Of a DNA stretch of 64,000 bases, positions 1 to 64,000 are shown in pieces. This DNA comes from Leucoraja ocellata. Its lineage: Eukaryota. Where the stretch lies: contig JAWMAR010000049.1 in NCBI GenBank assembly GCA_036785375.1, positions 10,292,001 to 10,356,000 of the forward strand, read 5' to 3'. How positions within the stretch are numbered: the stretch's first letter is position 1; every line of letters starts with the position of its first letter. A program made the translations under genes and the position numbers. The notes under the pieces are model-generated. The model ran no database searches, had not been told where the DNA came from, and saw only the letters and a program-made list of their open reading frames with translations.

Positions 1-257
1 TGGGCGGGACAATGTTTATTCTCACCAACATCACCAAAGCAGATGATTTGATTGATTTGGTGATTTATTTTAATGTTCATTATAGAGCCATGTTTGGACG
101 CATTGCCTATCATTAAATTACTTCATTAACCAACCTGGGTCACCCTGATACTGTGCATAAATACACCTTTTGAGGTTTTTGTTTTTGCAGTCATAGTATT
201 CAGTCCACTTTCCCAAAGTTCTTCATTTTCCATAACGTTCACCCGCACACTACACAC

Positions 258-445
258 CAGAAGCCAATTAGCATAGAAAACTGCACGTCTTTGTAGTGCG
301 GGGGGAAATGAGAGCATCTGGAAAAAACCCACGCGGTCACAGGGAGAATGTGCAAACTCCATACAGACAGCACCCGTAATCTGGATCGAACCAGGGTCTC
401 TGGTGCTGTAAGGCAACAACTCTACCGCTGCACCACTGTGCCACC
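258..445 (-). mobile_element. tRNA-derived V-SINE (HE1-like)
   Basis: Minus strand has a Pol III A/B-box head (GGTGGCACAGTGGTGCAGCGGTAGAG...GGTTCGATCC) followed by the V-domain TGTATGGAGTTTGCACATTCTCCCTGTGACCGCGTGGG. Confidence 0.8.
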
Positions 446-888
446 TTATGTGTGATAATGTTCAACGTTGTTAAACATATGCCAGTATTGTTGTTCTGGA
501 ACACTGTGGCTAAGGCATGGTTAATTCTAGCATGCAAGTCCTCAGTTTTATAACTGGGATATTGTCTGGTCCCATAGCTCTCCTAGTCCCAGGATGGATC
601 ACCCACTTGACACTTCTTACTGAACATTAGCAATAGAATACTGGGCCCTACTATGACTGAGTGTGGGGGGGTTGTTGGAGCTGCCTGCTCCATTTAGACA
701 TTTTATTGTCCACCGCTATCCAAGTTTAGATGTGGCTAGGCTGTTGTTTTGATCTCATCCTTTGGTTGTGGCATCACAAGTCTGAAGAAGTGTCCCAACC
801 CAAAACGTCATCTGCCCATTTACCTCCACCAGGGCTGCCAACATTGGGTGAGAGTTGAGAGTGAGAAATTGCGAGAGGTCGTAGGGAC

Positions 889-1064
889 CGGGGGGGGGGG
901 GGGGGGGGGTGGTGGGGGAGGAGTTGGGATGGGGGGGGAGGAGTTGGGAGGGGGGGGAGGAGTTGGGATGGGGGGGGAGGAGTTGGGATGGGGGGGGAGG
1001 AGTTGGGATGGGGGGGAGGAGTTGGGATGGGGGGATGAGTTGGGATGGGGGGGGGGGGGGGGGG
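889..1064 (+). repeat. G-rich 19-20 bp minisatellite (GGAGGAGTTGGGATGGGGG)n
   Basis: About 6 visible tandem units flanked by poly-G runs; G-quadruplex-capable. Confidence 0.9.
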
Positions 1065-2024
1065 TTTCTAGTTGTTAGTGTCTATCTTCAGTTTAAAACA
1101 GCATCTGCAATTCCTTCCTACACTATTTGTTAAGCAAAACAGGTCCTATTCTCATTATATAATTTTGTAATCATCGTGAGAGCATGAGAATTTTGTGAAA
1201 TGCGGGAGAGTTGGCAGCCCTGCTAATAATGCAAACATTTTATGCAAGTTCCAATTGTTTGGGCAAAAATCACTTATTACTGCTTTATAATAGTTAAGTT
1301 ACTTTAAGACCATTTCAGAAATTATGGCAGTCAACAAAAAATCACCTAACAAATTAAAGCAAACTAAAATAAATACTTTAACGCTGTTAACAGAGCAAAG
1401 GGATATTAATCTCAAGAATCAAAATGGGGAATGTGGGGCAATTTTGCTTAAATGGTCATTCTAAATCCATTCAGATCTGCATAGAGTCAGAGTTATACAA
1501 CATGTACATGGCTGGCCCAATTTGTCCATAATGATCAAGTTGGCATTCTGTGTGCCCAGGGACTGGCTGCCGTTCCCAGATCAGCTCGCGTCCCAGGGAC
1601 TGGCTGCAGTTCTCAGGTCGGCTCGCCTCGCCTGCCCCGACCCAGTGAAAACGAATTGAAAAAAAAAACCCGTGGTTTTTCGGGTTACGGGCCAGATTCG
1701 GCCTGTGTGCCGTAGGTTGCCGATCCCTGTCCTCGATGTTTGGCCTCATTGTGATCCCCCCCAATTCACCTGGTTAGTTCTATCTCCGGCTGCTTCATGT
1801 TGTCGGCGGCTGCACATCCAACCAAGAAAGAAGAGAAGAGATGCGACGTCACTCACAGCTGCCAACTGACGCTCTTCCACAGACCACACAGATCGCTCTG
1901 ATGTGGCGCAAAAGAGACAAACTGTGCAGGGACTGAAGACAGCGTGAGAATTGGCTGAAATGCGTGACTCTCGAGCGTGAGAGTTGGCAGCCCTGTCTAA
2001 GGCCAGGATGTGACAACAGACGCG

Positions 2025-2500
2025 CAGGGAGACACACAGACATGCACACACACACACAGGGACACACACACACAAGGAGACACACACAGGGAGGCACACA
2101 TACACACACGAGGAGACACACACAGACATACACACACACACACGGAGACACAGACACGCGCACACACACAGGGAGACACACATATACACACACACACAGG
2201 GAGACAGACACACACACACAGGGAGGGAGACACACACACACACAGGGAGACACACAGACACGCACACACACACAAGGAGACACACACAGGGAGACGGACA
2301 CACAAGCACGCATATACACACACACCCTCCTCTCCTTCCTCCCTCCTACCCCCATCCCACCTCTTTCTCCCCCTCCCACCCTCTTTCTTCCCTTTCTCCT
2401 TCCCTCCCTTCTACATCATCTCCCCCTGTCTCTCCTTGCCTCCATCCCTCCCTTTTTTTCTTTCCCTCTCTCTCTCTTTCCCCCTTCCCTCTCTCTTCCC
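2025..2500 (+). repeat. Compound (CA)n/GGGAGACA repeat followed by a pyrimidine-rich tract
   Basis: Low-complexity sequence; explains the VC/HT-rich ORFs at 1746-2573. Confidence 0.9.
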
Positions 2501-5500
2501 GGCTGCCCAATGGGGAGTCTGGCGGGCAGGGTGTAGCGTGGATTGGCGGCACTGGCGCTGCCGTGTGAGTTGAAGGGCAGGAGGGAGGGAGGGAGCGAGG
2601 CTGCAGCGGCGGCCGACAGCGCAGGGCTCACAGCCGGCAAACAGATGCGCTGACACCCGGCGGCTGCACATCCAACCAAGAGAGAAGAGACGCGACGTCA
2701 CTCACAGCCGTCAACCGACGCGCTTCCCCAGATCGCACAGATAGATCGCTGCAATAGCGCAAAGAGACAAACTTTGCAGCAAAGATCGTATAGCTCCGCT
2801 ATAGGATCCTTGCTGTGCAGGAACTGAAGACAGCGTGAGAATTCTGTCTTCAGCGTGAGGGCGTGAGAATTAGCTGAAATGAGTGAGTCTCACGCTCAAA
2901 GCGTGAGAGTTGGCAGCCCTGCCTCCACAGATGCTGCCGGATCGGCTGAGTTTCCCAGTAGTTTCTTTTCACTACTATTAACACCTTTTGGATTATAAGC
3001 ACATATATAGTCCAGTGTGCAGCTTCACATTGTTGGATCTATTTGGTGCTGCTTGTTGTTGAACTAGGGTTGGTCCCATAGTTTGATTACAATGGTAGAA
3101 TAATGCATAAACTGGGCCAAAATGTTATAGAGTGTGGCACTACATTGCTGCTGCTAATAGTCCAAGGTGCTTCATGGATTCCAATATTGAGGTGCTAAAT
3201 TTGTCTGAGGCCATCCCATTTAGGAGACAGTTGTCGTACCACAAAGTGTGGAAACAGAACTTTGCTTCCATTAACCATGTGATGGTCTTTTTACCCATGT
3301 TGTTGTGGACCAACAATCAGTAGATTAGTAATGATGTGGTCAATTAAACGGTTCTCTTGTGTTGCTTCACTAATTACCTGCTGGAGTCATGTTCTTCAGG
3401 ACTCTGCCAAATTGATCACCTGTGGTCACTGATGCCATGGGACCTAATACCTGGTGTCATTGTTGAGCACTTCTAGTGCCACTCACTGGTAGTATTGGAT
3501 TGCTTTCTGTTGCCACACCTTTTGTTCCTGAAGTACCGAGAGACTGCGACTCTTTTGTGTACTTTGTATGCAAAAACAAATAAATTCACTTTTGCTAGGT
3601 TCAAGTGACAATAAAGTATCATCACCAAAGAAGGACAACAGAGTAACTTGCTGACAATAAGCAATAACTTCATTCTTTATATTGAAATTCAAATTACAAA
3701 TTCCATTGTTGTGTTTCGGGACACGTGACAATTAAACACTCTTGAATAAACTTTATACATAGGGATTTGTTTTATGTGGAAACTTGAAAAAATAGGACAG
3801 GAGTAGGCCATTCAGTCCTGTGAGCAAGTTGTGCCTCTCCATGCAATCTTCTTAATAATATATTCAGGTCGAACAGGTTCAGGTACTTGGCCTCCACAGC
3901 ACTTTGCTGCTGAGAATTACAAAGGTTTATCACCCAGTGAGTGAAGAAATCTCCCCTTATTTTGGTCCTAAATGTTTTATTACTTGTTCTAGACAATCCG
4001 TTTACACAATAATTCCTGTCAAAATTTGTATGTTTCAATTAAATCCTTTCTCATTTTTCTTCACCTAATCTTGCTCCTGTATTTGGTAAGTATATTCTGT
4101 AAAGTCCTTCTGTAAAACATTCCAGGAAATATTAGGTGGGGAATAACCCATCTTTCAATTTGTCTTTTCTGTTCCTTCAGAAGGATGTTGTAATTACTGT
4201 ATAAAGATCCATCTGAAAGGCGAACAATTGCAGCAGACCACACAATGTCATTGATCAGAATTGTTTATTTTGTGTAAGAATTCACAACGCAGGAAGCCAT
4301 TTGCAACCAAAGCATGAACATACTTTACAAGAAGGCAATGGCTGGGGGAGCAGACGGGAGACAGCACTGTCCCTCATTTCTGCAACAAACTGCAACATAT
4401 AAACCAGCACAATCAGCTCTACAGCACAGTTACAAATCAGGGCAATCCTCGCAGAGAGGGCAGAACTGACAACAATGACAGCCATCCACATCTTTACAAT
4501 ATCAAGCACTGCTGGTGAAGAGCAGTGGATTAAACGACAAGTTCAATGAGAGTTTCAGACACAGAAAGGAAACATTTTCACATCCTTAAAAAATCCTGTA
4601 ACATGCAGCATAAATTCAATGAACAAGAAGGACCTGGGGTATTTTGTCCACTTTATTGCACAGTAATAGAAATGCTTATCCCCAGAGATTTATTTAAACG
4701 AGGCCACAATGATCTCGGATGCAACCTCCGATCTCCTTTCTGTTTGACCTTGCTGAAGTTCCCCCTTTGTCTGACTTACATGAGTCGTGCTTAATACTAG
4801 AGCTGGTAATCCCCCCCCCACCTGCCCGATGACCTTTCTCTATCTGGTGCCGTCACCAAACTTGGAGAGCTTTAAATTGAAGGACAGTGCTGCTGGATCC
4901 TGGTTTCTACCTGAGGATGTAACACTCTCAATGTCTTGATTGAAAAGTTACAAATCCTGTTATGAGAGGTTGATGCTACCAGCTCAAAAATGTGCAATAA
5001 GGAATAGGACGTTCCAATGAGTGATATCCATCGCAGTGGACTGACAATTCCTACTACTTTGGCATTAGCTTGATATACTTCAGCAAAACAAAAAAATAAG
5101 TGTCTGTACCAAAATCAATTTGAAACTCACTTTTTACGATCCATTCATTGACACTAATCCCTCAATTTTAATTGTCTGACCTTTCAACCATTGAAGTGCT
5201 AAACTACCATTATTGTGCACAATGTCATTAGAAGGATTGGATAATTCAAATTTTCCTGGTGGAATAAAGTTTGAATTACCGGAGTAGGTTGTAAATCTGA
5301 AGATTTCCCTGAGAGCTGTATATAGTTGAGCCATCGGTTTATATCCGGGGAATAGTAGTTTCAAGCATGGTCTGAGTATCATGTTGGTGACCCCAGTCTT
5401 TGTGGGCTGTTTTATTTCATTTCTTCGCTCATTTGAGATGTTGCAAACTGAATTCTTGGACAGGGTGTGCTTTAAACGTGAAACGAGAAGAGCTGCAAAT

Positions 5501-6042
5501 AAATTGTGGCTGAGAAGTCATGTGCTACTCCCCTCAGTTATTATAGTGCCAGAGCTTCACAAAACTCACTCGGGAAAGATCTCATTTCTTTCTAGAGGCA
5601 AATTCGATTCCTGGTTCATTATTGAATTATTTGTGAATAATCCTTCTTTCGTGGAAGTTGAAAACTCAGTAAACTATCTAAACTGTTCAGCTAAATAAGA
5701 CTTCCTTGCTGCACCCTGTGGGGTTTAGACAGAATTCTTTATAGTCTTTTAATAAAACCAAACATATTGCCACTGCGGTGAGTGCAAAGATGAGTGACAA
5801 TGATGTACTGCCTCCATCCTGCCTCATAACTTCCACAGTAAAATAATCCAAACTGGTTGCTGGTGCTTGGTAACCAACAGCTTGGTTACCCCACCCAATG
5901 GAGATATCAATCAATGTGTTATTAAATGGTCATTTAGCTAACTGATTATTGAAATGGGAATTTTATTAAATTATTCTCTTTTTGGGTAATTTATCCAATA
6001 GGAAATTAAGTTTATTTCCCTACAAAAACACACGTCTAACTG

Positions 6043-6218
6043 AGATAGACACAAAGTGCTGGAGTAACCCAGTGGATCAGACAGCATCTCTGAAAAAACA
6101 AAAGGATAGGGACACAAAACTCACCTGTCCTTTTTCCCATAGATGCTGCCTGACCCACTGATTATTCCAGCATTTAGTGTCTACCTTTGGTGTAAACCAG
6201 CATATGCAGTTCCTTCGT
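6043..6218. mobile_element. Penelope-derived foldback element
   Basis: Inverted arms AGACACAAAGTGCTGGAGTAAC..CAGCATCT / AGATGCTGCCTGACCC..TCCAGCATTTAGTGTCT plus an AAACCAGCAT.TGCAGTTCCTT tail. Confidence 0.7.
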
Positions 6219-7559
6219 ATTACATCTCTAGCTGGCTGGGTTTTGTGCTGCAAGTTTTAGTTGAGACGTGGATTAGTTGCTGAAGCTCTGCAGTGTGTGT
6301 ACGTGACAAATGGAGAAGTCCCAATGATGGCCGTAATATACAGAAGCTTTGTCTGGCTTTCCTGATTCTTGGTGTTCTATTACTAACGAGCTGAGCACAG
6401 TTCCAAATCCTTGATGTAAAATATGTCTTAAATCCGAAGCATATGATTAATCCAGCAGCACTGTCCTTCCTTCCATCCATCTGTCTAGGGATGTGCCCCA
6501 CTCACCATTGGGATCATGGCCACATATTTCCACTGCGCAGAATATCCTGGTACTGCCCTTGTAGTCAGACAAAGGGGACTCTGTACTTTTGCACCAAAAG
6601 ATTTAGCATTTATTTTATAATGAGAAGGAAGACATTTTTTTTTAGTAGATAAGGGTTTTGAAATTTGCACTCCTGATCAGGGACATGTTTAAATCACATG
6701 CAGGCTTCTCTATTATACAAGGTGGCTAACCGAGACACCTCAAGGATTGGTAATTGTCTTCAATTGACTTTCACATTTGAATGACTCAAGCTGTGCAACT
6801 TGGAGAACACTAAAACTGAATGGAAACTGGTGGAAACCAGTAATTAATTTCATCATAATACTACTGATATTGAACACTTGGATATTAGCTCCGGGTAACC
6901 CTCATTGAAAGATGATCTAAAGCTCCCATCTCAGACCAGTGGGGTAAATGGCACTGAAATAATTAGACCAGGAAAATCTTACACTTTGTCACTGATCTGT
7001 GCTAAGTTAGTTCTCTCTGAAGAATTGCTGCAGTGAGGAATGGGCTTTGCCTCTGATACTGATGCGTTGCTAGTACTGGATCAGCTGCCAGGGAAGGAGG
7101 CCGTGTTCAGCATAACCACCAAGGTGGACCAGTCAGGCTGAGCGGCTGCTTTTGTGCTGTACATTTTATGTAATCTATGTGTACCATTCTGGGATCGCAT
7201 TCATAACTGGTGACTTGATGTCTGCAGGTAAGTAAGATCTTAGGTGGTGAAATACAACTTGCCTTTTGTAACACTCACCTCCTTATGCTGAGACCCCAGA
7301 AACCTGTAAAGATTATTGTTTCAGTTGTTGAAATATAAATAACAATTTAAAAAAAAAGTAACTGCTTACTCCCAAACCATTCCGCAGTCAGTCCCACATC
7401 ATTATTCTCTCTCCCATAATTGCATCCTAATCCTCCCCCTCCTTTCAGCTCCTAAACCCACCTCTTCCTTCAGCAGTGGCATCCTAACCATACTTTCGTC
7501 ACCCAGGGATGGAGCTGCAGCCGAACCCTGTGCAGTCCTAACACGTGCTCCCACAATGA

Positions 7560-8160
7560 TCTCTGTAGGATCTCACAGCACCAGAATCTTGGTGGGATCC
7601 TTGCTCTTTCTCTGCCTTTCATAGTGAGATCCTAATCCCACCTCTCCCTCCTACAGTGGGGTCCTAATCTTATCTCACCTTCCCAAAGTGAGATCCTACC
7701 CCCTCCGCAATGGGATCTAATCCCACCTATGCCCCCACCCCCCCCCCACAGTGGGATGTAACCCCACCGCTCCCTGCTACAATCGGATCTATCCCCATCA
7801 CTCCGTCCCACAGTGGGAGCTGATCCCACCCGCTCCTAGCCACAGTTGGATCCTAATCTCATCTCTCCCTCCAACAGTGAGATCCTAACTCCACCACTCC
7901 CACCCACAGTCAGATCCTAAACCTATCTCTCCCTCCATCAGTGAGAGCTGAATCTTACTGTGCCCTCTCAAGGATGGTTCTGAACCTTGCCTCGCCCTCC
8001 GACAGTAGGATCTGAACTAATCCTTTCACTTTCGTCACCCTTCTTCCACCACTCTATTTCATCTATCTCAAGAACATTGCAGAACCCTCGCAGAATGACT
8101 TTGAAACTCTCCTGCATTGGGCTCCTAATCCTATTGTTACTCTGACCCAGCAGGGTTCTA
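7560..8160 (+). repeat. Degenerate ~32-bp minisatellite (CAGTGGGATCCTAATCCCACCTCTCCCTCCTA-like)
   Basis: AGTG(A/G)G(A/G)TCC recurs at 7623, 7655, 7687 and onward. Confidence 0.8.
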
Positions 8161-10316
8161 ATGCAGCTGCCTCTGCTCTTTGCTTCGATTACACCTACAC
8201 TGGCCTCTCGGTTGTTCCCCCCAATTAGTACACTGCACAGCCCATGGCAGCAGCAGCAGGGGATGGGGTGATACTACAGCTGTTCTTGTCTAAGCCCATC
8301 CAGATCAGAGAGTGAATTGGAGCATGATGCTTTGCTTTTATTTATTCACCAGACATGTAGTGCTTTCAATTGTTGGCTAGTAAGGAATGTACTGTTTGTC
8401 ACACCTTTGCAAGCTGGGTGGTTTCACTGGGGTATTATAGTAGGTGAAGAATTGTGATTTACTGTTGCACATTTATGTTTGTGAGTTTAAAAATAACATC
8501 AGGTATCGCGACGGGCAAACTATGAAAAGTTGCAGAGGGGGTCAGAGAAAGAAAATTGCAATTCAATAACCAAAAGGAGTTATAAGGGAAGGCAAAAGAG
8601 GAGAGTAGAAGGGATGGTGCAAGCATCAACCACTGAGGGTGCCTCTCCTGCTAACTGATTTTTATTTCAGCCACGAAGCTTAACATTTTGCTTCCACACC
8701 CTGTCCTGTGACATTTTCCATCCTTGTGCTTTTCATGGGAAGTAAGGGATTTGGGCAGGTCCCATGCCAGCCCATTCAGTGCTTATGGTAACTTTGATTT
8801 AAACTAAAGCGTGTAGGCTGCAAATGTAGAAAACACTGAGTTGTTTTTTTATCTTCAGATCTGACACAGATGCTAATGAAAGAATGCATAAGGGTTTCTC
8901 CAGGAAAGGTTTTTTTTTGTACCAAATATCAGAATCAGTGACGTATTTAGAAATCGCAATGGGGTGCAGATTGAAACTCCCAATTTCTACAAAACATCCT
9001 CATCCAGGCTTTTACTTTTCAAAATACAGAGTTTGGACACCACATTTATTTTGAGACAGATAAGCCAAAACCAAACTAATCACAGACACGAGACGAAACA
9101 CTGCTTTTCATAGGCTAACGTGCAAACAATTTGTTAATCAGCGGATGCAGCAGGTTCACAAGTCCAGGCTTCAGTTTGTGCTACACATTGGTGGGGTGGG
9201 TGGGGATAGTGATGGGCAGACTGGAGCTGAGCCAAGCCTGGCTGCAGTTTGTGCTGTACATGTAGGGAAGGGGTGCAAACTTTAGCTGAGCTCAGCCAGG
9301 CTTCCGGTCTGCTCAGTCACAGGCTGGTGACTTGTTTGTGTACATTCGAAAGCAGCTAAAATACCAAACACCAGATAATTGGCACAGAACATTGGCTTTA
9401 GATGAACAATAAAGTCTTCAAGCAACGCAGGGATCTAGGCCATACAAAAGGCAATTTTGTTTTGTTTTTAAATCATAACGTTAATGAAAGGATGTACCAG
9501 ATCTGCTTGGAGTGCAATGGAAGATGTGGTGAAATGAAAGAATCCAGCAATAAGGCCTTAATCAGTCATCGTGGATTCACTTTCGCTCAGTGGTTTTCTT
9601 AGTGTGTTATTGCCCTGCAGTCTTCATCAGCTGCTACCCTGTAGATTCCTCCAAGAGCCAACCTGAATGGTTTCTCGAAAGATATTCAATCATCCTTTAT
9701 TTCAGAACTCAGCAAGATTGAATCTTAATGAGCTGTGAAGCAGGTTGTTAGATCCCACGTGGACCAGACTGGAGACTTCATTTATTTTTAACTGAACGTG
9801 TGATCTGGTCTGAAATTCCATTTAATTTTCTTTTACTTTATTTCGGGTGGTTTTATGTGATTCATGCCATTCAATGTTGACACAAGGGAAATAGTCTCGT
9901 AACTTCACTGTGGTATTTAACTGGGCTGCTGGCAGGTCTTCAGCAAAGAAGAGTTAAGTTCACCAAAGAATGAGGTGTGCGTTATTGGTGAGGAGATGGT
10001 GGAGATGGAGGCATTACAGTCTCAAATTGTGGAGTTGAAAGGGTATCTGATCTTCCTCACAGCTCACAAACTATTGTGGAAAAAACAGGGATGAAGACTG
10101 GGTTGACCTTGGGTTAGTTGTCACCACATTAATCCTTGATCATTTACAAGGGGCAATCGCATCCAACCCTTTGCAATGAGAAAAACTCAAACCATTTACC
10201 TCTGTGACTGATGCTCCAACTATCTAATGCACCTGGAGCCTGGAATGCTGATGACTGACAGAGCGTTCCAATGAAAGCCACAGTGGAGATTCATACCTCA
10301 ATCCTGTACGACAAGT

Positions 10317-10470
10317 AGATAGACACAAAATGCTGCAGTAACTCAGTGCATCAGGCAGCATCTCTGGAGATCGTTGGTAGGAGTCATTTTGAGATGCTGC
10401 CTGACCCGCTGAGTTACTCCAGCATTTTGTGTCAATCTTTGGTGTAAACCTGCATCTGCAGTTCCTTCCT
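10317..10470. mobile_element. Penelope-derived foldback element
   Basis: Same inverted arms and tail as the other copies. Confidence 0.7.
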
Positions 10471-10939
10471 GTATTACAAGTGCCCTGTGAACAACTTCAT
10501 ATGCCTAAACAATTTTAATTATGATTGGACTCATTGATGTAAATGACCATGACTCTAAAATGCACGTCTAGTTCCTTTGCAGCCATTGCCTAGTCCATTT
10601 ACTTTTTTTAAAATAGTAATACTTGTATGTCTCGAAGACACGGATCATAGCTGGTCTCTAGGTAGCACAAACATAGAATTACTGATAGAAGCTGCAGGTT
10701 GTTTAGTTGTCCTACAGAAAGTAACAATGCTATTACCATGTTATGAAGCAGCCTTTGGCAGCAGTTTTCAACTCCGTGCACTTCTCTAAAAAATGTGGTG
10801 TTTGAGCACACGACTGAATAGAAAGTCTTTGCTATATTCACCCCAAAGCCAAGGACCAAAGAAATAACAATTGAAGCAAATTTGAGTAGGGAAATATTAT
10901 TTTCACTCTCTTTCTAATGCAGAGTAGAAATGCCTGAAG

Positions 10940-11340
10940 GTTGGGATCATAAAGCTCTACAGGCCTTCTGTCCAACTCTTCCATGCTGACCAAGTTGCCA
11001 AACTGAGCTAGTCCCACTTGTCTGATGCTGACCTTTCCTATCGAAGTACCTGTCTTTTAAACGTTGTAATTGTATCTGCCTCTACTACTTTCCATGGCAG
11101 CTTGTTCCATATATGCACTACCCTCTGTACAAATACCCCCTTAGATCCCTTTTAAAGCTCTCCCCTCTCACCTTAAACCTATGCCCTCTAGCTTTAAACT
11201 CCCCTACTCAGGGTAAAAAGTATGGCTCTGTGCCTTATTTTGCTTAGTTTATAAAATCATCCCTCTTCCTATCGCAGGGTGACCTGAACTGTACACAGTG
11301 CTCCAAATGTCTTGTAAAGCTGTAAGATGACATCCCGGGG
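10940..11340 (-). mobile_element. CR1-type LINE 3' fragment
   Basis: Reverse complement of the CR1 3' end seen at 26690 and 56295 (TCACCTTAAACCTATGCCCTCTAG). Confidence 0.7.
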
Positions 11341-12604
11341 TGGTGGTAAAATTGAATAGGTCTACTATGTTGTTAAAAGGACATCTGTAGTACATAGGCT
11401 GTCAGTACCGAGCCATAGTTATACCATTTACTTTAATGATCTGTCAGTCATTGCTTGATATGGCAGCATTCCACGCTGCACGTTGGCTGCAACATCTTCT
11501 CCCTGGCAAGAATCCAGACCTTTCCACTAATAAATGAATTGCTAAATTATACGGGGCACAGCACTCACAGATAATTTTCAGGAACTCTGAACTTCATAGC
11601 TGAAACCCATCTGATTTATATCTTGCTTTGGCATAAAAAGCTTCCCAATGCATTTCAACGCACTGACTTCATATTTCATTGCTATTTGGATGATATTACT
11701 GTACTTGTCAATGGCCGTAGTGATGTGGATGAATCTTACTCTGACATACAAGTGCTTTGCAAAAATGTCTCTAGTCCATCTCTTAATTTAAATAGTTTAG
11801 ACAACAGTGTGGACAGATATTTGGGCGGGAAGGAGAGATACTGCAATAAGGAAGGTAGTCCAATGACAAGATGGATAAATGAGGCGTGTAAGGAGGTTAG
11901 AGCATTAATTGGCATTTACTTTCTGGATATTGTCTAGATAAGAATAACTCTAAAATATGCCTCCAAAATGGTGAAGGATTGTCTCCTAGTCTGGTGTGGT
12001 GCTAATATTAATGATGATTATTCTGGGCCTGTTCTTTAACAATGATAAGTTACCTACATTAATCATGTATGGGGAAGCATCCAGGATTGAATTGTATTGA
12101 AATATTTATGAAGATACTAATGCATGGAAGGGGAAGAAAAGATTCAGATGTATTAAGTCCAGCCCATTCAATCAATGACATGTCTTTGTACCCTGTTCAA
12201 CTCGTAACAATTTAAATTTTCCTCCCAATTCTCCATCAGTCTCATCATATACCTCCAAGCAGTATTAAGCTATTTCTTGGGACAACTAAAACTTAATTTT
12301 GCTGACTTCTTGTTAATTTTTTTAACTAACTGAGAAAAATGGGGTTGGACCAGGTTCATCGTACATCACAACCAACTCGTAATTTACACCTTGTAACTGT
12401 TAATGATCTCATCAAAAACATGTCTTGTTTTCAGCTAAACTTGTATCACAACATCATACATATTATGGAGAAGAAGCTAAAGGGAAAATAAGTTAGTACT
12501 CAATGATTGAGGGAAATATACTGAGGTATATCATTAATAATGAAGATTTAGAGCTCAGCCTAAAAATAGCGAAGTATTTAAGGAATTGCATATTGGACAA
12601 TACA

Positions 12605-12920
12605 ACAATGTAGTAGATCCGCTGTCTCACTGCTCCAATGACCTGGGCTCAATCGCAACCTCTGCTGATGTCTGTGTGGAGTGTGCATGTTCTCCCTCTG
12701 ACCATGTGGGTTTCTCCTGTATGCTCAGATTCCCTCCCATATTCCAAATGTTAATCGGCCACTGTGTATTGAATCAGTGAGTGGTAGAATCCGGGGTAGT
12801 TGATGTGAATGTGGGGAGAATAAAATGAGTCTATAGTAGGATTAGTGTAAATGGATGCTTTATAGTGAAAATGAACTAGGTGGGCTGAAGGACCTGTATC
12901 TGCAATGTATGATTTATGAC
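12605..12920 (+). mobile_element. Degenerate V-SINE
   Basis: TGTCTGTGTGGAGTGTGCATGTTCTCCCTCTGACCATGTGGG plus a GGGCTGAAGGACCTGT tail. Confidence 0.7.
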
Positions 12921-15355
12921 TACAACCACAAGAAAAAATTAAACCTACAGTCAATATCAGAATATATTAAAGGAGCACAATATCATGAGAATAGTTGAAA
13001 ATACAAGTAAAGGGATAAATGGTAGGTGGCTTCAGTTAGTATAGCAAATGGAATGCTCAATGTTAATTTTCTGAGATTATCTCATTTTCTGTCATTATTT
13101 ATATGTGAAAACAGTGGGTGAAAATATAATGGCCATGTTCAAAGTAATGGTGAACACTAGAATCGGAGTCGTACTGTGACATTTTCTATTAGCAATAAGA
13201 ATGATCTTGAATAACTTTATAATCAGAAAAATCTTCAAACTTATAGCCAACACAAAAAGGCGATATGGAATAAATAATAATGAAGCTCAAAGATTATTTA
13301 AATAATTTAGATCTCTTTGAAATCAAATCCTCTGATGACAACTATGAGTATAAAATATAGTTGAATAAAAGCAGAACATGGGAGAGGTTATATCAAATCT
13401 TCTTCATCCCACGTGTCGGGGGAAGGAGCAGAAGATGTCTCCCATAATGCTGACTAACATTAAGAATATAAATTTAAGACTGTGCTTCAGAAGAACTTCG
13501 GGGCATTTGAACTATCCTTTACATTAACTCCTCCAATGTAGTCCATTGCTCCTGCATGATAAATCTTACAAAGGCCAGATATTCAGTGTGTAAACTGAAT
13601 CCACTCTTTTATACATTGCATTCCCATCTAAAACATTTCTTGATTACACAAACGACTATGTCCACCTGGGAGGTCCATTCTCCCTTGCAACGTAATTCCC
13701 AAATTATTTTTGAGTATCAATTTTTCTGTTTGTAGTTTTCATACTTTTATAATCTCTGAATGATGTCCAGCTTTCCTGGCTGCAAAAAAAATCACCTTCT
13801 TCCAAGAATATCTCAGATTTCTCAATTCTTCCCTGGTATCTCATTCACTTTATGCTGCCCCACCCAATATATTTCTATTACTTTAATTCTACATTGAACA
13901 GAGTTGAACACAACAGCCCAAGACAGATCTGGCCTGATTCCTTTTCAACAAAGGAAGATCTCTGTTGGCTATCTGGATTTAAATTATAAATATTTATGTA
14001 AAGATGCAGTGCTGGAGACAAACAGAGGAAACCTTTGTTTTAGAGACCATTATACCTGGCAAGGACAGTATTTAGCAGTCTCTACCCATTTAACACCTGT
14101 TCGTGTCAAACTTTCTTGAATATTTCTGCCATGAACTAAAACCTTCCAAAAATGTGGAGCTTTATTATATGCCACCTCAGGGAGCTGGTCTAGTAATAAA
14201 TATGTGCAAAATCACCTCATACTAGATGGTGACTCTAAATTTATTCTGGAGAAATTCTGCTTTCTATTTCAATAAACAGCCTATTGATCTGAATCTACTG
14301 GAGATAATCTATTGTCTGCCATGACTCCAGTGCTTTGCACCACTTACAAATATTGTTAAACACATCAGATATTTATGGCAGTTCACTTGCTATTTGTTCT
14401 CCAGCAATACTTTGTCATTTATCGATCGACCATCCAGTGCAAAATCAATTCTCAATCCACTTAGACAGCCTCTTTTATGAATCTGCAGCTTCCTTTCGAC
14501 ACTGATTTTTCATTTTATTTAAAAAACCTTTTTTTGACTCCACTATTACCTCCAAGCAATCTCACAACAGGTAGCATTTCTGCAACCATACTGGAATCTG
14601 CTGATTAACAAACAGAATTAGCAGCATTTATCCATTTAAATGGTCTCATAGATATAAATGAAAAGCGGAAGGCAGATAGATGAAAAGGGGAAGGAAGGCT
14701 AGTGCCTTTTTAAAAATATTTTGTTTTGTTCAATGAAATTAACAATTTACTTTCAGCTGATTTTTAGCAATTTTATTTTTTAACTAATTAAAATGAAATA
14801 AATGTTTCTGGATATCAGAGGCATTCTGAAATATTTACATATTTGCATAGCTTTGGCAGCTGACATAGCTGGGAACAAGGCTTTGCCAGCTGTCAAGGTC
14901 TCTGGGGCTTTTTCTATGTACAGTGAAGGATATACCTCTCCCTAAATCTCATTGCTGGAATCTGGGATGCTTCAGACTTGTAAAATGGGCTTTGAGCATC
15001 TGGATCAATTTGCATGATCTGAGCGATTGCAGGTTATGGCAGATTTTAATGCTTCTGTTCTCCAGATGTTTATTGATTGCATCATGCTGAATGCCCTTAA
15101 ATCATTTTTTGTGATATTTAGGAATTGGTCTGAATTATCATTGTTGCAACTCACTCCTTTTTCTGTTTATTGGAACCACATTTGCTGGACTGGGGAGCTT
15201 GCCACATTCTGTTTGTAAAGGAACATTAAAAAAATAAAGCTAGCAATGGGGAATATCTCCTTCAATTTCTCAAATACATTATCATCTGTCCAGAAAATTT
15301 GGAACGATGTAATTGCTCTGGAACATGTTTTTTTTTGATTGCTATATTTATTACA

Positions 15356-15547
15356 GGTAGACAAAAATGCTGGAGAAACTCAGCGGGTGAGGTAGCATCT
15401 ATGGAGCTAAGGAGTCTAAAGAAGGGTCTCGATCCGAAAGGTCACCTATTCCTTCGCTCCATAGATGCTGCCTCACCCGCTGAGTTTCTCCAGCATTTTT
15501 GTCTATCTTCGATTTATCCAGCATCTGCAGTTCTTTCTTAAACACCG
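15356..15547. mobile_element. Penelope-derived foldback element, 12-bp TSD
   Basis: Inverted arms; ATATTTATTACA duplicated at 15344-15355 and 15548-15559. Confidence 0.8.
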
Positions 15548-16603
15548 ATATTTATTACATGTCTCTCTGGAATGTGCCTATACTCCTGGCCTGTGTACAC
15601 TATTCTGAAGAATCCATTCAAAGTCTTTGCTGCGTCTTGAGCATCAGAGGTGTCTTGCAATTAGTCTGTAATGGTGGGTTGTGATCAGTGTCATGGCTTA
15701 ACCAGATCTTTCTATACTGGTGACATATTTCCTATTCTGCACTGTTCTTAGACGTGAACTGCAATTTTCCTTTTTCTTTTATTCACTCACTCTCAATCTT
15801 GTCTTTATTTTCCCCCACAGGCTTTGACATCACTTGCTAAGTCATGAAAGATGTTAATAGGTCTGCCAGGTTTTGATTTCCTTTTCATATTTACTGTCCT
15901 GATATGACCTTGCTCATTCTATTTGGTGGCTTAACCTAAGTGAAAATATTCTTTCCCTGCTGATCTCAGCCATGCCTCACTCACCCACAGTTTCACATCG
16001 GTGAAAGATCAACTCATTGTGCAAAAGACAGGAAAAAATTCTGAAACATCAGAACTGACAAAAAAAAAATTAGAGGTCTCTGTTGCTGCCAAGTCTACTC
16101 ACAATGGTGAGCTTAAGTGAGCAGTTACTTTCAGCAAAACCTGCATATCAACAGCCAACTGTCACCGGATTAGCGACGTTAACATATCTGAAGGGAACAA
16201 GAGCAGTTTCAATAATAGTTGTGCAGATGAGGAACCCCAGTCGTGACAGTGCAATGTCATGAATTTAGTCTCTGTGAATAATGCAAACTACGCAGTTAAC
16301 GCTGCTTTTGTTTGAAGGGGTGTACGTTGAATTTATTATTTCTGATATTTCTAGCTTCGGAAGGCAACTCAAGTTGGATGGTTAAAGCATGGCCTGTCAA
16401 TTTATCTACCATGATCAGCAGGGGAATTTCTGTTCAATATTTGAGGTCTCTCCTGAGCTTAATCTGCTTAAATTTCAGATGGTGTTCTGACATCTATTGA
16501 CTTTGTTCTCATTACAATTACTGACGGGATGTTTCCCAGTCAATAAGTTAATTAAGACTGAATATCCAAGTCATAAAGGCAAAGAAAACACTGAAGTTAC
16601 AAA

Positions 16604-16829
16604 AGATAGACACAAAAGCTGGAGTAACTCAGCGGGACAGGCAGCATCTCTGGAGAGAAGAAATGGGTGATGTTTTGGGTCGAGACCCTTCTTCAGCTCG
16701 GGTTTGAGAAGGATCTCAATCCAAAATGTCACCCATTCCTTCTCTCCAGACATGCTGCCTTTCCCGCGGAGTTACTTCAGGATTTTGTGTCTATCTTCAG
16801 TTAAACCAGCATCTCCAGTTCCTTTCTAG
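16604..16829. mobile_element. Penelope-derived foldback element, 14-bp TSD
   Basis: Near-perfect palindrome; ACTGAAGTTACAAA duplicated at 16590-16603 and 16830-16843. Confidence 0.85.
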
Positions 16830-17132
16830 ACTGAAGTTACAAATATTGGTCAAAGCTGATTTGGCAGATTAAACAGTTGAAGACGTTTTAGACTACAGGG
16901 TAAATCAACTGGTTTGCTGATGCTCATTACTGCTCAGTGTGTCACTGGACTAAGTATGTGTCAACTGTCTTAGTCACAGTGAAAACAGTAGCAACCCTGG
17001 TACAGATCTCTCAACATACTGCGGTGACAACTGAATTATAAGGGAAAGCACTTGCAAGTAAATATTATGGAGAAGGGTTAAAATAGGTCAATGTGGTATT
17101 AAAAGAAAGGGGGGAACTTTATTTCCATAGTA

Positions 17133-17211
17133 GACACAAAACGCTGGAGTAACTCAGTGGGACAGGCAGCATCTCTGGAGAGAAGGAATGGGTGATGTTT
17201 TGGATCGAGTA
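17133..17211. mobile_element. Truncated Penelope-derived arm, 12-bp TSD
   Basis: ATTTCCATAGTA duplicated at 17121-17132 and 17212-17223. Confidence 0.75.
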
Positions 17212-17339
17212 ATTTCCATAGTAATGGTGTGTGAGAACATGGGAAACAGGTGAATGATAGTGAGTGTAACATGAATGCAACAGAAACTGGTAGAACTGCT
17301 AACCTAAATTGGAAAATTATACCATTTGAACTGCTCATC

Positions 17340-18990
17340 TAAAATGGAAAATGATAACATTTGGAAAGCACATGTGAGCGATCTGGCGATTTGATTAGTG
17401 GTATTATGACAGTGCCCTGCGTAGGAAGCCTTTTTGCATCACCACTGCTGGAATAGACAAAAAGCTGGAATTTTAAAAATCCAGTTACATTTTTGTTAAT
17501 ACATAAATTGCATAAATAAAATGTTTTTCTTACTAAGACTGGAAGAAACTTGGCAACAGAACTTTCTGCACCATTTGCAGACTGACATCACCTCAACAAC
17601 CCAAGGAGCTGCCAAACCAGAGTGCAGCTTGATGAAAACTAGCAAGTCTTGACCAACTGCTCTTTAAAGCCCTTTGATACCTAGTTACACAGGGTTACAC
17701 GTCAGCTGTGCTGGCGAGGACTTGCGAGTATTCCTGGCAAAACAGCTCGAGTGAAAAAAACAGCCAGAAAAAAAGACTTCACGTTGTAGGTAATTAAAAT
17801 AAATTAGAATTCAAAAGCAGGAAAACTCATTATAGCCGAGGTACAAAATCTCCAAACACAAGCCCTTTATAGATGTTAACACGAGAGCCACATCTGTTTA
17901 GGACGGATGATATAAAGGAGAAGAAAGCTGTTCCTCACTGAAATACCTTTCACAATATCGGAGACTGGTGTGAAATCCACAGTCTCTCAAGGTTTCTGGT
18001 TCAATTCAAAGGCTGGAAGAATTTATTTTTGATTGGTAGAACAGTTGATGGTTCACCTGCCTAGTTCCTGATTTTTATTTTGTTTTGATAATCCAAAATA
18101 AATTTAAAAAAAATGATAGCATTTGTAAAGTTCCAACCTCATTTCACTTTAAATAAAAAAGAAAAAAAAGCTGAATCCTTTAAAGATACTCTTCAGATCT
18201 TGTCAGCCTTTTCTCTACCATTGCGGGGAGTGATAGCACCACTTGAGAATCTTCATCAGCAAGTCTTCTTCACATGAAGAAATGACAGCGAATAAAAAAC
18301 TGTTATCAGCAAAGGAGTAAGGCTGAGATCAAAAGAGAGACTTCAAAGACTGCCTGGCAGCTCCTCACCAACAGTAGCAATCACGGAGTCTTATATTTAG
18401 AGCAGAACTTTCTTGGACCATATCATTTCGCCATCAATGGTAGTGTTATTGTGAAGAAATAGAATTTCCACAGAACACTTGCAGTTGGGATAATGACCGG
18501 CAGCCTAGTCCAGTGGATATCATTGTGCTGATGAGATGTCGATCACTGCATTCTTCCAACCTTGACAAGATTTGAAAGCTCTTAGGGACTAATTGAGTTT
18601 TTAAAAAAAAATATTGCCATTTTGTGATCAGTATCTTACAAAATGTCGACTCCAGCCGTTGTGTCTGTTGGTGTTTACTGGGCTTTCTTTGGCTTTGGCA
18701 ATCAAATGGGTTAAGATCAATCCCTTTAAATGTGAAGAGTTTTGTTTTTTCCCAGGGCCAAATTTTCTTGTGTTTATGGCAAACAGAGCATCATTGAAAA
18801 AGAAAAAAGAGGAAAAAAAAAATGTTACCATACCTTAACAGCCAGAAAGAGCAGGACCAGTAAAGGAAGTAATGCTAGATAGTCATGCAGAGGAACTTTT
18901 CTCAGTGATACCGAGTGAAAGTCACTTCATCCCACAAAGTGGCTGAAAAGCCCACATCACATTGGTAGATTCTTTCCTATTTTGTGTTTC
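17340..18990 (-). other. STX1A: Probable 3' UTR of the canonical isoform (3' end not defined)
   Basis: Repeat-free stretch after the TGA, with U-rich tracts on the sense strand (about 18150 and 18795-18820). Sense-strand AATAAA occurs at about 18074-18079, 18022-18027 and 17118-17123. Confidence 0.5.
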
Positions 18991-19071
18991 TCAAAATCCA
19001 AACACTCCCCCAACTGTGGATGCAATGACGACCCCCAGCACCACACAGCATATAATGATCATGATCTTCTT
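18991..19071 (-). CDS. STX1A: Terminal exon 10b, canonical STX1 transmembrane domain and stop
   Basis: ctacag|AAG AAG ATC ATG ATC ATT ATA TGC TGT...TTT TGA; encodes KKIMIIICCVVLGVVIASTVGGVFGF*. Confidence 0.95.
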   Translation of the reverse strand, partial: KKIMIIICCVVLGVVIASTVGGVFGF

Positions 19072-21589
19072 CTGTAGCCCCCACATCCAAGCAGCATGAC
19101 AGGAAGAAGAGGAGAAAGTGTTAGTTCTGTAACTTTATTTACATTTAAATGATTCAGGATTTTTACAGAATGGAAGATGAAGCAATTCCAAAACAGATTA
19201 TAACCTTCCCTTTACATCAGTAAATGTTCTTATTGATATCTTCTTGTTGCAGGCTCGTCATTTTAACAAACCATTAACATTTCAGAACCTACTTTGAAAC
19301 ATAAGTCCCTCACATTTCAAACCTCCCGCACACCACACATCTCTCGGTATAAATAGGACACCACATATTCCATCACCACACTCCATCATATTCAGAAGCC
19401 ATCCTCACATTAGACAACTGCTCACATTCAATGCAAACTACAACAACAATGCTCCCACTTCATATTTTAAATCTCTCTTCTTAACAAGTACCTGACATTA
19501 AACACTCGCTCATGACATTTTTTGTAAATTTAAGTAGCTGGAAACAGCTGGGGAGGTAGAGAGTATGATATCTTCTTTCGACCTTTAATCTCAATGTAAA
19601 ATGTTTACACATTATTGAAGTTAGTTAATAAGTTTTTGACTGGCATCTTACCCTAATCTACTTTTTGCTGTCAAATTTGTATTTACAGTAATTGAAAAAC
19701 TTTGCAAAAGGAGCAGATTTTGGGAGAAAGAAGAGTATTCAAAATCCAATTTGGTTCAATCCTGAGTTGATAATATAATACAATGTTAAGAGAGGGGTGT
19801 GATTCCAAGTGTGTGCACAAAGAGGTGTAAAGTGCATGTCCGCATGTAAGAATGTTATTTACTTTCAATTCACTTACCATCAGCAGGCATTGAACTACAT
19901 AGGGACACATTTTAGATTCCCTGTTGAGATGTCTGTTAAAATCTAGGCTATAATATGGACCTAAACTATCTTCTATTCCTTGTGGCCAATGGAATCATCA
20001 GCTTCTCCAACTTCTGTCAGTCTGTTATAGCAGCTCAACTATCCCATATAGTCCCTCACTCTTCACCTCACACACACCTTGTGAAAGGGTTGTAAACGTT
20101 TTAACAGTAGAGCGGCCATAAAATATACAATCATGCAAAACAGCAAGCCACATCTTCAGAAATGGATGAGGAGAAAGTGAGAAATGTAATGCTGATACAA
20201 GAAGAACCGAGTAAAATCTAGAAAGGTACAACTCTCCTGTAGAACTATGGCACTATCCACATGTATCACATAGTGCTGTAGTTTTACAGCTGGATAATAC
20301 TGTTCCAGTAACACATTCATTAGCAGTAGTGGAGACACGGGAGAGGATCCATGCTGTAACACAATACATTTCTCCCATGGCAATAAGGCTCATTTATTTT
20401 TGGGGAGAAATCGTATTACTTTTATTGCATAGTGTATTTATGTTTTTCCTTGGAGTCTATTATTATTCATTTTTTTGGGGTTAAATAACAGCACTTAGTT
20501 TGTATCACAGTTGATAATTTCTTTCAGATCAACAAATTATTGTATTTTTATTATTTTGCCTTTGTCATTATTTCCTTTACAAGAATTGTTGTCAGTATTA
20601 CATATGCCCATATATAATATGTGATAAAAGAAATGTTGACAATTTATAATTTTCCTTTAGTATGGTGAAAAACAAGCAGATAGAATGGAACTATAAACTG
20701 CAATGAATTATTTTATTTTGTGTTGTAAAATTAAATATTGAATATAATTTTGCGTTTGATGTAAATGCATTACCCTGTGCAATATCAGTTAGAGAAGGCA
20801 TGATAAGCCTCAGTGTCCAGGATTGATATGGAAAGAAAAACAGTCAGGAGTATCACCTCTGATCACTACCCACAGACCTCTGCAGAAGTTCATGCAAGTA
20901 ATCAGGAACTAAGGATGTAAAGCCAGACACAATGACAAAAGGACACATATGCAGACCTATTCAAGAGATATTGAAAGGAAGTTCGCTTTCATTGTATACT
21001 TGCCTTTTTGGCAAGGGTTTATAATTTGATGAAAAATACCAGATCTCTTAGACTTTTATTATAATCATAGCCAGAATCATTCTCAAAACCGTTCAGACAA
21101 CACCAATGTAAGTGTCGAGGTTAGGAGGAAAGCAAAACACTGCAGATGCAGGTTCTGATTGTATTTAAGTTATGCAGGGCCTATTGTGTTGAAATTTGTG
21201 AGTGTCGTAAATTTAGATCTATATTTTTTCCTGTAGAACTGTTCACGACTGCAAATTCATACATGGCAATATCCACACTCGTTCCTGCATCTATACATGA
21301 ACATGACCATGTTTTTATATGTTTTTCTTTACATGTATCTGCATGTTTGATTATTTCCAAAATTCACATGGATCTGTGATTTCTTTTCCTGCTCTTTAAT
21401 TTTTTTTATTTTTTTTATGGGCTTAGTGACTTGGATTTTCCCAAGAAGATGGCAGGAATTTCTCATTGTAACTTATGATACTCATGCAAACATGAAACTT
21501 TGAAAAGGAATGCCTGTGGATTCATTCACTGTGATGTTTGTACAGTTTCTTGGGGAGTTGATCAAGTAGGGAGGTTAGTACCTGACAAA

Positions 21590-21915
21590 GTATATTAAAT
21601 TATGAAAGGCATAGATAGATTAGACAGTCAGAACTTTTTTCCCCATGAGGGAAATATCAAGTGCTAGAGGGCAAAGCATTAAGGTGAGTGGGGAAAAATT
21701 TAAAGATGTGTGGGGCAAGCTTTTACACAGAGGGAGGTGTGTGCCTGAAACCTCTGCTGATGGTCATGGTGGTGTCAGAACCGATAGTGGCATTTAAGAG
21801 GCTTTTGACAAGGCACATGGATATGCAGGGAGATAGGAGTTGGCCTTGGCATCATGTTCAGTATAGACATTGTGGTCCGAAAGGGCTGTTCCTGTGCTGT
21901 ACTGTTCTATGTTCT
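21590..21915 (+). mobile_element. CR1-type LINE 3' fragment
   Basis: Residual VAFKRLLTRHMD coding; GGTCCGAAAGGGCTGTTCCTGTGCTGTACTGTTCTATGTTCTAT tail. Confidence 0.75.
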
Positions 21916-22694
21916 ATTTGTTTAGGGCCAATTTGCTTCGATATGGGCGTCAGATAATTTGCATCTAATAAAAGCATTTTTTTAAATTAGGACCCATGGA
22001 TTGGTGTATGTGTCTGATCTGTAGATATTTGCAATGGATCATGTTTAGCAACAGTAGGCTGTAACTTCCTGGTAGTGGAAGGCTGCCCTTCTTCAGCAAA
22101 AACATAGGTGCTAACCATGCATTTATATTTTGCTGATCCTTCAGTGTCAATATTTTGTATAGTCCCATCCTATTCTAAAAGGGAGAGATGCTACACAGTG
22201 ACATGGTCATGTTATGCAATGGTGACATTTGATAGACTAGAAAATGCCCAATATACAAAACAGCTGAAAGAAAAATCTGACAACCAGTAAAGCTACATCT
22301 CAAGCTTTACCAGCTGTCAAGAATTCTGAATGTCACTGGCATTATAGGAACATCCAAAAACAATTAAAAATGAATAAAACAACATATCGTAAAAATAAAT
22401 GAATAATAAAGAATTAAAAACACATAAAAAAAAATATTAGAGCAAACTTATTTATCCAATCTAATGGGAATTACCTTGCTCTTCTCTCTCATGGTTGTTC
22501 CTCTCTACTCAGGTGAAAGGGGCCTGGTGCAGGTTCAGTGACGAGGTTTCCCAACACAAATACTGGGGACTTCTGCAAGTTCATGGATCACCACCAGATT
22601 CCATAAGGAACAGTTGGGAAACTGCTGGTAGAACTCGCATAGCAAGTTGGAGACCTCCACAATTGCCCGGGAATAGACAATAGACAATTGACAA

Positions 22695-23150
22695 TAGGTG
22701 CAGGAGTAGGCCATTCGGCCCTTCGAGCCAGCACCGCCATTCAATGTGATCATGGCTGATCATTCCCAATCAGTACCCCGTTCCTGCCTTCTCCCCATAT
22801 CCCCTGACTCTGCTATTTTTAAGAGCCCTATCTAGCTCTCTCTTGAAAGCATCCAGAGAACCTGCCTCCACTGCCCTCTGAGGCAGAGAATTCCACAGAA
22901 TTCCACCACTCTCCATGAGAAAAAGTGTTTCCTCGTCTCCGTTCTAAATGGCTTACTCCTTATTCTTAAACTGTGGCCCGTGGTTCTGGGCTCCCCCAAC
23001 ATCGGGAACATGTTTCCTGCCTCTAGCATGTCCAAGCCCTTAATAATCTTATATGTTTCGATGAGATCCCCTCTCATCATTCTAAACTCCAGAGTGTATA
23101 AGCCCAGCTGCTCCATTCTCTCAGCTAATGACGGTCCCGCCATCCCGGGA
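22695..23150 (-). mobile_element. CR1-type LINE 3' end (ORF2 C-terminus and 3' UTR)
   Basis: ORF LGLYTLEFRMMRGDLIETYKIIKGLD...TTGHSLRIR is the CR1 ORF2 C-terminal motif. Confidence 0.9.
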
Positions 23151-23379
23151 ATCTTCCAACCTCCAAAATTTAGGAGTAAAAGTTAGCAGTTCGGGCCTAA
23201 GCATAGTGTTTGCAACAGACCTGAGGCCAAGTTATATTCTGAAGAGATACCTAAAATAGCCAACAGGGAATGCCCAAAACCTTTATTTCTATGGACATCC
23301 AGAGGTGTATCACAAAGAGACCATCAGCTAAATTGGAAGCTCGTGGAATAGAAGAAGAATTAGCGGTTTAAGATTTGAC

Positions 23380-24060
23380 TGAGTGGCAGCAAATGGACGA
23401 TAGAGTTAAGGTTGGATGTTCAAATTGGCAGCATAACTAAGATTAGCGTTGGGGTTGCAAAGATCAGTTGTACTTGGATGACATGATAGAAAACAACATA
23501 TTTAATTTGCCTGGCATGGCAAAACCGAAAGCATTATAGACAAGAGCATTAATTTATAAGGAGCTAATGGATTAGGCAAATGCACAAAACAGGACTGATG
23601 TGACAGAATACTTTCCAAATGGTGTTAAACCAGAAACAATGGAGATCCAAAGGGGGGCTGGATAAAGTATCACAGACAGATACTGAAAATAATAGGGCAA
23701 ATATAATACTGGATTTTATATTGAGATTTTATATAAAATACTGGATTTTATATCGAGAAATAAAATTAAAAGAAATTGAGAAATTCTGCTATGTCGTGAT
23801 TGGACCATGCCTGGAGCACTGGGTGCAGTCTGTGTGCTACAAGTTGGGAAGGATATTTTGGCCTTAGACAGGGTAAAGCAGATTTATCGCAATAATATCT
23901 TAATTCTGAAATTCAACTGAATCTTAAGGATTACATAATAAAGAGAAATTATGCAAAGGCCGTACTTCATGCAATTTACAAGGTTAAAGGGTTATCTGAC
24001 AAGTTTTCAAGATAATAAAGGGAACAAATACCAGATAAAGATAAACTATTTCCACTGATT
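23380..24060 (+). mobile_element. Old CR1-type LINE fragment
   Basis: Decayed motif (IGPCLEHWVQ, corresponding to the RPHLEYCVQ motif). Confidence 0.55.
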
Positions 24061-24074
24061 TAAGAGTCCATCGA

Positions 24075-24455
24075 GGGGATTTATCGCAGTCGCTGCCTTA
24101 AAAAGGCTGGCAATATCATCAAAGACCCGCACCATCCTGGCCACACACTCATCTCCCTGCTACCTTCAGGTAGAAGGTACAGGAGCCTGAAGACTGCAAC
24201 AACCAGGTTCAGGAATAGCTACTTCCCCACAACCATCAGGCTATTAAACCTGGCTTGGACAAAACTCTGATCATTAATAACCCATTATCTGTTATTTGCA
24301 CTTTATCAGTCTATTTATTCATGTGAGCATATGTTTATACAATGGTATATGGACACTGATCTGTTTTGGAGTAAATGTCTACTATGTTCTGTGTGCTGAA
24401 GCAAAGCAAGAATTTCATTGTCATATCAGGGAAACATGACAATAAACACATTTGA
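24075..24455 (+). mobile_element. Rex1/Babar-type LINE 3' end
   Basis: Translates RCLKKAGNIIKDPHHPGHTLISLLPSGRRYRSLKTATTRFRNSYFPTTIRLLN, followed by a GAATTTCATTGT..GACAATAAA tail. Confidence 0.85.
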
Positions 24456-24571
24456 ACCTGAGATGAAATGGTAGTCTAAAAATTGAAGTGAGGAATGAAC
24501 ACGTACTCATAAATTAGTCCGTCTGGAACTGTTAAACTCAGATTATGAGGTTGTTAGATTTTTAATGGGAA

Positions 24572-24944
24572 CTAGACCAAGTGCAGACAGACCCATTGGG
24601 AAGGGGGGTGGGGGGTTTGGAGCGCTGGAGTGCCCCTCCCTCCCAGAGTGGCCCGACCTGCCTTGGGAGTGCATTGTGACGTCACTCGGATTTTTTTTTC
24701 CAAAATGGGTGAGTTTGAAGAAATCGGGCTGTTTTAAAAACTTCAACAATTAATAACCAGAAATATAGATGGAAATGCGACAGGAAGATATTTATCGCCA
24801 CCATGGGGAAAAAGGTGAGTAGGGTTTGTGAAAATGGGAAGGCTGTGGCCTAGCGTTTGGAAGATGATAGGAATTAACCAGATTGACACATACAGAGACA
24901 CGTCGTGGGCACAAACAAGACAAAGACTTTTAGTTATATAGAGA
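24572..24944 (-). mobile_element. Putative non-autonomous Helitron
   Basis: Minus strand begins A|TCTCTATATAACTAAAAG and ends GGTCTAG|T (TC...CTAG inserted in an AT site); no TSD or TIR. Confidence 0.55.
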
Positions 24945-25142
24945 TAACAATGGGAATAAGCAAACTTTGTTTTAGCCAGTCCCTTAGGATTTCGGATGAG
25001 TTGCTTTCATTCTGGTTCTGAGGTGGCTGATAAGGCCAATATAAGACCTTCCTTGGGCAAGTGTGGCTAGTGGGGTGGTCAGGTATGTGGGATGTGAAGC
25101 AATGAGCTCCTTCTGTTCATTACGTTAACCTTCTGCATGATT

Positions 25143-25372
25143 TGTTTAGTTTAGGGACACAGGATGGAAACATGCCCTTTGGCCTGCTGAGTCCATGCTG
25201 ACCATTGATCACCCGTTCACACTAGTTTAATGTTTCCTTCTTTCTCATCCAAGCCCATACAGTTATAGGGAGAATGTGTAAACTCCACACTGACAGAACC
25301 CAAGGTTGGGATCGAACCCATGTCTCTGGCGCTGAGAGGCAGCAGGTCTTACTAGGTGCACCACTGTGCCGG
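25143..25372 (-). mobile_element. V-SINE
   Basis: tRNA-like head with GGTTCGATCC, partial V-domain and CTAAACTAAAC-like tail. Confidence 0.75.
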
Positions 25373-26160
25373 CCAAAATTCTCAGTGTCCTTCCGAATGC
25401 TCCTTATCTACTTTGAGCTGCCTGGATGGGCTCAGAAATCTTATGTTGCATTTTTTTTTTCTCCATAGGAGGAGGATATATTAAGTCACTGAACGGGCAC
25501 AACAAGATCTGGAAATTAAATGGGTGAGTTCTATTCCAACATTCATTTAGTAAAATTTGCTTGGCCATTTGCAGAGAGAATGACGAATAGTTTGAGAGAG
25601 ACATTGACAAAGGGAAAAGAGGGAGAAGAGTGGAAAGAAAGACTGAAAGACAGGATAGAAAAAAAGGTAAAGTAGCAAGATGGGAAAGAGAGAGGAAGGG
25701 AATGGAGAGTAATTGATTTTAAAATTATTTATAAAAATAGAAAAATCGCTGCAGAACTTCACCTGAATTCATCGTGAACTAATAAGTTTGTAAAATCATG
25801 GATCATATTCTGCTAAGGCAAGATGCAAACCAATAATGCTTCTTAAGATTATACACATTGAAAGTAAACTAAAATGATAAATAAAAGAGTGTTGCTTGAA
25901 TCCTGATGTTGCTCTTCAGCTTATGGAGATGCCAAAGCAAGCGAGGTCCGCACACAAGAGGAGAAGTCAGACCTGCAAGAATCATGCTCTTGGTGCCTGT
26001 AAGCAGCCCCTCCAGGAAAATCCTAGGTGTTGGCAAAATGAAATGGAGGTGTCCAGGAATGATGAGTTGTCGTCTTTCCTTTTCACACAAGCATACATGG
26101 AACAACAGCCCAGCTTTAGTCTCAGTCAGGATGATTCGGTGGGTCATGCACTTTCGAGCA

Positions 26161-26238
26161 TTAACTGAGAGACACAGCCAAAGCAATGATGATAATCAAC
26201 AGTACTACTGCAATGCATATTCCTATAAAGATCATTTT
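26161..26238 (-). CDS. STX1A: Alternative terminal exon 10a encoding a second transmembrane anchor
   Basis: tgttttcttcccttcccacag|AAA ATG ATC TTT ATA GGA ATA TGC...CTC AGT TAA; phase 0; encodes KMIFIGICIAVVLLIIIIALAVSLS*. Not in the ORF track because it is too short. Confidence 0.82.
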   Translation of the reverse strand, partial: KMIFIGICIAVVLLIIIIALAVSLS

Positions 26239-26689
26239 CTGTGGGAAGGGAAGAAAACAGTTTGGTGAGGCTCAGCATGCAAATACGCACATCACACAAA
26301 GAAACTGCAGTAGCAACTAAAACATTCAAAATGTGATGCAAATTTCTGGCTGACAACTGGGCATATGTTACACACTGGAATAATACATTCAAAGTCATGA
26401 CAGGAGACCAAACATGTCCCCACATATCTATGGCTCAAGGTTGGATAATGTTGGATGGCCAATTGAATTATGAGATAAAACCATGGCAGCACATGTGATG
26501 GGACTGTGGCAGTGTGTTCAGAGCACTGTAGTCCCCACAGAGCATCTCAGATTTTTTTCCAATAAAGAACCTTTAGAATGAGGTCTTACGACGTTTACTT
26601 TCAGCATGAAGATTCAGACTGCTACTAGAGTGCTTGGGTGTCAAGTTAGGGAAAGTAGCTTTTAGTTAGGATGGAGTCCCATCTTGCTA

Positions 26690-27068
26690 CTTTATAGAGA
26701 TGTGTAAGATCATGAGATGAATAGATCGGGTAGATGCACAAAGTCTCTTGCCCAGAGAAGGTGAATTGAGGACCAGGGGGCATAGGTTTAAGGTGAAGGG
26801 GAAACGATTTAATACGAATCTGAGGGGTAACTTTTTCACACAAAGGTTGGTGGATGTATGGAGCAAGCTGACAGAGGAGGTAGTTGAGGCAGGGACTATC
26901 CCAACATTTAAGAAACAGTTAGACAGGGACATGGATGTGACAGGTTTGGAGGGATATGGACCAAATGCTGGCAGGTGAGACTAGTGTAGCTGGGACATGT
27001 TGGCCGGTGTGGGCAAGTTGAGCCGAAGAGCCTGTTTCCACACTGTATCACTCTATGATTCTATGACT
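26690..27068 (+). mobile_element. CR1-type LINE 3' end
   Basis: ORF RTRGHRFKVKGKRFNTNLRGNFFTQRLVDVWSKL...FKKQLDRDM. Confidence 0.9.
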
Positions 27069-28189
27069 CAGTGACCAGTTGCAGACAGGCATCGCATAAG
27101 ACTTCAGGGCTTTTATTACAAGCATGAGATCTGCTTCTCACAGATTAACAGCCAGCACCAATGGTTTGCCCAGACTATACAGTGGGTGGCAGAGCCAACA
27201 CAACAGAACATGCATGCTGCCTCCATGCTTCCCTCTGCCAGGGCATTGAGGTGACAATCAGTGTTTCCGTTCAGCACATGGTCCATCTTAAGGCTCGGTT
27301 TGTCATAAATAGGCACAGCATCAAATCAAAAACACATCTTAACACACAGCAGCCAAGCTCTCAAGACAGCATTTGGAAGAAGCATGGAATTCAAGCAGCA
27401 ATCATCAAGCCTTAGAATATCTGCAATTCAACAATAGTACGGAGATTGTGTCAAAATGGACAAAAATAAACCAGTAGTAGAGGACAATGCACCTGTAACT
27501 TGCTTTGTGTATCTGTGCACAACTGCTTAGCTGTTAAGATTGTCAGGTTGAAATGATGCCAGCATACAAGTCCAATGCTGGTGGTCAGTGCAGAAGCCAC
27601 TGGTAGGATGTAGGATTTGGAGGAAGTGGGCTGTTGACTTGCTAACACTATGGCATCGTCTAGGTACTCATTTAAAAGGCAAAGCTTCCTCAGACATGAT
27701 CTATCAGTCAGTTGCTTCTGTTCACGTTATATGGTGTGACAATATTGGCAACTGGTGCTATATGCCTGTAACTATTCTCTCCCAGAGGGAAAAAGGATGT
27801 CGTGCTTACATAACTGCTAAATCCAGGTTTCAACCATCATTTTAGATGCACTAATATTTTTCTGTTTAGTTTTAATGAGCATATATTTCTCCTTTTTCTG
27901 AATTTTGTTGCATTTCTTTTCAGCAACTATTATAAAACTTTATAATTACTCTTACTTTTCCTGGAATAAATAGGAATTGAAGATGCTCAAACATCTCCTG
28001 GACTATTTGTCCATCATCACTATCCCCTTTATATATTTTAAATAATTGCAAGTCATGTTAAACATGCCTTTCTGACCTGCGTAGTATGGCCGAATAATTA
28101 GGAAAATTCACTGTTTGCTGTTCTAATAAAACTTTCAACCAATTATGCTAAAAATATTAATAAATCGTCTAAGAATTTCATAAGAGTTT

Positions 28190-29320
28190 TTTGAGTTTCT
28201 AGAGGCGGTAACAAAGGAGATGGATGAAGACAGGGATTTTACATGCCGTTTAAATTGACTTTTGTAAGGCATTTGATAAGGTCCCATGTGGTAGGCTATT
28301 GCAGAAGGTTAATGCACATGGGATTCATGGTGAGCTGGCTAATTGGATCCCAAATTGGGGGTGGTGGAAAGATGTTTTTCTGATTGGAACTCAGTGACCA
28401 GTGGTGTACCGCATGGGTCGATGCTGGGACCTTTGCTGTTTGTGATATATATTAATGACTAGTGTGTTTGTGTGGGAGGTATGATTAGTAGGATTGCGGA
28501 TACACAAAAATCGGTGGTGTAACGAATAGCAAGGAAGCTTGTCTAAGACTACAACAGGATTTAAATCAGATGAAAAGTTGGGAAGAGGATTAACGGTTGG
28601 AATTTAACCCCAACAAGTTTGAGGTAATGAATTTTGGGAAGTCAAGCAGGGGCAGGTTAAATGTTTGGAGACTTAAGGAATACTGATAAACAGAGGTCTA
28701 GGGGTCCAAGTCCATTGTTCCCCAAAAATGGCACGCAGATCAATAGGGTGGTGAATAATGCATAGAACATGAGGCTTCAGTGGCGGGGCATGGAATGTAA
28801 AAGTTTGGATGTTTTGTGGGAATTTTACAAGACACTGATTAAGCTGCGTGAAGTACAGTATTTTTGCGCAGTTCCTATTGCCACACTTGAGGAAGCATGT
28901 GATTGCACTGGTGAGTGCAGAGGAGATTCATCAGGATTGGAGGACATTAGTTATGGGGAGAGAGTGAATAGACCAGGCTTGTTTTCCCTGAACAAAGGAG
29001 ACCAAAGGATGACCTGATAGAAGCATATAAGATTCTGAGGGATACAGAGAGATTATGAGGGTAGATAGTCCACAACCTTTTCTCATGGTAGGGCGTGAAT
29101 TTTAAGGCGAGAAGATGGAGCTTTGAGATTGATATCTCAAACATGCTGCCATAGGAGGTGGTTGGATCAGATTAAATGACTACATTTAAGAGGCATTTAG
29201 ACATAATTTAAATAAGCAAGCACAGAGTGATACAGTCCTAAAGTCAGATTAGTGTAAATCGCAAAAAGGTTGGCATGGATGTTTTGGCAGAAGGGCCTAC
29301 TTTTATGCTGTGCAACTCTA
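28190..29320 (+). mobile_element. Decayed CR1-type LINE (RT region to 3' end)
   Basis: Motifs DFCKAFDKVP and SGVPHGSMLGPLLFVIYIND are recognisable among stops and frameshifts. Confidence 0.85.
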
Positions 29321-31780
29321 AGAGTTTTTATATTCACACCCTATACCATCAAGGCTGCAATGATGGGAAATAATAATTTCTCGGTGTCCTACTACCTGTA
29401 TATCCTAGAGACTAATTCTGACATAGTTGTAAAAATTAACCAGAAGTTTCTCTGCTTATTTTCATCAGCCCAATTAGGTGAATTTCTCCAAACCAACTAA
29501 AAAATAGTAGATTTAATTTGAGAGAACTATCACCAATTTCCACCCACAAAACCACATCTTATCCCTACACACATACATGCAAGCAGAGCTGATTAGCAGT
29601 GATTATGTTAGTTAAGGATGGCACTTCAATTTATGCTCATAGAAATCTAATTTTTTTTTCATTTTTAATAGATCACATTTTTAATTAAACTAACTACGAA
29701 GCTATTGGCCGCACACTGATGAAATGATTCAGTCAAGGCTATAAAAGATATGTTTATTGACTGTATCAGATTCCCAGAGATGGAAGAGTGGACCCATATT
29801 AAAAATTTCTATTCTGATGAAAAATCCATTTTAAATGGTATTAATAAAAATGCCCTAAAGTTATTTCTTGGTGTAGTTGATGAAAAAGAGATAAACGTTC
29901 TGTTCTACTGCCCAACTGCCCTTCATTGAAGATTTTAATTTAAACAGGCTTGCACAATGAACCACCAAAATTAAACCTTGGGCATGGTTGCCTGATTGCC
30001 TAACCCAAACTGATCAGTAATTTATGTTCTAACATATGTAACAAACAATAGAATTTGGTTTTTAATCTAAAACAGGCTGCAGCTTATGAATTGTATTTGC
30101 TTATTTTGAATTGTTAATTAACAAGCTAGCATGTTTTTAGTAACAGAAGGCAGAACACTGGAAGAACTCAGTGGGTCATGCAATGTCCGTGGATGCAAGA
30201 GGGTAAGTAAATATCTCGGGTTGGGATTCTACATCAAATCCAGACCTGCCGGACTCTTTGAGTTCTGTTTATCGATCCAGATTCCAGCATCTGCCATCTC
30301 CTTTGTCCTCTAACATTTCTTTATGTTTCAAACCCATTCCCCATAAGACAATTTTTTAATCAATTAATTAATGAATGATCAGGCTCAGCAGCATTCTTAC
30401 CATTCAGTGACATTTGGTGAACTCACACCTATCAACAGAGTTTTATTTCGATTTGAAGTACATGTATCCTTGATTGCTTGCATTAGAATAAATGGCAATA
30501 ATGCTACTGTAATAGATGTATGCGAATCAGAATGATTAAATTATAATAAATACACTATGGATATACGGATTGTTGGAATAGATGAAAATATGATAAATTA
30601 GTGGCATTAATTGGATTGTATGGAAGCCAATTAAGTGAGGACAAAACTGAGGTAGATTTTGCTACGTGTAATCTTTAGCTTGATTGGCTCCAGATAGGTT
30701 GGGCTGGAATTAATATCAAGTAGCAGAATAAATGAGTTGAGATTGATTTGAGGTAGATTATAGTGGACAGATTTTAATAGAAATGATTCAATTATACTGA
30801 CTGCTTCTGCCCACATCTGCAGAATGAATATTTCTTATCTGTTGATTGTAAAACTTCAAAAATGGCCCAGACTAAGTGACCTAGTCCAAAACCAAAAATA
30901 ATTGAGCAGATTTTAAAATAAACCAGTCAGCTCTTGCCCAGGGCTAATGCAGGAAGTAAAATAATAATAATGCTGTAACAACAAGGAAGCTTAATCGAGG
31001 CACGTGAGATATGTGGGTTTTTTTGTTGTTGGATGGAGACCTTGCCTTACACAAGGCCTTGACAACTGGTGAAAATGGGTGATACATACAGTGGCCAAGA
31101 AAATGGAAAATAAAACAGAAGTTGACAGCTGTGTTGTGCTGGCCTGTTATATACAGTTGGGCAAATAACATTGGATTGATTTTATTCAAAATGATTAAAT
31201 TTAGATAGATTATAACAGAGTGAATTATATCAGGATAGGTTTATTTATAAGACACTGCAGCGGTATTGATTTGACAAGGACATATTAAATTCCCCGATGG
31301 GAGGGATGCAATAAATAAATACTACTGGACAAATTGCACCATCTGAGATTAGATCCTACTCATTGATTTATATTGGAGATAGATTTAAACAGGCAATGCA
31401 TCATTTAGGCATGATGGATGTCAGGGGTTATGAGGAAAAGGCAGGAGAATGGGGTTAGGAGGGAGAGATACATAAGGAATATGTACAGGGAATAAATTGC
31501 ACTGAATTAGATGCTGTTAATATTAGCAAAGTCTCAAGATAGATGGCAAGAGGAAAATAATGGTTGATTGGTTTCTCCTCTGTTCTCCACCATGTCATTG
31601 TATGATTGTTAAGTCACTGTGTGCAAGTCCTGCCTCACAATTCTTCCAATCCCTCTGTAAATGGAGCTGGCAAAATGTCACATTATATTAGCTTGTATAA
31701 ATGACAGATGGTGTATTGGCTGCTTTTGGGATCAGAGGTATGAATGAAAATGGCCTTTCCAGACAATGGGCATGAAAGAC

Positions 31781-31996
31781 TGTGTCGGAAAGAACTGCAG
31801 ATATTGGTTTAAATCGAAGGTAGCCACAAAATGCTGGAGCACCCCAGCGGGACAGGCAGCATCTCTGGAGAGAAGGAATGGGTGACGTTTTGGGTTAAGA
31901 TCAGTCTGAAGAAGGGTCTTGACCCGAAATGTCACCCATTTCTTCTCTCCAGAGACGTTCCCTATCCCACTGAGCAACTCCAGCATTTTGTGTCTC
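31781..31996. mobile_element. Penelope-derived foldback element, 12-bp TSD, hammerhead-like core
   Basis: GGCATGAAAGAC duplicated at 31769-31780 and 31997-32008; CTGAAGA-A-GGGTC-TT-GACCC-GAAA-TGTC at 31906-31933. Confidence 0.85.
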
Positions 31997-32975
31997 GGCA
32001 TGAAAGACCCACTGAATGTAGTAAATGTCAATACTAAGAAGTGTACGCATCTCTCCCAGGGTCCCACACCAAAAATGTTGCTTGACCTCATATTATTCTT
32101 AACCGACACTCTTTAACATACATCACAGAATCGGCTGATGCATGTGTTCTCTGCATCACACACCACTCATCACGAACTATACCTCGCAGTGTGTTACTGT
32201 GCAATGTTGTGAATAGATTAACATATTCACAAAGGTAAGCTTACATCATCGCCCAATTTTCATGTATCTATTTGAGATGTCAGATCACTTTCTTCACTTA
32301 GTTTTTACTTCTACTTTCATCAAAAAGATGTTCTGATTTTTTACAATGTGGGACAAATAATAATTGCTGAAACATAGTTTCACCCTGGCAAACAACAGCA
32401 ATGAGATGGGGAAAGTGATTGCAAGGTTTATAGTGTACATTATGATCTAAGTTTACATCTAAGTTATAGAGAGTTATATGCAGCACAGGATCGCATGCTC
32501 CTGGACGCTATTTTTAACGTGCCTCTAGAATATCTTGTTTCTGATTTATAAATGTTTGAGTTACACCTTTTAAATACGTGAAAAACTGTGCAGCAACATA
32601 ATGCAATGTGTGCACTTCTGAACTGTCGAAATTTCCTGAGGTGAAGAAAGCAGTTACATTTCTGTGAAAGACTCACAGTCCCAGAGCCAATTATAATATG
32701 TGAAGCGTACGGCCCTTATAATTGTTATCACTGACAGTCATAAAGCCAGTCGTGTGTGCAGAATATATAACCCTCATAAATCTTATTACAGCATGGGGCC
32801 CCCTCGGTGGGAGGGAAGTCGACCAACTGATGGAGTAACAATTATAGACACACACGTGCACAATGAGATGAATACAGGGTTGCAAAACTTTTTTTTTGTA
32901 CGGTCTCTTGTGATGGAATTGGGGACGCACAGTGAGGTCATCACGCATGCAGGGTTGTTGACGTGCACTACTCAC

Positions 32976-33086
32976 CCGGCGCGCTTTACTCTGGTACTTA
33001 ACCGCCTTTTTTGTGTCAGACACTGCCCTCTCTACGTAGTCAACTGAGTGCTCGACGTTGTATTCGATCCTGTCTATCATCTCTCC
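32976..33086 (-). CDS. STX1A: Exon 9b: canonical STX1 C-half of the SNARE motif
   Basis: gcccag|GGA GAG ATG ATA...CGC CGG|gtgagt; 111 nt; encodes [37 protein letters not shown]. Confidence 0.97.
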
Positions 33087-33162
33087 CTGGGCATCGAGGA
33101 AAGAGCAGACACGCATGAAAGTAACAGAGGTGCTTCGGCGGCCATTCTCCCGAGTCACTTAC

Positions 33163-33273
33163 CCGCCGGCTGGTACTCTTAAAATTAACTGCTTTTTTTG
33201 TGTTCTCCTTCGCGTCGCCTATGTAATCCGTTGCATTAACAACGTTCCTCTCAATGCTGTTGACCACATCACC
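33163..33273 (-). CDS. STX1A: Alternative exon 9a: divergent, STX2-like C-half of the SNARE motif
   Basis: ttctccttctgtttcag|GGT GAT GTG...CGG CGG|gtaagt; 111 nt, phase 0-0, no stops; encodes [37 protein letters not shown]. Confidence 0.85.
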
Positions 33274-36192
33274 CTGAAACAGAAGGAGAAAGATTCACTC
33301 TTCCCGAAAAGCCCCTGGTATCCCACGGAATTATATCACAAGCATCAAACTGAACTGAACATATCTGACAGCATTGTCCTTGAAGGGTGGGGGGCAATGT
33401 GAAGTGAAGCGTCAAAGAGGCCCCACACTGCCACCCTGCATGCTTTTCTGTTGCAAAGAGCCATTCCTCTATTCATGTGGGCACCACTAATGGCTTATTT
33501 GAATAGCAACACAGCATAAAAGCCTTACCCCACAATAACATAATGAGGCACTTATTCTCCCAAGGACTTACTCATCAGAACATCCAATAACTCCCACATA
33601 GAAACCTGATGAAATCAACCAAGGTATGGGTTGGTTTTGAGTCTCCAGATAATCTTCTTGTTTACCAAATGGAGCATTTTCAGATTGTCATCTTTGCTGT
33701 TCAGGGATTTTAAACTGGAATGAATTTCCTCAGAGAATTTCACTGGAGAAGCAGGGGTCTCTGTAAATATTTCTTGTCCCTCTCCCCCCCCCCCCCCCCA
33801 AATTTCCTCAGGTGCAAAGTTCATGGATAAGAAGCAAAGAGCTGTTTTGTTCAGCCTCCGTGAGGTGCCATCCTGAATACTTTGGGAATAATAGAGTTGC
33901 TTCCTGACATTCCACCTTCCCATCTGTCTCCCAGTGTCCCAAAACCCTTCTTGAATGCAGCCGACATATTTAAAATACCAATTTCGCCCTGACCACCAAC
34001 ACCAATTAAGCTTTTAGCTGCTGTTATCTGTTACTATGGGTGTCAGAGGTTACGGGGCGAAGGCAGGAGAGAGATAGATCAGTCAAGATCGAATGGCGGA
34101 GTAGACTTGATGGGCCAAATGGCCTAATTCTAAAGGTTCCTAACATGAGGCTATCTGCTTGAATAATCTCCCCCTTTAGTCAACACCAGGCTTCCATAAG
34201 ATCTCAGCACGCTGTGTGCGTGGATCCTGTCCAATGTTTGGCATTGGAGATCATGGTGGGTTGATGTGAACTGAGGACAGGGTGGAATGGCAGGCTAAAT
34301 TACCCTTGCTGATGTTGGCTATTTCTTATTCATGCACCAACTAAGATTCTGACTCCTGGTAGCTTGAGAATGAGCGCAGCAGTGAGATTGCTTCCTCAGC
34401 CTTGTCCCTGGACTCATCATATTCCAATAGTGAGTTATTATCTTTACCCAGCAGCTCTGGTGTAAGTCACAACAGATGAGAGAGCAGTGGGGGGGGGGGG
34501 GGTTTCGTGTTCAGATAGGCCAAGAAGCCAAGCACATCTTACATTGCTGCACCTTTGATTTTCTTTACACGCTTTACCACGTTTCAAGAGTCCAATATCA
34601 TGCGTGTGGTTGGAAGTACATGCAATCATGCAAAGCTGCACTGTTACTGCATGCTACAGAATGCGTTACCTGCAGGACTCCACCGTCCAGTCCAGGGTAT
34701 TAGCAGCAGGAGAAAACAGAGGCTGTTACCAGCAATAGGAAGAATAGACTCGCAGTCAGAGCCTCACGGTGAATTGTGAATTAATGCAACAGAGCTCTTT
34801 GCAACTCTTATTAGATCTTTGCTCTTCTTGACTTTGATATCATTTCCCATACGTCACAGTCCCTTCAGTCCACACATCAGATACCTCGTTTCTAACCTTT
34901 GGACAGAAGGTTGCTGAGATGGGGGCAGAAAGCGAGGGAAGGGAAGGAAGGGGGCAGACACTTGGAGTGAGAAGTCTTTGCAAGTGGTTAGATGGTGTGA
35001 TCAACAAATAGAAGTGGGATGGTGGGGGACTGGCAGTGCAAGGACAGAGGCAGCTCCAGGAATGTCTTGGGGGCACTTTACGAAGCAAAGATTCTGCCGG
35101 GGAATCAGCTGACCTGCCCTTGGCTCTGTGGTAGCACGTTTGGTTCTACGTGAGGCATTATAGAGCTTCACCTATCCTCCGCCAAGGATCGTCTCAAACA
35201 ATAAACAGGAAGTTGATTGGCAACTTTCACAAAAAGGACAGTGCCTCAAATCAGAGACGAGGGATGTGAAAGAAGAGGAGGGCTGGGAATGGGAAGAGCC
35301 ACAGCTATATGGTACTGATCATGTACAGGGAGATTACTGCACCACTTTGAGAAGCAGGTGATATCTCTTGTTTGCAGGATTGATGGTGAGACCATGATGG
35401 AAGAACTAATTCACTTCCCAGTCTAGTGTGGTGGATCAGTGGTTAGCTGGGTTGGATCACTGAAAATCAAGTGTACAATGCCTCACATGACCAACGAGGC
35501 AAACTCCCTTTCCAGTGCATATAAAGTCATGCAGTCCAGGTTCCCTCAAGTCTTGTCATCTTGGGGTACTGGTAAAAGGAGACTACTTAGACTTGCCATT
35601 GGCAACTTTGGAGGGTATTAGTGGTTATCAGAGAAACCTAGAAGGAAGGTGCAGCGTAGTCTAAAAACTAAACACATGGTCAATGGGTTACACGCCAGTA
35701 AATTACATTTTAGGTTGGCTTTCTGTGTATTTTTGAATGTTAAGTGTGTCAAGGAATATAGGCTTGGATAGGAGAGTGAACAGTCTTGGATAGGAGAGTG
35801 GACAGTCATATCCTATTGACAATTGGCACATACTCACAGTACTCTACGACCTACTCTTGCTTTAAGGGATTGCTCTTGGTCTTATGCTCTTGTTTTATAG
35901 GTTATGCTCTTAAACAGAGATTTTTTTTTCCGTGCAACACGCAGAATGCTTGAACACTAGTCAATGAGCAGAGACTTCAAAAACTGAAGTGATAATTCTT
36001 CAACGCACAATTCTTGTCGAATCAAAGTTATTAAGGCAGTTAAAATCAGCAATAACAAGGAATCATCAAGTTTTGTTTTACACTCAATCCACGATGACAG
36101 AGTAAGATGGACCTTTTCTCGGTTTAGATAACTGGTAGTTCCTGCCACACAGATTCAAAATGAGATCTTTCTCTGTTTGATCCACATCTTAC

Positions 36193-36330
36193 CTGGCTTT
36201 CCACCAGCATTGCCATGTCCATGAACATATCGTGCAGCTCGCGAATACAGTTCTCCAGTTTGATGATCTCATGATGTCGCGTTTCAATCTCATTTAGAGC
36301 CTGCTTCGTGATGTTGGAATCCATTATGAT
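36193..36330 (-). CDS. STX1A: STX1A exon 8 (N-half of SNARE motif, ending at zero-layer Gln)
   Basis: tctcttctcttctcttag|ATC ATA ATG GAT...AGC CAG|gtaaga; 138 nt; encodes [46 protein letters not shown]. Confidence 0.97.
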
Positions 36331-37380
36331 CTAAGAGAAGAGAAGAGAAAACCATGCAGAATCAGCTGACCAGCCAGGCATCACAGAACATATATGGGTG
36401 TGAACAAATACTACAAATCCTCGAAGTTACTTTCAATCTGTAGTCTGAACGGTTTAGAGGCAGACGGTGACAAAATCAGCGAAGGAAAAAAAAAACCCCA
36501 TAAACAGATTTTTGCCATTCCATCTGGACTTCCACATGTGGCATCGTCCTGGTACAGGGCATGGTATTTTTTAAATCATTTGGCATCGGTTTCATTTTAC
36601 ATTGTTTTAGCTACGTCTACATTCCAGGGTTAGACACTTAGTATTTTGCTCTGCAGTTCCATGTATCTTCTCATTCCTAGAGTTAAAGGACTGGAAATTC
36701 TCCTTAAACTAGCAGTCTTGATGGGGTTAAAAAAAAAAATGCTGGAGGAACTCGACAAGTCAGGCAGCACCTATGGAGGGAATGGACAGATGACATATGG
36801 GTTCGGGACCCTTCTGATGATGTGTTTACTCTTGCTTTATCTTTAGGACTGTGTATCTTTTCTCCTTACAAAGACTGCATCTCCATTCACATGTTTAAGA
36901 AAGAACTGCAGATGCTGGAAAAATCGAAGGTAGACAAAAATGCTGGAGAAATCTCCATTCTCATTATCTATACTACTGGGTTTTCGGATTCTGCCAGAAA
37001 TACCCTGCAACACATTCCATCAAACGACAAGGCAAAAGGTGAATCCTGTCAAATCCACTCATTACAGACAGTCTGGTTGGCTTAGCAACATTGTGGAAGG
37101 ATAGGCATTAAAATTTCACTGGCCAACCTGTAGCTCCTTGTTCCACAGCCCACCAGACATTTGCTCGTACCCTTGAGCAGCCAAAACTGTTACTGCAATA
37201 ATTTGTGTCTGGTTCCCCCGAGGATGTTGAAGCTGAGAGATTCGGCAATAATAAAGCACTTGAATATCAAGGAGTCGTGGCTTTATTGGAAACGACAGTT
37301 CCTCAACACCTGTGTGATATGAATATTATTTGCCACCGAACAGCCCAAGCCTGAATATTGTTACGGTCCAGTTGCAAGTA

Positions 37381-38136
37381 GGGCCTGTCCCACTTAGGCG
37401 ACTTTTTAGGCGAGTGCAGGAAACTCTGCGCTCGCCTCATGATCACCACATGTTCGCTGGTGGTCTCTGGTGAGTCTCCTTCATGGTCGGGAGGAGTTCC
37501 CGCATTCTGGGAACTAGTCGCAGCCTCAATATGGTTGCCACAAATATTTCAACATGTTGAAATATTTTCTGCTATCAAAAATTGTTCGCCGTGGAGAAAA
37601 TCGATAATCCTGTAGTCGTCGGTGCAGTTGTAGTGGGGTCGCCATGTAGTTATACGTAGTCGAGGTAGTCGTAGGTAGTTTTAGTTAATTGCCTTTGCTG
37701 ACCGGTCATTTTCATTGGCTCATTGAAGAAAAAAACGTAAGCACGAATTTTCAGAACCAAGGATAACCGACCGGTAATGTTAAATGCCCGCCAAACTTCG
37801 CAGCTGTGTATATCTGGCTTATTAAAAGTTGTCTGGCTTCTTAAAAGTGTCTCCATTCCTTCTCCCCCCTCTTTTAAAGGACTTACCGTACACTGTGCTA
37901 ACAGTCTTAACCTTCCTGTTCATCGCGGTGTGCGTCTGTATGACCATGGCTTTGCACCGTGTGAATTTCAGACAGCGCTCCCCCGCTTTCCCTGGCCCCT
38001 GCCTTTGTGATGTGTTTGTGTGCGTGTTTGTTCCACTCTGATAGTCGCCTTTCCAGTTCCCGGTTTTTCAGGCGAGTGCCGCGAACTTGACAGTCGCCGG
38101 CAGTCCGCTGAAAAATTGCCTAAGTGGGACAGGCCC
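37381..38136. mobile_element. MITE with ~26-bp TIRs (PIF/Harbinger-like)
   Basis: GGGCCTGTCCCACTTAGGCGACTTTTT at 37381 versus AAAAATTGCCTAAGTGGGACAGGCCC ending 38136; no ORF; TSD not clear. Confidence 0.8.
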
Positions 38137-38209
38137 TTGTGGCTATTGAGTGATCCATTATCTATGAAACTGAGAAATCAACAGTAAACCTGTCCATTTC
38201 TGATAAAGC

Positions 38210-38500
38210 ACCCGTACAGTGGCGCAGCAGACGAGTTGTTGTTTTTCAGCTCCAGAGGCCTGGGTTAAATCTGACTACGGGTGCTGTCTGTATGGAGTTT
38301 GGCCTGTGACCGTGTGTGCTTTTTCCCAGGTGCTCTGCTTTCCTCCCACATTTCAGACATGCAATTTGGCAGGTTAATTGGCTTCTGTAAATTGTCCCCA
38401 GTGCGTAGGATAGAGCTGGTGTACAGGTGACCGTCGGTTGCCGTGGACCCAGTGGGCTGAAGGGCCTGTTGCCAAGCTGTATCCCTAAACCAAACTAAAC
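38210..38500 (+). mobile_element. V-SINE, near full length
   Basis: Head ACAGTGGCGCAGC, V-domain, and GGGCTGAAGGGCCTGTT..CTAAACCAAACTAAAC tail. Confidence 0.8.
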
Positions 38501-39532
38501 GTGTGGGTGCAGGTCACTTCCTTCGGGATCTGTTGCAATGATCACCTGGTGGATCATTGATCTCTTGTTTGACCTCCAGTAACAACTATATTTCTTTACA
38601 CTAATAATGATTCCAATTGGTGAAGATTTTCATCTCGGTTCCTACAGATTTAATTTTTCCCGTCTCATTCATGTCAATGACAGACACTCTCACCCAGTTT
38701 CTAGAAGTCATATTTTTTGACTGCTTGGAAAAAGGCTGTAATGAGATAAAACCAGATGAATGGTGACAAATGTCATGTGAAGGCGCCTATGATGATTAAT
38801 TTCAGCACTATGATGTTTGGTTTGACAGGATGATAATTGCCCACATTGGATTCATCCTGCTTTGATGGACAGGCCACACTGGGCAATTTTTCACTTTATC
38901 AAGTAAATTTGAGTGTTCCAGCTTGATTTGTGCCTGGTTCAAGGCCACAAGCCTTCAGCACTACGATGATGTAGGTCCGATGGCTTTTGCCAGGTAGAGA
39001 GCACGCAGCATTTTGTTAATGTCATGTGAGGTGAATGATATGGATTCACACTGTAGTGTAGGTTTAAGAAGGATCATTTACTTGGCACATTGGCCTGGTT
39101 TCAAATGCTTCCGTCTGATCTTGTGCAAAAACAACTGGACTTCAATGTCAGGGAGGACAGGGATGTTTTGCAGACTTAGTTGTTTAATGTTCCACTACTC
39201 TTTATCACCACATGACAGTGGATGGACCATTTTGACTTAATATGCTGGTCATGGGATCACTTACCTCTGTCTGCAAAACGCAGCTTCAACATGTCGACAT
39301 CTTGTCTGCTTGATACTCACTCAGCATACTCTCCTACATTTCTATTTGAACTAGAGATTTGTCCCCAGTCTAAATTGTAATGGCAGGATGAGATGGAAAT
39401 TGGAGAGGACATTTAGTACTGTTGCAGATGGCTACTAGTGCCTAACCCACCCAACTGATAATTGGGGAGCCATTTGATCTTAGGCCAGACTACTAAGCAT
39501 GTTAGGCAAGGTGGAGACTGCCTTCAATGTGA

Positions 39533-40140
39533 AGTGTGTAGAAAGGAACTGCAGATGCTGGTTTAAACCAAAGATAGACACAAAAAGCTGGAGCAACTCA
39601 GTGGGATAGATAGCATCTCTGGAGAGAAGGAATGGGTGACTTTTCGGGTCGAGACCCTTCTTCAGACTGGTTAGGGATAAGGGAAACAAGAGATATAGAT
39701 GATGATGTGGAGAGATAAAGAACAATGAATAAAATATATGCAAAAAACTAACAATGATAAAGGAAACTGGCCATTGTTAGCTGTTTGTTGGGTGAAAACG
39801 AGAAGCTGGTGTGACTTGGGTGGGGGAGGGATAGAGAGAGAGGGAATGCTGGGAATACCTGAAGTGAGAGAAATCAATATTCATACCATAAGCTGCCCAA
39901 GCGAAATATGAGATGCTGTTCCTCCAATTTGCTTTGGCTGTACGTTCAGAGGGGGTGAGGTTAGAGTAGGTAACGGGAGTGGAGAAATTGAGATGTTTGA
40001 TTTAACGGCGGCAGTTAGAAATAAAGAGGTCTAGAGAGGGTAGAAGGCCATTCTGGGGAGTCCAAGAGGAGGGGGACTGGTTGAGACGGGAGAAGGCGTC
40101 ATCACTGGGTGCTGAAGACTCCTTACCATAGAAAAAGGCT
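39533..40140 (-). mobile_element. Internally deleted Penelope-like retroelement
   Basis: Minus strand translates AFFYGKESSAPSDDAFSRLNQSPSSWTPQNGLLPSLDLFISNCRR*IKHLNFSTPVTYSNLTPSERTA, then KLEEQHLIFRLGSL/GMNIDFSHFR (typical PLE GIY-YIG C-terminus), then the same terminal repeat as the foldback family. Confidence 0.8.
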
Positions 40141-41759
40141 ATTGAAGACAGACTTCAAAAGAACTGTGTGGTCAATCCTACCAATGCTCACAGGCCAGTG
40201 TATCTGCGGCTGATATATTAGTGACAAAATGTTTGTGAGACTTGGTGGAGGCTAGGTTGAACTTTGAGGGCTCCTGGATCCGGCCTTAACTGTGTCCTCA
40301 TAATGGCGATTCAGCCTCGTAGCTGGGCTGGAGTTACCCACGAACCAAATGCAGGAGCCTGGAACTTTTGCTGAATGGAATGATTCTGCACATCTGACCA
40401 TGGCAGGCTGTCGTTCCACCAGTTTGTGGGATAGCTTTTTTGATTTAGATAAGATGCCCAAATGTTTCTGGGAGTTTCCATGGGTTGAGTTTGCCTTAGT
40501 GCCCAAAATCAGTGTCGCGGCTGATGACGAGTGGTACAATCTGTTTTTTTCCCCTGATATTTGTGACCATGAGATTTAAACAGCGGAGTAGTTTGCTGGC
40601 CCATTTTCAGAGGGCTGTCACATTACTGGAATCACATTTAGGTCATAGCAGTTGCGGATAGATATATTTTCCTACAAATACGTTAGTGAATCATAAGTTT
40701 AAAAAAAAATTACAAACCAATAGCTGCTTTGACACTATTAATGATATGAACTTTTTAAATCCAGGTTACAGGATTGTATTTTTCAAGATTTCATCCAGGC
40801 TTGGAGCAGTGCGGGCAGTTTAGGTGCCTGAAATGCAGCTTAGATTCATTCCTGGGGTGACTTGATTATCCTACAAGGGATTAACATTGGCCTGTACTAA
40901 TTGGAGTTTAGAAGAATAAGAGATATGTCATGGAACCGGGATTGCTGCAGGATTCTGGCAGGATGAATGTTGAGAGGCTCCCTCTTGTTGGAGATTTCAG
41001 TGTTGACACATGAGAAGGGATTGACAATTGGTGTTGATAAGCAGTGGCTTTGAGATTCTTGCCCAGAGAGCTGTAATTGCTCTTTGAGATCAAAAGATTT
41101 GCCCACACCAAGGGATCAAGAGGATATGGAGATTGAACTGAAAACCGGACAACAAAAGGTCAGTCATGATCGTATCGAGTGACAGAACAGGCTCAGATCT
41201 CCAAGTGGGTTATTTCAACTACATATTTGGGTTCTGGGTTACTGGACTATTAACATAAACCCCATGCCTCCATTTATCTTTGTACTCTCCCTACATCTCT
41301 TAACGCTCCAGGCTGGCAAGGTCAAATATGCATGTGTTTAATTTACAGTAGTCCAATGTCCATGGAGTGAATTTACCAGAGGTATAATATTATATGTAGA
41401 AAAATGAATGAAGCTAATACTCGCTCAATTTACTCGCATGGGACCAAGTAAAATAATAAATAAAATGAATCAAATTAAAGCCAAAATGTAAAAAAAATGT
41501 TTCAGTCCCATCAGCCCTAAACACTAACTCGCATTGAGTCTATTCACTGTTTATTACTGGCCTGTTGGACTTGAGTGGTTTTTGCTGATTTCACTTTGAA
41601 GCAACCTTGTGGCTGGAGAATATCAGATTCATTACTGAGTCTGGAAATAGACTCAAATGATTGAACGCGGCTTTGAAAACTTCTCACACAAAAAAAAATG
41701 CTTGCTTTCAAAGCCGAGTGGGAGAAAGTATGGATTATTTACAGTAATGATTTTGACTG

Positions 41760-42460
41760 AGTGCTAAACACCTGTGCGGGCAAATTGGCTGGAGAATTCA
41801 AGGTCATCCTCAGCCTATTGCCTCTGCCTTCCGAGGTTCCCACCTGCTTCAAAAGGGCGTCTATCAAATCGTTGCCGAACAAGAGCATGGTGTCCTGCCT
41901 CGTTGACTACTGTCCGGTAGGAATTACATCCACCATAATGAAGAGGTTGGTTACAGCGCAAATTAACTCTTGCCTAAGACACCACAAGTCAACAGCAGAT
42001 GCTATTTCACTGTCTCTCTACGATGCTCTGGACCATCATGAAAACTGAAACACAATCGTTGGGTTGTTGTTCAGTGACCAGTTTGGAGTTCAACATCAAC
42101 ATCATTCCCTCCAAATACATCATTAAGCTCCAAGACCTAAGTTTCTGTACCTCCTTTGCAACTGGATCCGTGACTTCCTCATTGGCAAACCTCAATCAGT
42201 GCAGATCAGTAACAACATCTCCTACTCACTAACCATCAATACAGATGCACCTCAAGGCTGCTTGCTTAGTCCCCTGTTCTACTCTCTTTCTTGGCTAAGA
42301 ACTGCAGCCAAAGCCATCTATAAATTCACTGATGACACCACTGTTGATGGCCGTATCACAGGTGGAGATAAGTTAACATAAAGGAGAACCACAAAACACC
42401 TGATTAAACAAGAACCTCTTGCTCAATACCAACAAAACCAAGGAACTGATCATTGACTCA
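41760..42460 (+). mobile_element. Rex1/Babar-type LINE RT fragment (pseudogenised)
   Basis: VPTCFKRASI..CLVDYCPVGITSTIMK, STADAISL and TDAPQGCLLSPLFYSL..KFTDDTTV. Confidence 0.85.
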
Positions 42461-42487
42461 TTAAATGGCCAACCACTTTGTCACAAC

Positions 42488-42655
42488 TTAGTTTAGTTTA
42501 GTTTGGAGATAGAGCATGGAGCACCCAGGGAAAACCCACACAGGTCACAGGGAGAACTTTCAAACTCCTTAGAGACAGCATCCGTAGTCAGGACCGAACC
42601 CGGATCTCTGGCGCAGTAAGGCAGCAACTTCACCGCTGCACCTTTGTGCTGGCCG
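42488..42655 (-). mobile_element. Internally deleted V-SINE
   Basis: Head and tail of the same SINE family. Confidence 0.7.
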
Positions 42656-42869
42656 TGTGAGATGGTTAAATGGTAGAATTCCTTGCTTTAGCCCAGCATG
42701 CTGCTTTTTCTCCCCTTTGTTCATCACTTATTATCTTTTTATTTTGCAAAACATTCCACAACGCAATGATTTTGCTGGAAAGAAATGGAATGAATTTCAG
42801 CCTGCTCAGTAGAAATAGTATCAGAGTTACAGAGAGCTACAGAGAAAACACACCACATACTGTACTTAC

Positions 42870-42943
42870 CCCTGATGTGAAGATAGCAGGATTCCCACTC
42901 TCCAGCATGTCTTCCAGCTCCTCATTTGTGGTCGTTCTTCCAG
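42870..42943 (-). CDS. STX1A: STX1A exon 7 (linker / start of H3)
   Basis: attctag|CT GGA AGA ACG ACC ACA AAT GAG...TCA GGG|gtaagt; 74 nt, phase 1 to 0; encodes (T)[24 protein letters not shown]. Confidence 0.96.
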
Positions 42944-43954
42944 CTAGAATAAATAAATTAAAAAAAACAACCTTAAGTTATGTTTATAGGATGAAATAGT
43001 ATGTTTACTATTCAACACTAGCACATAAATATCATAAGTTCACAATGTTTGCATGTTCAGTACATTATGCAATCTCTTACACTGCTGAAAACCAGCTACA
43101 AGTGTTGGTCAAAATGGCTTTATCAAAATGTACTTATGATAATTGCTCATTTCTGAGCTTCCCCCCAGTCTAGTTTCAGTAAAAGTACTGATTCAAGCAC
43201 TTGAAATGACTAAAGTTTATTTTACCAAAAGCGCGTCACAGATCAAACACTGTTCCTATCCCCACCGCAGGTTCAATCCTTGCTTCTGTCTGTTCAGGTC
43301 CTCTAGGCCTCACGCAGACAGTGTAGTGGCCAATTGACTTGTTTTGCATGTCATTGATGGCATGTGCCTTTAAATTTTAGACTGCCCATTATAGTGTGGG
43401 TGGGATTTATGACATGTTTTTGGGCGTGCTTGGAGCTAAGATGCTTGCGCAGAAGTTGATGAAGTCAACTGTTGAAACATTCACCCTGATTTACAGAGCT
43501 TTCAGACAAGGCTTAACACATCATCCAATAAACATCCAGCAGAGTCAGATTCTGCAACATTATATACAACCTATTTACAAAATGTAATCTAGTTTGTAAC
43601 CACCCAATCCATTCTGTGCATTTGGTATGACAAGGCTTGCAGGTTCACTGCCCTTTTGCATATGAATTATATCTAAGCTCCAGACTCTCTGGCACCTGTC
43701 CCATCTCTGCAGAGAGCTTTCCCAATTTGACCAAATCTCCCAGGAAGCCCCGAAACTTAACCCCATTTTGAAGACCTGACTGGTCCAATTTAGCCAGGAT
43801 TAACACTTATTCATCCGGATGGCATGAGCATCATAAGAAAAATTCCTAATTGCCCATGAACTGAGCTGTCTGTTATTTCAGTGAGCAGTTGAGACTCAAG
43901 CATATTGTTGTGTTTGGGGTGACAGATAGGGAAGACCATTTAAGGATTACTGAA

Positions 43955-44168
43955 TGTAGAAACAAGAAATTCAGATACTGGTTAACACAAAAGGACACAA
44001 AGTGCTGGAATAATTCAGCGGGTCAGGCAGCATCTCTGGTGTACATGGATAGGTGACGTTTCAGGTTTTTTAGACTGAGTCTGAAAAAGGGTCCCGAACC
44101 GAAATGTCACCTATCCATGTTCTCCAGAGATGCTGCCTAACCCACTAAATTACTCCGGCACTTTGTCC
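43955..44168. mobile_element. Penelope-derived foldback element
   Basis: Inverted arms around TTTTAGACTGAGTCTGAAAA; degenerate HHR-like core. Confidence 0.75.
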
Positions 44169-45719
44169 CCTAATGTCTGAATATTTCTCTGAAGAACAAT
44201 GAATATGTTTTTTAAGACGATCTAAGAATTTCTTTATCTTCATTACTGATAATAGCTATTTATTGTATATTTATTTGCATGTCTGAATTTGAATTCTTCA
44301 AACCCCATGGAGGATTTAAACATGAAATTTGGATCAGTAAGGAAGCTGCCTGATTAGATTGTGTACTGGTGATGGTTGTTTGGTGTGTATTTTACAGCTT
44401 CCGTTAGAGGATAAAGTTATTAGAGTCGTTTGAGAGCCAGCAGGGAGGTGGGTGCGTGGTTTTAATCTCTTCCATGATTAGATTCACAAAAGTGGAGCTT
44501 GTTGTTCACCTCCATATGAGTTTTATCAAACTAATATATTTGAGCTTTAAAAATGAATACAAATTGTATTTAAATGATTATTAGAGGAGTTCATAGGAGA
44601 GTTATGTTCTTAGGAGACTTATGATTCTCCAATAACACACATCTTCTATGTAAATAATGAACAATTGGTTCTGAAGTGTCTCACTCCCCCAGGTAGTAAA
44701 TTCTTAGAATATTTTAAAAAGTAATATATATGGATCAAAAGTACTCTTTTTCTCCTCTATCTTAATCACTCTATTTCTCTTTCATCCTAAATCTCATTTA
44801 TGAAACACACTTGGTCTTTGTATACAGTCCCAGAGGTCCCAATGCTCCATTATCAGTCTGCACTTCGAGCAAGTTAAGAACGTAAGAATATTGATAACAT
44901 AAGTGGAAAGAGAACATTGATCCTGTTCCATCATTAAAAACGGCAAGACAGATCTCATCTTTGGTTTATCCCTTTCTGATCTTCATATCTGTTGTTATCC
45001 AACAGTCCAAAAATCGAATCAGAAATACTTTGGGTAGATAAAATAACTCAGACACCTCTTGGAAAAATATTTCCAGAGGTTGGCAACCTTAGAGCCATTG
45101 AGAGCTACGGCACAGAAAAAGGTCCTTCCGCCAACTGAGTCCATGACAACCATCAACTACCCACTTACACTAATCCCACATTAATCCCATTCTCCACACA
45201 TTCCAACACTCACTTGCACATTAGAGGAAAATTCACTGTGGCCAATTAATCTCCCAACCAGCACATCTCTGGAATGTGGGAGGAAACCTTCCAAGAAGAT
45301 TCTTCCTTGCGTTGGTACAAACCGTTTCTGAGCAGTAGGGCAAGGAAACCGACCTGTTACACAGGGCCTGCTGCAGGAGGCTCCACCCCAGCAAATATTG
45401 GGCCACAGTTAAATGCACAGCTCTGCATGAAAAGCAGGCGGTGCACAAAGCAATGTTATTCTGAGTCACAGCACCACAGCCACGTCCTTAGTGTGGTAGC
45501 TGGTGATCAGATAGGTCAAGAGTCAAGTGTGTTTAAATGTCATATGTACTGACAACGGAACAATTAAACCCTTACATGAAGCAGCTTAGCAGGCCTGTAA
45601 AATAATATATAATAACCAACAAATTCAATAAATTAATAATCTTAATATTACATAACCATAACAGTGCCAAAGCCGAACTCTGTAGTGCAATCAAAGACAC
45701 AGTCCATAGAAGGTCATGG

Positions 45720-45972
45720 CTTAGAAACAAGGAAGTGCAGAAGCTGGTTTATACATGAAGAGATACAGTGCTGGAGTAAGTCAGCAGGTCAGGTGGCATC
45801 CCTGGAGAACATGGATAGATGACGATGTGGGTCGAGTCCTTCTTCACCATTCTTCTCCCTCCCCCACCCCGTACAATCAGCCTGAGGAAGGGGCTCGACC
45901 TGAAACATTACATATACATGTGCTCCAGGGATACTGCCTGATCTGCTGAGTCACTGCAGTACTATGTGTCCT
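45720..45972. mobile_element. Older Penelope-derived foldback element
   Basis: Diverged inverted arms of the same family. Confidence 0.65.
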
Positions 45973-48807
45973 GAAGGTCACAGTTGCTGAGATTAATATT
46001 GCGTAGTGTTCAAGAGCCTGATGGTTGTCGGGAAGAAGCTATTCTTGAACCTGGTGGTCATGGTTATCGAGCTCCTGTATCTTCTTCCCAAAGGTAGAAG
46101 CTAAATGAGAGCATGGCGTGGGTCTTTGATGATAATGACTGCCTTTTTGAGACAGCTTCCACCATTCTTTATAATCTTAATTCCTAGCCATTCGAGTTGC
46201 CGAACCAGGCCGTGATGCTACAGTGGCAAGTCTAGTCTCTGATGGTAGGGTGTCAACATATTTTCTATCTATGGTCTGGTCATCTTCAGTGCTGATTCAA
46301 TCATGCAGCGAGGGCATTATACTGCTTGGCCTACAGTAAAATTTGAATGCACAGTTAGAGTCCGCAGAGCAGTTCATTCACCAATTTTCAGAAATCCATT
46401 ATTGGATTGAAAAGGCTGTTCGCTTGGAATGATAATTTATTTCACAAATTGAATACTCTCCTGGTGACCAAACTAACATTGGCTTTCTAATTACTAATTT
46501 AAGCTTGCTCTATTTTGAGTTAGTGTTGAAAATTCTATTTATAAAGATGTGAAAGCTATAATTATGCTATTTCAAACCTCTCACCCATGGAAATCAATGG
46601 CTTTAGCCTTTCCACATCACCTGGAATTCTTGGCAATTTATGTTTTGCCCTTTCTCCAGGGAAATGCAACAGTTGCTGCATGTAATCAGGTTACCTGGCG
46701 CCCTTTGCTGACAATGAAGTTTAATGAATCAAAAACATCGATCCAGTATAACTTCTGGTCTCTGCCAAATGTGCGCCTATTGACACACATTGTGGAACAC
46801 AGATGCTCTCCCCCACCAATCCAGTTCCTTTCCCTCATCAACTAAACTGGGATTGCTGGATTGAATATGAAGTGGAAAAGATTTTATTATTTGGATAGGG
46901 GATCTGCCATATTGATTGAAACAAAATATAACAGAAGTATAAGTTTCAAATCATAATTAACGAGCAAAACATTTGTGATTGGCAGTTATGAAATGAATAT
47001 GAAGCATGAAAGTTGCCCTTTTGAAAGTCGGGCGCTGAAGAGAAAACTAATGCAGATTTATATTCTCACTCCCAATAGCATCAACCATTGTGTTCCAGTA
47101 TTAAAGTGGCAGTATACCAATACTAAAATGATGGTGTATGATTTTACAAAATAGGATTTCCAGTCAGAGAGCAAGGCGTGCCAACAAATTATTTGTATAA
47201 AATTAGACCTGATCTTTGTTTGAGCTCCTGGCAGGCGTACAGAATAATAACTCCTGTCCAGCAGCGGTAAAAAGCATTTATCTTTGTTGTGCATGACACG
47301 GCAAACAGACTATTGTGGCCAAAATAGTCCTTAGCAACCTCAGCACAGACATGGTGGGTCAAAGGGCCTTTTCCTCTGCTGAACTGTTCTAATCTTTAAC
47401 AATACACAGACACAGACTTTGATCATGAATTCACGTAAACATATGCACACAAACACCAATTCACATGCACCGACTGATTCACACATTGGACCCGCAGTGG
47501 GAATACCATAAAATAAAAGCCAAACGACTCTGTTGAAGTAAATAATAACACGAAAGATAGGTTTTGTCCAAGTTTCAGATTTCTTGCAGAAGCTTAACTT
47601 ATATTTTCATACAACAGAAAAAACGAATCCCCAAGCAACCACACCCATCCCAATCCCTATTAATTTCCCTGCTACTAATTTCCTCTCCCACATACCCATG
47701 GATTCTCCATCCACCTACTTGAGTGTTAGTTTACCGAAGCCAATTAACGTACCAACCAGCATTGTTTTTGGTGGTGGAAGGAAAGGACTCAAGGGAAACT
47801 CATAGTCAGATAAACTCCATACAGATGGCCTCAACATTTGGGACCACAAGAGCAACATGGCAGCAGGTCTACCCACTGCATCACTGTGGCATATTTAATA
47901 TTAACTGTAAATGTATTGACATTAGGCAACTAGTCAAACCCCACCTCTCCAGCTGGAGAGCTTACTTTATCTGGTTTTGTGTAAAATTATTTGTTTCAAA
48001 TCATTTCAGCTCCAATACAAATCATGTTAAACAGCAGGAAGCGCACTTATTAAAAAAATTCCTCTTCACCTCTCTTCGGGATTGGTGAAACACAAACCAT
48101 CGCTGCACATATTAAACCTGAGACATTTGCCCCAAATAAATTCCCCCTGCTTCAGTTCTAGACTATAGAGCTGGTGCTCTCAGGCTACTTCAGAAACCAA
48201 TTACAATGTTGGAGGTTTATTTATTTTTTCTCGAAGCACGGTAATAACATTATGGCAGTCATGCAGCATAAACCAAATAGCTTAACGTTTGAGAACTGAA
48301 TCCACAGGGTGTTCGAATAATATCTCTCCACACTTGAACTCTTCTACTCATCTAAATACCTACCGGGCAAGTGGGTCTGGATGGAACTTCCCGTCGTTTC
48401 TTCCGAAATCTTAGTCTTGTTTAATTTACTGTCATCACGCAAATCCTTTATTTCAATACCCTTCTCCACGTCTGTCTTCATTTTCTTATTGAGTTGCCAC
48501 TTGCTAAGTGAAGTAAAGAACCAGGAAGATGACATTTCCAGTGGTATTTGAAGGGAGAACTACTGGTGGGATAAGTATACCCTTAAAGTGTGTTCTGTAT
48601 CTCTGCCGAGGATCTGGATGTTTTTTTTTTTTTAAACCACACCCTCTAACGTGAGAAATGACAATAGGGCAAGGGCAGGTCAGATTACAATATGCAGATC
48701 AAGTGGAAAAATACTGGAAATATGCTGGGGTTAAAAAATACCCCAAGGAAACACAAGAACAATCATGCCCTTGACAATCCATTATAAGAAAGGGGGAATC
48801 CAGAGAC

Positions 48808-49105
48808 CGGTGGCATGGTGGCGCAGCAATAGAGTTGCTGCCTTACTGCACTTGCAGCACCGGACACCTGGGTTCGATCCCGACTACAGGCACTGTCTGC
48901 ATGGAGTTTGAATGATCTCCCCATGACCGCGTGGCTTTTCTCCCACACTCTAAAGATGTACAGGCATGTAGGTAAATTGGCTTGGTATAAGTGCAAAATT
49001 ATTCCTATGTGCGTAGGGTAGTGTTAATGTGTGGGGACCGTTGGTTGGTGCAGACTCGGTGGGCCGAAGGGCCTGTTTACGTGCTGTATCTATAAATTAA
49101 ACTAA
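48808..49105 (+). mobile_element. V-SINE, full length
   Basis: GGTGGCATGGTGGCGCAGC...GGGTTCGATCCCG, V-domain, and GGGCCGAAGGGCCTGTT tail. Confidence 0.85.
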
Positions 49106-50696
49106 AGACTGAACGGAACCAAGTAGAATTATAGAGTGAACCATAATGGTCCGTGCTGCCACGTGGGTCCATTGTACCTGTGGTGGATTTCTTTCAGCCT
49201 GTCACAGTACCAGTTAAACCAACAGGTTTATCTAGAAATCGACAAGCTCTGGGGACTTAAGCAGACATTAAGATAAAAACAAATTATTAATCACCTCACC
49301 CAAAATTTCCCATTCAAATACTCTCATGGACTTGCAAGAAAATACAGCCGGAGGTCACATTTGTGCAGAGGAATTGGAACAAGATCAAAAATAATTAAAC
49401 TGTTGTCACTTCAGACAGCTTGGTCTGGGCAGAGGAGCAATCTGCTCTGTCTCATTTTACCCGACTGAAGTTTGCTGATGCTTGGTTTTGCTTCTTATTA
49501 CTGCACGGCTCCAAGAGGGAAACAAGTTAAAGTTATCACCCAAATGGATTAGTTCCCAGTGCATCTCAGACTTTGGCACGCTGATGTTAGGTGTTGTGGG
49601 CAGTGCAAGCTGGCGGCACAAAATCGCCACTGACCTGGTCGCTGAAGCCCAGTTGTGGTCCTGCCAGGATCACTCAGCTCCAGTCCAAACATGGACCAAA
49701 GAGCTGAATTCCAGAAGGAATTGAGTGCGACTCCAAAGGAACTTTTGACTGAACGTGGTATCAAATGTGGAAATTAATGCACATCGTAGGGAAAATACAT
49801 AGATGGCTGGAATTCATACATCATGCAAAGGCTGTGGTTTCAAGCTCAATCGTCTCAGCTTCAGAGCATTATTCCAGGTAGTCACAAATGCAAATTCTTG
49901 CTGATGACTGCATAAATGTGGGAAATATGGGAAAGATGTGATTAAGCTGGAGAGGATGCATGGAAGATTCAAGCCTAGATTGGAGGGCTTGAGTTAGTGC
50001 TGAGTGATGCTCTATCTGGAGCTTTTCAGCGTATTACATCCAGATCCAGATCCAGTTGTAAACAACGATTGGATAAGCTGTGCCTATTCTCCCTGGAGCA
50101 TAGGTGGCTGAGATATTTAAAATTATAAGAGGCATGTAGACAGGGTAGTCGGCCAGTGGCTACTTCCCATGACAAGGGTGTCTAAAACTAGGTTGGATTT
50201 AGAAAAAATTCAGAACACAGGCTCGAATCAGCTCTGGCTGAGTATCTGTGCAGTAGAAGATTTCTTGAAATATAGCACAGACAAATATGAAAATCCAGAG
50301 TGAGACAGGGGCACTTATTTCATCAGTCCCTTGGCATTCCGAAACAATAAAGGATTATTCCATATTTATTCTAAAATCAATTTAATGAGCAATGACCTAT
50401 CTAAAATAATGAAACTATTGTATTGGGACCTTGCTGTTTTGGCCGTGTGCAAATTAGTTGCCATATTTTACATGTAGCAAATAACTTATTTTGGCTTAAA
50501 CACTGTAAGCAAGTTGGAAAATCTTAAAATGATGAAAGTTGCTATATAAGTTAAGCTCTATTTTTGTTTGAGTAGGGGAACTGAATTGCAGGGAAAATAA
50601 TCTTTTGAATTATCCATTAAAACCTCTGTAGAGGCTCAGCCACTGGGTATATTCAAGAAAGAGGTTAACAAATGTTTGGTTATTAAGGGAAGGATT

Positions 50697-51101
50697 TCCC
50701 GAGGTGCTAAACGACCGCGGTTCACGCCCAAAAACTCATTGGTCGGCGGGACTTCGCCCGAAGGCTCGGCGGCTGGTGTGACCAGGAACGTGACCGAAGG
50801 CTCTTTGTAACCAGGAGGGAGCTGGAGACGTCGGGCACTAGGAGTGGGCCGGTAGGAGGTTAAACCGGGTATTACTTCCAGCGTCTTCAAGGTCAGCTGC
50901 AGGAGGTGCCCCAGGGACACAAAGATGGCCAGGCGAGGACAGGAGAAGGATGTCGGTTTGCGGGGACTTTTCCAGTACATCGAGTGCGTGGGCTGACCGG
51001 ATTGTGGATTTTGAATAACGGCGCCAAAAATGGCGGCGCCTGCAAGCGTAATAGATGCAAAACGAATTTCGCTGTGCAGTTGCATCTGAGACAAATAAAG
51101 C
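50697..51101 (+). mobile_element. GC-rich short retroposed element inserted in a CR1 remnant
   Basis: CR1 sequence on both sides (50625-50690 and 51108-51200); AGGATT duplicated at 50691-50696 and 51102-51107; GAATTTCGCTGTG..GACAAATAAAG tail. Confidence 0.5.
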
Positions 51102-52299
51102 AGGATTGGCGCAGAAAAGTGGTGCTGAGGTTAAAGTTCAGCCATGATCCACTGAAATGGCACAGCATGCACAAAATGCCGAATGGCCTACTGCTTTGTT
51201 TTATACTGTTATGTTTAACTGACACAACATTATCATAGATAATTCTAGCTTGCCATCCAACACACTCTGATTTAATCCAATGCAACTTGATTGGTGACAT
51301 TTTTGTTTGAGTTGTTCACATCCAATGTTCGTGAAGTCTCATAATGGAACCCTTTTATTTTTCAAATAGCCTCTGATAGATTCTTCTCTACATGAAAGCA
51401 ACGCTATCTGTTTATGAATATAATCAATTTCAAAGTTCACAAAAACTTTGCATCAAACTTAAAAATACAAAATACTGCAGACATCCTGCTTTGTATCATT
51501 CCCAAAAATTGTAAACAAGAGGGATTCTAGTGCAATCCCCGTGGAGCTTCACTGCAGGCATTTCTTCCTGAAGCAAAATGCTTCACACTGATCATCCTCC
51601 GCTGACTATGGTAACAAAGCCAATTCTGAATTAAATCAGACAACCTGTCTACTATGTCACGAGCCATAAGTTTCCTTACTAGTCTTGCATGAAGAGCTTT
51701 GTCAAATGTCTTTTGAAAACCCAAACAAACTACATCTATTAGATTTCACTAGCTGGCTAGTATAGTGGCTTCAACATAGATGCCAGCAGGCTTGTGAGGC
51801 ATCACCTATTGTTTCAAAACATGTTGACAGCTGCCTAAGAACCTATGCTGTTAAAAAATACATTTATTGCATGCTGCAGAAGTCCTTTGAGCAATTTTAC
51901 TACCACATTTATTTATTTTATTTAGCGAATGCAAAGTCCTTTAGCCAAGCAGTTGCCTCTTGATTTGCTGTATGAAGGGTGACAAGTCCTCCTTTGAGTC
52001 TTTGTTGACGGCATGCTTCAACAGCACTACCACAGATGTTGACTAACTGGCCTGTAATCACCATGTCCCCAAAATGGCAGTCACAATCCATGGGGATTTC
52101 TTGCATAGCTGAACTCTGCAAAAAATTAATTAAATCATCATTCATTTCCTCTTCCACGGAGGGTTGGAGGAGGAAATTTATGATGGAGTATTCGTCCGCG
52201 GAGGCGGTATGAGTTGGGCATAGAATAAGAAAGCTGCAAGCACTCGAAGAAAGTTGCAAGGACTCCCAATAGCAAACGGGAGGTAGAGGAACAAATCTG

Positions 52300-53510
52300 T
52301 AAACAGTTTACCGAAAGTTGCCAAAGCATCAAGTGCCTTACTGATTTGATCAGGTTTTTTTGAGGAGGTGATGAAGATGATCGATGAAGATAGGGCTGTA
52401 TATGTTAGCAAGGCATTTGATAAAGTCCCCTATGGTAGATCCACAAGATTGGTCGTATGGATTTCGAACTGGCTTACTGATGGAAGACAGAGGGTTGTGG
52501 TGGAAGGACAATATTCAGGCTGGAGGTCTGCGGCCAGTGGAAAGTTATAGGTTTGCAGATGAAACCAAGATTGCTGGACTTTGAGGAAGGATGCCAAAGT
52601 ATACAAGCAGATATAGATCAGGTACAGAAATGAGCAGAGAAGTAGCAGACGGCATTTAATATGTGCGTAAGGTACTACACTTTGGGAGACCCTTAACTGC
52701 ATTGATGTACAGAGGGATCTTGGGAGTCCAAAAGTCCAAAACTCCCTAAAAGTGATAACACAAGCAGTGGTAAAGAAGGCATATGGTATGTTTGCCTTCA
52801 TTGGTCAAGGCATTGAGTATAAGAGGCAGCCAGTCATAATACAGTTTTAATGGACTTTGTTTAGGCTATATTTAGAATATTGTGAGTCGACACAAAATGC
52901 TGGAGTAACTCAGCGGGACAGGCAGCATCTCTGGAGAGAAGGAATGGGTGACGTTTCAGGTCAAGACCCGTCTTCAGAATATTCTTTAAAATATTGTGTG
53001 CAGTTCTCGTGGCCCCATTTCAGGAAGGATGTGGAGGCTTTGTAAAGGGTGCAGAGAAGGTTTACTACAATGGTGCATGGAATTGGGGTTATTAGCTACA
53101 GGGATAGGTTGGACAGAGACCTGAAAGAAGTATACCAAATTAGTATATCAAGTATACTAAGTCTGAGTTCAAAAGCACCGAGAGGGGAGACAGTCAGAAT
53201 ATTTTTCCCAGGATGGAAAAATCGAATACTAGAGGGCATCGTTTTAACGTCAGAGGGGCATAGTTTAAAGGAGATGTGCGGGGCAAGTTTTTTTTTACAG
53301 AGGATGGTGATTGCCTGGAAAACGCTGACAGGGGTAGCGAATGAAGCAGATACATTAGTGGCATTTAAAAGACTTTTGGACAGGCATATGGATATGCAGG
53401 GAATGGAGCAATGTAGATTATTTGCAGGCAGAATAGTGATGTTCTTGGCATCATGTTCGGCATAGACATTGTGCGCTGAAAAACCTTTTCTTCTGCTGTA
53501 TCATTCTATG
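52300..53510 (+). mobile_element. Decayed CR1-type LINE with a nested Penelope-derived arm (52885-52984)
   Basis: SKAFDKVP, WISNWLTDGRQRVVVEG, FADETK and LEYC/VQFSWPHFRKDVEAL; the nested insert is flanked by TTTA(G/A)AATATTGTG. Confidence 0.85.
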
Positions 53511-53954
53511 TTAATTTTTTGACTATTTTTGGGATGTACTTTGCTCGGTCTGGATCCTTGTGGATATCTAAGTAGCTCCGGTTTTCAAATACACATTCAT
53601 TATTTTGTAATAGATTAATTTCCTTCATTTACCAGGATGAAAAAAAAACTTGGTTTGTCTTTGCAAAAATTGATGTATGGAATCTATTCAACACATGCGC
53701 CATATTCTAATAATCTAGACTTGATTCACTTCATTCATTATACATGACCTTCTTTCTGATAACACATTCATAAAACCATTTCCTCTGGGTCTCCCTTTGC
53801 TTTGGCAGTGGCATATTTCTTACTGCACTAGTTTTGTTAGCTAATGTTGTCTTATTCACACCACCAGTTCCAAAATTTGCATTCCCAAGAACCTGTCCTT
53901 CCATGTTACAGCCAAGTCTTTGCTTGCACAACATTTAATCCATATCTAAGTGTT

Positions 53955-54240
53955 AGGTTTAACGAAACAGCATGGAAACAGGTCCTTTGGCCCACAGAAT
54001 CGGCGCTGACCAACGATCACGTGCACTAGTTCTGTCCGACACACTAGGGACAATTTTATAGAAGCCAATTAACTTACAAACCTGCACTTCTTTGGAATGT
54101 AGGAGGAAACCGGAGGACATGGAGAAACACCACAGGGTGAACGTGCAAACTCCATACAAACAGCACCCGTAGTCAGTATCAAACTTGGGGTCTCTCATGC
54201 TGTAAGGTAGCAACTCTACCAAGCACCACGGTGATGCCCT
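53955..54240 (-). mobile_element. V-SINE
   Basis: Same family as the copies at 258-445 and 48808-49105. Confidence 0.8.
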
Positions 54241-54329
54241 TAAATTGGTCTTTATGTCTGTTACCTTAAGTTGAGCAAACTAGACATCCACTGGAGTTTA
54301 GATGAAATTTGATAGAAACATAAAAGATT

Positions 54330-55050
54330 CCGAGGGCAGAGGAGAGAGAGGAGGGGGGAGAGAGGGGTGAAGGGGGAGAGAGTGGGCAGTGGGGGGAAAG
54401 GGAGGGGGAGGGAGGAGGAGTGGGAGGGGAGGGGAGAGGGGGAGGGGGTGAGAAGGGGGGAATGGGGGTGAGAGGGGAGAGGGGAGGGAGGGCTGGAGGG
54501 GGGGAAAGGGGGGAGAGATGGGAAGGGGGGGTGGGAGGTGGAGGGGGAAGAGACAGGATGGGGGAGAGGGGGAGGGAGAAGTAGTGGGGGAGGGAGAGGG
54601 GGTGAGAGAGGGGAGGGGGGTGAGAGAGGGGAGGGGGAGGGGGAGGGGGAGGGGACAGGGGGAGGTGGAGAGAGAGGNNNNNNNNNNNNNNNNNNNNNNN
54701 NNNNNNNNNNNNNNNNNNNNNNNNNNNNNNNNNNNNNNNNNNNNNNNNNNNNNNNNNNNNNNNNNNNNNNNNNNNNNNNNNNNNNNNNNNNNNNNNNNNN
54801 NNNNNNNNNNNNGGGGAGGGTGGAGAGGGGGGTGGGGGGGTAGAGAGAGAAGAGGGGAGAGAGGGGGGTGGGGGAAGAGAGATTAGAGGGAAGAGAGGAG
54901 TGGGGAGAGAGGAGAGGGAGAGAGGAGGAGTGAGAAGAGGAGGGGGTGGAGAGGTGGAGGGGAGCCGGGAGAGTGAGTGGGCTGCGAAAACCAGAGATAG
55001 CCCGGGGAGAGAGTGAGAGAGAAAGAGAAAGAGAGAGAGAGAGAGAGTGC
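54330..55050 (+). repeat. GA/G-rich low-complexity tract
   Basis: Almost entirely G and A; source of the Pro/Ser/Leu-rich ORFs. Confidence 0.9.
54678..54812. other. Assembly gap (135 N)
   Basis: Run of n characters. Confidence 0.99.
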
Positions 55051-56294
55051 AGGGCCCGACTCTCTGGAAACCTGGAGCGGGTATCAGCGGGGGGGGGGGG
55101 AGCAGGATAGGAGCGGTTAGCAGTGGGAGGGAGGGGGCGGGGTAGGGGCGTGACTTCACTCGGGGCGAGGGGACAGGATGGTGACATAACTTGTGGTAAA
55201 CAGTGCGCCTGCGCGTTGCAGCAGCTGCTTTAATCCAGAGCCGGCGGGTGAGCTGGGCCACGAGCCAGGTGGGCCACGAGCAAAGGCATTGTGAAGTCAT
55301 CAGCTGGCCAGCGGTTAGATTTGAAAAAAAGTCAGATTTCGGAACTATTTTAGTGAAAAACCCGGGAAATAATTACCCAAATTTACAGGTGAGGGTTTTA
55401 TTGAAATCATGAGGTAAATCTCTACCGGAATATGTAAAAAATTTACCGTTTCGGCATCAGGTTTTCGAGGAGATGTCAATCAAAGGTGAAATGACACACA
55501 CAGTTTTAATATGATGTATAATTTGTTTCTGTGCGTTTCTCTGAGTCTTTGTGTGTGACATGCTGCAAGCAACATTTTGCATTGTACCTTTACATCACTG
55601 TTTTTATGCATATGACAATAAATTCAACGATCTTGAACATGATCAATCCCGTGTGGTCAGGAATATACTATTTACTAAAGCCTTTTTTTTAAAATCAAAA
55701 TTGCTTTTAACCGACCTGCTAACCTTGTGCTGCTGATCGCTACTAGTTACTAACTAATAATAATTTTAAATTGACCATTGCGTTGGTCTACTTTACAACA
55801 GTAGCTGCATTTTTTAAAGTATTTAACCATCTACAAAGTGATTTGAAACACAAATGTAATTGTAAGCTTGCTTTCTTTTTTCCCGTTTTTCCCCACTCTG
55901 CTGGGACATATTCCCAGTGGGAGCAACCTACATATTGCACGTAATCTGCCATCATAAATCAGGAACCCTAATCCAATACCCCCTCCCTCTATGCTGCCAA
56001 CATGACTGCAATGTGTTTTTGTATCTAATCTGTTGCTCTTGTACACATATGGAACAAGGCACCATGGAGTTCAATGGTAGAGATAAAGTACATTGATTTG
56101 CAACGTAATTCCACAAGTACGTGCGGCCAAATTTCCACCCGCTTTTCCAACGTTGTTGATTCCTATAGGAATAAAACGTCTGGGTTGAACCAATGTGGAC
56201 GGTAAGAAGCATAGGGGCGAAGAATTATCCAACTGATTTTCATCACTGGAGGTAGTGATGGAGTAGAATTACCAGCATGCCAATGATAGACTTT

Positions 56295-56685
56295 GATCTT
56301 ATAGAAACATATAAAATTCTTAAGGGATTGGACAGGCTAGATGCAGAAAACATGTTTCTGATGTTGGGGGAGTCCAGAGCCAGGGGTCACAGTTTAAGAA
56401 TAAGGGGTAGGCCATTTAGGACTGAGATGAGGAAAAAAAATTTCAGCCAGAGAGTTGTAAATCTGTGGAATTCTCTGCCACAGAAGGCAGCGGAGGCCAA
56501 TTCACTGGATGTATTCAAGAGAGAGTTAGACTTAGCTCTTAGGGCCAACGGAATCAAGAAGTATGGAGAAAAAGCAGGAACAGGGTACTGATTCTGGATG
56601 ATCAGCCATGATCATATTGAATGGCGGTGCTGGCTCGAAGGGCCGAATGGCCTACTTCCTGCACCTATTTTCTATGTTCTATGTC
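56295..56685 (+). mobile_element. CR1-type LINE 3' end, young
   Basis: DLIETYKILKGLDRLDAENMF..RARGHSLRIRG..FSQRVVNLWNSLP; closely similar to the inverted copy at 22695-23150. Confidence 0.9.
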
Positions 56686-58329
56686 TCTATAGAGGAGAGC
56701 ACTTGCTTGGAGAAAATAGTGAAGCATTAAGATTAAACTTATCATTTGTGTTTCAATGCCAAGATGTCAATGAATGTCTTGTAAATGCAAAATCTGAGCC
56801 GCATCTTTAAAGTTAGGGGGATATGCTTACTTATAGTAAAAATACAGCAATTTTCATGGTATCTATCCAGTCAGATCCCCAGTTCTTGCCACCTGGGATG
56901 CTATTAACTATTGTTTACATGCAACTAGATGACTTTAAAAAGCCAATTACACTGAAAGTTTATTCTATTTTAATGAGTTGACTCCACAGAATGGTGGCCA
57001 TCTCAGTAAGAAAGGGGTTAATTTGTGGTACGATAGCCAATTATTCCATCACAATGTTTGCTAGACTAAACTATATCAAGAATGGTTTGTGGAAGCAGCA
57101 TTTGAAATCACACTCGTTCCAAGCCAATTCAAGTGTTGTTATGCTCAAATTGCCTGCTGAATCTAAAATGAATGTAACTCGGTGTAATTTGCCCACATGT
57201 GTTGACCCAAATTTAGAACAGAGCTAATGGCTCTTTAACATGGTAAGGTAGTAGGTTACAAAAGAGCAAGGCTTTTGTTTTCTTGAGAACGAGGTTGCCA
57301 AATACAAGTTAAGCAACCATACAGTTTTCTGGTGTAAATATTGTAAACTAATTAATTTTAATTGCTACGTAGGGTGATTCCAATTTTTAAATTCTTTCCT
57401 CTCTCTTACGGATGACTAATTTGTACGGTGATGGTTCCAAGGAAGAACGCCAAGTCTGTGCATGCTGACCTGCAGACTTTCCCTGCATGAGTCAGTTTTG
57501 TTGGTCTCCAAGGTGCCTCCCCTTGGCTGTGCGAGCATGGAAGAGGTGACGGAAGTATTAAATCTCCTATTTATAGTGAGGCAGAACAAGAAATCTCATG
57601 ATGTCTTGTCGGTTAACTGGCTTGGTATAAATGTAAATTGTCCCTTGTATGTGCAGGATAGTGTTAGTGTGCGGGGATTGCTGGTAGGCACGGACTCGGT
57701 GGGCCGAAGGGCCTGTTTTCCACGCTCTATCTCTAAACTAACCCAAACTACAACATCAGTAAAGCAGAAAAAGGATGTTCATCCTGGATTTCTTAATTTC
57801 TTCCTCAGCCAGCCAGCACTGGATGCCCTCGTATCTAAGTCCAGAACTAGCTCATCAGAAGTCTTGCAGAAAAAAAACCCTTGGAAAAATACAGACACAT
57901 GCAAGTTTCATTGAATGTTACATCCAAATAACAGAAAGCACAATGGTCCTTTATTTGTACCCTTTCAGGATACAATGCCAGACAATCCTGAACAAAGGAA
58001 CAAGGGAGATTAAAGCTTCCTGAAGAGAAGGTGACGTGCTGTTCCTCTGACATGCAACCATGAGAACATTGGAGGCCGAGGTGGGTGGCGAGAGTTCAAC
58101 GCCAGAGGAGTATTTATCTGCTTTGACCTCTCTCAGTGCTCCAGCTCAGGGGTCCAATCTTCTCCAATGGGCTGTCAATAGAACGCTGCCATCCAGATCC
58201 TTTGTTCATTCTTCCCACAGGTCATTCAGGATACTCAGGAGGAAAATGGGAACCAGGACAAAAGGGAGGGGGAGAGCAACTAGCTTTTGGAGAACAGCAT
58301 AGTCCTCTGTTTTACTGTTACTGTTCACA

Positions 58330-58705
58330 TGACTATGTAACCAGACACATCTTCAATGCCATTTTTAACAAAGCCAATGACACCACCATTATTCGATGAA
58401 TAACAGGTAATGACAAGTCAAAGTACAGGAGGTAGATCAATAATCTGGTTGAGTGATGCCAGGACAACACTCTTGTTCTTAACAGTAACATGACCAAGAA
58501 GCTGATTGTCGACTTCAGCAAGGGACAGCTGAGGGATCTGCACCTGTCTTCATTGGCAGAATAGAGTGGAGAGAGTCAACAGCTTCAAATTGGTTACATC
58601 GTGGCTTGGTTTGGTAACTCAAATGTTCAAGAACAAAGGAGGCTGCAGAAAGTGGTGGACATTGACCAGTCTATTATGGGCACAGATCTCTCCACCATAG
58701 AAGGT
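58330..58705 (+). mobile_element. Rex1-type LINE fragment
   Basis: ANDTTII and TKKLIVDFSK motifs, decayed. Confidence 0.65.
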
Positions 58706-58709
58706 ATTA

Positions 58710-59015
58710 GACTTTAGAGATACAGCACAGAAAAAAAGGCCCTTTGCCCCACCAAGATCACGCTGATCTGCAATCACCCCATACACCAGCATTATCCTAC
58801 ACACTAGGGACATTTTTACAATTTTTACCAAAGCCAATTAACCTACAAACCTGGGCGCCTTTGGAGTGTGGGACGAAACCGGTGCACCCAGACAAAACCC
58901 CCGTGGTCACAGGGAGAACGTACAAACTCCGTACATACAGCGCCTGAGGTCAGGATCGAACCCTGGTTTCTGGCTCAGTAAGGCAGCAACTCTACCTCTG
59001 CTCCACTGTGGCACC
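58710..59015 (-). mobile_element. V-SINE
   Basis: Same family, full length. Confidence 0.8.
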
Positions 59016-60361
59016 CTTCCTCTTCTACAGTCTTTGAACGAGGTTTAGTTGCCACCCCCCCACCCCAACTTGGTAGCAATGGTGGCCAGGGGTTTGGCCA
59101 AGCCCTGTGCCTACAACAAGCCTGTATCAACAGCAATTACTACCTCAAGAAGGCAGCTAATGTCAATGATCCAGGCCACCTTCAGAAAGAAAAAGTAAGA
59201 ATTTCATTATTCTGGTTCATATTTGGTGCACATGTCAAATAAGCTCTCGCTTGATGTTACAACAGTAATATCTGCAATATGCCCTCTTGTGTGAGATGAT
59301 AAACAGTGTGACATCCAAATCCAATGAGACAAGAGTGAGAGGTCAAAAGATAAATATCGTGCTAGCATGAATTTTCAAACCAGAACCTTTTTTCAAATGT
59401 ATAACGTCCTGAAGCCTGTTTCATTTAGCATTTTCACAGCATTAAGTGGAATTAAGATCCAGTCCCCGACTCCATGGGATCAGCTCCCATTCCAGTACAT
59501 TGAACAGAGAAGCTCGACTGATTCCGCTGAGTGGGAACTCGCCTGCCATCTTCCAAATGAAATATTTAAAAGGGTTGCCATCTGCTCTTTGATGTGCATA
59601 TACAACACTTATCAGGGAAGCAGGAAGTCCATCCCAGATGTCCTGCCCAATATTTATTTTTCATTAAACATCACTTATGTGAGCAAATTAGCTGTCCGCT
59701 CTGACACTGCTGTTGGCAGGAGTTAGCTTTGTGCAATTTGGGGGGGGGGCTGTCTTTCCTAACGTGACTACTATACAGAAATACTTTTGCATTTTGAAAG
59801 GAATGGGAAGAATGCCTTCAACGGATAACGTCAGAGCACTATTGTCTCCGTGGCAGTGCCAGAGTGACGTAGAGAATCCTTCAGGAGGGAATGTCTGAGT
59901 TAAAAAGCAGTTCAAAATAACCCAAGCCTTACAATGATGCATGTCTCTGGTGCAAAATTGTTGTTGAGAATGAGCACTGGGAAATAAAAACCACACAAGT
60001 TCTTCTCCACAGTGCTTGTGTCTAGGAAACTCAAACATTGACCTGCTCTATCAAGAACAATGGATGTATGTCCAGTATTAAATCTGTGTATGTTCTTAGC
60101 TGGAGCCTGTGATCAGCTGACAGCGAAAGTTCCATTTATGCATTAAAATCATCAATAGCACAGATAGTTGTCAAGAAAATTTGCAACACTTTCAGCCACT
60201 ACATCTCTTCATTTTAGGTAGATAACAATGCAGAGTTCTTTGCCTGAAATATTATCTTTCTTTTTTTTCATCACAGAGCAGCCTGCCGCTTATTGACCAG
60301 TTCGATGAATTACCATCGCCCAACAGACACAGAGATCCCAATCCCATGTAGCTCAGGTACA

Positions 60362-60450
60362 GGAAGAAGGGTCTCGACCCGAAACGTCACCCATTCCTTC
60401 TCTCCAGAGATGCTGCCTGTCCCGCTGAATTACTCCAGTTTTTAGTGTTT
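60362..60450 (+). mobile_element. Penelope-derived single arm
   Basis: GAAGAAGGGTCTCGACCCGAAACGTCACCCATTCCTTCTCTCCAGAGATGCTGCC. Confidence 0.75.
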
Positions 60451-61349
60451 ATATACAGTAAGTATAATGCCTGGAGACCTCCCATGAGTCCATAAACATA
60501 GCCACTGATGTGGACTCCAATTAAGAATGAAGGAATACGGCCTACATCCCACCTGCCTCTTTAGCATCCTCATGGCCAATGTACAGTCCCTGGAAAATAA
60601 GATTGAGGATTCAAGGGCACGACTACTTCCTAAATTCTAGGAGCAGAATTAGGCTATTCGGTCAACTCCACCATGCAATCATGGCTGATCTATCTTTTTC
60701 TCTGAACTCCAATCTCCTGCCTTCGCTCCACAGCCCCTGATACCCTTACCAACCAATTGCTTTACCAAAGGGTTTTGAGGGAATGCTGTGTTGGCTGTTT
60801 TACGATGACGTGGCTTATCCTCAGCTCTCCTGACTTGGTCTTCCAGCCTGAAGATTTCTCGAGGCATAGCATAGATCCATGGCATCATCAGGAAAAGGAG
60901 AGGCAGTGGTGTTCTGCCTCTTGGTAAACTCTTTGTGGTGCTTGGATGTGGCAGTTTTGTCCAATTCTGGAGGGGCTCTCTCTCGGCCTGGTCTGGGCTC
61001 CATGTCAGATACCCCATGAAGTTGGGCCCTTAGTTTAGCCAGGCATCAAGGTCAAGTCATGAAGTAAGCTGCTCTCACCGATCGGTGTGCATGTCCAAGT
61101 CCGGCCTTCAGAAGAACAGTAGTTTGCTGGCATCTCACACAGCTGTGTCAATATCAGTTCGAACACTCGGGTGATCTGGCAGTTTGGGACCTCTGTTGGG
61201 TTGGGTACACTGGTCTGGTCGTGAGTCCAGTGGACTGGGCTTCACCAGGTAAGTGGTTTTTTTTCTGTCAGCACATGAAATCGGGTGCTTCAGGTCTTGC
61301 TAGGCCTCATTCTAGGCCTTGCTCCAGGCTCTGTTCTTGTCTTTGCTAA

Positions 61350-61720
61350 TTGTGTCCGTTCAAATCAGGTTGGGATGGGTTGGCGATGAAGAGGGTCAAC
61401 AGCTTCATATTTCTGGGCATATACATCTCAGATTATCTATCCTGGGCCCAGCACACTAATGCAATCGCAAAGAAAGTTCACCTCGGCCCATACATCCTCA
61501 GAGGTTTGTGGAGATTCACACCTTATATACCATTGAACATCTACAGAGGAGAGCATACTGACTGATTGCATTAGTCATTTGAACGTTCAAGAATGAAGGA
61601 GAGTGCATTCTTGTCTATCACGGGTACTGAATGCCCCACCATAAAAGAGATCTAGAGGATGCACTGTCTGAAGAAGGCAGCTAATATTATCAAATAACCC
61701 AGAACTACCCTGGCCTTGTT
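61350..61720 (+). mobile_element. Rex1-type LINE fragment
   Basis: RVNSFIFLGIYISDYLSWAQHTNAIAKK motif. Confidence 0.7.
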
Positions 61721-62002
61721 CTCTTGCATCAGTGCTGAGCCCTATATTGTTTATCATCTATATCAACGATTTGGATGAGAATTCACAAATTTGCAGATGA
61801 GACTAAAATAGATGGTATTGCAGACAATGAAGATGGTTATGAAAACTCCTAAAATCTTGAAACTCTCTTGCTAGATGGCCTTCTCTGAGGCATACATTTT
61901 TTATGATGCTACGTTGGATAAGTCTGCATATGGTGACCTCTATGTGGTCCTCTATGTATTACTGGTGAATGTCGTTTATTAATCTAGCAATGTGTACAGC
62001 TT

Positions 62003-62600
62003 TTATTGCAGTTGGTTGTATCTTGCTGTGAAAAGCTGGTTATTGCAGTTATCCATATCTCACTTTGTAAAACTATTAAAGGCATTATGGGAATATCTTG
62101 CTGTATGAGTCTGTTCACTGCAGAATATCAATATTTAATTCATAAAATATTGGTCTCTCAATACACAAGGCGGGTTACTGCAGTTACCATATCCTGTGGT
62201 GAAACTGGTTCTTTCAATGCTCAAAATGTTGCTGTAACGAAGCCTGATTATTTTAGGATATCAATACCTTGGGCAGGTTTGATTATTTTATTGCCCCGTA
62301 ATTAAAGTTATTCAAGTGTATCCACATCTCGGTGCGGAAAGCTGTTTGATGGAGCGCAGTATCTTGCTTGATACTGTTTTGCATCAATATCTCACTGTGC
62401 AAGAGTGGTTATTGTGTGTAACATGTTACAATGCATCAGTAATCAATGTAGAAGCCTGTGTAGTGCATCAATATCTGACGGTGTAAGGATGATTATTCTA
62501 TATTTGATTATGGTAATTTTGGTGAGTCAGGTGTGCAACAATTATATTGTATATCAATACCTTACTATTTGCTCTTTTTCAGTATTTATCAGTAACTCTT
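62003..62600 (+). repeat. Highly degenerate ~36-bp tandem repeat
   Basis: Recurrent TTATTGCAGTT..ATATCT(T/C)(G/A)CTGTG..CTGG units, e.g. at 62003 and 62040. Confidence 0.55.
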
Positions 62601-64000
62601 GATGGCTCCGTGTTGATCTTCCTGCAGATAAAGCAGGTCTATTATTACCTGTAGAAAGGGATTGCAGATGCTGGTATATACCGAAGATAGACACAAAGTG
62701 CTGGAGTTACTCAGTGGGTCAGTCAGCATCTCTGGAGAAAACTCGGGAGACCACTTCTAGTGGTCAGTGAATTTTCTGTGCCCTTCCTATTTAATTTCTC
62801 TATTGCATTGTTCTGTGAATCAATCAATCAACCTTTATTGTCATCTTGCAAGCAACAGTTGTTACAGTGAAAACACCAGTTACACAGACAGACTCACACC
62901 CGGACAACAGATCACTCTTTCCATTCAATCGCTTTGGTTTCAGATCCAACCCAACCTACATTTTCAAAGGCTATTCACAGACACTCCATCCCACCTTTTC
63001 CAAGATTGCAAGGTAAGGAAGGCTGTACAGGGCATTCATTCAAGGCAATGCTCAGAATTACAACAATCCACCCTTGATTTCTGTGCTTCCATTAAAATTT
63101 TTTTTTTTTGTTAACTTTGATTCTCCCAGAGCTTTGCTGATTAGTAATTGATTGGGTTAATTGACTGAAAATCAGTGTCACTTATTTTCCCTATTAACCC
63201 TATTAATGGTGAATTCTAATATAGCCTAAAATAAATCAGAATACATCATATTTCATGTTAAATGTTTATAGCTCTGAGAGAACACTGTTTTGCAATGGAT
63301 TAGAATTATGTTTCTTCCTCCTTAGGCTTATTGTGATATGATATTAATTATCACTGATATAAGCAAGTTTGAAAGCCAGCTATTAACTTCCATGTATTAA
63401 ATGAGCAATATATCCAAACCACTGGTAGTTTGCGGTCAGCAGTTTACTCTTAGGGCAATGATTGATGGGATTGAGGTGAGAGGGCTCTGCAAAGGGCACT
63501 AGCTCAAATTCCACAAGAGGTTTTACAAGACCTGTTACAATAACAGTTGACAGACATTACAACTTCACAATCTCAGCACCACATCTCACAACCGTTTTCA
63601 CCATGAAAATTAAACTCTTGATGGCTCTCTTAAATACCACTAATCAAATCAAGTCTGCAGTCATGTTACATCTGCAAAGTAGTCGCCTTTTTCCCCTTGC
63701 CATTTTTTTGATATAGTTAGCTGCAAGGGATCTGCATTGGACTACATTCAACAATGGGAGGGGTGGAAGTGTGGTTGAACCAGATGCTGCATTTACACCA
63801 GCCATAGTAATATGTTTTCTGGTTCAGGACCCACATAAATATACAGTAACCCACTCCCTCTGCCCTGATGAGACTAACCCATGCAATTATGTGGCACTTC
63901 CCAAAGGAAGAGAATATTTATCAGGTTGAACATTTCCTGTAATATCTTTTTATTTGATTTTCATTTCGATAGGTATTGGCCAATCTCAAAATATTACGTA

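Follow-up and report, generated by a model that had tools for sequence, protein, structure and literature searches.

A putative alternative last exon of syntaxin-1A in Leucoraja ocellata, conserved across jawed fishes, encodes a second, STX2-like membrane anchor

The window analysed here, a stretch of 64,000 nucleotides from the ray Leucoraja ocellata, contains the 3' part of a syntaxin gene on the minus strand. The Habc region, the linker and exon 8 of this gene are nearest to syntaxin-1A, which identifies it as STX1A, and a separate intron-containing STX2-like locus is present on contig C281. The exons of the window are 89–100% identical, over the shared part, to the 'syntaxin-1A-like' protein of Narcine bancroftii, which itself matches the syntaxin-1A of the PDB with an E value of 1e-123. 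Exon 7, encoding the linker, lies at 42870..42943 (approximate ends), and the remaining 5' exons are located outside the window. Exon 8 (36193..36330) encodes the SNARE motif's N-terminal half, terminates in phase 0 at the zero-layer Gln, is included in all forms and is 100% identical to the Narcine record P0002 over 46 amino acids. It is followed by two tandem versions of exon 9, namely 9a (33163..33273) and 9b (32976..33086), each having 111 nt, a phase-0 end and a GT donor. Exon 9a is 84% identical to its Narcine counterpart and 9b does not differ from bird STX1A or from STX1B-type records, while the two share 16 of 37 residues with each other. The coding part of the canonical anchor exon of STX1A, 10b, with the cysteines C271/C272, is found at 18991..19071.

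The intron between 9a and 9b (33087..33162) has only 76 nt and a branch-point-like TNAY near +43, which is perhaps too near the 9a donor for joint inclusion, so that a steric mutual exclusion of both exons is possible. Despite this short intron, both exons 9 are present in 15 of the 162 records classified among the matches listed (see below).

A second copy of the gene was found on contig C8, in which the coding exons 8, 9a, 9b, 10a and 10b are all identical and the surrounding DNA is about 98% identical, and which is likely to be the other haplotype. The identity of exon 10a between both copies is not significant alone, because only 78 nt are compared and the surroundings are about 98% identical as well. 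Exons 2 and 3 of STX1A are located at about 10,469,140 and 10,447,829 of contig C49, 92–113 kb past the end of the window, and the gene thus spans more than 150 kb.

Between the exons 9 and the canonical anchor exon lies the feature of interest, exon 10a, the coding part of which occupies 26161..26238 of the minus strand. Read from 26238 to 26161 it encodes KMIFIGICIAVVLLIIIIALAVSLS, a tail anchor of 25 amino acids terminated by a TAA stop. It sits 6.7 kb past the tandem exons 9a/9b and 7.1 kb ahead of 10b, and every joint is in phase 0. Its acceptor (26239..26270) is a CAG preceded by 18 pyrimidines in 20 positions, and no other AG occurs within these 32 nt. In contrast, the acceptor of 10b at 19071 has 9 pyrimidines in 20 positions; there, the pyrimidine run lies farther upstream, together with a branch-point-like site at -50. 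Exon 10a therefore has what is expected of the terminal exon of a tail-anchored Qa-SNARE, a canonical acceptor and phase 0 behind a SNARE-half exon, as had been proposed in a preliminary description of this DNA that was made from the sequence alone. That description had also placed a clean transmembrane anchor about 7 kb upstream of the canonical one, and indeed the distance from the 10a stop to the start of the canonical exon is 7,090 nt.

The encoded peptide has 4–5 basic residues at the junction, one hydrophobic helix and a stop after residue 25. The best mean Kyte-Doolittle hydropathy over 19 amino acids is 3.48 for 10a versus 2.83 for 10b, and the anchor helix contains one Gly in 10a versus four in 10b. 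For residue numbers we used the rat syntaxin numbering, which reproduces D231, R232, Y235, E238, V248, S249, K260 and C271/C272 on 9b/10b. Under this numbering 10a retains C271 and lacks C272, as was first described, whereas 10b has both. The junction resulting from 9a is TSRR|KM and that from 9b is KARR|KM. Only the former had been anticipated, and it holds for 9a joined to 10a; it is one of two junctions, because in 16 records from other fishes 10a follows 9b. Both exons 9 are able to join 10a in frame, given their 111 nt, their phase-0 ends and their GT donors.

Within the first 380 nt past the 10a stop no donor-like site was found. The first ATTAAA occurs at 25231, nearer than the first AATAAA (24314..24319, minus strand), which lies about 1.84 kb downstream and is a candidate poly(A) signal. 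That 10a brings its own 3' UTR, as was proposed initially, is thus inferred.

To identify homologs, the C-terminal 110 residues (150–259) of a 9a+10a protein were used for a search which yielded 1,473 proteins, of which the best 120 are listed. These best 120 and some members of their clusters gave 162 non-STX2 records that were classified; 18 STX2 records, one mite record and the records without the exon-8 motif were omitted. As the query is itself a 9a+10a protein, the record counts are biased toward this form. Among the 162 classified records, 69 carry 10a, in the combination 9a+10a in 47, 9b+10a in 16 and 9a+9b+10a in 6 of the matches listed. The canonical anchor is found as 9b+10b in 62, as 9a+9b+10b in 5 and as 9a+10b in only 2 of these 162, and 24 have no recognisable anchor or exon 9. 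A coupling of 9a with 10a is only suggested by these numbers, since they are query-biased and drawn from the best 120 of 1,473 proteins plus cluster members.

The carriers among the matches listed come from sharks, sturgeons, eels, tarpons, bony-tongues, herrings, carps (cyprinids), catfishes, percomorphs and the coelacanth, and include Huso, Acipenser, Latimeria, Anguilla and Megalops. In the Narcine RefSeq models XP_069766522.1 and XP_069766519.1, 9a is joined to a tail that is identical to 10a in 22 of 25 residues, and in the Scyliorhinus model GCB59909.1 10a follows 9a+9b, so that the hydrophobic frame is conserved in chondrichthyan orthologs, with which an alignment had been recommended. 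Other annotated carriers are Latimeria XP_005986912.1 and Clarias XP_053342142.1/XP_053342144.1, and in several fishes the 10a form is the first-listed NCBI isoform. From elasmobranchs to teleosts and the coelacanth the open frame, the length, Cys8 and the stop position are kept, and K1, C8, L20 and L24 are invariant in 15 ungapped copies of 25 amino acids. In addition, three proteins encoded on Logan contigs of 1.2–1.6 kb (P0031, P0033 and P0178, all teleost-type) run across the exon joints into a 10a tail. These contigs should represent spliced sequence, because they would be too short if the introns were as in other vertebrates. The isoform is thus known from automatic gene models and from the three short contigs, all of other fishes, which supports the alternative terminal transmembrane exon that had been postulated. 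A search of sequencing runs listed no RNA run with this sequence; five contig sets of two other organisms, possibly derived from RNA, had 0.24–0.32 of the words in common with it, which speaks neither for nor against the splicing.

In carps and minnows (P0054, P0059, P0174 and other cyprinids) the normally invariant 9b is strongly diverged and 9a+10a is often the first-listed isoform; cyprinid STX1A looks as if it had shifted toward the proximal module.

No 10a was found in the 55 bird and frog STX1A records among the matches listed of a word-seeded search, all of which are 9b+10b. A tetrapod 9a+10a protein should outrank the 9b+10b records, as the coelacanth form does, and this result suggests, at the level of sequence records, that 10a was lost from tetrapod STX1A or is unannotated there.

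With respect to sequence, 10a is closest to the tail of STX2B. The STX2B tail cited in the preliminary description agrees letter for letter with the human one given in the supplement of PMC8373072, and hand counts against the human rows of that supplement gave 13 of 25 identical residues for STX2B but 6 for STX2A, 7 for STX3 10A and 6 for STX3 10B; the ray's own 10b shares 7. Frog STX2B-type tails share 14–16 of 25. Among 51 fetched tails, STX2B-type was the best-scoring group for 16 of 16 fish 10a copies and 10a the best-scoring group for 6 of 7 STX2B-type tails, and the mean identity of the 10a copies out of 25 residues was 12.3 to STX2B versus 5.4 to 2A, 4.8 to 3A and 6.2 to 10b types. Both tails have 25 amino acids, a Cys at position 8 and an LAxxLS-like end, in register. 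STX2A/STX2B and ray 10a/10b are also alike in being alternative last exons for different tail anchors, according to the STX2 entries of PMC8373072, while STX2 has one exon 9 and ray STX1A two. The rank differs as well. In human STX2 the 2A tail is proximal and the 2B tail distal (ENST00000392373 / ENST00000261653, supplement of PMC8373072), whereas 10a is the proximal anchor of ray STX1A. The sequence of 10a therefore points to STX2B and its position to the STX3A/STX2A tail, so that on present sequences the two disagree.

The position of 10a is that found in STX3. According to the STX3 descriptions in PMC11476516, PMC8263458 and PMC8373072, the isoforms STX3A and STX3B have exons 1–8 in common and are distinguished by alternative C-terminal exons, STX3A using the proximal ones and being widely expressed and STX3B using the distal ones in the retina. 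The human STX3 entry of PMC8373072 shows the order 9A-9B-10A-10B with two exons 9 of 37 codons and two anchor exons, exactly as in ray STX1A, and an intron between the exons 9 of 119 nt compared to 76 nt in the ray. Moreover, the neuronal, STX1-like form of STX3 is built from the distal pair, as is probably the case in ray STX1A. The two genes differ in that the host gene of the ray is STX1A and its main form the distal pair, and in that the proximal ray anchor, of 25 amino acids with a Cys, shares only the 7 residues mentioned above with human STX3 10A. A row for STX1A is absent from the human catalogue table in the supplement of PMC8373072; the text of that paper dates the events in STX2 and STX3 to Bilateria.

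What is directly established at this locus is the exon anatomy, the frame, the conservation in jawed fishes and an exon order, 9a-9b-10a-10b, that equals the one of human STX3. From this we consider it probable that 10a is a conserved alternative last exon of cartilaginous-fish STX1A encoding a second, STX2-like anchor, which is likely to be spliced mostly behind 9a and thereby combines the regulatory half of STX1A with a likely non-neuronal, STX2-like fusion end. A second anchor exon that is common to jawed fishes and STX2-like makes it likely that a further, less nerve-specific form is produced from the gene.

A competing view, to which we give somewhat less than an even chance, accepts the same exon and splicing and differs only in the orthology of 10a, which would be the positional homolog of STX3 10A and the STX2A tail, its likeness to STX2B being an ancestral state (Cys at 8) kept in slow copies. 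The proximal rank of 10a, shared with STX3 10A and the STX2A tail but not with the distal STX2B of human STX2 (PMC8373072 supplement), speaks in its favour, as does the STX2 locus of the ray itself, which has a single anchor exon with mixed features in 85 kb downstream (one 200-N stretch). In these 85 kb no 2B-type exon was found behind the STX2 anchor, a pattern search of the genome for such an exon gave 0 matches, and no 9b-type exon was found at that locus. The reciprocal best scores of the 10a and STX2B-type tails, their common length and their common LAxxLS-like end argue against it. Trees of such short exons (25 columns for the anchor exon, with paralog names of the representatives assigned by us from sequence) cannot settle whether 10a is an STX2B-type or an STX3A/STX2A-type exon, since AU tests rejected neither 10a with 2B (p-AU 0.38) nor 10a with the 2A/3A tails (p-AU 0.34). 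A union of the 2B and the neuronal 10b types gave a p-AU of 0.042 alone and 0.32 when two invertebrate tails were included. Consequently, the STX2B-like character that had been ascribed to 10a stands as a likeness of sequence, while shared descent with the STX2B exon is one possible explanation of it.

The anchor of the ray's STX2 (C281:1235615-1235695, minus strand) starts like 2B (KMF, Cys8) but ends like 2A/3A (IIGVTVG), and P0286 is similar; this type of STX2 anchor may be near the ancestral non-neuronal one. A divergent syntaxin, P0224, has an A-type exon 9 and a tail of 25 amino acids resembling 10a/2B without the Cys.

It appears improbable that 10a, though real, is a remnant of rare use, with low inclusion and no separate job in this animal. 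Six shark records with 9a stop without an anchor, several shark models (P0005–P0007, P0010–P0012) either run through the 9a donor or lack an anchor at their end, 9a diverges faster than 9b as judged from the end branches of the exon-9 tree, and 10a is apparently dispensable in tetrapods, all of which would fit such a remnant. Against this stand the constancy of frame, length, Cys8 and stop position from elasmobranchs to the coelacanth, an acceptor stronger than the canonical one and the first-listed rank of the 10a form in several fishes.

We regard as very improbable that 9a and 10a are younger than the split of the paralogs, having been born inside STX1A by local duplication or taken over from STX2 through gene conversion or retro-insertion. 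A clade of the STX1A exons 10a and 10b was not rejected at 0.05 (p-AU 0.08, 25 columns), and a processed syntaxin copy exists elsewhere in the genome. For exon 9, however, holding 9a together with 9b of STX1A was rejected (p-AU 0.0037), human STX3 has the identical four-exon order (PMC8373072 entry), and 9a and 10a are set apart by 9b and a 6.7-kb intron, unlike a retro-copy. In the exon-9 tree (37 columns), STX1A-9a is grouped with STX2, STX3-9A, STX4 and one unplaced record, separate from the 9b-type and invertebrate exons (92/93, not starred).

The invertebrate-type syntaxin-1 records P0208, P0259 and P0268 also have a second copy of exon 9; that of P0208 falls among the invertebrate exons, a hint of a duplication that took place independently.

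Finally, a chance hydrophobic frame behind a cryptic intronic acceptor, which the 24 strong-looking acceptors in the 9b–10b interval might suggest, has a negligible probability, as such a frame occurred in only 1 of 300 simulated introns, and this reading is refuted by the conservation of 10a with orthologs in dozens of fishes. The filter used (YAG, 15 or more pyrimidines in 20 positions, an ORF of 20–45 amino acids to the stop and a 19-residue hydropathy of at least 2.8; thresholds chosen after the exon had been seen) retained 10a as the sole match on both strands of the whole window; its one match in 360,000 strand-bases taken from other genomic loci was the STX2 paralog's own anchor exon.

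Returning to 10a as an alternative last exon for a second, STX2-like end, we propose a switch between a proximal and a distal last exon. The strong 10a acceptor, together with a poly(A) site in the 10a–10b interval (candidates 25231 and 24319), would end the message, and use of the weaker distal acceptor instead would give the synaptic 9b+10b form; neurons would skip 9a and 10a. By analogy with STX3A/STX3B, 9a+10a would serve general secretion outside conventional synapses and the distal pair would serve synapses.

Exon 9a keeps its hydrophobic layers, of which five of eight are identical and the remainder conservative. On the surface, 9a has N231, S232, R235, V238, K248 and E249, and position 260 is a Thr; 42 of 48 distinct 9a exons lack a Lys there. 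The 9a+10a form is thus without the basic residue 260 and without C272. In the mouse-neuron experiments described in PMC10957171, D231N, R232N, Y235R, E238V, V248K and S249E were tested as STX2-type changes, which raised spontaneous release and loosened the clamp, and D231N+R232N shrank the primed pool. Five of these six substitutions are present in 9a (N231, R235, V238, K248, E249), which has S instead of N at 232. In mouse neurons, too, palmitoylation of C271/C272 requires a basic residue at 260, and its loss lowers spontaneous fusion (PMC9183232). The ray form therefore resembles the STX1A-2(Cter) chimera and the C272V and K260 mutants of these two reports in having an STX1A backbone, an STX2-type C-terminal SNARE surface, a single Cys271 and a non-basic residue 260.

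From these data 9a+10a is predicted to be poorly palmitoylated (Thr260, one Cys), would be less tightly clamped by the neuronal machinery owing to the STX2-type surface of 9a, and may be sorted by its more hydrophobic, Gly-poor anchor. In the natural fish form SNARE half, linker and anchor are exchanged jointly, whereas the mouse constructs described in PMC10957171 and PMC9183232 alter each of them separately, and spontaneous release responds in opposite ways. The net effect of 9a+10a is unpredictable from the single changes, because an STX2-type surface raises and a loss of palmitoylation lowers spontaneous fusion.

Concerning its history, the two-module design would be older than the split of STX1A, STX2 and STX3, the proximal module having been lost in tetrapod STX1A. 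Beyond this, one may speculate, with considerable doubt, that before its duplication the vertebrate syntaxin-1/2/3 gene carried a pair of SNARE-half exons and three anchors in tandem (2A/3A-type, 2B/10a-type and neuronal CC-type). The first two of these anchors would have survived in STX2, the first and the last in STX3, the second and the last in fish STX1A, and the last alone in tetrapod STX1A. The 9a+10a form would then be a natural, 450-million-year-old STX1A/STX2 chimera. Three ancestral anchors with differing losses would reconcile the clash between the position and the sequence of 10a; against this history stands the single, mixed-looking anchor in 85 kb at the ray's own STX2. Between 9b and 10b of the ray's STX1A no third (2A/3A-type) anchor exon was found. 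If the three-anchor history were true, one gene would provide a clamped t-SNARE for synapses and a relaxed one for secretion, and the loss of 9a+10a would mark the point at which STX1A became neuron-dedicated.

Searches of the genome gave STX1A (two copies), STX2 and intronless STX11/19-like genes (on contigs C183 and C85, and twice on C125). STX1B, STX3 and an intron-containing STX4 were not found in these searches of the assembly, which may reflect an assembly gap or a limit of the search and is not evidence of loss. An intronless 3' part of an STX4-like syntaxin, reaching from the end of the linker to the anchor and resembling P0325, is located at C368:1470338-1470673 (plus strand); its SNARE half is two codons shorter and it is embedded in LINE-like sequence, and it is probably a partial processed pseudogene.

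In our survey of mostly freely accessible literature on this cassette and on syntaxin exon evolution, no study of the cassette in STX1A was found, and a prior description is possible; the word 'fish' is absent from PMC10957171. The isoform itself is already contained in the automatic, unreviewed annotations of many fishes, where 10a is joined to 9a or 9b, and its kind is known from the alternative C-termini of STX3A/3B and STX2A/2B. Exon 10a is real and old. It represents an evolutionary detail on a well-studied gene rather than a new mechanism, but it calls for caution, as fish models, stx1a antibodies and rescue constructs may address different proteins; the 10a tail, for instance, is the end of several teleost 'isoform X1' records. 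The switch known from STX3A/3B is probably not peculiar to STX3, since fish STX1A has the same cassette, and this cassette constitutes a natural test of which residues of the SNARE surface, the linker and the anchor make a syntaxin 'synaptic'.

Follow-up and report, generated by a model that had tools for sequence, protein, structure and literature searches.

Alternative C-terminal exons of syntaxins and the STX1A locus of Leucoraja ocellata

The closest described system is vertebrate STX3. The isoforms STX3A and STX3B have exons 1-8 in common (PMC11476516) and differ in the exons that follow. For the human gene the order 9A-9B-10A-10B is described, with exons 9A and 9B of 111 nt each lying 119 nt apart (PMC8373072). 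The b arm is STX1-like (PMC11476516, PMC8263458, PMC8373072), and STX3B is reported as retinal and STX3A as broadly expressed (PMC8263458). The exon events of STX2 and STX3 were dated to Bilateria (PMC8373072). Among more distant systems, the anchor exons of worm syntaxin comprise neuronal and non-neuronal ones (PMC4946901), and SNAP-25, which is another gene, carries a duplicated alternative exon in its SNARE motif, 5a/5b (PMC2581893). Separation of splice isoforms after gene duplication, with paralogs keeping different arms as proposed here, is described in PMC4494069, the main text of which does not name syntaxins.

We analysed a stretch of 64,000 nt of L. ocellata DNA, called the window in the following. 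It contains the STX1A exons from exon 7 onwards (Table 1); the upstream exons before exon 7 are located outside the window on the same contig. A first-pass annotation of the window had proposed an alternative exon pair 9a/9b and had compared it to STX3A/STX3B. The pair is real, but its description was incomplete, since a matching pair of last exons, 10a and 10b, had been overlooked. The analogy to STX3 is in fact closer than was stated: common exons 1-8, two 111-nt exons encoding the SNARE motif's C-terminal half, a short intron between them and two anchor exons occur in the same order, 9a-9b-10a-10b. Unlike in STX3, the cassette here belongs to STX1A, its b arm gives the textbook neuronal form, and the 9a-9b intron has 76 nt instead of 119. 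Tissue pattern and coupling of the arms have been shown for STX3.

The cassette is real, ancient and alternative. Its anatomy, the coding constraint on 9a, the spread of 9a across jawed fishes and the agreement of the exon order with that of human STX3 are shown. We consider it probable (about 0.7) that 9a/9b and 10a/10b are paired C-terminal alternatives, spliced likely as 8-9b-10b or 8-9a-10a. The first form would be the canonical neuronal syntaxin-1A; in the second, the body of syntaxin-1A would be followed by a half-helix and an anchor of STX2/STX3A type.

Table 1. Features of the STX1A locus within the window (all on the minus strand)
Feature	Positions	Strand	Description	Basis
Exon 7	42870..42943	-	74 nt, constitutive	tblastn with P0004, ends set by splice-site context
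Exon 8	36193..36330	-	138 nt, N-terminal half of SNARE motif, ends at zero-layer Q226	sequence match
Exon 9a	33163..33273	-	alternative C-terminal half of SNARE motif, STX2/STX3A type	translation, splice sites, orthologues in 20 fish species
9a-9b intron	33087..33162	-	76 nt	candidate branch points 41 and 47 nt into the intron (window 33122, 33116)
Exon 9b	32976..33086	-	canonical neuronal C-terminal half of SNARE motif, residues 227-263	sequence match to syntaxin-1A
TGCATG, RBFOX-type motif	32946..32951	-	25 nt past 9b donor	motif scan
TGCATG, RBFOX-type motif	26276..26281	-	43 nt ahead of 10a acceptor	motif scan only
Exon 10a	26161..26238	-	alternative last coding exon, 25-residue membrane anchor, one cysteine	joined to 9a in RefSeq models
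Exon 10b	18991..19071	-	canonical STX1 membrane anchor, cysteine pair	21 positions equal to bird STX1A

The assignment of the host gene to STX1A held when the 46 residues of exon 8 were compared: named STX1A proteins matched at 43-46 positions (shark 46, bird 44), STX2-type proteins at 34-35, and STX3-type proteins at 30/44. Shark orthologues with identical exons 7-8 carry the name STX1A, and S240 is also present in named bird STX1A. The distinction from STX1B follows the names of the shark orthologues, and STX1A rather than STX1B is the probable assignment. Four single-exon claudins were found at about 1.7 Mb from a second copy of the locus on contig C8; they may be a sign of synteny with the human STX1A region.

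The anchor encoded by 10a resembles one STX2 anchor (14/25) and gave no simple alignment to STX3 10A. Downstream of the 10a stop codon, positions 25872-26160 (minus strand) match the anchor-less tail of the STX1A models X1/X2 of Stegostoma (30/72 residues, E 3e-13). This conserved stretch may be 3' UTR or an extra exon like exon 11A of STX3, which leads to soluble STX3S. The 10b acceptor (19072-19125, minus strand) shows a G-rich stretch ahead of the AG, with a pyrimidine tract and a strong branch-like motif farther upstream. SINE-like repeats were seen at positions 31822-31995, 26700-27060, 31400-31470 and 34050-34130, and one pair of them, about 1 kb past 9b, is inverted (86-nt arms, 80%).

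Sequence, spread and constraint of exon 9a

As the first-pass annotation had described, 9a and 9b are phase-0 exons of 111 nt at a distance of 76 nt, and their positions and translations were reproduced. Both have intact, strong splice sites, with pyrimidine-tract AG acceptors and GTRAGT donors. The peptide of 9b is the canonical STX1 sequence (36/37 compared to residues 227-263 of syntaxin-1A), and all its 25 PDB matches were syntaxin SNARE motifs with syntaxin-1A on top. The 9a peptide is identical to 9b at only 16/37 residues. It aligned to the same residues 227-263 of syntaxin-1A with an E value of 1.3e-4 in a search of 177,635 PDB sequences, and the match is therefore not due to chance. 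An assembly artefact or a recent copy was ruled out: the two exons share 64/111 nt, and both are present in the second assembled copy of the locus on C8, with identical exon sequences and 3 differences in the 76-nt intron. This copy (G000:C8:809000-950600) is near-identical over the entire STX1A locus and likely represents the other haplotype; several further genes are likewise duplicated in the assembly.

Exon 9a had been called hidden, which does not hold for databases: for sharks, Narcine, Latimeria and sturgeons, isoforms with 9a are already present among the RefSeq models. Among 142 STX1A-type models (leaving out mite model P0015 and the truncated P0010), 15 have 9a alone, 11 have 9a and 9b, and 116 have 9b alone. 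All 26 models with 9a come from fishes. With the Hucho model P0134, 9a is known in 20 fish species, namely seven elasmobranchs, the coelacanth, four sturgeons, the bowfin and seven teleosts, and the closest 9a is that of the ray Narcine (31/37). In tetrapod STX1A 9a was found in 0/114 models, which are protein models rather than genomes, mostly from birds and none from a mammal. From these models we infer that tetrapod STX1A lost 9a. Fish entries named "syntaxin-1A isoform X" (XP_069766522.1, XP_005986912.1, XP_048413012.1 and others) carry the orthologous 9a, and some also 10a. The isoforms X1 and X2 of Stegostoma differ solely in 9b versus 9a. These entries are automatic models, and our literature search, which extended to journals outside subscription, found no paper that names or tests the fish STX1A cassette. 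STX1A is also not named in the main texts and searched supplements of three duplicated-exon surveys, PMC9741552, PMC4494069 (with the exception of one supplement file) and PMC8373072. The isoforms are already present in automatic fish annotations, and the type of event is already known from STX3.

The activity of selection on 9a was visible in a contig of sequencing run X4, which comes from a relative and differs from the window at 11 positions over 9a and the intron, 10 of them itemized. All 6 itemized differences within 9a are silent third-position changes (6/24 silent sites versus 0/87 replacement sites, p 6e-5); if the single remaining difference is counted as a replacement, p is 3.5e-4. 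Layers +2, +3, +6 and +8 are invariant in 17 aligned 9a sequences. These silent-only changes and invariant layers bear out the purifying selection that had been proposed for 9a. With 4 changes in 76 nt the intron is even more conserved than the silent sites of 9a (6/24, p 0.012), and none of the itemized differences falls between intron positions 27 and 52.

Two contigs gave hints on splicing. Record 8 of X4 (241 nt) and record 24 of run X7 (153 nt) both break off at position 33272, and beyond this position their letters do not fit the intron. Position 33272 is the expected left-shifted place (one shared letter) of the joint between exons 8 and 9a. In addition, a bubble contig at k=31 for the paths 8-9a and 8-9b would have precisely the length of 241 nt (28+111+76+26) and the far end at 33061 that the X4 contig shows. 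We infer from this contig geometry that exon 8 was spliced to 9a in two runs, the joints being deduced from contig ends and X4 being classed as "probably DNA". Upstream joining of each exon 9 to exon 8 is indicated by the X4/X7 geometry and by the RefSeq isoform pairs.

In the X4 contig, 9a is followed by the 76-nt intron and then by 9b, without a branch at the donor of 9a. With this intron retained, a transcript would be frameshifted and would reach a stop codon with 64 nt of 9b still to come. Exon 9a could therefore be mainly regulatory or truncating, with retention of the short intron leading to a degraded transcript or to an anchor-less soluble syntaxin like STX1C or STX3S. Besides the retention in X4, the conservation of the intron beyond silent sites fits this explanation, as do the shark models P0007, P0008, P0013 and P0014, which stop a few residues into the intron, and the models P0009, P0012, P0191 and P0192 with other anchor-less tails. 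Human STX1C is described to depart just past the same glutamine (bioRxiv 10.1101/162958). We nevertheless regard a mainly regulatory role as unlikely: the amino-acid constraint spans the entire exon, as fits a membrane-anchored protein, and 10a is a conserved partner anchor that follows 9a in 6 models (Narcine 2, Latimeria 1, sturgeons 3), which cover three fish classes. Moreover, a steric block between 9a and 9b would also yield intron retention as a by-product.

A splice from 9a to 10a was not seen in 4 runs; the depth on 10a was zero in all 4, and such coverage gaps are uninformative. The same applies to the raw RNA run X24 (about 6% read), with no depth on 9a, 9b or 10a, and to run X5, which contains 0.24 of the words but gave no coverage there. 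Exon 10b was left uncovered as well. Of the 15 models that have 9a but not 9b, 9 end in read-through or other tails instead of the 10a anchor. Because X4 retains the intron, 10a is without depth and many 9a models are without 10a, it is the database models that point to a productive 9a-10a mRNA.

Origin of the exon pair

STX2 (epimorphin) has an a-type exon 9 with N231, N232 and K248-E249-E250, and one of its alternative anchor exons is similar to 10a. The first-pass annotation had compared 9a to human STX2 with about 22/37 identical residues. This count was reproduced with model P0136, the exon-9 peptide of which equals that of human STX2 in a supplement table of PMC8373072, but 9b scores 25/37 to this peptide, so the 22/37 of 9a by itself is no proof of STX2-likeness. 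We count 9a as STX2-like because of the shared N231 and K248-E249 and because of the tree described below. Raw identity of 9a is 13-15 to STX3A and 16 to 9b; 9a is thus not nearer to STX3A than to 9b. Near the membrane (positions 256-261), 9a is more derived than STX2.

A tree of 30 vertebrate exon-9 peptides, without invertebrates, Amia and Scyliorhinus, separated {9b, STX3B} from {9a, STX2, STX3A} with a support of 99/97. This placed 9a with STX2, as had been proposed, and with STX3A. In a wider tree, which kept Amia and Scyliorhinus and included six invertebrate rows, the matching branch had a support of 93/92, and the invertebrates were on the b side. The AU test rejected a single clade of 9a and 9b (p-AU 0.002 and 0.003) and a single clade of 3A and 3B (p-AU 0.027 and 0.031). 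The 9a sequences did not form a single clade. The trees are built on 37 columns with near-frozen b-type rows and two STX3 sources; they include no STX1B, STX4 or lamprey row, and their STX2-type rows are unnamed. Within these 37 columns, the grouping fits a common origin of 9a/9b and the STX3 exons. The a/b split of the tree and the rejected duplication inside STX1A suggest that the cassette is likely older than the split of STX1A and STX3.

The cassette would thus have a single origin before STX1A and STX3 separated. Both arms would then have been kept by STX3 and fish STX1A, STX2 would have kept only an a-type exon 9, and tetrapod STX1A would be without 9a. STX1B is not known to have more than the b arm. 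The STX2-type paralog of L. ocellata on contig C281, which unlike the 9a gene has one exon 9 and a different N-terminal body, carries an a-type exon with its anchor exon about 0.9 kb further on, and no b-type exon 9 was found there within 40 kb.

A functional 9a could also stem from an own duplication inside STX1A or from conversion from STX2, with the likeness to STX3 being convergence. Crustacean syntaxin-1 models (P0133, P0143) have repeated exon-9 copies on the b side of the tree, which suggests that this exon may have been duplicated more than once. An independent origin is also in line with the fast evolution of 9a, the short alignment and the resemblance of 10a to one STX2 anchor rather than simply to STX3 10A. 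Against this, the AU tests reject both the 9a+9b and the 3A+3B clade, exon order and phase are as in STX3, and the STX2/STX3 events are dated to Bilateria (PMC8373072), so that we consider such an origin highly improbable and prefer the single ancient cassette.

Some further syntaxin sequences were noted. In Armadillidium and Penaeus (P0133, P0143, P0135) each syntaxin-1 model has two exon-9 copies, and one copy of Armadillidium has N231 and K248 as in the vertebrate a type. In the mite model P0015 the repeated part of the gene is larger. Three queries of the assembly gave neither STX1B nor an intact STX3, which does not prove their absence. An STX3-like exon-6 piece is present in two broken copies, L041 (G000:C185:2916926-2917147) and C185:3237200. 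Should STX3 be absent from rays, STX3A could be replaced by the a form of STX1A. An intronless syntaxin fragment, L012 (G000:C368:1470338-1470661), has a short deletion in the exon-9 part and an anchor and adjoins LINE-like sequence; it is likely a processed pseudogene and presumably STX4-like. A single-exon syntaxin, which we assume to be of the STX11/19 kind, is present twice (L003-L007, G000:C125), and a partial, broken copy lies about 6-7 kb upstream of each.

Proposed splice choice and predicted properties of the two forms

Joint inclusion of 9a and 9b preserves the reading frame, because both exon lengths are multiples of three. Decay of a frameshifted transcript was therefore ruled out as the enforcer of exclusion. 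RNA structure was also rejected as its cause, since shuffled sequences fold at least as well as the 131 nt around the intron (z 0.39). A simple motif scan, used in place of a branch-point predictor, gave the two candidates listed in Table 1. A distance of 50 nt from donor to branch point is described as the steric limit (PMC5740500). In this lineage, the likely branch points at 41-47 nt from the 9a donor would fall below this limit, and we propose that 9a cannot join 9b for this reason. Such a block is not general, since the 9a-9b intron has 132-348 nt in three teleost-type models.

The longer teleost introns and the intact frame are consistent with a use of 9a and 9b without strict exclusion, or without coupling to 10a/10b, which would allow a syntaxin with a longer helix and all combinations of exons 9 and 10. 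Eleven of the 26 models with 9a contain 9b too. Most of these are genome-only predictions, and two are RefSeq X-isoforms (P0019, P0023); the RefSeq isoforms with both exons include Acipenser ruthenus and Arapaima. Mixed arms also occur, with 9b joined to 10a in P0006, P0023 and P0132. However, genome-only pipelines, from which the double models mostly come, also merge 9A and 9B of STX3 (P0165, P0173), and the STX3 pair is described as alternative (PMC11476516, PMC8263458). The X4 contig shows no branch at the 9a donor, and the candidate branch points are closer to the donor than the limit given in PMC5740500. We therefore think it quite improbable that the exons are used without exclusion or coupling, and favour the paired alternatives 8-9b-10b and 8-9a-10a.

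The position of two RBFOX-type motifs TGCATG (Table 1) may bear on this pairing. RBFOX2 peaks are described as enriched after included and before skipped exons (PMC10676425); by this rule, binding after 9b and before 10a would favour 9b and 10b together. The motif after 9b can be compared to SNAP-25, where RBFOX2 binds after the second Snap25 exon (PMC10676425). We propose that in neurons the b arm is favoured by an RBFOX-type factor that binds closely past 9b and closely ahead of 10a. The background of TGCATG in the window is 0.52 per kb, and the motif was found too ahead of the constitutive exon 8 and just past the 10a stop. A read-through peptide compatible with the motif follows 9b in 5/7 fish-type models (two sturgeons), 0/9 tetrapod models and 0/24 STX2-type models; the chance of such a peptide is about 3% per model, and this test is indirect and was picked after the motif was seen. 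Several bird, turtle and crocodile read-through models (P0030-P0040) have a fish-like trace after 9b with an altered methionine codon, which would fit a decay of TGCATG in amniotes.

The protein encoded by 9a has the features of a Qa-SNARE: exon 8 ends with the zero-layer Q226, and small or hydrophobic layer residues are kept in all 17 aligned 9a sequences. The heptad layers +1 to +8 of the skate 9a read V, I, V, A, I, A, T, A, as first annotated. With these core layers the a isoform would still zip into the SNARE bundle. D231, E234 and E238 of syntaxin are described to face synaptotagmin-1 (PMC11213007). By this definition, the claim that 9a loses two of the three acidic residues of the interface was correct. 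D231 is changed to N and E238 to V, and E234 is retained. All 17 sequences have N231 and no acidic residue at position 238, and 16 of them keep E234. Without D231, R232, Y235 and E238 the a isoform would be clamped less by synaptotagmin-1.

An engineered protein comes close to the a isoform. In the STX1A-2(Cter) chimera, the body is that of STX1A, and the residues from Q226 to 255, nearly the span of exon 9a, are of STX2 type (PMC10957171). In this chimera the primed pool (RRP) decreased from 0.5 to 0.2 nC, the release probability increased by 42% and the rate of spontaneous release 8-fold, and the EPSC was smaller with unchanged kinetics (PMC10957171). The triple mutant D231N/E234Q/E238Q is reported to retain evoked release (PMC11213007). 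In the chimera and in the point mutants alike, release evoked by calcium persists, and it is mainly clamping and priming that are lost. Since the kinetics of release are normal in the chimera, the earlier description of 9a as giving a "non-synaptic, constitutive-type" syntaxin goes too far. We predict a form that is less clamped, yet able to serve a synapse, with a smaller primed pool, more spontaneous fusion and calcium-evoked fusion still possible. Like STX3A, the a isoform might function in non-neuronal or immature secretory cells.

A wider reading, which we offer tentatively and hold to be somewhat doubtful, is that the vertebrate plasma-membrane syntaxins go back to a single ancestral gene, in which RBFOX drove the choice of either a tightly or a loosely clamped C-terminus, and that the arms were divided after the genome duplications. 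STX2 would have kept the a arm, STX3 and fish STX1A both arms, and in tetrapod STX1A the a arm would have disappeared along with the RBFOX site past 9b. Fishes would still make a natural unclamped syntaxin-1A, cut as in the laboratory STX1A-STX2 chimera. The difference between neuronal and general syntaxins would then go back to an ancient choice in splicing, the two outcomes of which were afterwards distributed over paralogs. The partition of a and b arms among paralogs, the coupling by RBFOX and the natural match to the chimera are worth testing. In fish models, stx1a has to be considered as more than one protein, and 9a provides a natural variant to probe how clamping is set by the part of the synaptotagmin-1 interface that syntaxin contributes.

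Unlike the chimera, the natural form also alters residues 256-263 and, likely, the anchor. Basic residues at positions 260-265 and anchor cysteines tune release. The 9a-10a form would have 3 basic residues at these positions versus 5, and one anchor cysteine versus two.
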